From Sporopachydermia quercuum (lineage: Eukaryota): DNA of 64,000 nt. Positions within the stretch are counted from its first letter, which is position 1. The number at the start of each line of letters is the position of its first letter. The position numbers were made by a program, and so were the translations under genes. Below the pieces are notes generated by a model. It was given only the letters and a program-made list of their open reading frames with translations, did no database searches and had not been told where the DNA came from. Location: assembly GCA_001599295.1 (NCBI GenBank), contig BCGN01000008.1:806001-870000 (forward strand), given 5' to 3'. Shown here piece after piece: positions 1 to 64,000 of the stretch.

Positions 1-29
1 AATCGGCTCACTTTTTATCATACTTTTGA

Positions 30-784
30 TTACCCGTCATCATGATCGCTCATCCGATCACGATAATGTCTATTGGTCTGTTGTCGAGCACTATATATCC
101 TTGGAGATGATTTATGATTCTCTGACACTTTTTCTTGTTGCCTTCTATCAGCGTATCTTTCTCTTATACCATTACTTCCATCATGATTCCTGTTCTTCCC
201 TTCAGTTTCGGATTTGACTTTCTGATACGTGTCTCTGTCACAATGCCTCATATGATCTGCATCATACCTCTTTCTTTCAAAACAACTCTTATCACTTTTC
301 GATTTTCGTTTCTTCTTCTTTTTGTCCTTTGCTGATTCATTTTTCTCAGCAGACAAATTCCTGTATGTTTCCAAATCAAGGTTCCTTAGAATAGTTAGTA
401 TCAATATAGTGAAACTGGAAAGAGAAAAAACTTGAACACGACCCCTTTACTAAAAATTAAAACAGTAGGTAGTGTCTCTATGCACTTATCAAATTGTACT
501 TACAAAGATTTTGCCATCATTTCTTCTTCTAACCTTTTCACCGCATCCAATTCATTACTCTTACACAGTTCTTGTTCATCGGTCCTTTCTCCGGCTATCC
601 TGCCTTTTTCCTCCTTCGCATACCAAATTAAATCCTTTCCTTCTTGCCATCTTCCAGTTGGAGCCATTAGCGAATTTCCCAAATAATTTGCTTTATATTT
701 GCTACTTTTCACATCCTCCCAGTTGAAGTTTGCCTGCCCTCCTCTGACACTGACAGGCTTGCTTCTCTCCCCCAGAAAATCCAT
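30..784 (-). CDS. MMTAG2-like (multiple myeloma tumor-associated protein 2 N-terminal domain) protein with Lys/Arg/His-rich tail; 2 exons (784-504; 384 or 360 to 30)
   Basis: Motif [41 protein letters not shown]. Donor GTAAGT at 503-498, branch TACTAAC at 400-394, two in-frame acceptors (AAG 387-385, CAG 363-361). Splicing joins ORFs 500..820 and 30..404. Confidence 0.85.
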
Positions 785-1219
785 TTTGCTAGAAAAAAAA
801 AGTCCAAGATAGATGATCACTGTAATGAAACAATATGTAATAAATGGAGTTATATTTTACGTTACAGCTCTTCAAAGTCAGTAATAACCGTCAATCAGAT
901 TCAATAAAAAGAGTCATGTGTAATGTTTCTCTAAGTCTTTCTATACCTTATGGGATAACTCCAGACTTTACCACCCTTCATAGGACAAATGAACAAGAAG
1001 AGATGTGAAATGTCTCTGAGTTCTCCCTTCTCTTACAATCATGAAAATTTCAGGTCATACAGTGGCTAAGATGGAGCATTGAATACATCTTGGTTTGAAT
1101 ATAATGAATGAAAAACAGCTCAGAGACCTTAGTATAGTACCCTTAATGTTGAAGATTAGGGAATCACTTACTCTCTGGAAGGGCCTGGAGAAATATCAGT
1201 ACAAAAAGCAAGGCGAAAA

Positions 1220-1882
1220 ATGTTTTCAAGAATTACCAGACCCATATGCGCATACCAAGCACGTTCTCGACACCGACAAGCTGGCAGATCTATGATACAA
1301 ATGTCCAGTGCACTATTAAGATATATAAAGGTACAACCACAATTTCAAGTCAGTAGAAGTAGTTTTGATTATATGTCCAGAAGATTTCACAGTACTGATG
1401 ATAGTGTGGAAGTAGCAGATAAGCCAGAAAAGCTCAGGGATCAGCAACCACAGTATGTGATGGCATTCACATGCAAAGTCTGCAAAACGAGATCCAGTCA
1501 TGTTTTGACAAAGCAAGCTTATCACCACGGTACCGTCTTGATTACATGCCCTGGATGTAAAGGAAGACATCTAATAGCTGATCATTTAAAGGTAAGAACC
1601 AATTCAAGAAGGTTTAGGATGATATTGAACGGAGATTTAATTTTGATAGATGTAGCATTCTGACATTCACTATAGATATTCTCGGATAATAAAGTAACCC
1701 TGGAAGATATACTTGCTGCTAAGGGAGAAACAGTGAATAAGAACAGCGACGATTTGGTGTTCGAAGATCTCCCTGAGTCTTTGAAGAAGAGGTTCAGATT
1801 ACAGAGCAGCGACCAGGCCACTGACTCTACCGAACAAGTAGCACTGGGAGAAGGAGAAAAGAAACGCACAGAAGAGAAATAA
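1220..1882 (+). CDS. ZIM17: Mitochondrial DNL zinc-finger Hsp70 escort protein Zim17/Tim15; exons 1220-1591, 1676-1882
   Basis: FTCKVC...[38 protein letters not shown]. Arg-rich presequence-like N-terminus. Intron 1592-1675: GTAAGA...TTCTGAC...TAG. Confidence 0.92.
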
Positions 1883-2187
1883 ATGTATTCATTGTTTAGG
1901 ACCTCACTTTTTATCTCATGATTTACGAAGATGCATGGCTTGAAGACGACCTCCTAGAGCTAACCTTCAGATTTCAACTTACACTCTATCGCAATGATAT
2001 GTCCAGATTTTGAGATTGCGGCAAGCTTGCATTACTCGTTTTGATTTGTATTACTCTTGCATATAATGCCATCCTTTAATTTAGTCATCTACTCATTTAT
2101 TGTAGTTCTGAAAGTTTTAAGACTCACTCATCAAAAGTCATTTTATGAATTANATAATCAGAAATTGCTGAAATAAGAACGTGATTG

Positions 2188-2236
2188 TCACGTGAGTCAA
2201 ATTGAACAGAGTTATCACGAACGCGGGAACACGAAA
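2188..2236 (+). promoter_or_regulatory. Cluster of candidate sites upstream of RFA2: TCACGTGA E-box overlapping TGAGTCA, ACGCG (MCB-like) and CACGAAA (SCB)
   Basis: CACGTG 2189-2194, TGAGTCA 2193-2199, ACGCG 2221-2225, CACGAAA 2230-2236. RFA2 is an MBF-regulated G1/S gene in yeasts. Confidence 0.5.
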
Positions 2237-2357
2237 TGTTTAAATACTTGCCACTTGCGCTGGTGATAAGAATTTGATTTGAGTACCAATTGCACAATCG
2301 GAAGCGAAGGTAATATACTTGAACAGGATCAATATATTTTTTAGCAAATTAGTTGGA

Positions 2358-3386
2358 ATGTGTAAGTTTTTAGAGAAGCGTTTAGAGATGTAAATTCTGA
2401 TTGTCATCATGTACGATGTACCAGTTCTAACTCAACATGTTTAGCTTTTAACGCATATGATGGAGGTTTTGATTCCACCGGTGGGGGCTTTGGAGCTGAT
2501 TCCGGTGGAAGTCAAACAGCTAGTGTAAGTTTCAATCATTGTCGGATGTTAATTGGAGTGGAGTGTCCTATACAGAGTTTTAGAAAGAAAGATGGTTAAC
2601 ATATATATATCGCAAGACTCAAACCAAGCAAACAATTACCCCAGTGACAATCAAACAGATTTTAACTGGTGAACGACCTAATCCAGATGGGGAACTGTTT
2701 ATTGATGGAGCTGAAGTCAGTATGGTCAGTTTTGTTGGAATAATCAGAAATGTTGTTGATAACACCACAAGCTTTGTTTACAGAATTGAGGATGGTACCA
2801 GTTCTATTGATTGTAAGAAGTTTGTTGATGATGCTGATACTATGATGGATGATGATGGATCAAATGACAACTTCGACAAGCAATCCTTTCATGAAGGTGA
2901 GTACGTCTCTGTTGTGGGAACATTGAGACAATATGGTGGTCGCACAGGAATTTCGTATCCTGTTATTCACAAAGTCACAGATTATAACCAAGTTGTATAT
3001 CATTTACTGAATGCTGCTTATAATCATTTGAGACGCACAGCTCCAACCAAACCGCAAGGTGTTGGTGAATCAATAAACTATGGAAATACTGTATCAGCAG
3101 TTGATAACTCTTCTGGGCTTGATGGTGCTCAACAGAAAGTGTACAGAGCTGTTAGCGATATATACCAACAAACTGGAAACTCAGAGGGTGTTCACGTCAA
3201 CCAACTATCACGAACAACAGGTTTACCTTTGGAGAGTGTACAAGCATTATGCGAGGCTTTGCAAGAGAAAGGTGTTATTTACAGTGGTTTTGATGATGAT
3301 CATGTAAGTACTTATGTTTTGGTGTTCTGAAGANTCTGATTTTGTATTTGTTAACTAACAAAACATAGTTTCTTCCTTCCATGTAA
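2358..3386 (+). CDS. RFA2: Replication protein A 32 kDa subunit; exons 2358-2361, 2445-2524, 2617-3303, 3369-3386
   Basis: Spliced product MSFNAYDGGFDSTGGGFG...TITPVTIKQI...VSFVGIIRNV...YRIEDGT (OB fold) and a C-terminal winged helix EGVHV...GVIYSGFDDDH|FLPSM. All three introns start GTAAGT and have a branch site plus TAG or AAG acceptor. Confidence 0.93.
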
Positions 3387-3628
3387 TATAAAATAAATTC
3401 TCCCAAGATTAGTATTAATATTATTCATAAATATTTTATTCGTAGTCAAGTTAAATTATTTAATTAAGATTGATAATCCAATTTTAAAGCCTCCCAAATA
3501 ATTGATTCCCACTTGGAACCAAATTTCAATTAATTAAGAAATGCAGTTATTCGTTAAAAGTCTACGTGAAAACATTTATCTTCAAACCGAATCCCATTAT
3601 AGACCACTAATAGTATAAAAGTGGATCA

Positions 3629-4648
3629 TTAAAATGCTTTTGCCACATTATTTCTGTCAGTCTCTGTAGCGTAATTTGCAAATACGTCTTCGTCACGGTA
3701 TTCGACTTCCTCTGGTGCAATTTCATTATTATGAGCAGCAGCAGCTAATTGTCTATGGGACCTTCTGAAATAAAAGATTCCAAACACAATGGCAATGAGC
3801 AATGGAACACCAATTCCGACAGTACAACCAATAATGATGTTCTTATCTCTTCTAGATAGTGATGATGAAGATGTTTCAGGCGCAAGTGTCTCTGATGATC
3901 CAGCAGCAGTTTGTATAATTGTTTTAGTGATGACTGAGTTTCCCGAAGTAGTTATTGACAATATAGTAGTTGGGGAGGGGGTGATAGAAGAGAATGATGA
4001 TGTGATAGTGGAACTTGAGCTTGTTGAGGAAGAACTCGAGGAGGTTTCGGTTGAAAATTCAGACGAGGATTCAGACGAGGATTCAGACGAGGATTCAGAC
4101 GAAATTTCAGACGAAGTAGTCGAACTGACACTCTCAATAGTTGACGATGGCGAAGGTGAAGGTATAAATGTAGAAGTTGCAAAATCATCAAAATCAGTTG
4201 TGGCGGAAGTAGAAGAAGTAGAAGTAATTTCTGGAGTACTGGTATCAGGAGCTGACTCGACGTCTGATGTAAAAGTATCTGAGGTTGTCACGCCAGTGTC
4301 CTCTAAATCGGTTGTGATTTCGGGTGAACTAGTTTCTGGATCTAAGCTCTCTGTTGGATCAATTTCGGTTGTAATATCAGAGCTGCTAGTAACCAATGTT
4401 GAATCAAAAAGCTCAGTTAATCCTGAAATAGCTGTACTGTTATCTATTTCATCTTGTCTTCTATAAAGTACTGTTCTTGATCTCTCATGGGGGTCATCGT
4501 GCATGTCAAACACAGGTATTGATGGTAGATCCAATCTATCAATGTGTCGTAGCAACGAATGTATCCTTTCAAATACGGCTCCTCTTGTAGTGTTGGTGGC
4601 AGCTGCTGAGACCACTAAATAGCCCACTAGAAATGCTGATATTTTCAT
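3629..4648 (-). CDS. Mid2/Mtl1-like cell wall stress sensor (signal peptide, Ser/Thr-rich stalk, single TM)
   Basis: The juxtamembrane/TM segment SLSRRDKNIIIGCTVGIGVPLLIAIVFGIFYF closely resembles Mid2. Long S/T stalk and short acidic cytosolic tail. Confidence 0.8.
   Translation of the reverse strand: MKISAFLVGYLVVSAAATNTTRGAVFERIHSLLRHIDRLDLPSIPVFDMHDDPHERSRTVLYRRQDEIDNSTAISGLTELFDSTLVTSSSDITTEIDPTESLDPETSSPEITTDLEDTGVTTSDTFTSDVESAPDTSTPEITSTSSTSATTDFDDFATSTFIPSPSPSSTIESVSSTTSSEISSESSSESSSESSSEFSTETSSSSSSTSSSSTITSSFSSITPSPTTILSITTSGNSVITKTIIQTAAGSSETLAPETSSSSLSRRDKNIIIGCTVGIGVPLLIAIVFGIFYFRRSHRQLAAAAHNNEIAPEEVEYRDEDVFANYATETDRNNVAKAF
4057..4116. repeat. 12-bp coding tandem repeat (ATTCAGACGAGG x3 plus 2 degenerate copies) encoding SSES units in the sensor stalk
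   Basis: Direct reading of the sequence. Confidence 0.9.
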
Positions 4649-5253
4649 TGCAGTACGATTTGTGTCTTTATTTCTTGTTAGTATCTACACGTAGTTGTTG
4701 TCAAGTTGATTCTTATAGTCTGGTATGTTCAAATAAAAGACCAATAAACGAACGTCGTGCAATTGATACCTGAGTGGAAAAGAAAGGAGCGTATCAATAT
4801 TGTAGGAAAAAGAAGTTAAAGGTTTGATCAATATATGATTTTTGATTTCTGATCATTCATTCATTTTTTCTTTTTCCTTGCTCCATTAAAGTTTGACTCA
4901 TTGCCTGAAAAATATACGTTAAAGAGAATAAGTTTTCGGTACGTGTTTCACGTGAGAAGGAAACTTATCTTCCAAATGCTGGGGGCTATGGATTGGAATT
5001 CTCGAAGATGGTTGTCTATTATCATGCTATCAACCTATTACTTGCATTGATATATACCTAGGCTTATTGAGCAGAAACTGCAGTTAACTGTGCTACTTGG
5101 AAGAAAGAAATCAAATACTCTCTTATAATCGATTAGTACCAAATACCATATAGTTCTGGAATTCTTCTTCTCAAATACCACAGATCAGATTAAGGTTCAA
5201 CAAATACTCCAAATATTACCTAGAAAGGACCTAATTGATGTTTTAGTTAGTAT

Positions 5254-5263
5254 CTATTTTTAG
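5254..5263. promoter_or_regulatory. Candidate Rlm1/MEF2 site CTATTTTTAG about 600 bp upstream of the Mid2-like gene
   Basis: Exact match to CTA(W)4TAG. Rlm1 is the output of the cell wall integrity pathway. The motif is AT-rich, so a chance match is possible. Confidence 0.35.
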
Positions 5264-8200
5264 ATTTCTTCTTTTAATTATTTAACAACAGTCAACATAT
5301 AATTACAAATAGGCAAGGTCATTAGAAAAGAGGGTTGATTCACCACACCTATGGTGAATAAGAGCATTTACGAATGAGAGGTATGGGAATCTTAATTATT
5401 ATAATGGAACGGTTTCTTGTTCGAACTTTACATCAGTAAAAAATGATGTAATATGGTAATGTCTAACGGAAATAATAGAGAAGGAATAGCAAGGGATTAG
5501 AGATAGCATATGATCTATCGACTTCCTTACATTTTTTTTTTAGTAAAGAATCTGAGGCGTTTTGATTACATGCAACAAGTGTTAATACTTAGAGTCAAGT
5601 GTTGCATATGTAACATTCTCTCATTTTATTGGAAAATAAGTTACTGAACAAATGAAATTAAATAATTATTCAAATAATATCTTCCACTGCAACTGAATTG
5701 CTGTAGTTACAGTTCCCTATTGATGATTCAATTACATGTCTACTATTAGCTAAGAACCCTTCTTTTATCGACATCAGCGAGACCCAGAAATCAATAGTTG
5801 AATCTTTAATGCTTGCTACTTTTTGACTTATTATATATTCTGATCCATTCTTTCATTTCCAATCTGTAGAAGGTAAGGCTAACTGAGAAATGACTTCTTG
5901 AGCGTTAGGAAGATAATTATAATATTAATAGTAATAATAAATTATAGTATATTAACAAGAAANAATGATAAATTAATAGGATCACGTTGATTAGTATCAC
6001 AAGAAGCAATATATGCTACTATATTAGATATGGTTAAAGGTCAAATAGGTGGAAGTAAAGGATTATATTATTTCCCATTTATTTCCCATTTATTTATATT
6101 TATATTAACAACTAATTCTATAGGTATGATACCACCCGATTGCCGATCACGCTCAGAACATTCAGTTGACATATGGTACTTGTAGTTCTCTCAGTACTGC
6201 TATGAAGCAGGGTTTTTGCTAATTCATTAGCTTTCAAGAATAATCGTTTCGTATTGACTTCCCGCTTTTGATGAGAGTTTTATCATGATTATAGAATACA
6301 ACTAAGTAAATTAGATTGAATATAAATGCAAATCATGCACAAGACTGCAGTAAGTCAATTATTAATTATGTAATCGAATAATACAAGAGTTTTAAACTCC
6401 GCATAAGGTTGGATGAATTTGCAAACCTTCATTTATCTTCCTTGATCTAGTAAAAGGATTGGAATGAGAGACGATCGAAAACAAACAAAACAGATATATG
6501 CTATCGATTGTCTATGAGAAATAGAGAGCTTATACTTCCAGAAATTTATATCATGAATTGTTAAAACTCTTCTCATAGATTCAAATTGCGAGATACTTAG
6601 TTTCATCTAGGTTCTACTGATTTTAATCAATACATCATCAGCCTTGATGGCAAAGGTTAGGACTTCCTTATGAAAAGGTTTTGGCCATAGATTCCATATT
6701 ACAAACAATTTTAACATAATAACAACATTCTTATATGATAAGTACTATATAATTGTCCTTTTAGAAGAGAGAATTATTATTCTTCTATCATATGATCTTA
6801 CATCCGTTTGATTTAATTTTTCCTTTTTAACTCTATAATGTTTTCTCCACTTTCTGTCTCATAACCCACCTCTTCCTTTGCCCCGTGCTAGAACTCTCTC
6901 GACACCAGTTCATTCGGATAACAATGTGAAGATAACAACAGTTTAACTCAATTCAGTTAGATGTCCAGTGAAAACCGTTATTGATATGAGGAAGATAAAT
7001 GCAAGGGTGTCAATGAGATTTGAGTGAAAAATATACACCTAATCACCATTGATTGGAGATAAAAAAATGTACGTAAAAGCTTTTCCGATAATCCGGACAG
7101 ATTTCGACATCTCTATAATTTCCACAATGGTTGCATCCCGCACTATTCCGGATTCAGTTGATTGGTTGATCCAGGGACGATTGAAAAACTTTTGGGACTG
7201 TCCATTTTTCACCGAGGGCCTGGGGAAATATGCTCGGCTTCATCAAAAATGAGATGAGAAAAGCGATCTGTCAAAAGAAATAAAACATAATATGGTTATA
7301 ATTATGCTTTAATATTGGAGTAGATCCTGAATCTGGTACATAACTTGAAAATTCTCAATCATCAGATTAAATCTGATTGTAAATTAATAAAGTATCGAGC
7401 AAAAATGATGAACACTTTACAATCTTGAAACAATAGCCATCAAACAGTTGCTTTCTTTCTCTACTCCGGAGTGAAGTTGTACCATTACGTATAGCAATTC
7501 TATATAGGAAAATGCATTTTTGTTCCGATTCAAGAAATTCAGTATTATCTATGTCGCGAAAAGAATCAATCAATAAAACCAGTATAAGTAACAATGTAAT
7601 ATTCAAATGTGGCATGCCACAACTAATAGTTGCTATATTATTGGTTTGTTTTCACATTCACTACAACCAGTAACCTAGAGTGATAATATTTATTCACTCA
7701 GTAGTCTATTTTACGCGTATATAGTAATGAAGCCGCTGCGTTCGAAAATGTAAAATCTACCACCCATTTAAATGCCGACTTTAATAACAATTGTCTATAA
7801 TCTATTATTGTCTTACATCAAACATAATGAATTGACCCCTGAAAGAGTACCCAGATAGGCTGAAAGAGATGATTCAAGTAATCAATTTCCAGACATTTCT
7901 TTATCACTGATCTTACTTTGATAAAAATTTCTGCTTGGTTACCAATTCAAGTGAGATCTAGTTCCATTATTTCTATTATCTGAATAAAAGTCTTCATTCA
8001 CATATATCTCATCTTCCACTTTCAATCATTCCATTCATTCATTCTTCACAATTGATCTACCAATTTTGAGCTAAATTCCTAACGGTTTCCAAATGTCTAG
8101 ACTCTTTCTTTTTACTTGTACTGCTGTTGGTATCAAATATATCTCACATTAAGATCAACATCTGTCCGAAAAGCCTCATTATTTTTCAATAGCAGACCCT

Positions 8201-8509
8201 AGTCTGGTGGAAAGACAGTAAAAAATCGGTTGAAGTCAGTACCATTGGCAGCATTATCCGTACAAACTTTTTTCATAGTGGACGCAATTAGAAGAAATTT
8301 CAATGGATGAAAATTCTCATAAGCGTCGTGAACGAACACATCCAATTGATTTATAACTCCCCTTTCCCGTTCATTTTGTCCACGTCCTTTTTCTCCTTCT
8401 ATAATTCAACGTTTGAATCCTTTTGAATGGTCTCTTTCTGTTGTGTTCAGTTATCCATTGATTATCGTTTAATCAACAAGTAACTACCAGAAGCATATTT
8501 ATATTCAAG

Positions 8510-9693
8510 ATGTCAAAGGACGCTAAGGTATGTGGTAATTGGGCAATTGCCATAATGTACAATATGGATGATACCAGATCAACAATTTCACGCTTCAGTG
8601 GTCACTTGAGGTACACTCTTTGTTAATGTCATCGGCCTTGGGTTTATTGAATTGTGGTGAAATTCTGGTGCTCCAACTGTGTGTTACAGGTTGTAGAAAT
8701 CGTAGACTAGCTCGCTAATTGAATGTTGACACGGTGGAAGAATCATAAGTACAAAAATTAATATTATATGTTGAAGCATGTTCTAACAAATTATAATAGG
8801 ATTTCTTTATCGATTTTATGATGGGTGGAGTCTCCGCCGCTGTCTCCAAGACAGCTGCTGCTCCCATCGAACGTGTCAAGCTCTTAATCCAAAATCAAGA
8901 TGAGATGATGAAGCAAGGTCGTTTGGCTAAGAAGTACGATGGTATTGGTGAATGTTTCAGACGTACTGCTGCTGAAGAAGGTATTGCTTCTTTCTGGAGA
9001 GGTAACACTGCAAATGTCATCAGATACTTCCCTACCCAAGCTCTTAACTTTGCATTCAAGGATAAGTTTAAGGCTATGTTTGGTTTCAAGAAGGATGAAG
9101 GTTACTGGCCTTGGTTCTTTGGTAACTTGGCTTCTGGTGGTGCTGCTGGTGCTACTTCCTTGTTCTTCGTTTACTCTTTGGATTACGCTAGAACTCGTCT
9201 TGCTAACGATGCTAAGGCCTCTAAGGGTGGCGGTGACAGACAATTCAACGGTTTAGTTGATGTCTATAAGAAGACTTTGGCTTCTGATGGTATCGCCGGT
9301 TTGTACAGAGGTTTCGGTCCTTCCGTCATTGGTATCATTGTCTACAGAGGTTTATACTTTGGTTTATACGACTCTCTTAAGCCTGTTGTTTTGGTTGGTC
9401 CTTTGGAAGGTAACTTCTTGGCCTCTTTCTTGTTGGGTTGGACTGTCACCACTGGTGCTTCTACTGCTTCTTATCCTCTTGATACCGTCAGAAGAAGAAT
9501 GATGATGACTTCCGGTCAAGCCGTTAAGTACAAGTCTTCTTTCGATGCTTTCAAGCAGATTGTCGCTGCTGAAGGTATTAAGTCTTTGTTCAAGGGTTGC
9601 GGTGCTAACATTCTCCGTGGTGTTGCCGGTGCTGGTGTCATCTCCCTTTACGATCAACTCCAAATGATTGTCTTCGGTAAGAAGTTCAAATAA
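8510..9693 (+). CDS. AAC2: Mitochondrial ADP/ATP carrier; exons 8510-8527, 8800-9693
   Basis: [35 protein letters not shown]...RRRMMM signature. Strong codon bias. Intron 8528-8799: GTATGT...TTCTAAC...TAG. Confidence 0.97.
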
Positions 9694-10441
9694 ACAATCT
9701 GATTAGCATTTAAATATTTTGTATAGATTATTTTCGTCTATATACCTATTTGCTATAATACTAATATAGATCTTTGTTTAATTTTTTGTAGCTTATCTCA
9801 TCGATACTTCTCTATTTCGTTATCTACCTTGTCCTTTACTAAGTTTCGCTTTCCATAGTAACCGAAAAGTGATTATCGGTGTATAGTAAACTGAAATAGT
9901 TTTAGATACCAAATTCTTCCCATCTCCTCAGTTCCCTAAAATCGAGTTCTTCACATCTCGCAGTTGTCTCTCTTTCGTTACAACGAGCAATGTGAATACT
10001 GCTCGTTCCTAAACGAAGCAAAAAACGTTGGTAGTTGCCTAATTATAGTTGCTCCGTCATATATTGATAAAGTTTGGCAAAGCCCGGAGAAATGTCCCAA
10101 AATGGATTTCTGAACCCCCCGATCTGCATGTGGCTGTTCGCAATTTTGTACAGGCATTTCAATTTCAAATCATAATCTCCAAGAATTGAAAAGGGTACGC
10201 AAAAAAAAAAAAATAAGTTGAATTGAAAGACAGTGAATTTATGGATTAGTAATTGTTCTGCTGTAGTTGTTCTGCTGTCTTTTATGATGTCGTTGAGCCG
10301 AAGGATATTTGGTAGGAAGATATTCGTTTATTTTTTCTGTATTAACTTATTTGGAGTTGGATCTAGATAAGTAGTTAAAAGCAAAGATCAAGGGAGAGAC
10401 TAGAGAAGATTTAAAGTAAAAGAAAAATAGATATATAAACA

Positions 10442-11377
10442 ATGAGTGTTGGAGATTCTGAGATCAAGGATAAAAAAGTATGGACCACGTTGATCACGAA
10501 TACCAAGTATCTAACGGGGTTAATTGCCTTGGATTATTCGCTGAAGCGCGTGAAATCCAAGTATCCCTTAGTTGCATTATACACTGATACATTTACTGAG
10601 GATGGACATAGAGCATTAGATTTGAGAAAAATTCCTAAATTGCATGTTAAATATCTGCTGCCGACATCACATAAGGATTACTCGAACGATACCAGGTTTT
10701 ATGACTGTTGGAGTAAACTTCAGCCATTTTCCTTGACTCAATTTGAAAGAGTCGTGCAATTAGATTCTGATATGATTGTTATCCAGAACATGGATGAGTT
10801 GATGGAACTCGCGTTGGATCAAGACAAAAGGGCTTTTGCTGCTAGCCACGCCTGTGTCTGCAATCCTTATAAGAAACCACATTATCCGCCTGATTGGATA
10901 GCTGAAAACTGTGCTTTCACCAACTACGACGATTCTGTGAAATCAGCAACGAGTGATTATGATGAAGGGGAGAAGCAAATATATGGTCCAGCTCATAATG
11001 CAGGACTAGGTATCTGCAATGGAGGGTTGCAAGTTGTTAATCCATCAGACTGGGCATATAATAAGATTTCAGCAGCTTTACAAGATCCTTCAAAGACTGA
11101 TTTGTATGAGTTCTCCGATCAAAGTTTACTGAGTGACGTATTTGAGAATTCTTGGGTAGGTCTTAGCTATAAATATAATGCCTTGAAGACATTGAAATCA
11201 ATTCACTCCGATATTTGGGATGACAACGAAGTGAAAAATATTCATTATATTTTGAATCCAAAACCATGGGATGGTAAAGATTATGAAGATGATACAAATA
11301 CTTTCCATTTCTGGTGGTCAATCAATGATGAGAGATTGGAAGAGGAAAAGAAACAGAATATCTTTGATGGGTTCTAA
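10442..11377 (+). CDS. Glycosyltransferase family 8 (glycogenin/galactinol-synthase-like fungal group)
   Basis: WTTLITNTKY, WSKLQPFSL, VVQLDSDM (DxD), ASHACVCNP, NGGLQVVNP, DQSLL, YNAL, IHYILNPKPW. Confidence 0.9.
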   Translation: MSVGDSEIKDKKVWTTLITNTKYLTGLIALDYSLKRVKSKYPLVALYTDTFTEDGHRALDLRKIPKLHVKYLLPTSHKDYSNDTRFYDCWSKLQPFSLTQFERVVQLDSDMIVIQNMDELMELALDQDKRAFAASHACVCNPYKKPHYPPDWIAENCAFTNYDDSVKSATSDYDEGEKQIYGPAHNAGLGICNGGLQVVNPSDWAYNKISAALQDPSKTDLYEFSDQSLLSDVFENSWVGLSYKYNALKTLKSIHSDIWDDNEVKNIHYILNPKPWDGKDYEDDTNTFHFWWSINDERLEEEKKQNIFDGF

Positions 11378-12470
11378 GGTGGTTTATGACTGATGCTTAC
11401 AGGTACTTGGTTATTGAAAGAATAATCATAGAAATCACTGCTCTGAGAAAAAATGTGCGTATGTCTGTTACTATTGAATTCAATGCAAGTCTGTCCTGTT
11501 GATAACGATTGTCGGTCAAACTTGAACATATATTCGGGTTGGAGGCAACATAGCACATATGCAGTTTGCAAGAACTTGACAGACTTATTTGGTTAAGATT
11601 CTGTTGATCCTATATCTTTGCATATATTCTAATGTACGCATAGGTTTTACTTAGACTATATACGATGTAAAATCTATCATCTTATGTTCTAGTAACTGTG
11701 TCGTCTTGATTGTTGATAAGCACGTGCCTTACTGATTAAGTTCCATTCCGATAGATAAAGCAAAAGGCCATACGTATTGTAAGCATCTATTGTTTTCTTG
11801 AAAATGAAAGTAGTTCCATTGTCATCATTGACACTGTCTTACCATCAATTGTAATGGATTCTCTTGGAAATGTCATTGTGAATTCACTGACGTACCATAT
11901 CTAGAATATCCTATCTTCCAATTCAACCATACTATTAAAACAACNAATTCCAGTCGTTATGATTTTTCATTTACGTACTCTTGTCCATCATTATAATGGA
12001 AAAGAAATATAGAAGATAAAATAAAAACGTGAATTGATTGTTTGTAAAACCTCAAGGACGAAGAGCAGAGAATGTACAAGAACAGCTTAAGGTTAAGCTT
12101 TTTATCTTTGCATATTTATGCATAAAAATTAAATGGTTTCACCTCTTCAAGTCACGTATTCCATAAGTTATTGGACGAAGTATCAATTGTTTACAATAGA
12201 AAAAGTGAAAAGATCGCTAATTCAGATCAGATAATCTATGATCTTTGAAGTGACGCCTATACGCCGTAAACTTTTAGATTTGTATTTCTTTTGAGTCCTA
12301 ATGAATAGAGGTATAATTGATTTACTTAATAAGCTAAACAGCTGAAGAAACTAGATTAATTTGAAGGATCTGCTTTGAATGATAGGAACTGGTCTGGCTG
12401 TTCTAGTGGCATAGAAGTAGAAGGAACGGAAATCCTTTTTAATTTTAAGGGTTAGGAATAGAATCAAATC

Positions 12471-13526
12471 ATGGATTATAAAATGAGTGAATCAGAATCG
12501 AAGGAATTAAAACAAGCTGTCGTCGCAGCTGAGGAAGGAGAAGTAGAAGATACTTCCAATAAGGTAGCGAGTACAGATCTCAATGATACTAAGGTAGACA
12601 ACCGAGCAGAAGACGATGACGAAGAAGAAGAAGAAGAAGAAGATGATGATGATGACGAAGAAGAGGAAGAACTCAATAGAAAAGAGGAAGCTGTAAAGTA
12701 CTTGACACCGGCGCAGCTGAAATCGTTGAGGGAATTTGAAAAGAAGCTTCCTTCTATTGTACAAAATGCTGGAGATTACCANGAACTTTGGGGATTTGAT
12801 TTGCTTTCAGGAGAAAGATTTCAACCAGAAGTTCAAACGGCGTTGTTGTTGAAATTCTTGAAAGCGAATAAATATGTGGTGAAAGATGCAGAATCCCAGC
12901 TTTCGGACACACTCAAATGGAGAAAAGAATTCAAGCCTTTAGCAGCTGCAATTGAAGAAAAGCACGATGTTAAGTTTTCTTCGGTTGGATATATTACTTA
13001 CAACGAAAACAATCCTCTTCATATGAAAGTCACTACATGGAATATCTATGGTGGTGCTGGCTCCACCAAAGTACTATTTGAGGATCAAGAGAAGTTTTTA
13101 AGATGGAGGGTGGGATTGATGGAACAAGGTATTAAGATGTTGGATTTTACGAGCAGTGACAATAACTATATGGCTCAAGTACACGATTACAAGAATGCAT
13201 CATTTTTCAGAATGGATCCCAAGATGAAAAGGGCTACTACTTCTACTATCAAGATTTTCCAAAGATATTACCCTGAACTGTTATCCCAGAAGTATTTTGT
13301 TAATGTTCCTGCAATCATGGGTTGGGTGTTTCCTGTTATTAAAGCAATTATACCTAAAGAAACTGTTGCTAAATTTCACATGCTTACAGATGGAACTAAT
13401 CTCGCTAAACATATCCAAGGCACTATTCCTAACGAGTATGGAGGAAAGGGTACCTCCTTGAAGGAGATGTCAGTGAAACAAGATAAACTAATTCAGGTGT
13501 TTGTCAATGATTTAGGTGTTGATTGA
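12471..13526 (+). CDS. SFH5: Sec14-family (CRAL-TRIO) phosphatidylinositol transfer protein Sfh5
   Basis: ELWG, LLLKFLKAN, TWNIYG, FLRWRVGLME, QVHDYKNASFFRMDP, FQRYYPELLSQKYFVNVP. Acidic N-terminal extension. Confidence 0.92.
   Translation: MDYKMSESESKELKQAVVAAEEGEVEDTSNKVASTDLNDTKVDNRAEDDDEEEEEEEDDDDDEEEEELNRKEEAVKYLTPAQLKSLREFEKKLPSIVQNAGDYXELWGFDLLSGERFQPEVQTALLLKFLKANKYVVKDAESQLSDTLKWRKEFKPLAAAIEEKHDVKFSSVGYITYNENNPLHMKVTTWNIYGGAGSTKVLFEDQEKFLRWRVGLMEQGIKMLDFTSSDNNYMAQVHDYKNASFFRMDPKMKRATTSTIKIFQRYYPELLSQKYFVNVPAIMGWVFPVIKAIIPKETVAKFHMLTDGTNLAKHIQGTIPNEYGGKGTSLKEMSVKQDKLIQVFVNDLGVD
12608..12671 (+). repeat. GAA/GAT trinucleotide tract encoding poly-Glu/Asp in SFH5
   Basis: Direct reading of the sequence. 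Confidence 0.85.
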
Positions 13527-14723
13527 TGTTAATCAAGAAATAATACCAAGTTTATAAAAGGGTGATGACTATTTAGTAGTATGGCTATTTTTGGGCTCTC
13601 ATATGATGTTAATGTTGCAAACAATTCTCACATGATGTTTATAGAAAATTACAGAACAAACGTTTTTAATGAACAGTCAGTAGGAAAGCTATGAGTTTAT
13701 TTTTTAAACCAATATTTCTGTAGATTTGTCTTTGAGTAAACATAGAGTTCTAATATAATCAAGTGCACCTTAATAATCTTGGAGTCAGAATGAATAGGGA
13801 CATCCACTTAAGTTAAAGTTGAATCTTTAAAGTTATGAGACAACAGTTGAATGAAAACACGACTACCATTTGTTTGGATCGTTATTACAATAAGACAAAG
13901 CACAAAGGAAATCAGTACTAATAAGAAGCAATAGGCCTAACTAGAGAACTCACAATTCTACTTGCATTGCGGTGTTACTCATCTCAGTGATCCAGCTTGA
14001 TAATCTGCAACATTTTAAGCTTTACGGTACTCTCAAAAGTGTAAAGTTTAAATGTTGAAACTTCCCTAACCCCATTTTTTCATCCAGCATTAACTCAGCA
14101 AGCAATGCCAATCATCTGTCTAAACTGAATTATTCAGATATACTCAAACATTGTAAAATTAGTAATAAAGGATGTAATTTTATTCTATAGCTGGTAGATA
14201 CAATACCATTTTTATTTACCTGCTGAATAACCTTCAATTGCTTTTTCCTGTCTCTTTAAATAAACTTCATCTCACATCAAGTTCAAAACTAACCTTATCT
14301 TAAACTCTACTACTACTAGTAACATCACGTATCCCTCCGCGGCATACTTTTCCATCTCTTTCGTTTGGGAAGTTTCATAACAAGAAAAAAGAAGAGACAT
14401 CATCTCCATATTTCTACCATTCTCTTCTATTGCAAATCCTGTTGATTCGTTCAAACACTGGCCATTCAAGTACTCCAAAGTCACAATAATAAAGGGAAAT
14501 TCTTACAGTGACCTCTGCAAGCAGTGTTAAATTGATTGTTTCATGTTGAGGCCGAGTAAGAGTCTGCTTGAACATAGTCAGTTTCATCTTTTAGCCATTT
14601 TGCCATAAAGTAAAAACAATTGACTCATACACTTAGTTCGAGATCCGTATTATTTCAAAAACTTTCATTGTTGACAGCATGAAAATACACATTATGTTAA
14701 AGTAAAATAGGACAGATGAAATA

Positions 14724-17700
14724 ATGACAAGTGATACGCAAAAAGATTACTATAGGATTCTAAANTTGTCGTTTTCTAGCACTGAAGATGAAGTACGAAA
14801 TGCATATAAGACACTTGGTAAGTATTGATACAGTTCAGGTCATTTTGAAGAATCGACAAAGCTGTAAAACATTCCTCACATGTTATAATTCAGGAATTTT
14901 GCTCGAATTTCTGTTGCCTTATTTTTTTCTATTTTCTTAATAATTTTTTAGTCACATGCTAACAATTCAGCACTGCAACATCATCCTGACAAAGTTGGTG
15001 GAAATGGCGAAAAGTTCAAAGAAGTGCTAGCAGCTTACAAAACACTTTCAGATACTCATAAAAGAAGAATATATGATCAAACATATAAATCAACGTTTGG
15101 TAGAACTAGTTCCTTTTCTTTTCAAGAAAAAGCATCATACACTGGAGGTATGTTTATTTGGATTATTTTTTATTTCGGACTGCATGGATGATATTAATAT
15201 GGTTGGTAAAACATATATTTTCCAACCAGTTGCTATACGATCTACTGGTTTGTTTTTTATGGATAAACTAACATATAAATTCTTTCTTTCAGGTTTCCCA
15301 TCTGGATTTCCACGGTCTAAACCTAAGTCGGCTTATGATTATGCAGCAAGAAATAACTCCAGCTCAAAAAAGTCCAACAGTCCTCGAAATGATTCTCAAA
15401 ACAACAACAATAACAACAATTCATACTCTTATAGATATTCCAACCATTATCAGAGCAAGCCGAAGAACAGCAGTAGCAGAAATACCAGTTCATCAAACAG
15501 CAGCCCATACAGTTCTACTCATTCCAAATCCAAGCCCAGTGCGACACAGAGTCCTAAACCAAAGTTCAACACCAAACCAGCTTCCAGCAACAACAAGAAG
15601 CCAGAACCAAGTAATAACACTAAGCCATCTTTTACTGCTAATGCCTCTGATCTCAAGTCGTCTTCATTTCAATCATCATCCACTAAACATCCAGAGAAAG
15701 AAACAAGTTTTACAAGTACTATTGATGATTGGAACTTTACTAGGACATCGTACGCTTTTAAATCCACTGGACCTGAGGAGATAAGCTCAAGAAACCCTTC
15801 TTCTAAGAACAATAAGAAGGCAGAGAATAAGAGTACTAGTAGTCCCCATCATGCAACAAATGGTGAGTCACCAAGTACTGATAACAACAATACTACCAAC
15901 GATAATAATGCCACAGAAACATCTAATACTGGCCCTAGTACGAAGGCTACTTCTAGAGGCGATTGCAATACTAGTTTCAAATCTAACTCTGAAAAATTTA
16001 CCTCAAGTTCTGAAAATACGAAAAACGCTCGAAGTACAGACACGACACCAGAAAAGTCTAGACCAAATATCAATAATTCTACGAAACCTAATATATTTGA
16101 TCAATCAAGCCCTTCACCATCTAAGCCAAATTCTACCAGCAACATAGAAACACCAGGCACTAAAAGGAAAACCACGAAACCAAAGGCTGAGCCAAGTTTT
16201 AGGAAAGACAGCAAGACATTAAACAGACCTCTGGCAGTTCCTAAAACTCGATTGAACAGTATGCATACTGAAGCTGGAAAAGGTAAAGAAAGTACCAACT
16301 TCGATGATGATACAATTAAATCGTCTACAGGAACAGATACACAACACAATAATAGTAGTAATACCAATAGTAGTTTCGGTAATGCTGGTAGTACTAGCAA
16401 AATGTCTAACACTACTAATACAACACCTAGTAGCGAGAGCTTCAAATTCGATTTCGTGTTCAATCAGCAATCAAATACAACTGATGGATCCAGGGAATCA
16501 AGCCAGACTCCAACATCGGCCCAATCAAATACAAGAAAGCAAAGAAACCCTAGGAAAGTAAACCCATTCTTTAGAACAGGCAATACTCCAACATCAAACT
16601 TATGGCCCAAAGATAGTTCAATGAAAGCTGGGAATGGATTCACTAGTGCTAATATTCGCAATAGTAATGCTAGTCCTATAGAAACCTATAGCAAAACTGC
16701 TTTCAACCTTTTTAGCTTTGACTCTTCTGGTAGGCAAAGTGGCAGCAACATATTCACCGTTCCACATTCAAAATCCGCTAAAGAAGCTCAACAGCAAGAT
16801 AATGGAAGCAATGTTTTTGAAAGTAAAACCTTCAATGCAAAAGATTCAAGCGATGAACCAGCCAAAAAATTCTCAGAAGAAGACAAAGAAGGCAAAAAAG
16901 TAGACATAGAAGACATCGAAGAAACCTTGGATGATAGCTTTTCAACAGACGACATTCTAGATGAATTTGAGTTCGATTTCAGGACACCTCAAAAAGAAAA
17001 GGATGGAAGAAACGCTAAGAAACTGTCTGAAGAGAACGTGAAAGAATGCTCATCATCCTTTGATACTCAGAAAACCTCAGACACTTCTTTTGACTTTAAA
17101 CCGATGTTCAACGTTCCTCCATTCGAAAATAACCAGTTTTCGTTCAGTAGACCTGATACTGATAACAACGATACTTCAACCAGCAGCAGTAGCAAAACGT
17201 GGAAATTTCCTGGGATCGATGAGGGAAATCCCAGTACATTTGCATCTGCATCTTCAAAGACAACTTTTGGCTCAACTGCTACAGCTTCTGTTTCTGAGAC
17301 ACAGGAACCAATTTATGATCCTGATACAAGCTCAGACTCTGATGATGAATTTATGGCTTCATTTAAGAATTCTTTTAAAGGGGGCAAAAGTAAGCCTCGC
17401 CACCAAACCAGTAGCCCATTTGATCAATTTCTGAGTAAGGCATCCAATGACTACGAGAAATTTGATTCTGATAAAGTGAAAGCGAATATAAGACAATTCT
17501 TGAACCAGCCAAAACTTATCACACTAGAGAATCTAATACCAATGGAACTTGGAGATGTTACACAGCTCAATCCGCCAAATTTACCACAGAATCCGTCATT
17601 TGTTAACAAATACTCAATCGCTGTTTACTTGAAAACTATAGAAACATACATAAGTCAATGGAATACATATAATTCNACAGTATTATACTATCTGCAACGA

Positions 17701-17883
17701 AGACAATCCATCTCTGAAGCAAAGCTACCAGAATGTTTCAGTGCTAAGGAAAACTTGGATGTGTATTTGCAAGCGGAGGAGATAGATGAAGGAATATCCA
17801 CTAGATGGAGTCAAGCAAGAATTTTGCACAATAATTTTATGAAATTGTTTGCTGCACTTTTCGTTCGAGAAAGATTATCATAA
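14724..17883 (+). CDS. Large class C J-domain protein (Jjj2-like): J-domain, about 800-aa Ser/Asn/Thr-rich disordered region, C-terminal helical domain; exons 14724-14817, 14971-15147, 15293-17883
   Basis: Exons 1-2, missed by the ORF track, give [16 protein letters not shown]...[16 protein letters not shown]...[21 protein letters not shown]. Introns: GTAAGT..TGCTAAC..CAG and GTATGT..AACTAAC..CAG. The splice restores the frame of ORF 15073..17883. Confidence 0.88.
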
Positions 17884-18370
17884 GCGAGATTGTATCGAAT
17901 TTTGGTTTATGGGAAAAGGTGAAACACACATACAAGAAGAATTTCAAAGGGACTGGCTGACTCAATGAATCTTTTGCTTTATTATGAATCTTGCTTTATT
18001 ATAAACGAATATATTTATTCTGATCAGTAGCTCTGTTAATATTATCTTCTATGTTAGAAAGTTTCATGAATATTTCACCCTGTCAAAGTACCTCTTTCTA
18101 CTTTCACTATTAATTTCGCACATCAACTATACTGCAATAAGTATATAGTCCGGGTTTTAGCATATTCTTCTTAGCAAAACTCTTCAATGTTATCCATTAA
18201 GTGACCAAGCACAACTTTCACCTAACCTAACATAAAGGACCTCCTATATTCCAAATTTCTATTGTATATCTAGATATTTGAAGACCAAGCACATGAATCA
18301 TAATATCTATCTTTCTATGAACTGATATACTAAACCCTATCTATNTATTTTTATTATTATTGCAACTTAA

Positions 18371-18465
18371 ACCACGTAATAAATATAAAACACGAAACAA
18401 ACGCGGTTGAAGATAAAGCCACGTGATCAGGTAACTTCACGTGGCTCCAGAGCACAAACACGTAA
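18371..18465. promoter_or_regulatory. ACGT-core motif cluster upstream of MCD4, including a perfect 10-bp inverted repeat AGCCACGTGA-N10-TCACGTGGCT
   Basis: CACGTA at about 18373 and 18459, CACGAAA 18391-18397, ACGCG 18401-18405, inverted repeat arms 18417-18426 and 18437-18446. Confidence 0.6.
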
Positions 18466-18752
18466 ATCATCTTGAGATGAATGGATCTATCATATTCACC
18501 TTTGTGGTTACTTTGCATTAAAAAGTTATTCAGAAAGTTATTCAGAAAGTTGTGGAAAATAAGTGGATTATCTGAAGGTAGTGTTCCAGTAAGCCGATCA
18601 GGTCTATTCAGATTAGTAACTTTTTCAATTGACCATCTTCAGAACTGTAGTATCAATTAGAGATGAACTAGCGTTCAGATCAAATATAAGGAGATCAAGA
18701 TATCATATTAAAGGTTCAGATTAGATATCGAATAAAGGAAAGCCAGAACATT

Positions 18753-21572
18753 ATGAACCTGCTTACAAGACATTCACTATTAGTAATAGGTGTGATATTT
18801 CATATTGTCTATCTATGGAGTATCTTTGATATTTACTTTATCAGTCCATTAACCCATGGAATGCTTCAACATGTCTCAACTCTGAATCCACCAGCAAAGA
18901 GGTTGTTTCTTATAGTGGGTGATGGCCTAAGAGCAGATAAATGTTTGGATAAAGTAGTTCACCCTATAACTGGAGAAGCAGAATATTTGGCTCCTCATCT
19001 GAGGGATATTATCAACAATAGAGGCACATTTGGCGTATCTCATACCCGCATGCCAACAGAGTCACGTCCGGGACATGTTGCAATAATTGCTGGTTTCTAT
19101 GAAGATGTAAGTGCTGTAACTAAAGGCTGGAAAGAAAATCCAGTTGATTTTGACTCTGTATTTAATCAGTCGTCTCATACCTGGTCTTTCGGATCACCAG
19201 ATATCTTACCAATGTTTGCTACTGGTGCTTCTGACAAGGACAAGGTTGAAACTTTTATGTATGGTCATGAGTTTGAGGATTTTTCGAAGACTTCAATTGA
19301 ATTAGACACTTTCGTTTTCAACCACGTAAGAGACTTGTTTGGAAAAGCCAGAGGGGATAAAGAATTAAAAGCTAAACTTCATTCTGAACAGATAGTGTTT
19401 TTTTTACATTTACTTGGTTGTGATACTGCAGGGCATTCCTATAGACCATATTCTGCTGAGTATTACGATAATGTCAAGTATATTGACGGAGAAATTGAAC
19501 AACTTGAAAAGTTGGTACAAGAATTTTATAATGATGATCAAACTGCGTTTGTTTTCACTGCTGACCATGGAATGAGTGACTTTGGTAGCCATGGTGATGG
19601 TCATCCGGATAATACTCGTACCCCAATTATTGCCTGGGGAGCTGGCGTGAATACCCCAGTGAAAGGAGAGAAAGGTGATCATGATGAATTTTCAGTCCCA
19701 TGGGAATTAAACAATGTTAAACGAAATGATATCAATCAAGCTGATATTGCTCCATTGATGTCTTATTTAATTGGCTTGAACTATCCTGCAAATTCGGTAG
19801 GTGAATTACCACTAAACTTTTTATCGGGTGCTGAGCATGATAAGCTGCAAGCTCTTTTGGCAAATTGCATGGAAATCGTTGAACAATTCAGAGTTAAGGA
19901 AACAAAACAGAAACAAGTGCAAATCAGGTTCACTCCTTACCCTGATTTTGAGGGCGAAGGAAATTCCATCGATGATAGATTACATAGAATAGAAGAATTA
20001 TTGAATAGTGAAAACTCAATTGACCATGATAATGCTATTGCTCAAACAGAAGACCTTATGAAACTTGCTTTGGAAGGATTGAACTATTTGCAGACNTACA
20101 ATTGGTTTTTCCTACGAACGATGATTAGTTTTGGCTTTTTTGGATGGATTCTATTTGCAATCACATCTTTCATGAATATGTATGTCATTCCAGAGAAAAA
20201 AGATAGGCAACCAGGTTTACTATTGAAGTCCATTAGTATCGGCAGTTTAGTAACTCTTTGGGGTGTGTTCCTAAAAGAGGAATCGCCCATCAATTATTAT
20301 TTCTATTCAGTGTTCCCTGTTTTCTTCTGGACTGTAATTATTGGTCATAGAAATACTCTTGTTCAAGGACTGAGACTACTAGCTGTTAGAGCTAATGAGA
20401 AATTCCCATTCACCTATGGAGCTTCTGTTTTAATCGTCACATTTATGTTCTTAGAATCCATGGTTTATGGTTATTTCAATAGAGATATCTTCACCGTTAT
20501 TTTCATCTTGCTATCATTTTGGCCTTACTTGCAAAACTTTGAAATAGCAAAGGAGAATTTGGAATATTCTATCTCATGGACAGTTTTTTGTTTATTTTCA
20601 AGTATATTTACATTACTACCTGCTAACAAGGAAGAATCTGCACTACTAATTACCTTTGGAGGTGTGTTAATGATACTTGGTGGCTTATTTGGTTTATATT
20701 CAATCAAGAGAAACCCTCAAATCCAGCTAAAGCAAACCACTGAATATCTATTGTTGACTCAGCTGATATTAGTCATAGCTTGCCTGGTAGTTACTCAAGC
20801 AGCAATTACTGCTTTAGAGAGAAAGGATGGTTTACCATTTTACCTACAAATATTGGGCTGGATCACATTACTTGGATCAGTTATTATTCCTGCTTTCCAT
20901 AGTTTGTCTGTGAATACAAATAGTGATGTAAGAATGCTGACATTGTTTTTAGCATTCTCTGTGCCTTTCATTATTCTTACAATCTCTTATGAAGGTTTAT
21001 TCTTTGTTGGCTTTAGTGGAGTATTATTAACATGGGTTAAACTTGAAGAGCTATTTTACGCCAGGGATGAATCCAGAAATAAAGGAATATCATTGAAGTT
21101 TATTAGAGTTGCTTTGTTTTCATTTTTCTTTGCTCAAGTTGGCTTCTTTGGTACTGGTAACATTGCATCTATTTCATCATTCTCATTGGATTCAGTCAGA
21201 AGATTGATTCCTATTTTTGATCCTTTTGCCATGGGTGCTTTATTAATGTTCAAGCTCTTACTGCCATTCACTGTTTTGTCATTTGCTCTAGGAATTCTCA
21301 ATATATCATTCCAAGTAGAAGAATCGTTACTTTTCACCATTGTTATATCCATATCGGATATTCTATCGGTGAATTTCTTTTATCTTGTAAGAAGGGAAGG
21401 AAGTTGGCTTGATATTGGAACAAGCATATCTAATTATTGTATTGCTTGTCTAATGAGTTTGTTCATCATTGGGTTGGAATACGTCAGTGCTGTTATGGTA
21501 GCGGGCATTATCAATGACACTCCTACAGAAGCTACAAAGAGTAAGAAAGTGATAGATCATAAAGATGATTAG
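18753..21572 (+). CDS. MCD4: GPI ethanolamine phosphate transferase 1 (PIG-N)
   Basis: [83 protein letters not shown]. Multi-TM C-terminal half. Confidence 0.98.
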
Positions 21573-22593
21573 AAACTATCCGGAAGAATAAAAGAATATG
21601 CTGAAATGGAAATCGAAGAACCAGAAATCGTGTAGGTATAATAAAAAGGTGAAAAGATTATAGATAATTCTGATCATTGATAATGTAGAGTCGCTAGTAG
21701 TTGAGTCTTAAATCAATGAAATCTTTCAGCTAGTCATATTTAGTTAGAACTCAAACTATGTATATTTCAGTCTTACCTAAAAAAGATTGGAGTTCAAGAT
21801 TCANTAAAGATCTATTAGACAGATCTCTGAAGTACAGCAAATACTTTTCTTTTTATCTTGAGNTTTAAGTGTTCACTGCTTAATGACTTACTAGAAATTA
21901 GTATTCATATTCCACAAGTTATATATGGAAGAAGTGGATACTTTATTTCATGAATTTCATAAGTATTGCATAAGATGCCAGATAATGCCACCAAAGGAGA
22001 CACAGCGAGATTTACTTTTCTTTGAAAGTCCTAATAATAATAAGAATAATAAAAATGGAGTACTGTCAATGAAAACGATTAAACACTCAACCTTGCTACT
22101 TCGAAATACTTGATTATCATAAATATTAGTTTTTATCTGAAAATTCAATTTTCTAATTGAGATTTCACCATGAATCTTATCAGAAGCTTTGAATCTACTG
22201 AAAAGATCTAATTTAGGTTTTGATTATAAGATAAAGTTCAATGCAGGGAATGCTCAACTACATTAGCATCCCAAACTCAATTCATCTCCATTTGAATCTT
22301 GGAATCCTTTTACTTAGCTACCACTATTCCTATCAGATTTGTTCGAGATATATAGTAAGGAAAGTTAGTGTCTGAAAAGAACCCCAATCAAATCTCTAAA
22401 GGATTAGATATTTACTGAGGGAAAATTTTATATTGTTTCTTAATATTTGCCTTAGAGATGACTAAGAGACTATAGAAGCACTATTTAATTTGATCTTTCA
22501 ACATAGACGGCCATTTTATCTAGTGGAAGTATCATTATACCTTTTATTAGAACGCATCCATCATTAAATATCTTTTTGTTCTCACGCTTCATT

Positions 22594-23307
22594 ATGCATC
22601 AAATGTCAATCAGTCACGGAATTCATGAACCTAAAGGTCGGAAATTGTTCGTGTATGTATTAGTTCTACCCTCTTCTTTCTTTGTTGCCTATCTAACACT
22701 ATTTTAACACACCTTGCTCCACATTGTAAATATATCTAATTACATTTCAATAAAGAAAGTATGACTCTATTACTATAAGTCACACTACCAATTAACTAAC
22801 AATCAAACTAGATATGGCACTCTCATGGCTCCCAAAGTTCTGAGCAGTGTGCTGAATAAGAATAGATTAACTGCGAAACAGAAGCAAGACTCATCAGACT
22901 CAGCACTTGAGTTCCATCCTGCTATATTACAGGGCTACACCAGGTTTAAAGTGAAAGGTGAAGCGTATCCAGGTATAGTAAAAAATGATTTACTAAATAA
23001 CCAAGCAGACCTAATCAAAACTTTTGACTACGTAAAAGGTGTCCTTGTCTCTGGTTTATCAGATGCTGATATCATACTTCTAGATCGATTCGAAGGTGAT
23101 GAGTATATGCGAAAGAAAGTGAGCGTGCAAATGCTGGATCCAGAAAACAGCAATAACGAAAGTATATCGAATGTGGAGACATATGTCTTTATTGCAGGAA
23201 CTGACAATTTTGNTTTGAAGGAGCCCTGGCAGTTCGATGAATTCGTTGATAAGGAAATGAATAGTTGGATAGGCAAAGAACTTGAGCAAATGGACTATCA
23301 CCAATAG
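22594..23307 (+). CDS. AIG2-like / gamma-glutamylcyclotransferase-fold protein; exons 22594 (or 22603)-22652, 22812-23307
   Basis: Splicing (GTATGT 22653...AACTAAC...TAG 22811) rebuilds the family motif LFV|YGTLM. Also PAILQGYTRFKVKGEAYPG and LDRFEGDEY. Confidence 0.88.
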
Positions 23308-23654
23308 GTGACATTCTAGAGAACAAAAACAACNGGGGAAGGAGTATGGAAATAACACAAGTGAGGGGATAATGAAATAGAAACAGAACCAATAAAACCG
23401 TGGAAAGTATTGAAACGTAAGGATTCTCGTTAAACTTCATTCAAAATGTTCCACTACTACTATTATTATTAATGTTGTATTTTTATTATTTATTCTATCT
23501 TTTCTTAAACTCCATGATACGAATGAATTTCCCATTAATGAATGTTACCTATAGCTTTGATTAAATGAACCATCAACACTGGAATCATAACCGCTCAAAC
23601 CCAATCCACCTCTCCAATGTAAAAATATGAACACCGCAATGCAATTAAAAAACC

Positions 23655-24551
23655 TCAGCAATTTCTCGACGAACTATTGAGTGAAATATTTGATAACTCA
23701 ACAACCAATTGTTCAGAAGTTGTCTTCTTGCACACACTGCTGGGATCTTCGTTTCTATTCTCAACAGCAGTTGCCTTTGCGGAAGTTGCAGACATCGTAT
23801 CTAACTTGTCACTAAGATGATCGTGTTCATCGTCCATTCCATAATCTCTCCGTAGGAAATAGTTCCAAACCCTGAGCATATGATACTGCTTGAATCTGAT
23901 AATCCATACAAACTGACTAGTAAAAATACCAAACTCCAGTAGGAATACTAGACAATATAAGATGATGCCCATGATATCTATATCACCTTTTTGAACTACT
24001 AACGAGAAGATTGAAAATAAAGCACCTAAGGAATCCATAAGCAAGAATAAGAAATTGATACCCATTACTCTTCCTTGTCTTTTAGCTAGTTCGAAATATG
24101 GAGGAAATAAGCCAAGTGCTAATAATATTGATGCCATGATACCCATTATCAAATTGGGATATTTGATACCTCTNTCATATAACCGTTTGAAACCAATAAT
24201 AAAACCTGTTTCGAAACCAACACCAAATGCCAAAAATAATGCAAAATAAAGAAAAGCGATTCTCTTTGGTTTAGGATTTGGTGGATAATATACACATTGA
24301 ATCCACGTAATACTTGAAAAAAGTGTGAACAGTTGAGGTTGGACTTGCACAGGGATATTTGCTTGCTGAACAATGAAATAGACACCAAATGGTAAACCTG
24401 AAAGTGCCCATAAGAACATCATGATTGGTGGCAATCCTTCAACATTTTTCCTTCTCCAGTTGAACCAAATTTGAGGAATTAATTGAATACACCATANAAT
24501 AGTACCAATGGTACCCAGGGCATTGGCTGCTGCCAAATTCTCAGCAACCAT
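23655..24551 (-). CDS. ILT1: PQ-loop membrane protein, Ilt1/YDR090C family
   Basis: WCIQLIPQIWFNWRRK..GLPPIMMFLW, QVQPQLF, PPYFELAKRQGRVMGINFLFL. About 7 TM. Confidence 0.88.
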   Translation of the reverse strand: MVAENLAAANALGTIGTIXWCIQLIPQIWFNWRRKNVEGLPPIMMFLWALSGLPFGVYFIVQQANIPVQVQPQLFTLFSSITWIQCVYYPPNPKPKRIAFLYFALFLAFGVGFETGFIIGFKRLYXRGIKYPNLIMGIMASILLALGLFPPYFELAKRQGRVMGINFLFLLMDSLGALFSIFSLVVQKGDIDIMGIILYCLVFLLEFGIFTSQFVWIIRFKQYHMLRVWNYFLRRDYGMDDEHDHLSDKLDTMSATSAKATAVENRNEDPSSVCKKTTSEQLVVELSNISLNSSSRNC

Positions 24552-26576
24552 GCTGTAGCGTCTTTTTTTGCTAGTTTAATGTAAACTGCAGTAACCAACG
24601 AGATAAGATATTCTTTCTTGATCAGAAATTAAGTAAAGCTATAACCGATATAGCATAACTTACGACATTGAGATCTTCAGAGTTAAGCAATGGAACGAAC
24701 CTTTTATCAGCTGAAAATATGGTATTTCGTATTGAATAAAAAGTTGAATCAATTATCAATGAACTATATTTTATTGTATCATTTTGACTTCTTGAAGAAG
24801 ATATTGATATTTTCCGCCAACATATTACAGCAAACTAGTACATTAGAAAATTTAAAACCCTTCTTTCAAGGATTCTTTATACGAGTAGTATTTTTTTATA
24901 TTGATAGACTCGGGACTGGTCTTTAAGGTTTAACTCTTAAAAATTAAGCTATACTATAGAAACCTTAACTACACAGTGGTAAGAGATAAGGAGTTTGGGA
25001 GAGTAAGGTATCTGTTNCGGTAATATGCTGAATGTGGATGAGAAAGGAAAATTAGGTCAGAATCCATGAGGAGAAAAGTATTGACAGAGGAAGTGGAATA
25101 AATTACTGAATGCCGGTAATAAACGGTGCATAGTTTTCAGGTTTACAGGACTTATTGTGGAGATTTATAAAAGGGATCATTATTATATTGCCAATTAAAT
25201 CATAATACACACATACAGCAATATTTTCCGTTGTTCAACCAAAATAAGATTGGCAATAAATAGAGCATTATTAATCGATGATATGGGATATGTTTATCAA
25301 CGGGAAACATACGAAAAGCGGTTATGGATTATAAGCTTGATGATATCTTGATATTTAATTGANCATTTATAAGCTATTTTAGCAGCTGAATGTTAATACC
25401 AATTCTTCTATTTGCTCATCGACAGTCGGTGATCCTTTAGTCTTATATTCATTGCGGATCATTCTCTGACCGATGATCGGACGCATAATTATGCATACCA
25501 AGTGGGCTTGTTATCTTCGTACATGAGAGGCTCCACAGCTCATTTATTACAAATGCAGTTCACCAATTGAAGGAAAAAGAGAACATGTAGATTTCACTAC
25601 AAGAAATGATGAGTGGTTGAAGATTTCCATGATAGGCTGTTGAATTTATCGAACAATTATAATCATCAAATAAGAGTACTCTACTACTCTTGAATTTCAT
25701 AAGAGCATCCGTTAAACATAATCGATCTCTTATTACAGAAATGAACAAGAAGAGACGAGATATAGGTCTCAAAGTCGGATTAATATGCAAGTCTATGCAT
25801 AGTGTTTTCATAGGCGTTTCAGAGGCTTAAGTTACTACTAGAAGTAAAAATTAGTGGATGAGATGAGAACGGAATATACATCCTACAATGGTTATATTTA
25901 TATAGCAGCTTGCGCTTAGTTTCAATCGANGAAAAAGGATTCAGCTGAGAGAGTATTATAACCAGTTGTGACATTTGGCGCTTAAGAATATTAGATGTCA
26001 TTTATTGTCTTATTTCCACCGCCTGTTATTGAATAATAATGCTCATATTTAATTTTCATGATCTTCGAACTATGAAAATCTTCAACACTGATGGCTTTCC
26101 TTACTTCCAGATGAAATTCTCTTGTTGTATGCAATTCCCGCAGTTCGTATTTTTTCCTTTACATTTAATGAATAATCAAAAGCAACTTCCTGCAAGTATA
26201 CATTAACATGCATTGTAATTTATTTCTTCTCAAAACCTAAACCTCATCAAATGGACAGTCNATCCGGGACATCACCTACTTAACTATCGGATGAACCATC
26301 TTATACTTCTCTTAGGAAGACGATATGAAATAATTAGAACAGACAGATAATAGTATCATCAATTAATTTAAAGCATAAATAAGAAACAGTCATTATTGTT
26401 GTTTCCGGACTAGAAATTTGATTCCTCTGTATACTGATACTAATATTGTGATAGAAGAGTCCTAAGTCCCCTCGCATTATTGTTTACATCGTTTGCGTGT
26501 TCTGCGAGGTACTCGTATTTTGATAGCCAGCCTAACAAATTAAAGAAGTTCCTAGCAGATAATTAAGTCAGAACTA

Positions 26577-29483
26577 ATGGAAGAGCTTCAGGATGTATTT
26601 CACCCTGCTCTAAGGGATGTTTCCAAGCCAAAAGTAGATTCACACTCAAATGTAAATGATGATATATATGGTAACTCTTTTACTCCTATTGCTGAAGGAG
26701 TATCCACAATTATCTCTAATGATACATCTGGAGACCGACTAGAAGGTGCAGTATTTACAACAGAGATATCTCCCGAATTGAAGTCATCAAAAGGAAAATC
26801 ACTGAAAAGAAAATCAAATAACTCACCTGATAAATCAATCAAAAGATCAAAGATTCCTTCTCATTATAAAAAGTTTATCGCTAAGCATTATCAATCACTA
26901 GCAGAAGGCAAGAAACGCCATTGGGTTTATTCTCACTACACATTAATAGGAGAAAGACCTTCTTATAGCGCTAATAATACTGTTGACTCAGATGATCCAG
27001 ATTTTGACTATACTGATGTGTTCTGGGTCTGTAAGCATTGTGGAAGACAAGTTGTAAGAGAATCTACGCGATATGAAAATAATGTTAAGCTCCGACATCA
27101 TCTAGCTATCAAGGGATTACATGGCTCATACTTCTGGGACAATAAAGGTGTTAGACATGAAATCAGTAACGAGGAAGACATAAAAAGTACGGGGAGAAAT
27201 GTGAGATCAAAAATGACATATTACGAAAGTAAACCCCGGTTCAAATTCGATGTAGGGAAGTCGGGAGCTGACGACCACTCAGTATATTCCAGTATAAATG
27301 GAAGAGAAACAGATGACAATGTAGTTGAAGATGATAATTTAATGGAAATGACTATCAAAAAGATTGATGAAGTGACTGTGAAATCTGGAAATGAAGTAGA
27401 GACGGAAAAGTCCTCTGAGCAACTGCGAGAACAGTTTTTTGCTCACACGTTAAAGTTTGTTGCTGCAACAGGTATGCCATTTGCGTTAGTATACACTGAT
27501 CCAATGATGAGATTACTAGCAGCAAAGTCTCAAATGACTTTTGATGTCAATAGTAATCAAGGAAACAGTTTAAGACTTTATGCTGATAGATTCTTTTCTA
27601 TGTATAAGCAGTCCATCAAACGTCTATTGGATGTAAATGCGGTTAGTATTTGCATTGTGGTTGATAGTTGGACAGTAATGACTGACTTGGATGGCCCGGA
27701 ACCCTGTGAAGTGTATGGTGTATTTGGTTCATTAATAGATGCCAAGTTTAAACCTGTGAAGGTGCTACTTGATGTTGTGAGAATCCCTGGACTAGACGAT
27801 ATATATAATGAAGCCATTGGGATTGAGAAGCGGTCTGAATTACAACAACAATACTTAATCAATGGTTTACTTGATATACTATGTTTTTATGAGTTAGAGG
27901 AAAAAGTGTTGACATTCTGTGGTGATCATAAGAATACATTACTGATGGCTTCTATTAAACATTTATCGGACAAGCTTGTAAAGAGGTTATCAACTACTAT
28001 CAATAATCATAGTGGTAGTAGATTCATGTTTGATTTGCCGTTTGTTAAGAGCATTAACAGCGTATTCAAACAAATATATAAAAATTTGATTGCAAGTATT
28101 TTGACATCATCAACGACTAAAGAAGAACCATTGTCGCTAGAAATGGAGATTCTCACTAAGGTATCGATTTTTGTCAAACATATATCCGAGAATTTTGATA
28201 CCTGGATGAGATATGAATCAGATATTCGACCAGGTAACGTCATCCCACTGTCATCAGTAGTACGATTGTTGGAGGAATCAAATACTTTTAGTGTAGAATC
28301 AGAATATTATTATTCAACCATTGTACCTTTATTATCAGGTATGCTTTTCTACAGAGACTCAGTAATAGCTTATGCTGAAAATTTTCCTGAGCTAGAGGTA
28401 CCAGCAGTCAATTTAGAAACGTGGGGATATATGTATTTGCTCAATAGATCATTGGAACCGTTACACTCCTTCTTGGGGATAAGCAGTCTTCCAAATGCTT
28501 CAGTTCANGCATCAGGATATGATTTTGATGTTCTGTGCAGACACTTGTATCATTGCAAGAATGAAACAGTGAGATATTCTGTTCAAAAAAGCTCTATTGA
28601 AGTATCGCCGAGTTTTAGCTTTGCATCTGCATTGATTTCCTGCTATAATGAATGCATGGAATACTATAGTAAACTCTCAACATCTCCTTTCTATGTAACT
28701 GCTGCTTTACTGTCGCCTGATAATGCTAGATTTCACTTACCAGTCGTTGCTGCTTACTCTACAGGTAGAACTCCAGACTCATTAGATAACGTTAATGTTG
28801 ATAACATGGAAATTAACGAATTGGTTTCTAATGTGTCTTCCTTCTGTGATAAGCAATGCAAGCTGCNGTTAGACGGTAAAAGCTGGACCGAAGTCATTTA
28901 TGAGTATCTGGAGGAAGTAAAACAAGTCGGTCAAATATTTGGTGATATCTTTCAGTTTTGGAAACACCATGGATCTAATTGGCCCACTATGTCTAAAATT
29001 GCAAGAGATATACTATGTGTTCCAATGGCTAATGAGAATGTTTTAGATTTATTATTGAAACCGGTTTCACTGAAAAGTACTGCTGGAATAACAGGACCTT
29101 CTGTTTCTGCTGCTATTTCTAGTTTAGGTTTCAATACTAATATTGATTTTGGATTGACTAATATACAACTGGCAGCAGCAGCAGCAGCTGAAGCTGGTAT
29201 AAATCATGGAAGCATCCAGTTAGGAGATAATTATAGTCGAGCTTCTACTGAATATGGGACTAGTAGTAACCATGAAGGTATTCCCAGTCGTACCANTAAT
29301 AGTGGAACATCTGGTATGACGTATCAAGGACAAGAGGGATATTCAATCAAAGAGGACGAGCTAGATTTAATGTTAGGAAAGAAGATAAATAAAGGGAAAG
29401 TGTCATTGTCGGGCTTGAAAGCAGCTATTTTGCTTAAGTTTTTCGTATCGGAGGAGACAGCTTGGAGTAGTATAATGAGTTAG
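26577..29483 (+). CDS. hAT-transposase-derived protein (BED zinc finger, RNase H-like core, hATC dimerization domain); probably domesticated and catalytically degenerate
   Basis: BED: HWVYSHY...VCKHCG...LRHHLAIKGLH. KFVAATGMPFALV. D1: VVDSWT. D2: LTFCGDH. AALLSP. hATC: EVIYEYL...IFQFWKHHGSNWPTMSKIARDILCVP. CxxH, RW and the SxxxERxFS Glu are absent. No TIR or TSD seen. Confidence 0.85.
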   Translation: MEELQDVFHPALRDVSKPKVDSHSNVNDDIYGNSFTPIAEGVSTIISNDTSGDRLEGAVFTTEISPELKSSKGKSLKRKSNNSPDKSIKRSKIPSHYKKFIAKHYQSLAEGKKRHWVYSHYTLIGERPSYSANNTVDSDDPDFDYTDVFWVCKHCGRQVVRESTRYENNVKLRHHLAIKGLHGSYFWDNKGVRHEISNEEDIKSTGRNVRSKMTYYESKPRFKFDVGKSGADDHSVYSSINGRETDDNVVEDDNLMEMTIKKIDEVTVKSGNEVETEKSSEQLREQFFAHTLKFVAATGMPFALVYTDPMMRLLAAKSQMTFDVNSNQGNSLRLYADRFFSMYKQSIKRLLDVNAVSICIVVDSWTVMTDLDGPEPCEVYGVFGSLIDAKFKPVKVLLDVVRIPGLDDIYNEAIGIEKRSELQQQYLINGLLDILCFYELEEKVLTFCGDHKNTLLMASIKHLSDKLVKRLSTTINNHSGSRFMFDLPFVKSINSVFKQIYKNLIASILTSSTTKEEPLSLEMEILTKVSIFVKHISENFDTWMRYESDIRPGNVIPLSSVVRLLEESNTFSVESEYYYSTIVPLLSGMLFYRDSVIAYAENFPELEVPAVNLETWGYMYLLNRSLEPLHSFLGISSLPNASVXASGYDFDVLCRHLYHCKNETVRYSVQKSSIEVSPSFSFASALISCYNECMEYYSKLSTSPFYVTAALLSPDNARFHLPVVAAYSTGRTPDSLDNVNVDNMEINELVSNVSSFCDKQCKLXLDGKSWTEVIYEYLEEVKQVGQIFGDIFQFWKHHGSNWPTMSKIARDILCVPMANENVLDLLLKPVSLKSTAGITGPSVSAAISSLGFNTNIDFGLTNIQLAAAAAAEAGINHGSIQLGDNYSRASTEYGTSSNHEGIPSRTXNSGTSGMTYQGQEGYSIKEDELDLMLGKKINKGKVSLSGLKAAILLKFFVSEETAWSSIMS

Positions 29484-31651
29484 ATGTTATGCAACATATA
29501 GCTCCGGCCCGAGTCAACCAAAGATAGGTGATGTGAAGGCAAAGAATGAAATTGTATAATAGGAATAAATTAAATGTTAGTTGATCCCCCTGCAATTGNT
29601 TAATTGTACTGATCGACATCAGTGTCATATAACGTTGTATATCATTGAAAGGCCAGTAGGTAGGAGTTCACTCAATGGAATCAATTGAGTTTGAAGTTTA
29701 TTTAATAATGCATGTAACTGCATAGGTTGTTAGAGCTTATCACAGAGCAATTGATCATTTTCCCCAAATCGGTAATTAAACCATGAGATAAGAATCATTG
29801 TATTACTCATCAAATGATTTATCTATCGAACTTCCGGATGAATATTGATTTTTCCTACAATATAGGAAATTGACTGTCAAACTGTTATATAACGTTTGAG
29901 GTGCACTGAATGCCATAGATTCATATANAATGCTTTATCCTTTCTTATCAAGACGAAATTTCCTGCCTGTTTAGGAACCAATCATCGCCTGGTCTTTCTT
30001 TTCCTTTCTTTCTATATCCTTTAACTTTTTCTTTCCTTATCGATCAGTTACTTAACGTTATATTAATTTGTCCTTTTATTACATGGCTAGAGTTCTCATG
30101 TTGAATATCTCTACCATTTCTATATATTTGATGGGATTCGGTTCGTAACTTGTATGTGACGCAAAATGATTATCGAGATCACTTTACATTGTTGTTAAGT
30201 TGGTAACTGACTTTTATTATATTTATAGATTTCATGTTAGCGCTTATTGATATTATTAACAACAAATGGCCATGTTAATAACTATGCATATAATATTATC
30301 AATAAACTATTCAAATAGCACGTCGTCCAGTTTTTCAATTCGCTCACTAAAGAGCAAGACCATTAGAGATATGCTTCTTGCATCCTACAGGATATGCTCC
30401 TTAAGGTAGTCACTATCATATTCTTTCCCGGTGTCTTTATCCTACATCATGTTCTGGGATTGTTGCTCTGTTGGAAAACACCATCATTCGGGTCAGTCCA
30501 AAAGTATCTCTAANACTGACATGATGATATCCTAAAAGCTTCCAGAGCTTCTTCCATGATTATCGTAGCTTGGATGAGTTATTTTCAATGAGAACTTTCG
30601 TTTCTGACTCTTTTAAGGTTGCTTTAATCTTTTTCTTCCTTTTCTTGGCAGCTTTTCTTTCGATTACATTTAGTTTTTTTTTCTCTTTTTCAATGGGTAC
30701 ACCAATACTATTGATCTAATCTTCTTTTTTGTAAAGGATGTATCATTCAAATTTTGTTCCTTGGTTAACTAATGATTACAGAGTGAGTGTAACTATATGA
30801 CACGTTAGAACGAGGCGATGTAGTTGGACTCAAGTTATTCGTACATTCTTATAGTAATGATCAATCAAATTTTTATAATCTAAACAGTTTATTTTATCCT
30901 TTACAGGCTCTCAAGTATTTTTTGTATTCAGTTAAGATACATTAATATGCAGCAATAATAGGATATGAATCGCAAGGTACAGTTCACTGGTCTGTAAGCT
31001 TCCTTCACTTGCATAAACATTAATGTCTATCTAAAACTGTAAAACGCAAGCAGTCTAAACATGTGACCTTATCTGTCCCATCTCTGGAATATCTCCTCTA
31101 TTTCCGTATCTCTATGATGCCCCCTCCATATTAATGATGAGTTCAATTACTATCGCCATTTCGTCATTTGCTCATCTTATTATTTGTTAATGAGATAAAT
31201 CATTAGACGATTTTAGTTATTAGTTGTAGGCAGGTTTATAAAACTTGGGCAATTTCCATAACGTTCTTAAGGTCTAGGAAAAATAGGAAGTTGAAAGAAA
31301 TGAAAAATTATTACAGATATTACATATAATACATATTTAATAGTAATGTCATTGAGAACAGTACTACCTATTATTTATGCATCGAGAGTGGAAGAATTAG
31401 GACGTTGAGAATAGCAAGAGAGAAAGATCTTGAGGGATTAAGGAAAGTAATTAGAGGATCAGAAGTTATGTCCTAGATGTCTTTCTTGGTGTGAAAATAT
31501 ATATGGAGTATCAATATTTGAAAGTCATTTGATCCAGAATACCCACGGTATACAAGAATTAATGAAGATTTGATCATCATCGTTGACACTGGTAGTAATT
31601 CAGAACACAATTGCAACACAACAGCAATAGCACTTCTAGAAAACTCTCAAA

Positions 31652-33412
31652 ATGTCAAATTCTCAGTTGTCTGAAAGTTCACAATTGATGAATAGTCATT
31701 CATACAGCCCGGAATCAACATATCAATCAACCAGAGAGATTGATCCTTTATCTCCATTACATCACAGAGTTTCGTTTACAGACTCAAGTGATGCAGAGTA
31801 TCTAGAAAGCATAATCATTGAAGAGTCAGAGGAAGACCAAAAGAAATTCCATGAACTTATCTTAAAAGAGTTCCAAGAATATCCTTGGTATAAACGTCCT
31901 AGCCCGACATTACTTGGGGTGGTGTTAGTTATATACATGATAGGACAAGGATCTGTTTTATCGGCGAAAATAACAAGTGTGGTCGAATTGGTATGCAAAA
32001 GTTACGCCGAAGAACATAGCCTCAATCTTGAGTTTTCGAAGGTTGATGGAGGGAACTTCAATGAAATTTGTTTGAGTCCTGCAGTGCAGAAAAAGACATC
32101 CAACTTTCAATTATGGTGTCAAGTTACATTAGCTGTATTGGCTTCCTTATCGTGTGGCAGATTGGGTGAACTTTCTGATCGATTTGGTAGGAAGCCAATA
32201 TTATACTTCATACTTTTTTCAACTTTCTTCGCTGAGTGTGTATTCTTATATGCTCTTACCTCCAAATCGAAATGGGCATTAGCTCAGGTATTAATTTCCA
32301 ATGCTTTAGAGGGTATGGGCGGAGGAATTATGTTGATGCTTGCAATGTGTAATTCCTATGCAACAGATTGCACTGACTCTGTTCAAAGATCAAAGGTTAT
32401 TGGCTCTTTTTTAGCTATGATTTTTATAGGAATGGCTCTTGGACCTTTGATTGGTAGTTCTGTTATTTCAGAATTTGGCAGCACTTGTTATGCTCTTATA
32501 GTTGAAATAGGTTGTATTGTCACGTCCTTGTTGTTCCTGCTAGTTCTTGTTCCTGAATCACGAGCCCGAAGAGCAAGAAGAAAGTCGAAATCAGTTTATT
32601 TTGCTAAGAAGACGAGACGAAGATTATCTATAGATGGCGAGAGTAGAGCACAGTTTATCAAGCATGAACTAAACCTATTGGAACCTTTGAAAATCTTCCA
32701 TCGTTGCGTTCAAAACAGATCTGCTACTGAGAAATTGAATATACTGTTCTTGTTGATAATAGATTTCGTGTTTTTTGGTATAGCTTTCGGTGCTGCTACT
32801 CCCATTGTTTTCTATACCCAACGACGCTTCAAATGGACTGCAGTTGATTTAGGATATTATCTTTCGATTGGAGGAACCAGTCGAGCGATTATACTATTAA
32901 TTGTGTTACCGTCTTTACTTCAGTTCTTAAGAAAACGTCTGACTATTAATGAATCAGGACTAGACAAGATTGACATTCTTCTTGTTCAAGTAGGAACTAT
33001 GACAGAGCTCCTTGGAGTAATCGGACAAGGAAGCACATCTAAAGGAAGTGTTTTTGTTTCCTTTGCTGTTCTCACTTCTTTAGGAACATTAGCAGCAACA
33101 GGTATTCAATCAGCGTTGATTAAATTTGTATCCAGCAATAAAGTTGGTGAACTATTAGGAGCTCTTGCTTTATTTCATAACTTAGAGAGAATATTCATGC
33201 CGATTGCTTTTATTAGTTTATACAGTATGACTGTTGAGAATTACCCTGGTGCGTTTTATTTGAGCTTGATGATGTTAATAGGAATTGCTACTTTATGCAG
33301 TCTCGGTCTCACTGCTAAGTTCAATGAAGAGCCATTATCAGACTCCGAAGAGAATGGAAATAAATATGTTACTGCAGTTAACAATGACATTGAAACCGAA
33401 GTCGTAAACTAA
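31652..33412 (+). CDS. MFS transporter (YJL163C / SLC46-like group)
   Basis: PWYKRPSP, MFS motif A GRLGELSDRFGRKP, SYATDCT, LVPES, VGELLGA. About 12 hydrophobic segments. Confidence 0.85.
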   Translation: MSNSQLSESSQLMNSHSYSPESTYQSTREIDPLSPLHHRVSFTDSSDAEYLESIIIEESEEDQKKFHELILKEFQEYPWYKRPSPTLLGVVLVIYMIGQGSVLSAKITSVVELVCKSYAEEHSLNLEFSKVDGGNFNEICLSPAVQKKTSNFQLWCQVTLAVLASLSCGRLGELSDRFGRKPILYFILFSTFFAECVFLYALTSKSKWALAQVLISNALEGMGGGIMLMLAMCNSYATDCTDSVQRSKVIGSFLAMIFIGMALGPLIGSSVISEFGSTCYALIVEIGCIVTSLLFLLVLVPESRARRARRKSKSVYFAKKTRRRLSIDGESRAQFIKHELNLLEPLKIFHRCVQNRSATEKLNILFLLIIDFVFFGIAFGAATPIVFYTQRRFKWTAVDLGYYLSIGGTSRAIILLIVLPSLLQFLRKRLTINESGLDKIDILLVQVGTMTELLGVIGQGSTSKGSVFVSFAVLTSLGTLAATGIQSALIKFVSSNKVGELLGALALFHNLERIFMPIAFISLYSMTVENYPGAFYLSLMMLIGIATLCSLGLTAKFNEEPLSDSEENGNKYVTAVNNDIETEVVN

Positions 33413-34820
33413 TGTATTGTACGATTTCTTGGTTATTTTGGACGAGATTTGACATTGAAGTTTTGGTTGGCTAATTCTGAACTTGATATAAATGATTACT
33501 ATAGAATATTCGGAAACTGAGTAAAGAGAATGTTAGGTCCATGGGAAAGGATGGGATAGGATTTCGGATGAGGTAGATAGTATAGGTAGTTGTTTGGGTA
33601 ATACTTTTATGGCTCTAATAATAGTGATTTTTATTATAATACTGTAGTATAGCTAGTATTGGTTGTAAGTATTTTTGTAAGTCACACTTCGTTGGTCTAA
33701 TGGAAGGACTTGTGGGGAAAAAGAAAGTATGAAGAATGTGTATACAAGTTTAGTATATTAATAAGGTTCCGCTGCTCCGAAATAAGGTTTGATGTTTTGA
33801 GTAGTTGCAGCAGCTGTGCATTGGTGAGCTAGCTTTTCTATATTATGCTCTGTGAGATGATGAGACATGGAAAAGGAACAACCTGATACAGCTTTGAGCA
33901 AGAGAAAGAGGGCAATCATCAGATCTTTAGTAATTGTTATATCTCAAGCAAATAAATATGTTTTTGTTCTGTTTANTAAATATGTTGTCTGATAAAATCA
34001 ACTGTTGCTTACTAAATTCGTGTCTTCAATATGGTTTAAGTTTTAGCTGGCATTGAACTTTAACAGACTCCTCCATAATCATAGTAAAAATTACAAAATG
34101 TTCTATTTGGGGATTATTTGAGAAGTGAATTTTATAAGCACTACTAAGCGAACCCTTTTGTTAATTATGATTGTTAGTTTGATGAAACTCTTTTTTGATA
34201 TTCATTCGATCTGAATGAATAATAAACCTGAACTCTCTTTCGTTACTGTATCTGAATACAGTTGAGCTCATCCGCAGCACTAAACTCAATTTAATATTAA
34301 ATTTTATTTTGTCAACGCTAATATCAATTTTCTATTAGTTTCCTAGCACTTCCTGACCCAATTAACATACTTTCANACAATTTTTTAATATATAGACATT
34401 TCTTCATTGAACATTCATTTATATATTCTTTACTTTCTTTTCTAATTGAACTCCTTTCATGAATTCANCATATCGATTGCTATTCGGTTTCCAAACGTTA
34501 TATTTTCATGCATCATCTAGCATGAACTATAACTTTATTGATGCTTCTCATCCCTTTTCATTCTCCTCCGCATTTTGTCTCTTCTTTCTTTCTGGTCAAT
34601 TGTCTTTATTGTTGTTTGCTTGATTGTTGTATAGCTCTCCATATCTACAATGGAAAGAAAGAGTATCCCTAATATTCCAGTATTATATGTGGATAAACAC
34701 TGGATCATGATCAGTAGATTTTTGACATTCTGCTGACGAGTTCTTTGATCAATCAGACTATCGATTAGATTTTCTGTAACTTTCCTTTCAAATCCTTTTT
34801 TTCTTAAATTGCCTCTCACT

Positions 34821-35567
34821 ATGAGCTCTATTAATGATTCCCAAGCATCAATTGCTGCTGAATTTGCTAAATTCACACCATGTGATGTGTCTGATGCTCT
34901 CGTCAAGAATAGCATCAAAACTGGTGGTTATTTCCCCAATCTGACAAGAGTCTCTGCTGGCACCGACGAAACAATATCTGGACCAGCTTATACTGTCCTA
35001 TATGCTCCTTTAGATGATCCGAGACCTGCTATCAAAGGTGGTTATATTGATTCAGCTCCCAAAGGTTCTGTTGTAGTAATAGCTACTACGGTTGACACTC
35101 AATCTCAGTATGCTCCATATACTGCTTTCACTAATGCTCTCTATGGTGGTCTCATGTCTACAAGAGCTCAATATTTGGGTTGTAAAGGATCGGTTATTTT
35201 TGGAAGAATCAGAGATGTGAACGAGCATAGAGATTTAAAATATCCTGTATTTTCCTATGGCATTGGTACTACAGCTCCTGGACCAGTAGTTAAAGTGGTG
35301 GGTGTAAATGTACCACTGACGATCAAGGTGCTCTCTGCTGAGGTCTCAGGGAAAGATTCTGTTGAGAAGACAATATATCCTGGAGATTATGTTGTCGGGG
35401 ATGAAAACGGTATTGTTGTTGTTCCTGGTAACGATGAGACTTTCGTTGCTAAAGTACTCAAAGATATTCCTCCTAGAGTTGAGGCTGATCAGTTAGTAGC
35501 TAAAGATATTAGAAAGGGTATTCCAGCTGGTGAAGCTCAGAAGAACCGTAGAAAGGCACTGCTATAG
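34821..35567 (+). CDS. RraA-like HMG aldolase / oxaloacetate decarboxylase (YER010C family)
   Basis: TPCDVSDAL, GPAYTVLY, ALYGGLMSTRA, GRIRD, PGDYVVGDENGIVVVP. First ATG at 34821; the track starts at an upstream TTG. Confidence 0.9.
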   Translation: MSSINDSQASIAAEFAKFTPCDVSDALVKNSIKTGGYFPNLTRVSAGTDETISGPAYTVLYAPLDDPRPAIKGGYIDSAPKGSVVVIATTVDTQSQYAPYTAFTNALYGGLMSTRAQYLGCKGSVIFGRIRDVNEHRDLKYPVFSYGIGTTAPGPVVKVVGVNVPLTIKVLSAEVSGKDSVEKTIYPGDYVVGDENGIVVVPGNDETFVAKVLKDIPPRVEADQLVAKDIRKGIPAGEAQKNRRKALL

Positions 35568-36228
35568 ATTTAAAGATAAGAATGAGATGAATGAGATTGT
35601 GAGAATAGATAATGATATGAAAATAACTTATCTATTGTTAGTAATTGACATTTGACAATTTGATTGATTGAATTCAAAGTTTAGTGAATGGGAAGCTAGT
35701 ACGATAAATAAGTAATCGAAGAGTTGGTATGTTTATAATAATGAATAATAAGAGAGATATTAAACTACTGTAATTATTTTCTTTCTGCAGCGATTGATTA
35801 AGCGATAAATAACTGAGAGTCAGAATTAAGTTTCCAAGTAATTATACAGTATCTACTGATCGTACATCACATTGGTATCGTAATATCATAGTATGAGGCC
35901 ACTCGCTTATGATCGCCCTTTTAACTGAACTTATTGAAATCTTGTACTAGATTAAAAATTAAGATACTAAGCTTTTGGTTGGGCTACTGAACTTGATACT
36001 CACCAACCATAGAACGATTTGAGTATGATGCCCAAAAGCATACCTATGTAGATCCAGTAATGCACTGGATGCATTATCGATGATTCATCAATACCCTTAA
36101 TTATACTGATACAACATCATGTTCCATTCGCCATTGANAATCTTGTTCTTTGGGCGACTGACAGACTGACGTCTTTCTGTTCATGTATACTTCCATATTT
36201 ATACATTTACATAAACATGTTCCAACTC

Positions 36229-37961
36229 TCATGGCTTCCTCTTCTTGGCAGTAGCTTCAGCAACCATCTCCTCAAAAATGCGAGCTTCTTCAGCTTCAGT
36301 TTCTGATCTCTTGGCTGATGAAAACACTTCTCCAACGATTTTCAAAGCTTGGGCTCTTTCCAATCTCTTACTCAAAGGAACAGCTTCATCATATAGGACC
36401 TTATCACAAACCTCACGCAACACTCCCTGTATTTCAAATCGTGACCCACTCCATGCTGCTGCTAGCACTTTACCAATAACTTTTCTTTCCATCTCAGCTA
36501 TGTCCTCTTCGGTGGGAACCTTCTTCTCGTCTTCATGTTTTACTTTGTCTTTTGCCGATGTTGAAGCATCAGCCTCCTTATCGTCAGAAATCGTTACTGA
36601 AGGATCTATTTTGTTCGCAGCAAGTTCCTCTTCGCGAGCTTTTTGTTCTTGAAGAGCCTCTTGAGCTTTAACTAGTTCCTGCATGGTCGTTTGGGCATCT
36701 AAAGCAGTAGAGACAGTTTTGATGGCATCAACAACAACAGTTCCTTTTTCTTTCATGTTAGAAAAAAAACCAGGAATTCCCAAAAATGATTGTGACTTTT
36801 TCAGTGTTTGAGCTTTTGTCTTATACACTTTTCCAACAGCTGAGGTTTGAAGTTAGTATCAAACTGTAAAATAATAATCATAACTAGATGAAGAGTAGTT
36901 GTTAAACAAATTATCTGTTCCAAATTCACCACTTACTATGTAATATCTCAATACCAAAGCTTTGCATTTTCAGCTCCTCAACTTCATAAGAAAGTTTTTG
37001 TTTATATGACTCTGTAATGTCATCTCGATGGTCAGTCTCCGTCCATAAGGATAATCGCTCTACCAATTTTTTCGCCAGATGGTTAATTCTTTCTTCTCTT
37101 GCCACTCTCATTTCCTCTTCATGTTGTTCTATTTTCGATTTCTCGTTTGCGTCAAGTTCTTGTGAGTTGTTATCAGTACCGTTTGTTAGTTGTAGCTGGG
37201 AAGAAGATGCAGTAGGTGGGCTGGTAATAGTAGCTTCATAATCTGATGGTCCTGTCCGTGAGATAGTTGGTTTCTCCTTTTGAGTCTGGTTTTCTTTTAG
37301 CTTTTCTCTCTCTTTCTCGTTAGCTTCTTCTTTCTTCTTTTCTTCTTCTTCCGCTAATTCCATTGTCTTGGTTAGATCTTTCAGTAAGCTTAATTCACCA
37401 ATACTAAATAAAGTCTTTGTCAGTAACCGAATCGTTTAAAACACAAGGTTGATGTATATACATATGTACTTACATATCTTTGAAACCTTCACCACCAAAT
37501 ATCATTGTGAAAAACTCATCAGGATCCTCTGTATTTGTTAGTTAGTATGAATATATATATTATGATTCTAGTTAGAATCGCTCATTACCTCTTCTTGATT
37601 TACTGATAATCATCAACAACAGAATGCAAAAACACATACCGAATCCAGCTTGAGGAATAGCTTGTTCTTTACCAAACTTGTCATAACGAGACCTTAAATC
37701 ATCATCGCTTAAAACTTGATATGCTTCTCCGATCTGAAGGAAAATAGTTAGTACACGAGGTTAATAAGTTCTATCAGTAATATTCGTCCCCCCCCAAACG
37801 ACGCTTTCACATACCTCTTGGAAGATTTCATGAGCATTAGGATCATGATTCTTATCCGGATGGTATTGAATTGCTTTCTTTCTATAAGCCTTCTTGATTT
37901 CCAAGCTTGTAGCAGTAGATGATACACCTAGAATGTCGTAGTATATTGTATCTACAACCAT
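36229..37961 (-). CDS. DJP1: J-domain plus DnaJ-X protein Djp1; exons 37961-37815, 37733-37640, 37528-37474, 37403-36937, 36839-36229
   Basis: [13 protein letters not shown]...YHPDKN...[13 protein letters not shown]...[24 protein letters not shown]...[14 protein letters not shown]...[25 protein letters not shown]. Four GT-AG introns with TACTAAC or TACTGAC branch sites, all frame-consistent. The paralog CAJ1 is not fully excluded. Confidence 0.88.
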
Positions 37962-39489
37962 ATCGTTCTTTTATGTGTTTGTGATTTATTAAAAGTCCAA
38001 ATATGTTGTGTTGCTTTGATTAGGTTTTATGACAGATTGTGAAACACTGTTCTCAATTTGTTACCTGCACTGTCAATTTCAAAATGAAAAAATCTAGGAC
38101 TTTGTTCGGTTTTGCTTCCTTCCGTTTACTCCTAAATCCAACAGTGACTTGCTATTTCTACTCTGGATCCAAATTTATTTCCGATGGGTATTCAGTTCTC
38201 CGATCGCGTTGTCTGGTGGTGGAATGCAATATCTATCACTATGCTAGTATTTCTTCGCCCAAGCTTCAAAAACAACAGTATTTTCTTCCCTTATTTAACC
38301 TTCACGCTCAATTATGATATTGTCTTAGTTTACACCTTCCTATCAGATCTTTCAATAATTTATACCTTGCAGCTAGCGTAACGTATTGGTAATAATTAAA
38401 TCAATAGACAGGCAACAGTATCAATAACACCACCTGACTATCAGTATGAATGAAAAAAGTATCAATGGAAATCAACTTAAATTTCGCTCCCTCTATAACC
38501 TATAATTCTATAATTCTATAAACTGCAGTCTGTTTGCCAAAATTACTATCTTCAATATCAGCAAAATGAACCAGGATGAGCCTTTCGTAAGCGTTCATTC
38601 ACTTGTTAATCAATAGAGAAGAAATAGCATCATCACAAAGAGGAGAAAAACAGCCACAAATTGGAAAGGTGTTTGAAACGTTAAGTGGAGTAATACCATG
38701 TACATCTGATACACATTGAATTTAAGTTAAATTAGTGAGGGCTCTCAAGTGTTTATTTCCGAGTGTGGAAATATACGAAACTTTAAGCTTTTATTAGTAG
38801 CGATGATTGGTAACAGTAAATAGGATATGAGCATTGAAGAGTAATAACTGATTATAAAACTTTTTATTATCTATTGAATGGTTAGGTGATAATAGTCCTG
38901 ACTTAAGACTTTGTAAGTAAGAGCAGAAGTTTGATCTGTTATATGGAACTAGAGAAGAAAGAAAAGAGGAAGTCGGATGCTGCACTTATATGCATAATTT
39001 TGAAAGTGGTCCAGAATTGAATTTCTCTGTCATGTGATATAAATGCAAGAATGAATATGATACGATGATCACTGATTTTATCATGCTTTTACCACAATTC
39101 TTTTATAAAGAACATAAAGAACGACAAGTTTCCTTCGAGGGCAATTTTAATGTATTGATTGTATATATGGAGAAATACTTGATTCTCCAGTACACTGTAG
39201 TCAGTAAAGTTGCCGATTTTGATGCTATCTCTAAACCACTTCATTGCTGAATACTGTAGATGAATAGACTTATCTAATGACTAGAGTTATTGTATACAAC
39301 AAGGAGGTGCACATGGAGAGCTTTTTTATTTATTCTCTCATACTTCTATAACAAGAATGCTCAACAGATATAATAAATACTTCAGCACAGCTGTTGTTGT
39401 GTAAACTTACAGTTTTACATCATATCATATCCTATTAGTAGTCTCTCCATTCTACAACATTAACTTTATTCTCATCTCATTTCTTTCAA

Positions 39490-39550
39490 TATATACAAAG
39501 ATTTATTTAAAAGGACGTAACTATCTCAAAGGTAAGTATAAATATGTACA
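39490..39550 (-). promoter_or_regulatory. Two Puf3-type elements (TGTACATA 39550-39543, TGTATATA 39497-39490) in the MRPS5 3'UTR
   Basis: Matches to UGUAHAUA within 100 nt of the stop codon of a mitoribosomal protein gene. Confidence 0.6.
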
Positions 39551-39589
39551 ACAGGTAGATCCAGGAAACTACTCGTTCACAATCTATAA

Positions 39590-40591
39590 CTAAGCAGAAT
39601 AGTAAGCCTTTCGGACATCAGCAACCTTCTTACCTCTGGCCGCAGCCAATTCTTCAGGTGGGGTTTGAGATGCCAAAGCTTCAATGAATCCTTTCACGAC
39701 ATTCATGCCATTTCTTGATCTATACACATTACCTGACAAATCTTTAATACCAGCACATTGGCACACTTCATAGATGAATCTATTGACTCTTAAACCAAGA
39801 CCAGGAGGACCAGGTCGCAATTTCAAAATTGTGGCATGATATTTATGGTTGATTTCACTGAAAATAGTTCTATCTTCTAATCTTGGGATATATTGCATAT
39901 TCTTAATAGCTTTAACAGACGCCTTTGATACACATGCCAAAGGATCCAAGGGATCTCTTCCTTCTCCAACACCAACAAATCCATTTCTATCCCCAACAAC
40001 AACTAAAGAATATAAGGATCTGATTTTACCTTTAGCCGTGGTAATAGATACAGTCTTCCTAATCAAAGGACGATACACTAGTCTACTGAGGTATTTTCTA
40101 TCCATACCTAATGACTTAGCAATTTCATCTTCGATCTCCACACTAGCATTTTCAGCATCCGCAGCTCTTGCTGGCATTGGTTCTAACTTACTTGCTAAAA
40201 CACCTTTGGTTTCAGGTTTTGCTAAACTATATGGCTGGTATGCTGTTGTGTAATCAGTCCATTTATGTGTTCCTTCATCGTAAAATGGATCTATTCTGGA
40301 AAAGTCGTCAAGATAACCAGGACCAAATTCAACCTTACTAAGTTTCACCTTTTCCCAGTCTTTTGGGTTGACAACGGACTCAGAGATAAGTATTGATTCT
40401 AGAAGGTCTTTGTCGTAATATGCAGATAGTTCCTCCACATGCTTCTGTCGATCACTCTCTGAATTAGGATCTAAATATTCTCTAGAGTTGAACCTTTTGG
40501 CAATNCTTCCTGCTGGAATGATTCGTGGAGAGAAAATAGTCTGACGTATATTGCTTCTCCATAGAGTGGAAGGAATCCTGAAACTCATCAT
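39590..40591 (-). CDS. MRPS5: Mitochondrial ribosomal protein uS5m
   Basis: TAKGKIRSLYSLVVVGDRNGFVGVGEG, IPRLEDRTIF, PGPPGLGLRVN, CAGIKDL...SRNGMNVVK. Presequence-like N-terminus. Confidence 0.95.
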   Translation of the reverse strand: MMSFRIPSTLWRSNIRQTIFSPRIIPAGXIAKRFNSREYLDPNSESDRQKHVEELSAYYDKDLLESILISESVVNPKDWEKVKLSKVEFGPGYLDDFSRIDPFYDEGTHKWTDYTTAYQPYSLAKPETKGVLASKLEPMPARAADAENASVEIEDEIAKSLGMDRKYLSRLVYRPLIRKTVSITTAKGKIRSLYSLVVVGDRNGFVGVGEGRDPLDPLACVSKASVKAIKNMQYIPRLEDRTIFSEINHKYHATILKLRPGPPGLGLRVNRFIYEVCQCAGIKDLSGNVYRSRNGMNVVKGFIEALASQTPPEELAAARGKKVADVRKAYYSA

Positions 40592-41096
40592 AAAAGACGT
40601 TTACTTCTAATTGTAATGCTATTGATACTGCAATCGTGCCAGTAAGTATAAAAATAGAATACCAGTAATCAACAATTCAGGAAGTTCTGACTATCTTTTC
40701 CTGCAATACAGAGACAACTCAGAAACCTGGTTTTAAAAACTGGTTTATAGTTCTCGCTCTTGCTTGAGATATGCTATGGGTTAGTTGCTTTGCTTGGTTT
40801 GATCGACACTACAAGGAAAAGTATCATCAAAATAACTGCAAGACAATAATTGAGGAACAAAGTTTTAATAAAAGTTGCAAAAGTAAATTTGCTCCAATTT
40901 CTCTGATTCTCCACTAGAAACTAAGTTGCAAACTGCTGTCAAACAGGAGCGATCGTTCGATATTGTTTGTTCTATCAGTTTATTGGTCTCAAATAGGTTT
41001 TCTCGTCGTTTGGAAAAACTTGATGAAAAATAGTCCGGAGTATATTTCCAGAAATTCCGGGGTTATACAGCAGGGAATACCTTTAGTCCAAAATAG

Positions 41097-41104
41097 TTAC
41101 CCGG
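41097..41104 (+). promoter_or_regulatory. Candidate Reb1-type site TTACCCGG upstream of MRPS5
   Basis: Exact consensus match. A second TTACCCG lies on the minus strand near 41504-41510. Confidence 0.35.
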
Positions 41105-41878
41105 ACCCTTTAAAATGAGCAAAGAATTTCATGTCTCAATACGGGTATCAACTTAAATATGTGTTTATGTAAGCATAAAAGTGATCGATTAAATGAACAT
41201 TGTAAATGAGTAATTTGATTTACTGATAGTTACTATTGTAGATACCTTGAAAATAGGGAAAAGACAATAAAACAAGTATCTGTTTGCCTGCAATACATTT
41301 CGGAGGGTGCATTTTTTATTTGGTATTGTTACACCAGTTTCGTACTCTAGTTCTAAATTTAAATCAATCCAATGTAGTTGATAGCCGAATACGAAGAGTA
41401 TGTATTTTGCGCANTAGTATTGCCAAGTGAAAATATGAACTGTTTGATTTCGAACTCGATTCACTGAAAGGGACATCACATATGAGACTTCAAGTTACCA
41501 GGCGGGTAATAATGCAATGGTATTCTTCAAATAGAATTTCAAAAAACATAAATGGTTCATCAAACCACCAAAAGAACAATTCTTACTGTTTTCGAAGGAG
41601 CCGCCAGTTATTATGTCGCTGATACATAGAAGCTTGCAGTACTCCTTTCGGTCAGTAAATGAACCATGTTGCCAAAGATCGTTGTCAAGTATGTCCTATT
41701 TCCGGGAATCGGATACTAGCTTAAATCTATTGTTTCTCTTTGAACTTATAGCCTTCTATTTCTGTGAATGATTAATGCTCCTTTGACATTAATTGAGGGA
41801 TACCACGGAACACTCCAGCTGTAGTTGCCCATACTGAAGAAACCTAAATTTTCAAGAGGCTAATGAAGCTGCCATTAG

Positions 41879-43456
41879 CTAATCTTCTTTTTCATCTTTA
41901 ATACTACTATTCTCTGTTTCACTTTTCCCATCCGCCTGTCCTTTCTTTCTCGCTCCACCGTTTTGCTCGACTTGAGGATTCACTGGCATCAGTTCTGGTG
42001 AATTATTCACTGAAGATGCCACGGAAGAGAAAGCAGAGCTGCTAGCTGAAGATAATTCATCCTCGTTAACAATCTCAGCAGCTTTTGTCAAACTTTCTAA
42101 CTCAAGATTCAGCCTAGTGACTTCTTTTTCTAATCTTCTTCCAAACACGTCAATATAGTAGGTAGCACCATTATAACTCGCTACTAGGAATATAAAGCTG
42201 AGGAATGCGCAACTGCAGTAAATGTTGCTATACCATAAAGGACATAAACACATAGTGCTCAGCTGATAACCAAATTGTATAAATGTAAAAGCAACAATTG
42301 GTAAAAACCCTGGTAATCCATTTACGAATTTACCCAGTTTTGTTTTCGAATATGACTTTCTGAGCCATTCAAATGAGGTTTGACGACCTTGTTTAATCTT
42401 CTCGGCCCTTTTGATAGTAATAAAAAAATGGTATAGAAATTGCCATATACAATAGAATAATGAAGTCCATAACAGTCCATAGACAAAGTCCCAATGTTCT
42501 ACCTTATTGGCTCCAGGGAATCTCGATTCTTTATATTCAGGAGTTAAATGATGAACAATCACATGGAATGTCACTGGTGGGAAAATGTGAATAGCGACAG
42601 AAGTTACTTTGTCTATAGAGTGTAGTACTAATGAATTTCGCCAAGTAACAACGGCCCAAGATAGTGTTCCAAAGGATAAAGAGTAGCAAGAGATAAACAA
42701 AGGAACAGATTTCGGAAACACCCATATGTAAAACAGGCAGAGCACATTGGTGAAATAGCATAAATCGAACAGGAAGTACTGGTACAATCTTTTCCTAAAG
42801 GAGTAAATTCTAATGGGCATTAGAATCATAACTTGACAAGTATAAAAAACCGGAAGCCATTCAGGACAACTGCCAATAATAAACCCACATATCAAAATGG
42901 AATATAATGTGATTGCGAATGACAGTTTTTCTGTCTTTGGTACAACGTTAGCGTCGCTCAGTCTCTGATCTAGTTTATCTATCTGTCTTGTGAACTGCTT
43001 TAGCAGTTTCTTCATATCTTCATCGCGAGCAGCTCTTATCACCCGATCACGATGCTTCCTAGCAAGATCAGAAAATTTCTTTGACCTTCGAATAACAGAG
43101 TCATTGATTTTCTGAGAGATTTTAGTGGATATAGCAAAACTGTCAAGTAAATCTGCTACACCTAATCTATTAAGCGGTACTGAAGGAGTGGCAGGAGTGT
43201 TAAAGTCTAGATCATCAAAGGATGATAAGGAGCCAAATGAGTCTTTTCTTNACGAGCTGCCAGACCTGGACATTGAGACACTCCTGTTTTCGTTTATAAT
43301 AACACTTACAGAAGACGATTCTGCAGCTGGTGGTAGCATTGTCAGGTCTTTCATAGGGTCATCATCATGATTGCTTTTATTGGTAGAACTTCTTCTACTA
43401 ATTTGCTTAAGAGAAGGGCTTCTGCTGGCTGGGGTAATCCGTGGTGAGATATCCAT
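41879..43456 (-). CDS. GPC1: Glycerophosphocholine acyltransferase (DUF2838)
   Basis: YFLFDLCYFTN, GTLSWAVVTWRNSLVLHSIDKVTSVAIHIFPP, GRQTSFEWLR, YNGATYYIDVFG. Confidence 0.93.
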   Translation of the reverse strand: MDISPRITPASRSPSLKQISRRSSTNKSNHDDDPMKDLTMLPPAAESSSVSVIINENRSVSMSRSGSSXRKDSFGSLSSFDDLDFNTPATPSVPLNRLGVADLLDSFAISTKISQKINDSVIRRSKKFSDLARKHRDRVIRAARDEDMKKLLKQFTRQIDKLDQRLSDANVVPKTEKLSFAITLYSILICGFIIGSCPEWLPVFYTCQVMILMPIRIYSFRKRLYQYFLFDLCYFTNVLCLFYIWVFPKSVPLFISCYSLSFGTLSWAVVTWRNSLVLHSIDKVTSVAIHIFPPVTFHVIVHHLTPEYKESRFPGANKVEHWDFVYGLLWTSLFYCIWQFLYHFFITIKRAEKIKQGRQTSFEWLRKSYSKTKLGKFVNGLPGFLPIVAFTFIQFGYQLSTMCLCPLWYSNIYCSCAFLSFIFLVASYNGATYYIDVFGRRLEKEVTRLNLELESLTKAAEIVNEDELSSASSSAFSSVASSVNNSPELMPVNPQVEQNGGARKKGQADGKSETENSSIKDEKED

Positions 43457-44594
43457 TGCAAATAGTTTCTTGCGTCGAGTGTTTGTTTATGAGTTCCAAG
43501 TGTTCTACAATTATTTTCTAACTATATCAATCGTTGTAACAGAACTAGACTGTGATCGCGAAAGGTATAGTGGTTGTTTATAGCAAGTATGATGTTGATC
43601 CGCGGGGTAATTGCCCCAGGCTATTCTCTGTTCAACTTTACCTGAATATCTACTGAATCGTTACGTTTTCCCAATGATAAACTCTGTCAGTCCAGNTTTC
43701 AAGCTGCCACCAATTTACACTGGAAAAAGCAAACAGTTATTGCATACACATCATCTAGTAAAGTTCTCTTTTGACAAACTTAGTGAAACAAGTGAGAATC
43801 ACTAACTAGACGATATGGGATATCTTGAAACGTGCCTGGAACAATCAATATAAACAGAAAGAGACATGATGTTGTGAGTCAGGAAAGAAACATAAATGTC
43901 CCAATTTAGAATTAAGGTTGAAACAACTTTGAGTTAAAACTAAAAAATATTAAGGTTTGATCTTAATAGAAATCTTATTTGATCGTTAGGCTGTCTACAG
44001 GGATTGTCAATATGATTAATTGTAGCATTTCTTGGCCCAAAAGTTTCTTGAGAATTGTATTTGGAGTTACATGTACTGGTATTATTGTGTTTTTACTGTT
44101 TTCTTCTTCATTAATGACACTTCGAAATAGCTGGTATCTATTGGTCTGTAAGCACATCCTGATCAGATTGCACATCTCATTATACTACGTTTACTAAAGA
44201 CCAAATGACATCTTGAGAGTCTCCAGAAATAGTTATATTCACCTAGCAAAGCTAACTCACATTTCTGGTAAACACATTGAGTCTCGTTCTATATCTTTTT
44301 CATGCCATAATGAACTCTATGGGTTTATTTTTGTTTCCAGCATGTGAACAGGCACAACAGAAAAGGTATTGTTTTTATGCTTATAGTTCCTCGGGATTTG
44401 ACGGTATGATCATTTTCAATATTCAAATCGCAGTATAGGATTATAGTAGGTNTATAAACCAGGGACTTGAATTACCTTTGGAGAACTGTTTGGTAGTTTT
44501 TTTACTATCTTTAGTCACCATCACATATTTTCGTAAACAATTCATAACAGATTTCAATCCACTTCCTGACAATTTATATTTTTCCACCTTTGAA

Positions 44595-45485
44595 ATGTCT
44601 ACGAAACAAAAACAGCCACCTTTGGATGAGCTGCAATGGAGATCTCCAGAATGGATCAACGCATTTGGTCTTCGCACAGATAATGTGTTGGAATACTTCT
44701 CAGAATCACCTTTCTTTGATAGAACATCAAACAACCAAGTATTAAAAATGCAATCGCAGTTCAACGAAAGCTTAAAAGCGATGGACCTTATAGAACAATT
44801 AAAACAGCTAAAAGGTATTGAGTTTGTTTTGGCGTTTGTTCGTGAACCAGATTTCTGGGTCATCAAGAAACAGAACAGACTGTCACCAGATGAAGTTCAA
44901 GTCATGGGTATGTTTTATGTTGTGGGAGCCAATGTATATGTTGCGCCCTCTATCCAATCAATCATATCATCACGATTAGCTAGCACTGTGCTAGCCACAA
45001 AGACTGCCATGATAGCTGCTCAGAAGCTGCCGTTATTTTCTCCTTCTGAAGGATATTCATACATAACACAGCAAGAACAAGAAGCAGGCACTGGAGCCGA
45101 ATCTGACGCCGGGAAGACCCCGTCGGCAAAATCATCAATGAATACACCGAGCGTTGCACCAACACCAACACCTGGTGGATCTTCGAATGACCTATCGGGA
45201 TCGCAAACATCTAATAATGCTCGTGAAGTACAGGATAAGAAAGCAGCTGCTGCGATGTTTGACTTGTTCTTGAATAATTCATTAAAATCACAGGCGGTGA
45301 TGTTAGATGAAATTCCTGCTACTGATCCGGGAGCTGCTATTAGTTTTGCATGGGATAGAAATGCTATTATTTCCGGAGCGATGACAATGCCTAGTAGATC
45401 TTTAGGTAGTTCATCTAATACAAATATGAGGAAAGATCCAGTGGGATTGAAAAGACCACGAAGGAAGCCTGTTACTAAGAAATAA
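44595..45485 (+). CDS. MED6: Mediator subunit 6
   Basis: LDELQWRSPEWI..GLRTDNVLEYFSESPFFDRTSNNQVLKMQ, GIEF, REPDFWVIKKQ, GANVYVAPS. First ATG at 44595; the track starts at an upstream TTG. Confidence 0.95.
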   Translation: MSTKQKQPPLDELQWRSPEWINAFGLRTDNVLEYFSESPFFDRTSNNQVLKMQSQFNESLKAMDLIEQLKQLKGIEFVLAFVREPDFWVIKKQNRLSPDEVQVMGMFYVVGANVYVAPSIQSIISSRLASTVLATKTAMIAAQKLPLFSPSEGYSYITQQEQEAGTGAESDAGKTPSAKSSMNTPSVAPTPTPGGSSNDLSGSQTSNNAREVQDKKAAAAMFDLFLNNSLKSQAVMLDEIPATDPGAAISFAWDRNAIISGAMTMPSRSLGSSSNTNMRKDPVGLKRPRRKPVTKK

Positions 45486-46615
45486 ACGCGAGTAGAGTCT
45501 AATAATTGGCTACTGATTGGATTTGAAATGGTTCAAGGTTAATCAAGTATAATCTCAAAACATTTGTATTTGTTGATGAACTGTTGAGACTAAAAGGAAA
45601 TCATAATGTTATTTATTGGAAAGAATCAAGCAACAACGATTGGCAATTATTTTCAGATATCTTATGTTAAGCATTATGATATGCTTTATAGTGAATACTT
45701 CTTATATTCACTAGAATAGCATTTTCAGTTGATAACTGTCATTGTAATCACACATACCATTAGAGAAGCATTAAGGAAGCAGTTTCTAGTGGCTTTGGAC
45801 CAAGCCCCAAGTGCACCAAATCCTAGTGGAGGGGGGACGGGTTTCATTCAATACTTGGGTTGATATCCTATTAGCGCAACGACTGTAGATCACTATCATC
45901 TTATTTATTTCTGAACGTCAACCTCATTACCGACGCACACTAATACTTATATCGGTTCCAATATTAACAACTGCAGATAATGGCATTATGAAGGCAAACG
46001 AATATTGCCATTATCTCCAAAGAAATCAATAACAGGGAGCTAGTTCAATGGTTCGTCAAATCAGCATTAATCTTGAACTACTATTAACAATCTACCAGAA
46101 TAATCGAATAGCAAAACAATCCTGCCAAATCTTGGATATTCACCTGAGTAGCAGTATGAACGAATTGGGCTATCGATACCGTTTCATGTTTGATCTTTTT
46201 CTCTTTGGAACTACTCTATTGGAAAGAGAAAATATATCAGTAGTTTTCAGCATGTATAGACAAAACAAATGTATTATATGATATTTACAAGACATCAACA
46301 GAAATGAAAAAAAGCTTATAGCAGAATGCACCAAAAGACAAACATGAAAATGGAACATCAAATTAAAAGAGACAAACAATTAAAAAGCATTTTATACAGG
46401 CATTTCTTCTATCCTTCATTGTTTCCAGTGAACGCAAACCACAGTGAATATACAAATAACTGATATACGATAGTTATTATATCATTATGATTTATAACTC
46501 GTAGTGGTAGAATAGTTCCAACAAGAATTGTAAGTTTTTCCACTTATTACACTACCAATTACTGACTAATGCATATCAACCAACACAGGATCAGTCACAC
46601 ACTCAAACTTTTATT

Positions 46616-47998
46616 TTACTCTCCTTGGTGAATTGCATGATAACGTTTTCCTCTAAAACCAAATAACTGTTGATTCACTTGATAAACTTCAGTTGGATGC
46701 AGATCATTCAATTCCCATTTCAGACTTGAGAAAATATTAGGAACCGGTTCAGTCAAAACATCTAATTTATCTTCGTATTTATCCATTAGCCATTTCCAAT
46801 CTCTATCAACATCATCTTTATGGAACCCGGTAGTAAATATAGCACATTTCGAATCCAGTAGCCCTGGAAGCGTCTTGTCCCATTGATCCATTGCTTCAGG
46901 AGCTCCTAAACCAGGTTGGAATAAAAAGAAACAATCAAGATAAGGATCGTAAGGGAATAAATCACCAGCTTCGTGCAAAACATGGAAATACTCAGTGTGA
47001 TAAGTCAGTACTAAATTTTGATCAACTCTCTCAACAATTGGCCTTGGAGAATAGATATATTGGTTCTTTTCTTGATCCCAATAACATTCAGGTCCAACAA
47101 AGTGAATATTGAACGAAACGTCAGGAAATAAAAATCCTAATTGTTTCCATACGTAGCCAGGTAAGATTGATTCAGACCGGGCACCAAGTATGAAAATTCT
47201 CATTGGCCTATCTTTCCAAACAGCTGATCTTGCTGATGGGTATAAAGTGTACCTAAGAGCAGCTAATGATTTCAACCCTTCTAATGTGATTGGACCTTTT
47301 GGTTTAAGGAAATATGGTGAAAATTGATGAAGCAAGGCAGCAATAGTAACTGGATATGATAGAACTTTGGTAACTGCTGCAAGTTGGAATTCTGTATCCA
47401 TAGAGTAGAACAATCTAGTATAGAAATATGTGTCCCAATTGTCGAGATTCACTGCTTTTTCAGAGTCTTGATAACCAGGGAATTCAAATTCAGGAAATGG
47501 CCTTCCTGACCGTAAATCATGTTCATAAATGTTTACTTTCTTTAACAGTTCATATATTTTATGTTCGTGATAGTAAGTATCAGCTTCCCAGGCTTCTCTT
47601 GAATGATGAGTAGGAATTCCTGAGTAAGGACATACATAATTCACTGATTCATTAGTGACAGGACATTTACCTTTAGCACGAATCAGTGCAGCTCTTGTTC
47701 TCAATTCTTCGTTTGGTGAGTTGTCCCACACATGGAATCTGTTCTCGGGTGTAGGATCATCAGGAGAAGGTGGCAGGTCAAGACCAATAATATTTCTAAA
47801 GAAGTTGCTGATGTTTCTTACTTGTTGTTTGGGTAAAGGTCCATTCACGTTTGAAGGTGATGTTCGTGGTATTAGATTTGAAGCATTTAGATACTTTGAT
47901 GAGTATTTTCTACTGCCTGAAATGAAATATCTTCCCCATGAGCTTGCAGCTCCTGAGATTGAGCCTCTGTTAATGTTCATTGCTTGTGCTGAATACAT
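46616..47998 (-). CDS. MSS51: Mitochondrial COX1 translational activator / assembly factor Mss51
   Basis: CPVT...YVCPYSGIPTHHSREAW, NIYEHDLRSGRPFPEF, NWDTYFYTR, FILGARSE, DLFPYDPY. Confidence 0.95.
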   Translation of the reverse strand: MYSAQAMNINRGSISGAASSWGRYFISGSRKYSSKYLNASNLIPRTSPSNVNGPLPKQQVRNISNFFRNIIGLDLPPSPDDPTPENRFHVWDNSPNEELRTRAALIRAKGKCPVTNESVNYVCPYSGIPTHHSREAWEADTYYHEHKIYELLKKVNIYEHDLRSGRPFPEFEFPGYQDSEKAVNLDNWDTYFYTRLFYSMDTEFQLAAVTKVLSYPVTIAALLHQFSPYFLKPKGPITLEGLKSLAALRYTLYPSARSAVWKDRPMRIFILGARSESILPGYVWKQLGFLFPDVSFNIHFVGPECYWDQEKNQYIYSPRPIVERVDQNLVLTYHTEYFHVLHEAGDLFPYDPYLDCFFLFQPGLGAPEAMDQWDKTLPGLLDSKCAIFTTGFHKDDVDRDWKWLMDKYEDKLDVLTEPVPNIFSSLKWELNDLHPTEVYQVNQQLFGFRGKRYHAIHQGE

Positions 47999-49250
47999 GA
48001 TTGTACGTCAGAAACGAATCTTGATGGTTATATTTATGCTTTTTTATGCTTTTAGGTTAAAAATGCGGAAACAAAAGCAAGAAATCGAAATCAGTTGTAA
48101 GAAAAAATCTTTCTAGATATACTGACTGTATTGCAATTTTTGTAACAGTCACAGTGAAAGAATGTCTCTGTTGTTCCTTCCAATCGTGCTGCTCCTTGTA
48201 TTTGGGTATTCTGATGAGCTGTTGATGAGTAGAATGAAGTTAGGATTTGGAACAGGATTTTTCCTTCTTGGTCAAAGAATAGGGGAAAATGTGAGAACCA
48301 AAAATAAGAATCCCAAGCAAACGCACCAGCAAAATCAAGACAATAAAGCTGATATCATTATACAACTGATTGGCGATAAATGTAGCAGTAATTAATTGAT
48401 CCTCGTCGAGTAGACAGTGAAAAGCTGATTAAAATTGAAATTTTCATACTTGGGAGACGTTTCTCTATTGTCTTGCGATATACCCCCTTAATGAAGGGTC
48501 TCCTAACTGGTGTGTTCATTAGAAGGTCTTAAAAGTTCCTGAGCAACGAAAAGCTCGGTATCGGGTGGTAAGTAACAAAAGGACATTGTAAATTGTTTAA
48601 TTAAACGTGATGTTCGACTAAATGTATTGTCGTTTTGACTTGAACAATATTTTTAAGAATAAAAAGATATAGTATTATCAGTAATAGACACTGCCATCCA
48701 AAGGGGTCTTCAGTATACGTATACACCCAAACGGAAAACAAACTTGANAAACAGCCTAGACCCTGANAATGAACTGTGGCGCAATTCACCCAAATAAGGT
48801 TTACATTATGAGTTTTGTTACCAAATGGGATATCATTATGGCTCATTTTAACTTTAAATAATCGGAATATATCTGGCTATTCACAACACATCGCTTCCGT
48901 TATTCTTCTAATTACTAAATCTCCATTGTACTAATTAGCTTTTCGTTCTCTTGTCATCTGTCAAATCATCTTAAATTTATCAGTCGATGTCATAACACCT
49001 GCTGGTTAACGTTGAATGTTATGTCTTTTGTTCAAACCTTCTAACTGTATTGCATCTCCGTATTTTACCTGGGGATTCTCTGATGCTTTCTTCCGATTTC
49101 TATGCTTCACAGCCAACTGCCACACAATCAATTCATCCTAGATCACACTTAGCTCTCCGACATTGTATTATAGTATCCAGTAAAAAACGTATTGTCCAAA
49201 TGACCTTAACAAGTAATTGTTTCATTGATTGACAATCCAGCATTTGAATA

Positions 49251-51047
49251 ATGACAAATCTGTCAATTCAGCCGAAAGAGGCTGTGAAAGAATCGATAGA
49301 TCTCGTTGTTGATTTGCCTTCTATTGGCAATGTTCAACTGAAGGAAGTAAAGGTTGTGAAAGGATCGAATGATGGCTTATATATAGCGTTGTCACCTAGT
49401 AATATTAGCAAGATTCAACGATTAGGTGGCATTGTGAAACCTGTTGAAATCTTGTCGGAAGCTGAGAATGCATATGAATACAATGAAACATGGAGGATTC
49501 AGCAGCAGAACAGTCAAGAGCATGACTCATCTTCTGTTTCTGCTTCTGCTTCTGCTTCTTCTGTAGTAAACATAACCAATGACCAGGAAGGATCAACCGC
49601 TATTACATTCCCCGCGTCAGATATCAATTTAAGAAGAAGAGCCAATACTAATGAAAACCAAGACGAAATACAATATGTACATATCAATATCATAAACGAA
49701 GAAAACAATTTACATGATGAGCATCATCCAGTGATTCTACAACAGAACAGAATCCACAGAATCATCTCCAATATTAATCGTCAGTTTAGAACAGTAATAG
49801 AAATCTGCTCTAGAATATTACTAAGAATTTGTATACGTTTAAGTAATAGCTTTCTGAACATTGTTGTTCTATTAAGGCAATCAGTTTTATTGCTGATAGC
49901 ATATGAGAATATACTGGTTCAAGTACTAGAAGTATTTCCCGAAGGTATAACTAGAAAAATCATGAAATGGGTGCTGATACTTTTTGCTGCTTATTTCGCA
50001 GGTATCTTCAAAATAGTTGAGCAAATTGTTCCCGAAATATTTGATCATCATAGATGGTTGCATAACAGGATACCTTCGCTACGACAAGGAATAGGAAGAA
50101 TGTTTGGTGGTTTGAGTGATAGATTCAAATATTTGCTGGTGCTCATTGTTGATTTCTGTTTTGGTATTAAAAGCAAAGAAGGTGTAGTTGATAGTGTGTA
50201 TGCTGGTTATTTATTATCTATCAAAGGACCTAGTTTAAGAACAGCCATTAATATTTATCTTTTAAAAACTGCAAATGTGAAAGAAATAATATCTCAAGGA
50301 ATAGAAAAGAAGAAAATAAGAAGTCTTATTGGAAATTTCGTTGGTGATAATGAAATCAATGAGAGTGGGAGTAACAATAGCGATTGCAATGATAATTATG
50401 AAGGTTTCTTAATATACGCTAGTGAAATGGAAGATGAATTGAACATGCTATACAAGGTATACACTTATCGATCAAGATATTTGGTTTATTTCATGGTGAG
50501 TCCCCTAGAATTTCTAAAATACTGTTTCAAAGGAATCCTTGCACGATTCATAGTATTTACAATGTCATACTTTGTTCCTTATTATTTCTTGTATATTTTG
50601 CAACAGGAAGTAGTGAGAAAAGAAGCCTATCTTGACGAGGTATACAAGTGTGTTTATGAGGTATTAACATTACATTTGAAAGAGGTTGTCAGCACCTATG
50701 ATTACTGCAAAGGTAACAATGGATTGGCCACGACAATTGATAAATTTGAAGAATATGAAAGAATTCACTCAAGATTGCAGCAATGGTTACCTGATAATGC
50801 TTTACTTGATAGTAACAAAAAAGGAAAATCAGAGCCTGAAAAGAAGCCCCTAGTATTCAAGATGTTGACATATTTAGGATATGATAACATGGCTAACTTC
50901 TCATTAATAGCAAAGTATGACCTTTTGTCTGATGTATCTATATCGGAATTTCGAGATCAGCTTGAATCAGCGAAAGTGACAAACATGTCTGAAAATGAAT
51001 GCGATAATGAAATTACAACAGAAATTACTGATGATCAGATTGAATAG
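49251..51047 (+). CDS. Hypothetical multi-pass membrane protein, 598 aa (possibly Usa1/HERP-related)
   Basis: Long open frame with ATG start and several hydrophobic segments. Weak remembered similarity to fungal Usa1 (YIALSP..KI; FTMSYFVP). The family call is uncertain. Confidence 0.7.
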   Translation: MTNLSIQPKEAVKESIDLVVDLPSIGNVQLKEVKVVKGSNDGLYIALSPSNISKIQRLGGIVKPVEILSEAENAYEYNETWRIQQQNSQEHDSSSVSASASASSVVNITNDQEGSTAITFPASDINLRRRANTNENQDEIQYVHINIINEENNLHDEHHPVILQQNRIHRIISNINRQFRTVIEICSRILLRICIRLSNSFLNIVVLLRQSVLLLIAYENILVQVLEVFPEGITRKIMKWVLILFAAYFAGIFKIVEQIVPEIFDHHRWLHNRIPSLRQGIGRMFGGLSDRFKYLLVLIVDFCFGIKSKEGVVDSVYAGYLLSIKGPSLRTAINIYLLKTANVKEIISQGIEKKKIRSLIGNFVGDNEINESGSNNSDCNDNYEGFLIYASEMEDELNMLYKVYTYRSRYLVYFMVSPLEFLKYCFKGILARFIVFTMSYFVPYYFLYILQQEVVRKEAYLDEVYKCVYEVLTLHLKEVVSTYDYCKGNNGLATTIDKFEEYERIHSRLQQWLPDNALLDSNKKGKSEPEKKPLVFKMLTYLGYDNMANFSLIAKYDLLSDVSISEFRDQLESAKVTNMSENECDNEITTEITDDQIE

Positions 51048-51639
51048 TTGATGTTGTATGCACATGTACTCGCGAATATACTGAATGGTTCCTGAACCAG
51101 AGGTGATAATCAGGTTCCAATGAATATACCTTCAACTTCTTTCCGATTGGAACATATCATTATAAACTAATCGTATAATTATATGAATATTTAGTCATTC
51201 TTACCGTTACTGTCTTCTATCCTTTTCCTAAATCATATTATAAGTCCATCTATTTCATTTTCTTGTCTGAAATTCGTAATTTTGAAAATAATTAAGCTTT
51301 GTTATGGACATTTCCCAAAACGGAATTTTTTCTTATCTAATTAGTTCACCAACCATGAGCTAATTAATTAGCTTTTTTCCCCGCATATGATGCAGATATT
51401 AACTCNCTAACTTGTGTAACACCTCCAAATGGATTTACTTCAAATGAAATGCAACAATGCTCTTCATCTGTTATCTAAAACTATGATTGGCAATTGATCT
51501 TACTGTACTTATTCTTTTCATTGTAAATGTTATAACTGAAAAAGAGAAAGTTTCAAAGATCAAAACAGTTGTATAAAAGAGTTGGTATAAGACTTGTATG
51601 ACCGTTTCTATACATTTGTTGGATTTACAATTGATCAAA

Positions 51640-53217
51640 ATGATCAAATGGGGTATCTACCTTTTGTTGGCGATCACACAGATTGCTCAATCAAAAGAAA
51701 TAGATACAGCAGGTATTGCTAAAGATTTGGAGCAGAACATATTGAAGTTACAATATGATACTGAAGATCAAAACTCTTTAGTAGAAGCAGATAATCGAGA
51801 AAAAATTGCAATTATTGGCGCAGGGGCTGGTGGATCATCAGCTGCTTATTACTTACAAAAGTTTACTAACCATAGCTTGTATGACATTACAATATTTGAG
51901 AAGTCCGATTATATTGGAGGTAGAAGTACTACTGTAAACGTTTATAATAATCCCAAGTGGACTGTTGAAGTTGGTGGCGCAGTTTTCATCCAAGATAATA
52001 AACTACTAGTTCATCACGCTAATAGAACAGGCCTAGAGGTTCAAGCTATTCCTAGTCCTGAAGAGGAATCTACCGAAGGTCCATTTGGAGATATCCCTTA
52101 TTGGGGAGTATTCAATGGGCTTAAGATTGTTTATTCTGAAGATAAACAGAAGACCAATTTACAGAATAAGTGGAATTTTATAACGAGATACGGTGTGGTT
52201 GCACCATTGAAAATGAAACGCATTATGAACAAAGCTCTAAGTTCATTCTTACAATTCTATGATGATAAACATTTTCCGTTCATTAGTCTGTCCAGTACTG
52301 CAAATAGATTTGGGTTGATCTCTCTTGCTAACTCAACCGGCTTAGATACTTTTGGTGATACTTTATTTGCCAGGGAAGTTATTCAAGGAACTACAAGAGT
52401 CAACTATGCCTCTGATATTGATGATATCAATGGATTGGTTGCAGCTGTATCTGTTAGTACTGATCGTGCCATGTCAGTGAAAGGAGGTAATAGATTGATT
52501 TTCAAAAATCTAATAGAGGAAAGCAAAGCTGAGGTTCTATTGAATACTGAAGTCAAGGATATTACGGATTTCTTTTTTGGGAAACCCACAGTTTCTTATT
52601 CATATGTTGGTTCATCAGACGTGAAAGAGAAGCAATTTGATAAAGTAATTATTGCTGCTCCTTTGCATCAGGCATTTCCTGATAGTGACTTGACTACTTT
52701 TGTTCCTCCAGTTCAATACAGACATTTATATGTCACCTTATTTACAACCAAGACACTTTTGAATCCAGAGGTATTTGGTATGCCAAATACTACCAAGACG
52801 CCAAAAATACTACTTACTACACATGACTATGAGCATCCTGAAGATAAGAACACAACACGGAATGTATTACCTTTTAATTCAATTTCAATTGAAGATTACA
52901 TTAACGAAACAAATGAATATGTTTATAAGATTTTCTCAAACAAACCTTTGACCAGGAAATACGTTGCGAGCTTATTTCCAACACCTGACGATGATAAGGA
53001 GGATCCTTTCTCGTGGTATTATGAGAAAGATTGGTATTCATATCCTCACTACAGTGCGATTGATTCATTCCATTCTTGGACTTTAGCCCCTAATATTTGG
53101 TACCTCAATACTATGGAACAATTTATTAGTACTATGGAAACAAGTGCATTAGCAGGAGCCGACGTTGCAGGTTTGATCTCTTTTGGTAAAAACTCAACTG
53201 AAATAAGAGTTCCTTGA
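51640..53217 (+). CDS. Prenylcysteine (farnesylcysteine) oxidase/lyase, PCYOX1-like flavoprotein
   Basis: KIAIIGAGAGGSSAAYYL, FEKSDYIGGRST, VEVGGAVF, TRVNY, VKGGN, WYLNTMEQFISTMETSALAG. Signal peptide from ATG 51640; alternative ATG at 51598. TATAAAA at 51572. Confidence 0.92.
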   Translation: MIKWGIYLLLAITQIAQSKEIDTAGIAKDLEQNILKLQYDTEDQNSLVEADNREKIAIIGAGAGGSSAAYYLQKFTNHSLYDITIFEKSDYIGGRSTTVNVYNNPKWTVEVGGAVFIQDNKLLVHHANRTGLEVQAIPSPEEESTEGPFGDIPYWGVFNGLKIVYSEDKQKTNLQNKWNFITRYGVVAPLKMKRIMNKALSSFLQFYDDKHFPFISLSSTANRFGLISLANSTGLDTFGDTLFAREVIQGTTRVNYASDIDDINGLVAAVSVSTDRAMSVKGGNRLIFKNLIEESKAEVLLNTEVKDITDFFFGKPTVSYSYVGSSDVKEKQFDKVIIAAPLHQAFPDSDLTTFVPPVQYRHLYVTLFTTKTLLNPEVFGMPNTTKTPKILLTTHDYEHPEDKNTTRNVLPFNSISIEDYINETNEYVYKIFSNKPLTRKYVASLFPTPDDDKEDPFSWYYEKDWYSYPHYSAIDSFHSWTLAPNIWYLNTMEQFISTMETSALAGADVAGLISFGKNSTEIRVP

Positions 53218-53955
53218 TGGTTGATCATTGTATTTTTTGAATTCAAATTTTAATTTATCTATAGGTTCAATTCGCCCTATTATCCTACTTTTATATATCA
53301 TTCCTTTTTTGTTGCAGTCTACATACGATTTTGTTAGGTTAGGTATATATCCTTATTATTAATTTTGATAACTCATTGTTGTTTAATTTCCTTTTGTGTA
53401 CAACATGTTATGCATAACACCCAGGTAGGAAAAAAGGAATTTTGTTGAGAGTCGAAATTTGATTTCCACGAATTACCATATCAATTGCCTGACCTAAATA
53501 AAGTATTTATCTTACTTCTTCTCAGTTAGGTGCTTATTTCCTTTTCCTCCATTTTCTTGTCCTTAATATTTCTGTTATTTGACGATCGATACGAGTATCC
53601 GATCATTCCTCTGAGTATTCCGATTCATACTCTAGTTGTTCACTACTTGAACAGGAGAATCAAATATAAGCAAAAAATCAAANATTACGGTACACTTTAA
53701 ATGAAATTTGTACTGTTAAAACATTCATACTAAAGCTTGTAAGCTCACTACTATCACGATTACAAAGAAGCTTAGATATATTACAATCCTTATCTATTCT
53801 CCTACTAGAATCACAAGCATAAACGCGGTCCTTCTATTCTTATCACTAGACAGAGATCATTATTGCTATACTGAACTATTTTCAAATTGTACGTCAGCTG
53901 AACTTCCATCAACAGCGCAAGCTTCTATTTCTAATTCCAATAATTCATAGATCGT

Positions 53956-55671
53956 ATGCCTCTAATAGAAACACCAAACAGTATTAACGATGGACATGGA
54001 TCAGACTTGAAATGGAAGCAATTAGAAATGGCGAACCTTGAGTTTGACAATGATGAGAAGCTGCGAGCTCAAATACTTGAGCTAGAAGAAGAGTTAAATG
54101 AGTTTCAACAGTCATCACGAGAGTTAGAAGAAGAGCTAGAAAGACAGCTAGAGGAGTCTGACAGCAGGTATGCAGAAGCCTTAGAAGTGCTAGATGAGTC
54201 CAAGAAGGAAGCTAAGTTATGGAAGGTAAGTAAATTAAGATACTTCTGGTTTAATATGTTGTAAGATCTCAATTCTATTTTAGTTTAATCGAATCTTTGT
54301 TTTTGGTTGTTTTATTTATCATGACTATCTATTACTATCTAAGAGGAGAACCTAACAGACGAGAGTTATAGTCTAAATACGAATCGTATCAAACAGAAAT
54401 AACAAACTTTTCAAATGAGCAGCAGATACGGATTTCTAACTTAGAGACTGAAGTTGAACGCTTATCGATTCAACTTCGTGATACTGAAATCTCAAACGAT
54501 GATATTGAACAGAGAGAACGGTATGTAATTGGTAGTATAATTCTCTAATATAGCCTATTGATATCAATAATTGACAATATAACCATACTAACCTATATCT
54601 TTGATTAGAATTGCATCAGCCTCATTAACTGATTTAGAATCAAGATATAACGAAGCCATAGAAAAGTGTATTATGATCGAAAGTGAGCTAGCGCTCAAGA
54701 ATGAAGAACTGTCTGCTGAATCAGCTCAAGTACAACGATTGAAAGATGAGAAACAAGATTTACAGGAAGAATTAGACGTGAAAATGAAAAGGATATTCGA
54801 ATTAGAATCAATGATGGATCTAATAGAGAATAGTAAGGAGGGTATTCTTAATAATAGTACGATCAATTACCACAATAGAAGTAATAGCATCAAACATACT
54901 ATTACTTCTACATCAACATCTAACAGCCACAGCAGCAATAACAATGCTAATACTCACAGTAAACTAAGAAGATCACGAAGTGTTTCAGCTTCAGCTACTA
55001 GAGAAAGTCGGGTGCATAATCTTTCAATTTCTAAGCAAGATAGCCTGAATGCTTTGAAAGATATTATACGTAATGTTAAAGAATTGGAACGGCAATCAAG
55101 AGCTCATGAAAGAGAAAGATCTAGATCATTTTCAAGATCCAGATCTCAATCTCGTGATGCATTTGTTTCTAAAACGCGTTCTAATTCACGTTCTAGTTCA
55201 CGTTCCCATTCACGCACATATTCAAATGCTTCAGATAAAGCAACAAACTATACTACNAGTAGCAATAGTACTAATAATCATAATGCTAATGCTAATACTT
55301 CAACTATTGCTAATAGTAGCATTCCAGGCAATAATAATCATAAGATTCCAACGAACAGCGATATTAAATTATCAACACCTTTATCCCCAATTCCTGCTTC
55401 ACCAATACCGAATGATGAAACGTTTACAGCTAATAGGGCAACAACGATAATTCAATTAGAAACAAGGAATCATTTTGCATTAAGGAAGGCCAGACCGAAA
55501 TCCCCAAGTACTCCTTTACAACAGTCGAAACAAAGGAATCAACCAAAGCTTGATAAGCTAAATGCCAATGTTATTAATAATATTGATGATAATGGAAACG
55601 AAAAATATCATAATAATGATAAGTACTTATTTGATATATCAACGCCTTCCAAACTACGGTATGGTAAATGA
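53956..55671 (+). CDS. NDL1: NudE/NDEL1 dynein regulator; exons 53956-54225, 54372-54520, 54609-55671
   Basis: LEEELNEFQQSSRELEEELERQL, WK|SKYE, LRDTEISNDDIEQRE|R, SLTDLESRYNEAIEK. NUDE_C-like SLNALKDIIRNVKELE. Introns GTAAGT..CCTAAC..TAG and GTATGT..TACTAAC..TAG. Confidence 0.9.
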
Positions 55672-56377
55672 ATTAAATCAATTATCGATAATAAAGCCAA
55701 GCTATCAAACAATCCGTAAACAAATCTACTGTAATGTAGATTTCATATAGAATTCAAATATAAAAAATAGTGCCATATCTCAGAATCATAAACATAATTA
55801 CAACAGACTATTTCATTAGTATAAACACTTGTTAAGTGAAAGATATTATGAAATGAACCAAAACTTCTAATGAAATACTGACACGGTAAAACACGCGTTT
55901 ACTATTTATAATCTATGCTCGGGCAATATNTATAATCGTTAACTATTGCACTTTCGAGTAAATTACTTTCTATATGAAACGATTCGTTATTAATATTAGA
56001 AATGAATTTAAGAAATAGGAATTAGTCTGTTCATTTATGCTCTCACTGTTTAACTATATCTGGCTAGTTATTTCATGGGCCTTATCAGCAACATTAATGA
56101 TAGTAACAACAATACCATATAGGACAACACATTACTAGATTGGCTGTAGCGGAGGTATATCTGTTATAACAACATATTTTCTCAGTGAAAATCAATGTAA
56201 TATCCAAATGATCAGAAACGCAAGATACATTTTACAAGTAGTGATAATCAAATGACTGTTCATCATCCGTTTGCCTAAATATTATTCCTACGATTGCAGG
56301 GCTCTGATCATAATTAATTAAAATCCACTTTCACAGATACAGCCTTATACAAATTTCTGCTATACTCATCTATCCAT

Positions 56378-58297
56378 TTACTCGTTATTACCAGGTAAAT
56401 CATCAATATTCTGAATATATGAGTAAATATAGCCAACAGTAACCAAATGAGTATTGAAATCAAGCTTCTCATCCACACTGTGAACGTTATAAGTCAATGG
56501 ATGCTTCATAAAAGTATTGAATCTGTAAATATCAGTGGTCAAATTCCAGTACCATCTTGTATCGGTATTTCCGATGACTAAGCCAGGAGTAACCAATACT
56601 GGTGATGTAATACTGTCATCTAATTCTGTAGCAAAATCCTCATATAATGTCCTTAGCGTTCCTGCAAGAACTTTCCATGATTCAGAACCAAACTTTGCAA
56701 CTGGTGCTGGTTCAACAAATCCTGATAATTTATATTCAAATGTTGCATCAGGAATAATAATTCTTTCTTCATCAGCTGGTAAGATTTCCTTCATTTCCTT
56801 GTTAACATCAAATGGATCAATGGTTCTAACGGCAATTCCATACTTCTTAGCAACTTTTAGTATCTCATCAAGAATATGTTCATAAGTTTCTTTAATTGAT
56901 GATCCGACAGCTACTCTATGATTTATTTGCATTTCTGTTGTCTCCGGTAAAGCATTATATTTAGATCCACCTTTGATAGTATCAACAGCTTGAGTGGTTC
57001 TAACTAAATATTTCAAGAATCGGTTTTTATCAAAGAATTTCAAAACTCCCTGCAGAGCTCTGGAACTTTTAAACATACTGAAAATTGCAATTTTATACTT
57101 CTCAGGCAATAAAGGTGCATGTTCAGCCAAACAATTGATGTGCTGAATCTCTGGATGGGTTTCGAGTAAAATGGGGTCAAATGGATTATCTTCAATGTTT
57201 TTAATCAATTCTGCCACAATTCCTATTCCTGTGTGTGAAGGTGGTAAAGATGAATGGCCACCTTTAGCTGCTAATGAAATAAGTGAGTCAACATACCCTT
57301 TTTCACCGGTTTGAGGAGAAACAACAGAAATACCAAATTCATTTTGAACACCTCCTATACCTTCATCTAGTAAACTAATGACGGAATCATGACCCAACTT
57401 TTCTGTTAAATATTTACCAATGAATTGGGCACCTTTATGACCAGAAGTTTCTTCATCGAAACCAAAGGCAACAATGACTGATCTCTTTGGCTTGAAATCT
57501 TCAGCAATTAATAATTCAATTGCTTCTAAGATACCAATAAGTAAATTCTTACAATCTGCGACTCCTCGACCCCAAATATATTCACCATCATAATAGGCAG
57601 AATAAGGGTCATAAGTCCATTTACTTTTTGAGCTATCATCGACTGGCACAACGTCTTGATGGGCAATATACATTGAAGGTTTTAATGATTCATCGGATCC
57701 TTTCCAAGTATAAATCAAATTATAACTATTAATCTTTTCAACAGTTAATGTATTATAGACGCTTGGAAAAGTTGCTTGTAGATAATCATGAAATGGAAGA
57801 AAAGCCTCCCACCTTTCATCTTCATCAACTGGTCCCATATCGTCGAAATTCTCAGTAGGGATTTTAACAGCAGCGATGAGTTTTTCCATTGACTTTTTAG
57901 CGAATTCCTTATCGTAAAATATTTTGTTTAAGGAAGAGTTTTCCTTAATGATTTTTGGGTAATTCACACATGTTGNCTCGCGATCTGCGAAATCAGCTAA
58001 TGTCAGTTGAGGAAGTGCATCGTTCTTTGTTGGAGAGCTTGCTTTAAGAATTCCTTCAAGAGGATTTTCTAATCCAGTGTAACTNAATAAATTGTCAAAG
58101 ATTGAAACCGAGGCACCAATATATGATGAGAGCAAAGGAGACTGTTCATAATCAATTTTGAATGTGACAACTGCGAAAAAAGGGATGGATGCAATTGCTA
58201 GAATAGAGACTAATGTGTACAGGAGTCCTCTTAGGAAACAGGTGACAGAACAGGAGGAACCAGAGGTTCCTTTAGAAGACGATTGTTTTGAGCCCAT
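56378..58297 (-). CDS. CPS1: Vacuolar Gly-Xaa carboxypeptidase S (peptidase M20), type II membrane anchor
   Basis: IAHQDVVP, IWGRGVADCK, GFDEE, LLDEG, EKGY, GGHSSLPP, GSKYNALPE, GNTDTRWYW, VHSVDE. N-terminal TM. Confidence 0.95.
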   Translation of the reverse strand: MGSKQSSSKGTSGSSCSVTCFLRGLLYTLVSILAIASIPFFAVVTFKIDYEQSPLLSSYIGASVSIFDNLXSYTGLENPLEGILKASSPTKNDALPQLTLADFADREXTCVNYPKIIKENSSLNKIFYDKEFAKKSMEKLIAAVKIPTENFDDMGPVDEDERWEAFLPFHDYLQATFPSVYNTLTVEKINSYNLIYTWKGSDESLKPSMYIAHQDVVPVDDSSKSKWTYDPYSAYYDGEYIWGRGVADCKNLLIGILEAIELLIAEDFKPKRSVIVAFGFDEETSGHKGAQFIGKYLTEKLGHDSVISLLDEGIGGVQNEFGISVVSPQTGEKGYVDSLISLAAKGGHSSLPPSHTGIGIVAELIKNIEDNPFDPILLETHPEIQHINCLAEHAPLLPEKYKIAIFSMFKSSRALQGVLKFFDKNRFLKYLVRTTQAVDTIKGGSKYNALPETTEMQINHRVAVGSSIKETYEHILDEILKVAKKYGIAVRTIDPFDVNKEMKEILPADEERIIIPDATFEYKLSGFVEPAPVAKFGSESWKVLAGTLRTLYEDFATELDDSITSPVLVTPGLVIGNTDTRWYWNLTTDIYRFNTFMKHPLTYNVHSVDEKLDFNTHLVTVGYIYSYIQNIDDLPGNNE

Positions 58298-60120
58298 ATT
58301 GTAAGATTGTCAGACAATCAATATCAATTAATCTCTCGAAAGTAAATCAGTTAATTGCTTCAATGAATGATTGAAGATTTCTCAATAGAAATTGAAATCC
58401 CCTCCTGTTTGATTATCTTATGAGAGTTATTCTGATAATCTTCCCTTCAAGAAAGTGAATTAGAATAAGACATAAAAAGAGGACCTACTGCTTCTTGGCT
58501 GGCTTGTATTGAAAAGATTACCTTCAGAAGCAATAATAGAGCTAAATCCTGAAGGATTAGATAGTTCGAATTGTAATTCAATAGGAGTTATTCATGAAAG
58601 ATGAATACTGGAGGAGCGCACGGAACAACTTTCCATTGGGATTCCTCCAACACGAGGATAAGAAATAAAGTTGAGCTAAAAATGTCATTAAGGTTGTTAC
58701 TTGGACCAAACTTAGTTTGATCAACAATACAAAAAAAATCGTATTGTTAATCGAACTAAGTTAACGTTTAAGTAATTATTGTTCATTAAATCATATGGAA
58801 ATAGAAGAAAGTCTATATGGAGTATAGATTGATTACGCTAATACTTTGATTGAGTGGAAAGACAAAGATGGAAACCAGAAACTTAGTAATCTTAATACCA
58901 AGACAGGGAAAACGTTTTGAATATGGTGTTTTTGTTATAAGAAAGAAGTTACGGCTTTAGCAGCAAGGCTACTTGAAAGTGTTCTGAAACATAAACCAGC
59001 TTGAAATGGGACTTCAAACCAACTTTCAGAAGGAGTAAAAGTTTAATTCTATTTACATTCAAAGCTTATCCTACTCGATCAAATACATTTCTTTAACTGT
59101 CAACATCAATGTGCATTCATTTCTAGTGAAATTATGATGTATTCAATTGAAGCTATTAGTAAACTATTTAACTATTAAAAATGTCTCTCTCTAGTTGCCA
59201 AAGCATGCAATTTAAAATCAGATTTGTTCAAATAGTCTGCAAAACATGTGATGTTTATTTAGTACTACACCCAACCATATGAGACAAACAAGCTAAGAAT
59301 ATCCCGTCTAATTCTCAAACTCTAAAAACGTTTAAGTTCAACTTATTAAAGTTATTACTTGTGTTTCTTAACTCATTAATTATATAACTTTAATCGAATC
59401 ATACAGTCTTTCAAATTATTCCCAATATTTCAAATAGTTCGTTCATTATTTTACTCCTGTTGTTTATTATTTATATATTAGTTAAATCCATCATCCTTTG
59501 ATCACCAAACTGTTCAAATATAGCAGATTTTTTAATTCTACAAGTTTCAATTGCTTTCAAGAACTCCTAAATGTCTTATAATGTTCAGCATAAAATGAAT
59601 AACTAACTAGTCAGTTCCTTTCTTGAAAAGATTGCAGAAAAAAAGAGACAGGGATGGGTAATTTCTATATGCTTCCATTTTGTGTGAACCATGAAACACA
59701 CTGCTTTAGACTCTGTGAAACATCAGCAGCAGAAGAACAACAATGTTTCAGTGAGCTTTACAGCTTAACTAGAATATTACAAGAGACCATCGAAACTAGA
59801 CCTGTAAAATTCGTAGAGAAATGAATAAAGCAAGTTAGAGAAACAGAATCTTAATGTCAAATACAAGAAAGGTATTTCCGTGATACAACATAAGTTTATG
59901 TTAGTAAATATCTCTTGTAATATGTTGTTTCATTCAAGTCATTCTTTCCTGAATTAAAGAAATGTAACTATTAATGCGTTCTTGATATAAGCATGATGGA
60001 ATTAAGTTCATGTCTGAAGCATACATAATGGCAATGTCCTTCCAATTTAGTTTTACTTAAAATGAACATCAGATGCTTACCATAGGGTATGTTGCGATAC
60101 AAGCTGTGGAAATTGTCTAA

Positions 60121-61540
60121 TCATTCAACTGGTAGCAACTGTTTCTTCTTTGGTTTTACAATGAATTTTTCATTCTCGATTGGCCATACACCACCAACTT
60201 TTTCTATCAACACCTTCCTGCTGATACTGAGCATAGATTCCAATTCACTGCACTTAAATGAGATATAAGAAGCACCTATCGTCTTTAATGCAGTATCAAC
60301 CATTTTTTCGTACCCTAAGTCCATCATTCTTTTGCTTAATTCATTGGTTTCCTCGCGATACAATTTGAACCAATTGACATAATCTTTGGTTGCCCAAGCA
60401 GTAATTAAATCTTTCAATTGTGTATCAGAAGATAAAAATTTGAACAGGGTTTCAACAGCTTGAGCATTTTCATTCATTACACACAGAGAATGTATTACCG
60501 AGCAAGTAATTATTTCTTTCAGTTCCTCACTAGTCAATTGATTATTCGAGTACGAAACATTAAGAAGATAGGCAACACTTGGTAAATATGATTCAAATTT
60601 ACCATGAAACGCCGCTAATCTGAAAGAAAACAAAGCTATCTCTTTTGTCATTTCTGTTGGTGGAACTGAAAGAATCGCTTCACGTAGCTTCCCTATATTA
60701 CTAGTTAATATTTAAAAATAATAACTGGAAAGTGTCTCCATTTCAATTCAAGACGTTTTTTAATATGTGCGAATAACACTTACTAAGGGCAAAAAGTATC
60801 GAGTCTAGTTTTATTGGTCTCGACCCAGCGGAATTAGTATTGTTGGTATTACTGTCTATTATCTGTTCTTTTATCTGTTCTTTGGTTATTGTATTATCAT
60901 TTGGATTGATACTTTGCAGCAAGTATTTAGTTCCCTCTTTATCGCTTTGTTGTTTGCAGTATAAGACAAACTATGTAGATGTTAATATACTTTTTGTAAT
61001 TATAATCTTTGGAAGTTTTCTCTGTATACCAATTTATTACTTCTTAGCTGCTTTTCTAGAACCAAACGTACCTCTTGTTTGACCTTTTCAAAAAACAATT
61101 GTCTGTCTTTTTCGTTGTCACGAAGCCTAAAAATTATAACAAATCATTAATATCACACAAAATAATAGAAATTATCAGTAACTGTAGTGGCTGACAGCTC
61201 CTTGTTTGAACCAAACATACCTTGTATCCTCACCGCGACTCACTAATCCATATTCCTCTTCTAGCGTTGGATCTGACTTGCTTGCAGCATTTTCCACCTT
61301 GAATTTGTTCCTCCTTTNTAGAATATCATCAAAATTCGACTGAAACCCACCTTGAATTATATCTGTTGAGTTATTTCTAGACTTGTCTCTTCTATTACTA
61401 TTTCTTGTATTCCTAGAAGATCGGGCAGATGATCCGGCGCCAGACGATGATGAGGTGCCGTTNTTATTGGTATTACCAGTACTGTTTCCTCCAAGGTAAG
61501 AATTGGACTTGTATCTATTATATCTATTGTTATTGCTCAT
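60121..61540 (-). CDS. PCI-domain (SAC3/GANP/CSN8-PSMD8-eIF3k-like) protein with low-complexity N-terminus; exons 61540-61221, 61126-61072, 60970-60784, 60692-60121
   Basis: Splicing gives EEYGLVSRGEDT|RLRDNEKDRQLFFEKVKQE|FVLYC...ILFAL|RKLREAI...FHGKFESYLPS...DYVNWF...ALKTIGASY. Donors GTATGT, GTACGT and GTAAGT with TAG acceptors, all in frame. Confidence 0.8.
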
Positions 61541-62416
61541 TTTTCTGTATTAATCACCAAGTTATTTATTCTGCTGAATATTCGGAATCATTTCTAGTGA
61601 TAGTACTAAGAACTAGGTGATCGATAATCGGCAACCTTTTGGCTTTCAATGCAACATTTCCCGCTNTTTAACTTCTGCAGCCTCTAATCTTTTCTTATCG
61701 CGTTATTCTAACTGATGGACAAGTTTAATCAGGAAAAAACAGTTGGTATATTAGTCCTAAACAAACGGATAAATTATAGAAATGAAAGAATGTATTAGTA
61801 TTGCTAAGATAATGTTAAGGCTTTACTAAACTATCAACAGTAAACTCATTACCCTTTGAGTAAATCACTCTCTCAACCTAACATATTATGAATGTTGGCA
61901 CCACAATGCCCTAATGTAGGCATATAAACTTTTCTGGAATAAAGTTAATAAATTATTCAAACGTTATTCCAGGCCTTTCAACTCTAATTCTGAGAGAGCT
62001 ATTCCGTCTTTGAAGTTGAGGAATGCTGGACGTATGAATGTTAGAACAGAGCGAGAAGAGGCTATTGAAAGAACACGAATAAACACGGAAGCCTCCGGCT
62101 TGCTGAAAATAATCAATTAACAACTTCACTATTCTTCCACTTGAAAGGCATTTCAAAATGGACGCAAAACAGTTCCGGTGCATTAGTGTAATGCCGTTCA
62201 TACCTCCTCATTACATAACGAAATATATATAAGAGTAAAGAGCATAGTATATTATATGGTTAAGTTATGGATAATTGATGATCTAGGTAAGACAATAAGA
62301 AACAAAACGCACTATTCACATTTGTCAACAAAACATAATTACAAAATATAGAGAAATAGATAAACAATCAGCTCGTCATTTGTTCCGAAATACCATCAAA
62401 TACGTTTAACCTCAAC

Positions 62417-64000
62417 TTATCGGTATCGCCTAAGTAACAATTGATACAGCCAGCTTTTCAAGTTACCTGACCGTATTATATTCTCAGCAATAAATCCAAG
62501 TGCTAGAACAGAGCATCCTAAACTCATTGTAAACACTAATGAATAACAATTATGGCCAATGATACACGCGTGAATCTCCTTGCCATCTTCTTTTGTTATG
62601 GTTTGAATATGTGAATCAAAAACTACGCCAAACAGGATATTAAAACTATATGAAGTTAAAATAGGTGCCATTGCAGTGAAACCATACGTTTGAGCAAAAT
62701 TCTTCAGTCCAAATGTATCAGCTATAATTGATGGGAACAATCCATAACAGAACCCATAAGCTAAACCTGTTGCTGACGATAGTATCCATAAACTATCAAT
62801 ATGGCTTATTAACATACCGAACATTTGATTTAGAACTGTTAAAACCCCTGGAACTAACAGAATATAATTCCTTGATAGTTTCAGTTTTGCATCAACATAA
62901 TCAGATAAAACACCAGCAGCAATTCTCCCTGAAAAACTTGCTATTGATATAAGTGCAACGTGATACTGTTGAATTTGCTGCACCTTTGGCTCATCCAGAT
63001 TCAAGCTGAATGTCAATGCCCTTATTATATATCCACAAGAGTAAATATATAATTGGCCAACACCAGAAAGAAGTCCCAATATAATAAAACAAGACCAGAA
63101 GGCAAAATGTTTCAATAATCTAATTCCTGCTGCTTCATGTAATTCATTGCTTAGTTTTTCCATTATCAGTTTAGGAGATGTAACCACTGGAGATAAAACA
63201 TCATTAGTCCGGCCAATACCAGGTTCAGCAACAAAGGGTGCAACTTCATTCAACATAGCACTTCCAAGTTTTGGACTGAAATATGCGTTACTACTTCTTG
63301 GGTCTGAAATATCATCATCTGCTTTCAATTTAGGTGTAGATACTCCAGAGCCTAATAAATGTAATTCAATATCTGATCCTCTGGAATTAAGAGCTGTATC
63401 TAATCTAAGATTTGCAGACCCTAATCTTTCCTTCAATTCGTCTTCTAATGATTCTCTATTCTTACCAGCTTGTGGTAAAGGATTATAAGCGATACTAGAA
63501 ACTGTGGCTGATGTTGTCATGAAAGGCAATGACAAAACACTGAAAATAATTGATGAAACTATCAGTAAAACTAATAAGTGTTCAGTACTGCCTGGAAAAG
63601 CCAAAGATGCAATAAACGAGTAAAACGAAGCTGAAAGGCCAAATGCCGACACTGGCATAGCAGAAGCTAATGCTTTTTGTCTTGGGAAATTAACGGTACA
63701 GCATTTGATAGCTGCAGTGACTCCTAATTGACTACCAATCCCAACCAGTGATAAAGACAATGCAACAACCAAAAAATGACCCGTGGCCTTAACGTATGCC
63801 AACCATATAAAATAATATCCTAACGCNTTGATTAACCCACAAAATAATACTGGTAAGAAAAATCCTTTCTTATCAACAAAGTAGCCAGCAATAGGTCCAA
63901 CCAGCGACATTCCTAATGAGCCAATTAATATAATTGATGATGTTTCTGTAGTTGTAAAATTCAATCTAGTAGCTAATTGAGTACTATAAGCTGAAAACAT
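62417..64000 (-). CDS. MCH1 / nodulin-like MFS transporter, 5' end beyond the window edge
   Basis: FSAYSTQL, GYFVDKKG, NFP..ASAMPVSAFGLSA, GRIAAGVLSD, GLAYG...FG...YG, C-terminal CIIGHNCY. The ORF runs to the window end within TM1. Confidence 0.85.
   Translation of the reverse strand: MFSAYSTQLATRLNFTTTETSSIILIGSLGMSLVGPIAGYFVDKKGFFLPVLFCGLIXALGYYFIWLAYVKATGHFLVVALSLSLVGIGSQLGVTAAIKCCTVNFPRQKALASAMPVSAFGLSASFYSFIASLAFPGSTEHLLVLLIVSSIIFSVLSLPFMTTSATVSSIAYNPLPQAGKNRESLEDELKERLGSANLRLDTALNSRGSDIELHLLGSGVSTPKLKADDDISDPRSSNAYFSPKLGSAMLNEVAPFVAEPGIGRTNDVLSPVVTSPKLIMEKLSNELHEAAGIRLLKHFAFWSCFIILGLLSGVGQLYIYSCGYIIRALTFSLNLDEPKVQQIQQYHVALISIASFSGRIAAGVLSDYVDAKLKLSRNYILLVPGVLTVLNQMFGMLISHIDSLWILSSATGLAYGFCYGLFPSIIADTFGLKNFAQTYGFTAMAPILTSYSFNILFGVVFDSHIQTITKEDGKEIHACIIGHNCYSLVFTMSLGCSVLALGFIAENIIRSGNLKSWLYQLLLRRYR

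Follow-up and report, generated by a model that had tools for sequence, protein, structure and literature searches.

The 64-kb stretch of DNA analysed here, referred to below as the window, contains a plus-strand gene whose product is related to the hAT transposases (Table 1). The uninterrupted ORF of 968 codons reported in the preliminary description is free of internal stops, and the motif strings quoted there were all correctly placed. CKHC lies at aa 152-155 (nt 27030), LPFVKSIN at aa 487-494, EYYYST at aa 576-581, FWKHH at aa 794 and ANENVLDLL at aa 818-826, with D363 and D450 starting at nt 27663 and nt 27924. Three of the 968 codons each contain one masked base (N) and are translated as X at aa 644, 764 and 907. 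At the base composition of this DNA, the chance of an open frame of 968 codons is approximately 7e-32. The gene is adjoined by an ILT1-like PQ-loop gene and by an MFS gene, and the neighbouring ORFs that bear a Pfam family are all ordinary cellular genes (18/18), which agrees with the earlier statement that the gene sits among housekeeping genes. Codon usage is host-like, with an RSCU correlation of 0.92 to the other ORFs of the window (range over 22 ORFs, 0.41 to 0.96) and a GC3 of 0.296.

Table 1. Features of the hAT-derived gene and its flanks (positions in the window; aa, residue of the encoded protein).
Feature	Position	Strand	Basis or remark
Upstream intergenic flank	24552..26576	.	no TIR, TSD, tRNA, Rfam family or Pfam-bearing ORF
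hAT-transposase-derived gene	26577..29483	+	intact ORF, 968 codons plus stop
Basic stretch, aa 72-92 (KGKSLKRK...KRSK)	26790..26852	+	read by eye
BED-type zinc finger, non-canonical (C152, C155, H174/H175, H182)	27015..27122	+	sub-threshold Pfam match and alignment
Acidic linker, aa 186-285	27132..27431	+	net charge -7; mostly coil in both models
Conserved hAT N-terminal helices (FVAATGMPF) and first three RNase H-like core strands, aa 291-414	27447..27818	+	hhalign
D363, equivalent of first catalytic Asp (D-x-W; W365 kept)	27663..27665	+	aligned to D of DLWTS
D450, probable second catalytic Asp (VLTFCGD)	27924..27926	+	MAFFT column with FDD of plant relatives
S491-I-N-S494, CxxH column	28047..28058	+	MAFFT, VKSINSVF against VRCAAHVL
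Y577-Y578-Y579, R-W-N columns of RWNSTY	28305..28313	+	hhalign and MAFFT
hAT C-terminal dimerisation domain (hATC), first half, aa 776-818	28902..29030	+	PF05699, E 6.6e-7 / 9.4e-8
E820, only nearby candidate for catalytic Glu	29034..29036	+	spacing from P816
Ser/Gly/Ala/Thr-rich low-complexity stretch, aa 827-925	29055..29351	+	composition; coil in model
Pair of predicted C-terminal helices, aa 926-968	29352..29480	+	helices 926-938 and 944-966, low-confidence model
Downstream intergenic flank	29484..31651	.	no TIR, TSD, tRNA, Rfam family or Pfam-bearing ORF

The N-terminal region of the protein is made up of a basic stretch, a zinc finger and an acidic linker. The basic residues at aa 72-92 may form a bipartite-like nuclear localisation signal. 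The finger had been described as a BED finger, and C152, C155 and H175 do align with the BED domains of plant hAT-derived proteins, but its Pfam zf-BED scores (E 0.022 and 0.0017; 15.2 to 18.7 bits) fall below the cut-off of 20.6. It is called non-canonical here because K171 occupies the column of the first canonical His.

Descent of the protein from a hAT transposase is well supported. Pfam recognises the hATC domain claimed earlier at aa 776-818 (PF05699; E 6.6e-7; score 29.5 bits, cut-off 21.4), with a match that covers only profile positions 4 to 47 of 84. The same half is also matched by the phmmer hits P0002 and P0004, and tblastn with plant relatives matches the window at 28875-29030. 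The second half of hATC, where the catalytic Glu of hAT transposases sits, is unrecognisable in this protein. Closer to the N-terminus, hhalign against seven plant hAT-derived proteins aligns aa 291-414 with a Prob of 92.9% and an E-value of 3.7e-7, although single-protein HMMER searches do not recognise the core, which is too diverged. Core strands are predicted at aa 357-367, 377-387 and 393-402 in the second of two AlphaFold models, both of which are poor (pLDDT 31.3 for the single-sequence model, which was unusable, and 42.1 for the second). Among the Foldseek matches listed for the pLDDT 42.1 model, ranks 1 to 10 are all Hermes chains (E 2.5e-3 to 3.3e-2). This likeness is not independent of the sequence evidence because the alignment behind the model consisted of hAT-derived proteins. 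In the model, Hermes (PDB 2BW3, 4D1Q, 6DWW, 8EDG) is the best structural look-alike and appears to share the D-x-W strand, an all-helical insertion domain and the first hATC helices. Language-model look-alikes of the protein fall in hAT/ZBED1 RNase-like clusters (0.90-0.95). The hAT origin proposed in the preliminary description is therefore borne out by the hATC domain, by the core alignment with its first Asp and by Hermes as the best PDB look-alike. Queried by sequence with the protein alone, the PDB returned nothing beyond a chance-level match to an NDUFS1 chain (E 1.5).

The active transposase Hermes has the triad D180/D248/E572, the pair C265..H268 and R318-W319 (numbering partly after PMC4763223). 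The first Asp, claimed earlier in VDSW, is placed by both hhalign and MAFFT on the first catalytic Asp of the plant hAT-derived proteins (D363 in VVDSWT), and it would correspond approximately to Hermes D180 in the VIA-align range (model 258 to Hermes 174). D450, claimed as the second Asp in CGDH, is the probable equivalent with medium confidence, given its MAFFT column and its position just past the fourth predicted strand of the second structure model. The only C..H string of the whole protein is C448-G-D-H451, which overlaps D450. Despite its Hermes-like spacings, a reading of C448..H451 as the true CxxH with D433 as second Asp was set aside as less likely, as D433 lies inside predicted helix alpha-1 and both aligners put D450 on the second-Asp column. 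The CxxH column that follows the second Asp in active hAT transposases reads S491-I-N-S494 here. There is no Cys between residues 449 and 653, and the only His residues from 451 to 560 are H451, H462, H478 and H535. In the columns of RWNSTY, which in the plant profile aligns to RWNSTYTML of Hermes, both Arg and Trp have become Tyr (within Y577-Y579, in a register that differs by one residue between hhalign and MAFFT), while S580-T581 are kept. The Arg-Trp pair of active hAT transposases (Hermes R318/W319) is thus absent from these columns. The alignments support the earlier claim that CxxH and the Arg-Trp of RWNSTY have been lost. That claim had extended to all three late motifs, which is too strong, since E820 may be the catalytic Glu. 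It lies 4 residues past the conserved P816, compared with 7 in Hermes, in a region that is not confidently alignable beyond P816, and loss of the Glu is not confirmed as stated.

The low-complexity insert of approximately 100 aa that had been noted after hATC is present, with 15 Ser, 13 Gly, 11 Ala and 9 Thr among the 99 residues of aa 827-925. For the helices that follow (aa 926-968), no Pfam hATC or hhalign match was found. A reading of aa 926-960 as a displaced second hATC half (SERxFSxxG...R..L) was discarded, as its hhalign Prob of 0.3 is no better than that of 30 shuffles and Pfam likewise gives no hATC match.

The TIRs with 8-bp TSDs that are a feature of autonomous hAT elements were found neither in the flanks nor elsewhere in the window, in line with the preliminary description. 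TIR-like pairs in the two flanks show no excess (179 against 190.6 +/- 21.2 in 100 shuffles), and the best flank TSD has 2 mismatches and is equalled or beaten in 77 of 100 shuffles. Across the window there are 0 TIR+TSD candidates, compared with 0 to 3 in 20 shuffles, and a separate repeat search of the locus gave no convincing terminal repeats. The flank ORFs of 43-83 aa contain no Pfam family, and tRNA and Rfam scans of both flanks found nothing. Two contig sets from the source organism, with 5274 and 2918 records, each contain one contig that covers the gene, and neither yielded a second copy at an identity of at least 80%; the only other matching piece is 34 nt long. The gene shows 0 differences between two sequencing runs of the source organism. 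Within the window, tblastn with the plant relatives as query found no other hAT copy or relic.

Homologue searches returned little beyond hATC. Word-seeded searches retained none of 7997 candidates at E <= 1e-3 for the full protein and none of 7687 at E <= 10 for aa 140-830. With phmmer, three matches at E <= 1e-3 were obtained against 1,835,955,588 representatives, of which P0002 and P0004 cover hATC only. The third, P0003, aligns seven short repeats with aa 176-216 and is regarded as spurious. A metagenome scan with the protein gave 15 pattern matches, 0 of them confirmed, and no orthologue was found in the protein or metagenome searches. The source lineage is a deep-branching budding yeast. 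The missing orthologue is weak evidence either way, because the best database match of the control gene MCD4 reaches only 56% identity. Organisms B and C yielded no more than an identical contig of 200 nt (depth 2) and two pieces of 38 and 45 nt, too little to inform on relatives of the gene. A literature search for a known homologue or a comparable case found no description of the gene; a closer relative could be among the Rover/Roamer sequences of PMC4316626.

The closest detectable sequences are plant hAT-derived, DAYSLEEPER/SLEEPER-like metagenome loci (L001-L029), which are probably SLEEPER genes and which match hATC at 35-40% identity over 42-52 residues. Like the 968-codon gene with its putative finger, these are intronless BED-core-hATC ORFs (DAYSLEEPER/SLEEPER are described in PMC3499209). 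The plant proteins are 662-706 aa long, and several of them keep CxxH and RWNSTY. Their overall identity to the 968-aa protein is only 17-23%, so they are not orthologues.

Yeasts are reported to have intact, TIR-free hAT transposases fixed at syntenic loci (PMC4316626). The TIR-free Rover/Roamer genes of Lachancea and Kluyveromyces (Sarilar et al. 2015, PMC4316626), compared here by their description, have in common with the present gene a transposase-length intact ORF with hATC, a BED finger (putative in the present gene) and no TIRs. Both the fixed Rover/Roamer copies and the 968-codon gene lie among host genes in budding yeast, and co-option is suspected in both. However, the Rover/Roamer copies are described as belonging to families with active members, with relatives that can be recognised and orthologues in synteny (PMC4316626), whereas for the 968-aa protein nothing related could be detected outside the hATC motif, and it is without CxxH and RW. 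Kat1 of K. lactis, a domesticated Roamer hAT, shares D-x-W, the probable second Asp, a long insertion domain and the putative BED finger, but it is reported to keep DDE, CxxH and W576, to cut DNA into hairpins and to be expressed by programmed frameshift (PMC4763223). In the 968-aa protein, S..S stands in place of CxxH and Y-Y in place of RW, E820 is a candidate Glu, and the frame is single and unbroken, so that the combination of DDE and CxxH with a programmed -1 frameshift typical of Kat1/Roamer is not seen. VID22/YGR071C has been proposed as an old domesticated hAT (PMC2675101), and Vid22/Env11 of Saccharomyces cerevisiae is described as a G-quadruplex and genome-stability factor (PMC8682794). 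This nuclear protein resembles the 968-aa protein in its size of approximately 900 aa, its RNase H-like domain, its lack of transposon ends and its BED finger, putative in the latter. It differs in showing no sequence similarity to the 968-aa protein in database-wide searches, and the latter keeps a Pfam-significant hATC half. By analogy, we favour Vid22/Env11 as the functional model, and a remote link to Vid22 is conceivable. Marks of the Vid22/Env11 family are a conserved syntenic position and a complex with Tbf1. Synteny with Vid22 is unlikely to be informative because of the evolutionary distance, the neighbours here being the ILT1-like PQ-loop and MFS genes.

[quoted passage not shown] The first two are seen here in the 968-codon ORF and in the absence of TIRs; the last two are the decisive ones. 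Further support for domestication comes from the single copy (at an identity of at least 80%), the host-like codon usage and the loss of CxxH and RW with an open frame. Selective decay is argued because four motif residues (C, H, R and W) have been replaced while 968 codons remain open, an argument that presumes canonical motifs in the active ancestor. On balance, we think that the gene is probably a domesticated transposase: a hAT transposase gene that has been immobilised and retained in one copy by its host, a deep-branching budding yeast. The hAT ends and part of the DNA-cutting machinery were lost while the single-copy gene stayed intact, and the product is probably a host DNA-binding protein. 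Such a protein would enter the nucleus by way of its basic stretch (aa 72-92), bind DNA through the non-canonical BED-type finger and the RNase H-like core, and oligomerise through the kept first half of hATC. It might then serve as a DNA-binding, chromatin or genome-stability factor, like Vid22/Env11, ZBED proteins or DAYSLEEPER, from a gene that cannot excise itself. A CxxH mutant of Kat1 nicks DNA and makes no hairpins (PMC4763223), and by analogy no hairpin-capped double-strand breaks would be expected from the 968-aa protein. Some nicking activity could remain, provided that the triad is still completed by a Glu or Asp.

The kept D363, W365 and D450 would also fit a protein that still cuts DNA. 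Such a TIR-less, catalytic hAT enzyme would act in trans on genomic sites elsewhere. Its targets might be non-autonomous hAT elements, or it might make a programmed break or nick, in the manner of Kat1 or the TIR-free Rover1 of L. thermotolerans. Its third carboxylate could come from E820 or from the acidic trio E926-D927-E928. The equivalent of Hermes W319 is now Tyr and still aromatic, Kat1 W576A is reported to be functional (PMC4763223), and TIR-free transposases can mobilise other copies (PMC4316626). Nevertheless, we regard an active enzyme as unlikely, as the Kat1 mutant C402A/H405A loses hairpins and switching (PMC4763223) and the CxxH column here reads S..S, the hATC half that would bear the Glu and basic DNA-contact residues is not recognisable, and the window holds no TIR+TSD element. 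Alternatively, the gene may be a dead transposon copy without host function that lost its ends recently and has gained no stop so far. The missing orthologue is in keeping with this, as are the hAT relics and TIR-free copies that are described as common in some yeasts (PMC4316626). However, the core has diverged past HMMER recognition and four motif residues have been replaced, yet the frame is still open, even though 5.5% of point changes in it would create a stop and the probability of its staying open after 5% neutral divergence is approximately 3e-4. Host-matching codon usage and the lack of any other copy or relic, both in the source contigs (at an identity of at least 80%) and in the window by tblastn, also speak against a dead copy, which we consider unlikely.

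The gene could also be a much-diverged orthologue of Vid22/Env11, in which case the domestication would be an old one that has already been described and not an independent event. An Atlas cluster annotated as a 901-aa 'BED-type domain-containing protein' (128 members, mostly Ascomycota), which from its length may be Vid22, matches the 968-aa protein at 0.88 (184/256 features), a score under 0.9 that gives it the standing of a lead only. The architecture is likewise similar, with a BED finger (putative here) ahead of an RNase H-like domain in approximately 900 aa (Vid22 domains as given in PMC8682794). Against this, no such match was returned by phmmer at E <= 1e-3 in 1.84 billion representatives or among the 7687 word-seeded candidates at E <= 10, and plant hAT-derived proteins are the nearest relatives that could be detected; Vid22 orthology is considered unlikely. 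A bolder reading, possible though somewhat less likely than not, is that a hAT transposase was domesticated independently in this early-branching budding-yeast lineage, as the preliminary description also suggested, with no common descent with Vid22/Env11 or Kat1. It would have produced a new nuclear DNA-binding factor in which two catalytic Asp were kept and the hairpin-forming CxxH was lost, possibly a site-specific nickase or a catalytically silent DNA clamp that acts in gene regulation or genome stability.

DNA transposons are scarce in budding yeasts, but hAT transposases have repeatedly become host genes there. Kat1 acts in mating-type switching and Vid22/Env11 in genome stability, and fixed Rover copies without known role also exist. 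Recruitment of a hAT as a host gene is already known in yeasts, and the 968-codon gene is probably a further case, one that leaves the general picture unchanged and offers a tractable single-gene target. A very diverged further example in a deep-branching lineage would be an independent data point on the parts of a transposase, with a BED-type finger, the first Asp strand and the first hATC helices among those kept, and CxxH, RW and the second hATC half among those dropped.

The ORF encoding the 968-aa protein is probably a domesticated hAT transposase, a reading in which we place moderate confidence. Several marks of an active element (CxxH, Arg-Trp, TIRs with TSDs) are missing from it, and of the four features taken to mark co-option (intact CDS, missing transposition sequences, presence at orthologous loci and purifying selection; PMC4316626) it shows the first two. 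As the preliminary description had it, the frame is intact, running for 968 codons without interruption from 26577 to 29483 (+), and the sequence strings quoted there all lie where they were placed. A random frame would remain open across 968 codons with a chance of about 7e-32 at this base composition. The window holds 46 isolated single N letters, scattered along it (for example 28508, 28867 and 29296), that resemble masking rather than assembly gaps; three are inside the ORF and yield X at aa 644, 764 and 907. Standard-code translation is justified by the CTG codons of MCD4, which in an alignment of 60 homologues fall mainly on Leu/Ile/Val/Met columns, one column being Leu in 58 of the 60. 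CTG is therefore read as Leu in the source organism, which is not a CTG-Ser yeast.

Positions and strands of the neighbouring ORFs in the window
Feature	Position	Strand	Remark
Mid2-like cell-wall sensor gene	3629-4648	-	antisense to 225-aa ORF
225-aa ORF overlapping Mid2-like gene	3789-4466	+	opposite strand; probably spurious
936-aa ORF	15073-17883	+	no Pfam family, even at E <= 1
MCD4/PigN gene	18753-21572	+	control for database coverage and CTG reading
598-aa ORF	49251-51047	+	no Pfam family at E <= 0.001
332-aa ORF	54673-55671	+	no Pfam family at E <= 0.001
176-aa ORF	60121-60651	-	no Pfam family at E <= 0.001

In a control search of a 5.8-billion library, the closest protein to MCD4 was 56% identical, and the best named matches, to Trichomonascus, Nadsonia, Sugiyamaella and Lipomyces relatives, were at 53-55%. 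With no library protein more than 56% identical, the source organism belongs to a deep branch of the budding yeasts that the libraries cover poorly, none of its near relatives being among their entries, and a fast-evolving protein at this type of distance would be invisible to homologue searches. The transposase core of the 968-aa protein goes unrecognised by HMMER, a PDB search with the single protein found nothing, and two word-seeded homologue searches gave no match. Pfam does recognise the hAT C-terminal dimerisation domain (hATC) at aa 776-818 (E 6.6e-7, 29.5 bits vs a curated cut-off of 21.4). The BED finger falls under its cut-off (15.2 bits, or 18.7 with the segment scanned alone, vs 20.6), with K171 in the first His-ligand column and H174/H175 and H182 close by. 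Exhaustive phmmer against 1.84 billion representatives returned three matches at E <= 1e-3, one of which was judged spurious; the other two are plant-like proteins whose similarity is confined to the hATC stretch. These two were aligned with the hATC region of the protein (alignment A1), and a metagenome scan based on A1 gave 30 loci from 412 pattern matches. In 25 of them the open frame exceeds 600 aa; these frames form 7 clusters, and one representative per cluster (7 of the 25 frames) was used to build a second alignment, A2. Compared with A2 by hhalign, aa 291-414 match with Prob 92.9% and E 3.7e-7, and IVVDSWT falls on the DLWTS strand. In the PDB, the A2 plant profile also picks out the Hermes transposase, at about 1e-12, in a match that aligns both RWNSTY and the hATC segment IPASSAASERTFS. 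For aa 1-643, a language model gives hAT/ZBED1 RNase-like clusters as look-alikes (0.90-0.95). The metagenome loci themselves (L001-L029, 7 clusters) are ORFs of 662-706 aa that have no introns and carry a BED finger, a hAT core and hATC, and by sequence look like plant SLEEPER-type domesticated hAT-derived genes on plant-associated metagenome contigs.

The D-x-W strand is retained as D363 and W365 (hhalign, and MAFFT against the plant proteins), and the VIA range from model 258 to Hermes 174 places D363 at about Hermes D180. D450 aligns gap-free with the FDD of the plant proteins, directly after predicted strand 4, and both the S-T of RWNSTY and the first hATC helices (FW...WP..SKIARDIL.VP) are kept. 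Loss of the catalytic motifs, as proposed earlier, holds in the alignment columns for CxxH, which reads VKSINSVF vs VRCAAHVL in the plant proteins, and for the Arg-Trp of RWNSTY, replaced by Tyr-Tyr with the two aligners one residue apart in register. Loss of the catalytic Glu, claimed as well, is put too firmly: the Pfam hATC match goes no further than aa 818, which is position 47 of the 84 in the profile, the second hATC half is unrecognised by hhalign and Pfam beside the first half, further on and in the C-terminal helices, and E820 is a candidate, 4 residues past the conserved P816 vs 7 in Hermes. The C-terminal 43 residues (EDELDLMLGKKINKGKVSLSGLKAAILLKF..., 29352-29480), located behind the low-complexity insert, resemble a displaced second hATC half by eye; profile tests give no support. 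The sole C..H string, C448-G-D-H451 (27918-27929), overlaps D450, the putative second catalytic Asp. Taking D433 as second Asp and C448..H451 as CxxH would give Hermes-like spacings, but is at odds with the alignments and a predicted helix.

The earlier claim that TIRs and 8-bp TSDs are missing is borne out. The two ~2-kb flanks hold 179 TIR-like pairs vs 190.6 +/- 21.2 in 100 shuffles, none beyond chance, the best flank TSD has 2 mismatches, typical of shuffles, and the whole 64-kb window yields no TIR/TSD candidate beyond chance. Each of two source-organism runs covers the 14.3-kb stretch with the gene in one contig piece with 0 differences, the contigs of both contain no second piece of the gene at >=80% likeness, and a tblastn search of the window with the protein recovers the self-match alone. 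A T-rich 34-nt stretch of the downstream flank (29994-30027), which recurs with 4 mismatches on another source-organism contig in both runs, is a short low-complexity repeat. Run X4, from the same study and labelled as another organism, has a 200-nt contig (depth 2) identical to 28848-29047 in the ORF, which probably reflects trace carry-over rather than a copy in a relative. As for a decaying copy, 5.5% of all point substitutions in the ORF create a stop, and an unconstrained copy would therefore still be open after 5% divergence with P of ~3e-4. If the ancestor was canonical, an open frame in which four motif residues have been replaced speaks for selection that acts on the frame and not on hairpin chemistry. 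Codon usage correlates at 0.92 with the window's other ORFs, close to the top of the range (0.41-0.96). Pfam also agrees with the host-gene setting described before, the neighbours being ordinary yeast genes (MCD4, GGACT-like, ILT1-like PQ-loop, MFS transporter, RraA-like, DnaJ-X, MRPS5, MED6, MSS51 and others).

Domesticated hAT transposases are already known in yeasts, and ORF 26577-29483 is probably a further example. From Lachancea and Kluyveromyces, hAT transposases are reported that are intact, lack TIRs and have become fixed among host genes, namely 37 copies of Rover and 6 of Roamer (PMC4316626). Kat1 is described as a catalytic domesticated Roamer in which equivalents of Hermes H268 (CxxH) are required for hairpins, not for nicking, and that of W319 is dispensable (PMC4763223). 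For VID22/YGR071C an older hAT domestication has been proposed (PMC2675101), and Vid22 is presented as a genome-stability factor with BED and RNase H-like domains (PMC8682794). The sole hint of a possible link between the 968-aa protein and Vid22 is a 901-aa ascomycete BED-protein cluster in the Atlas (0.88).
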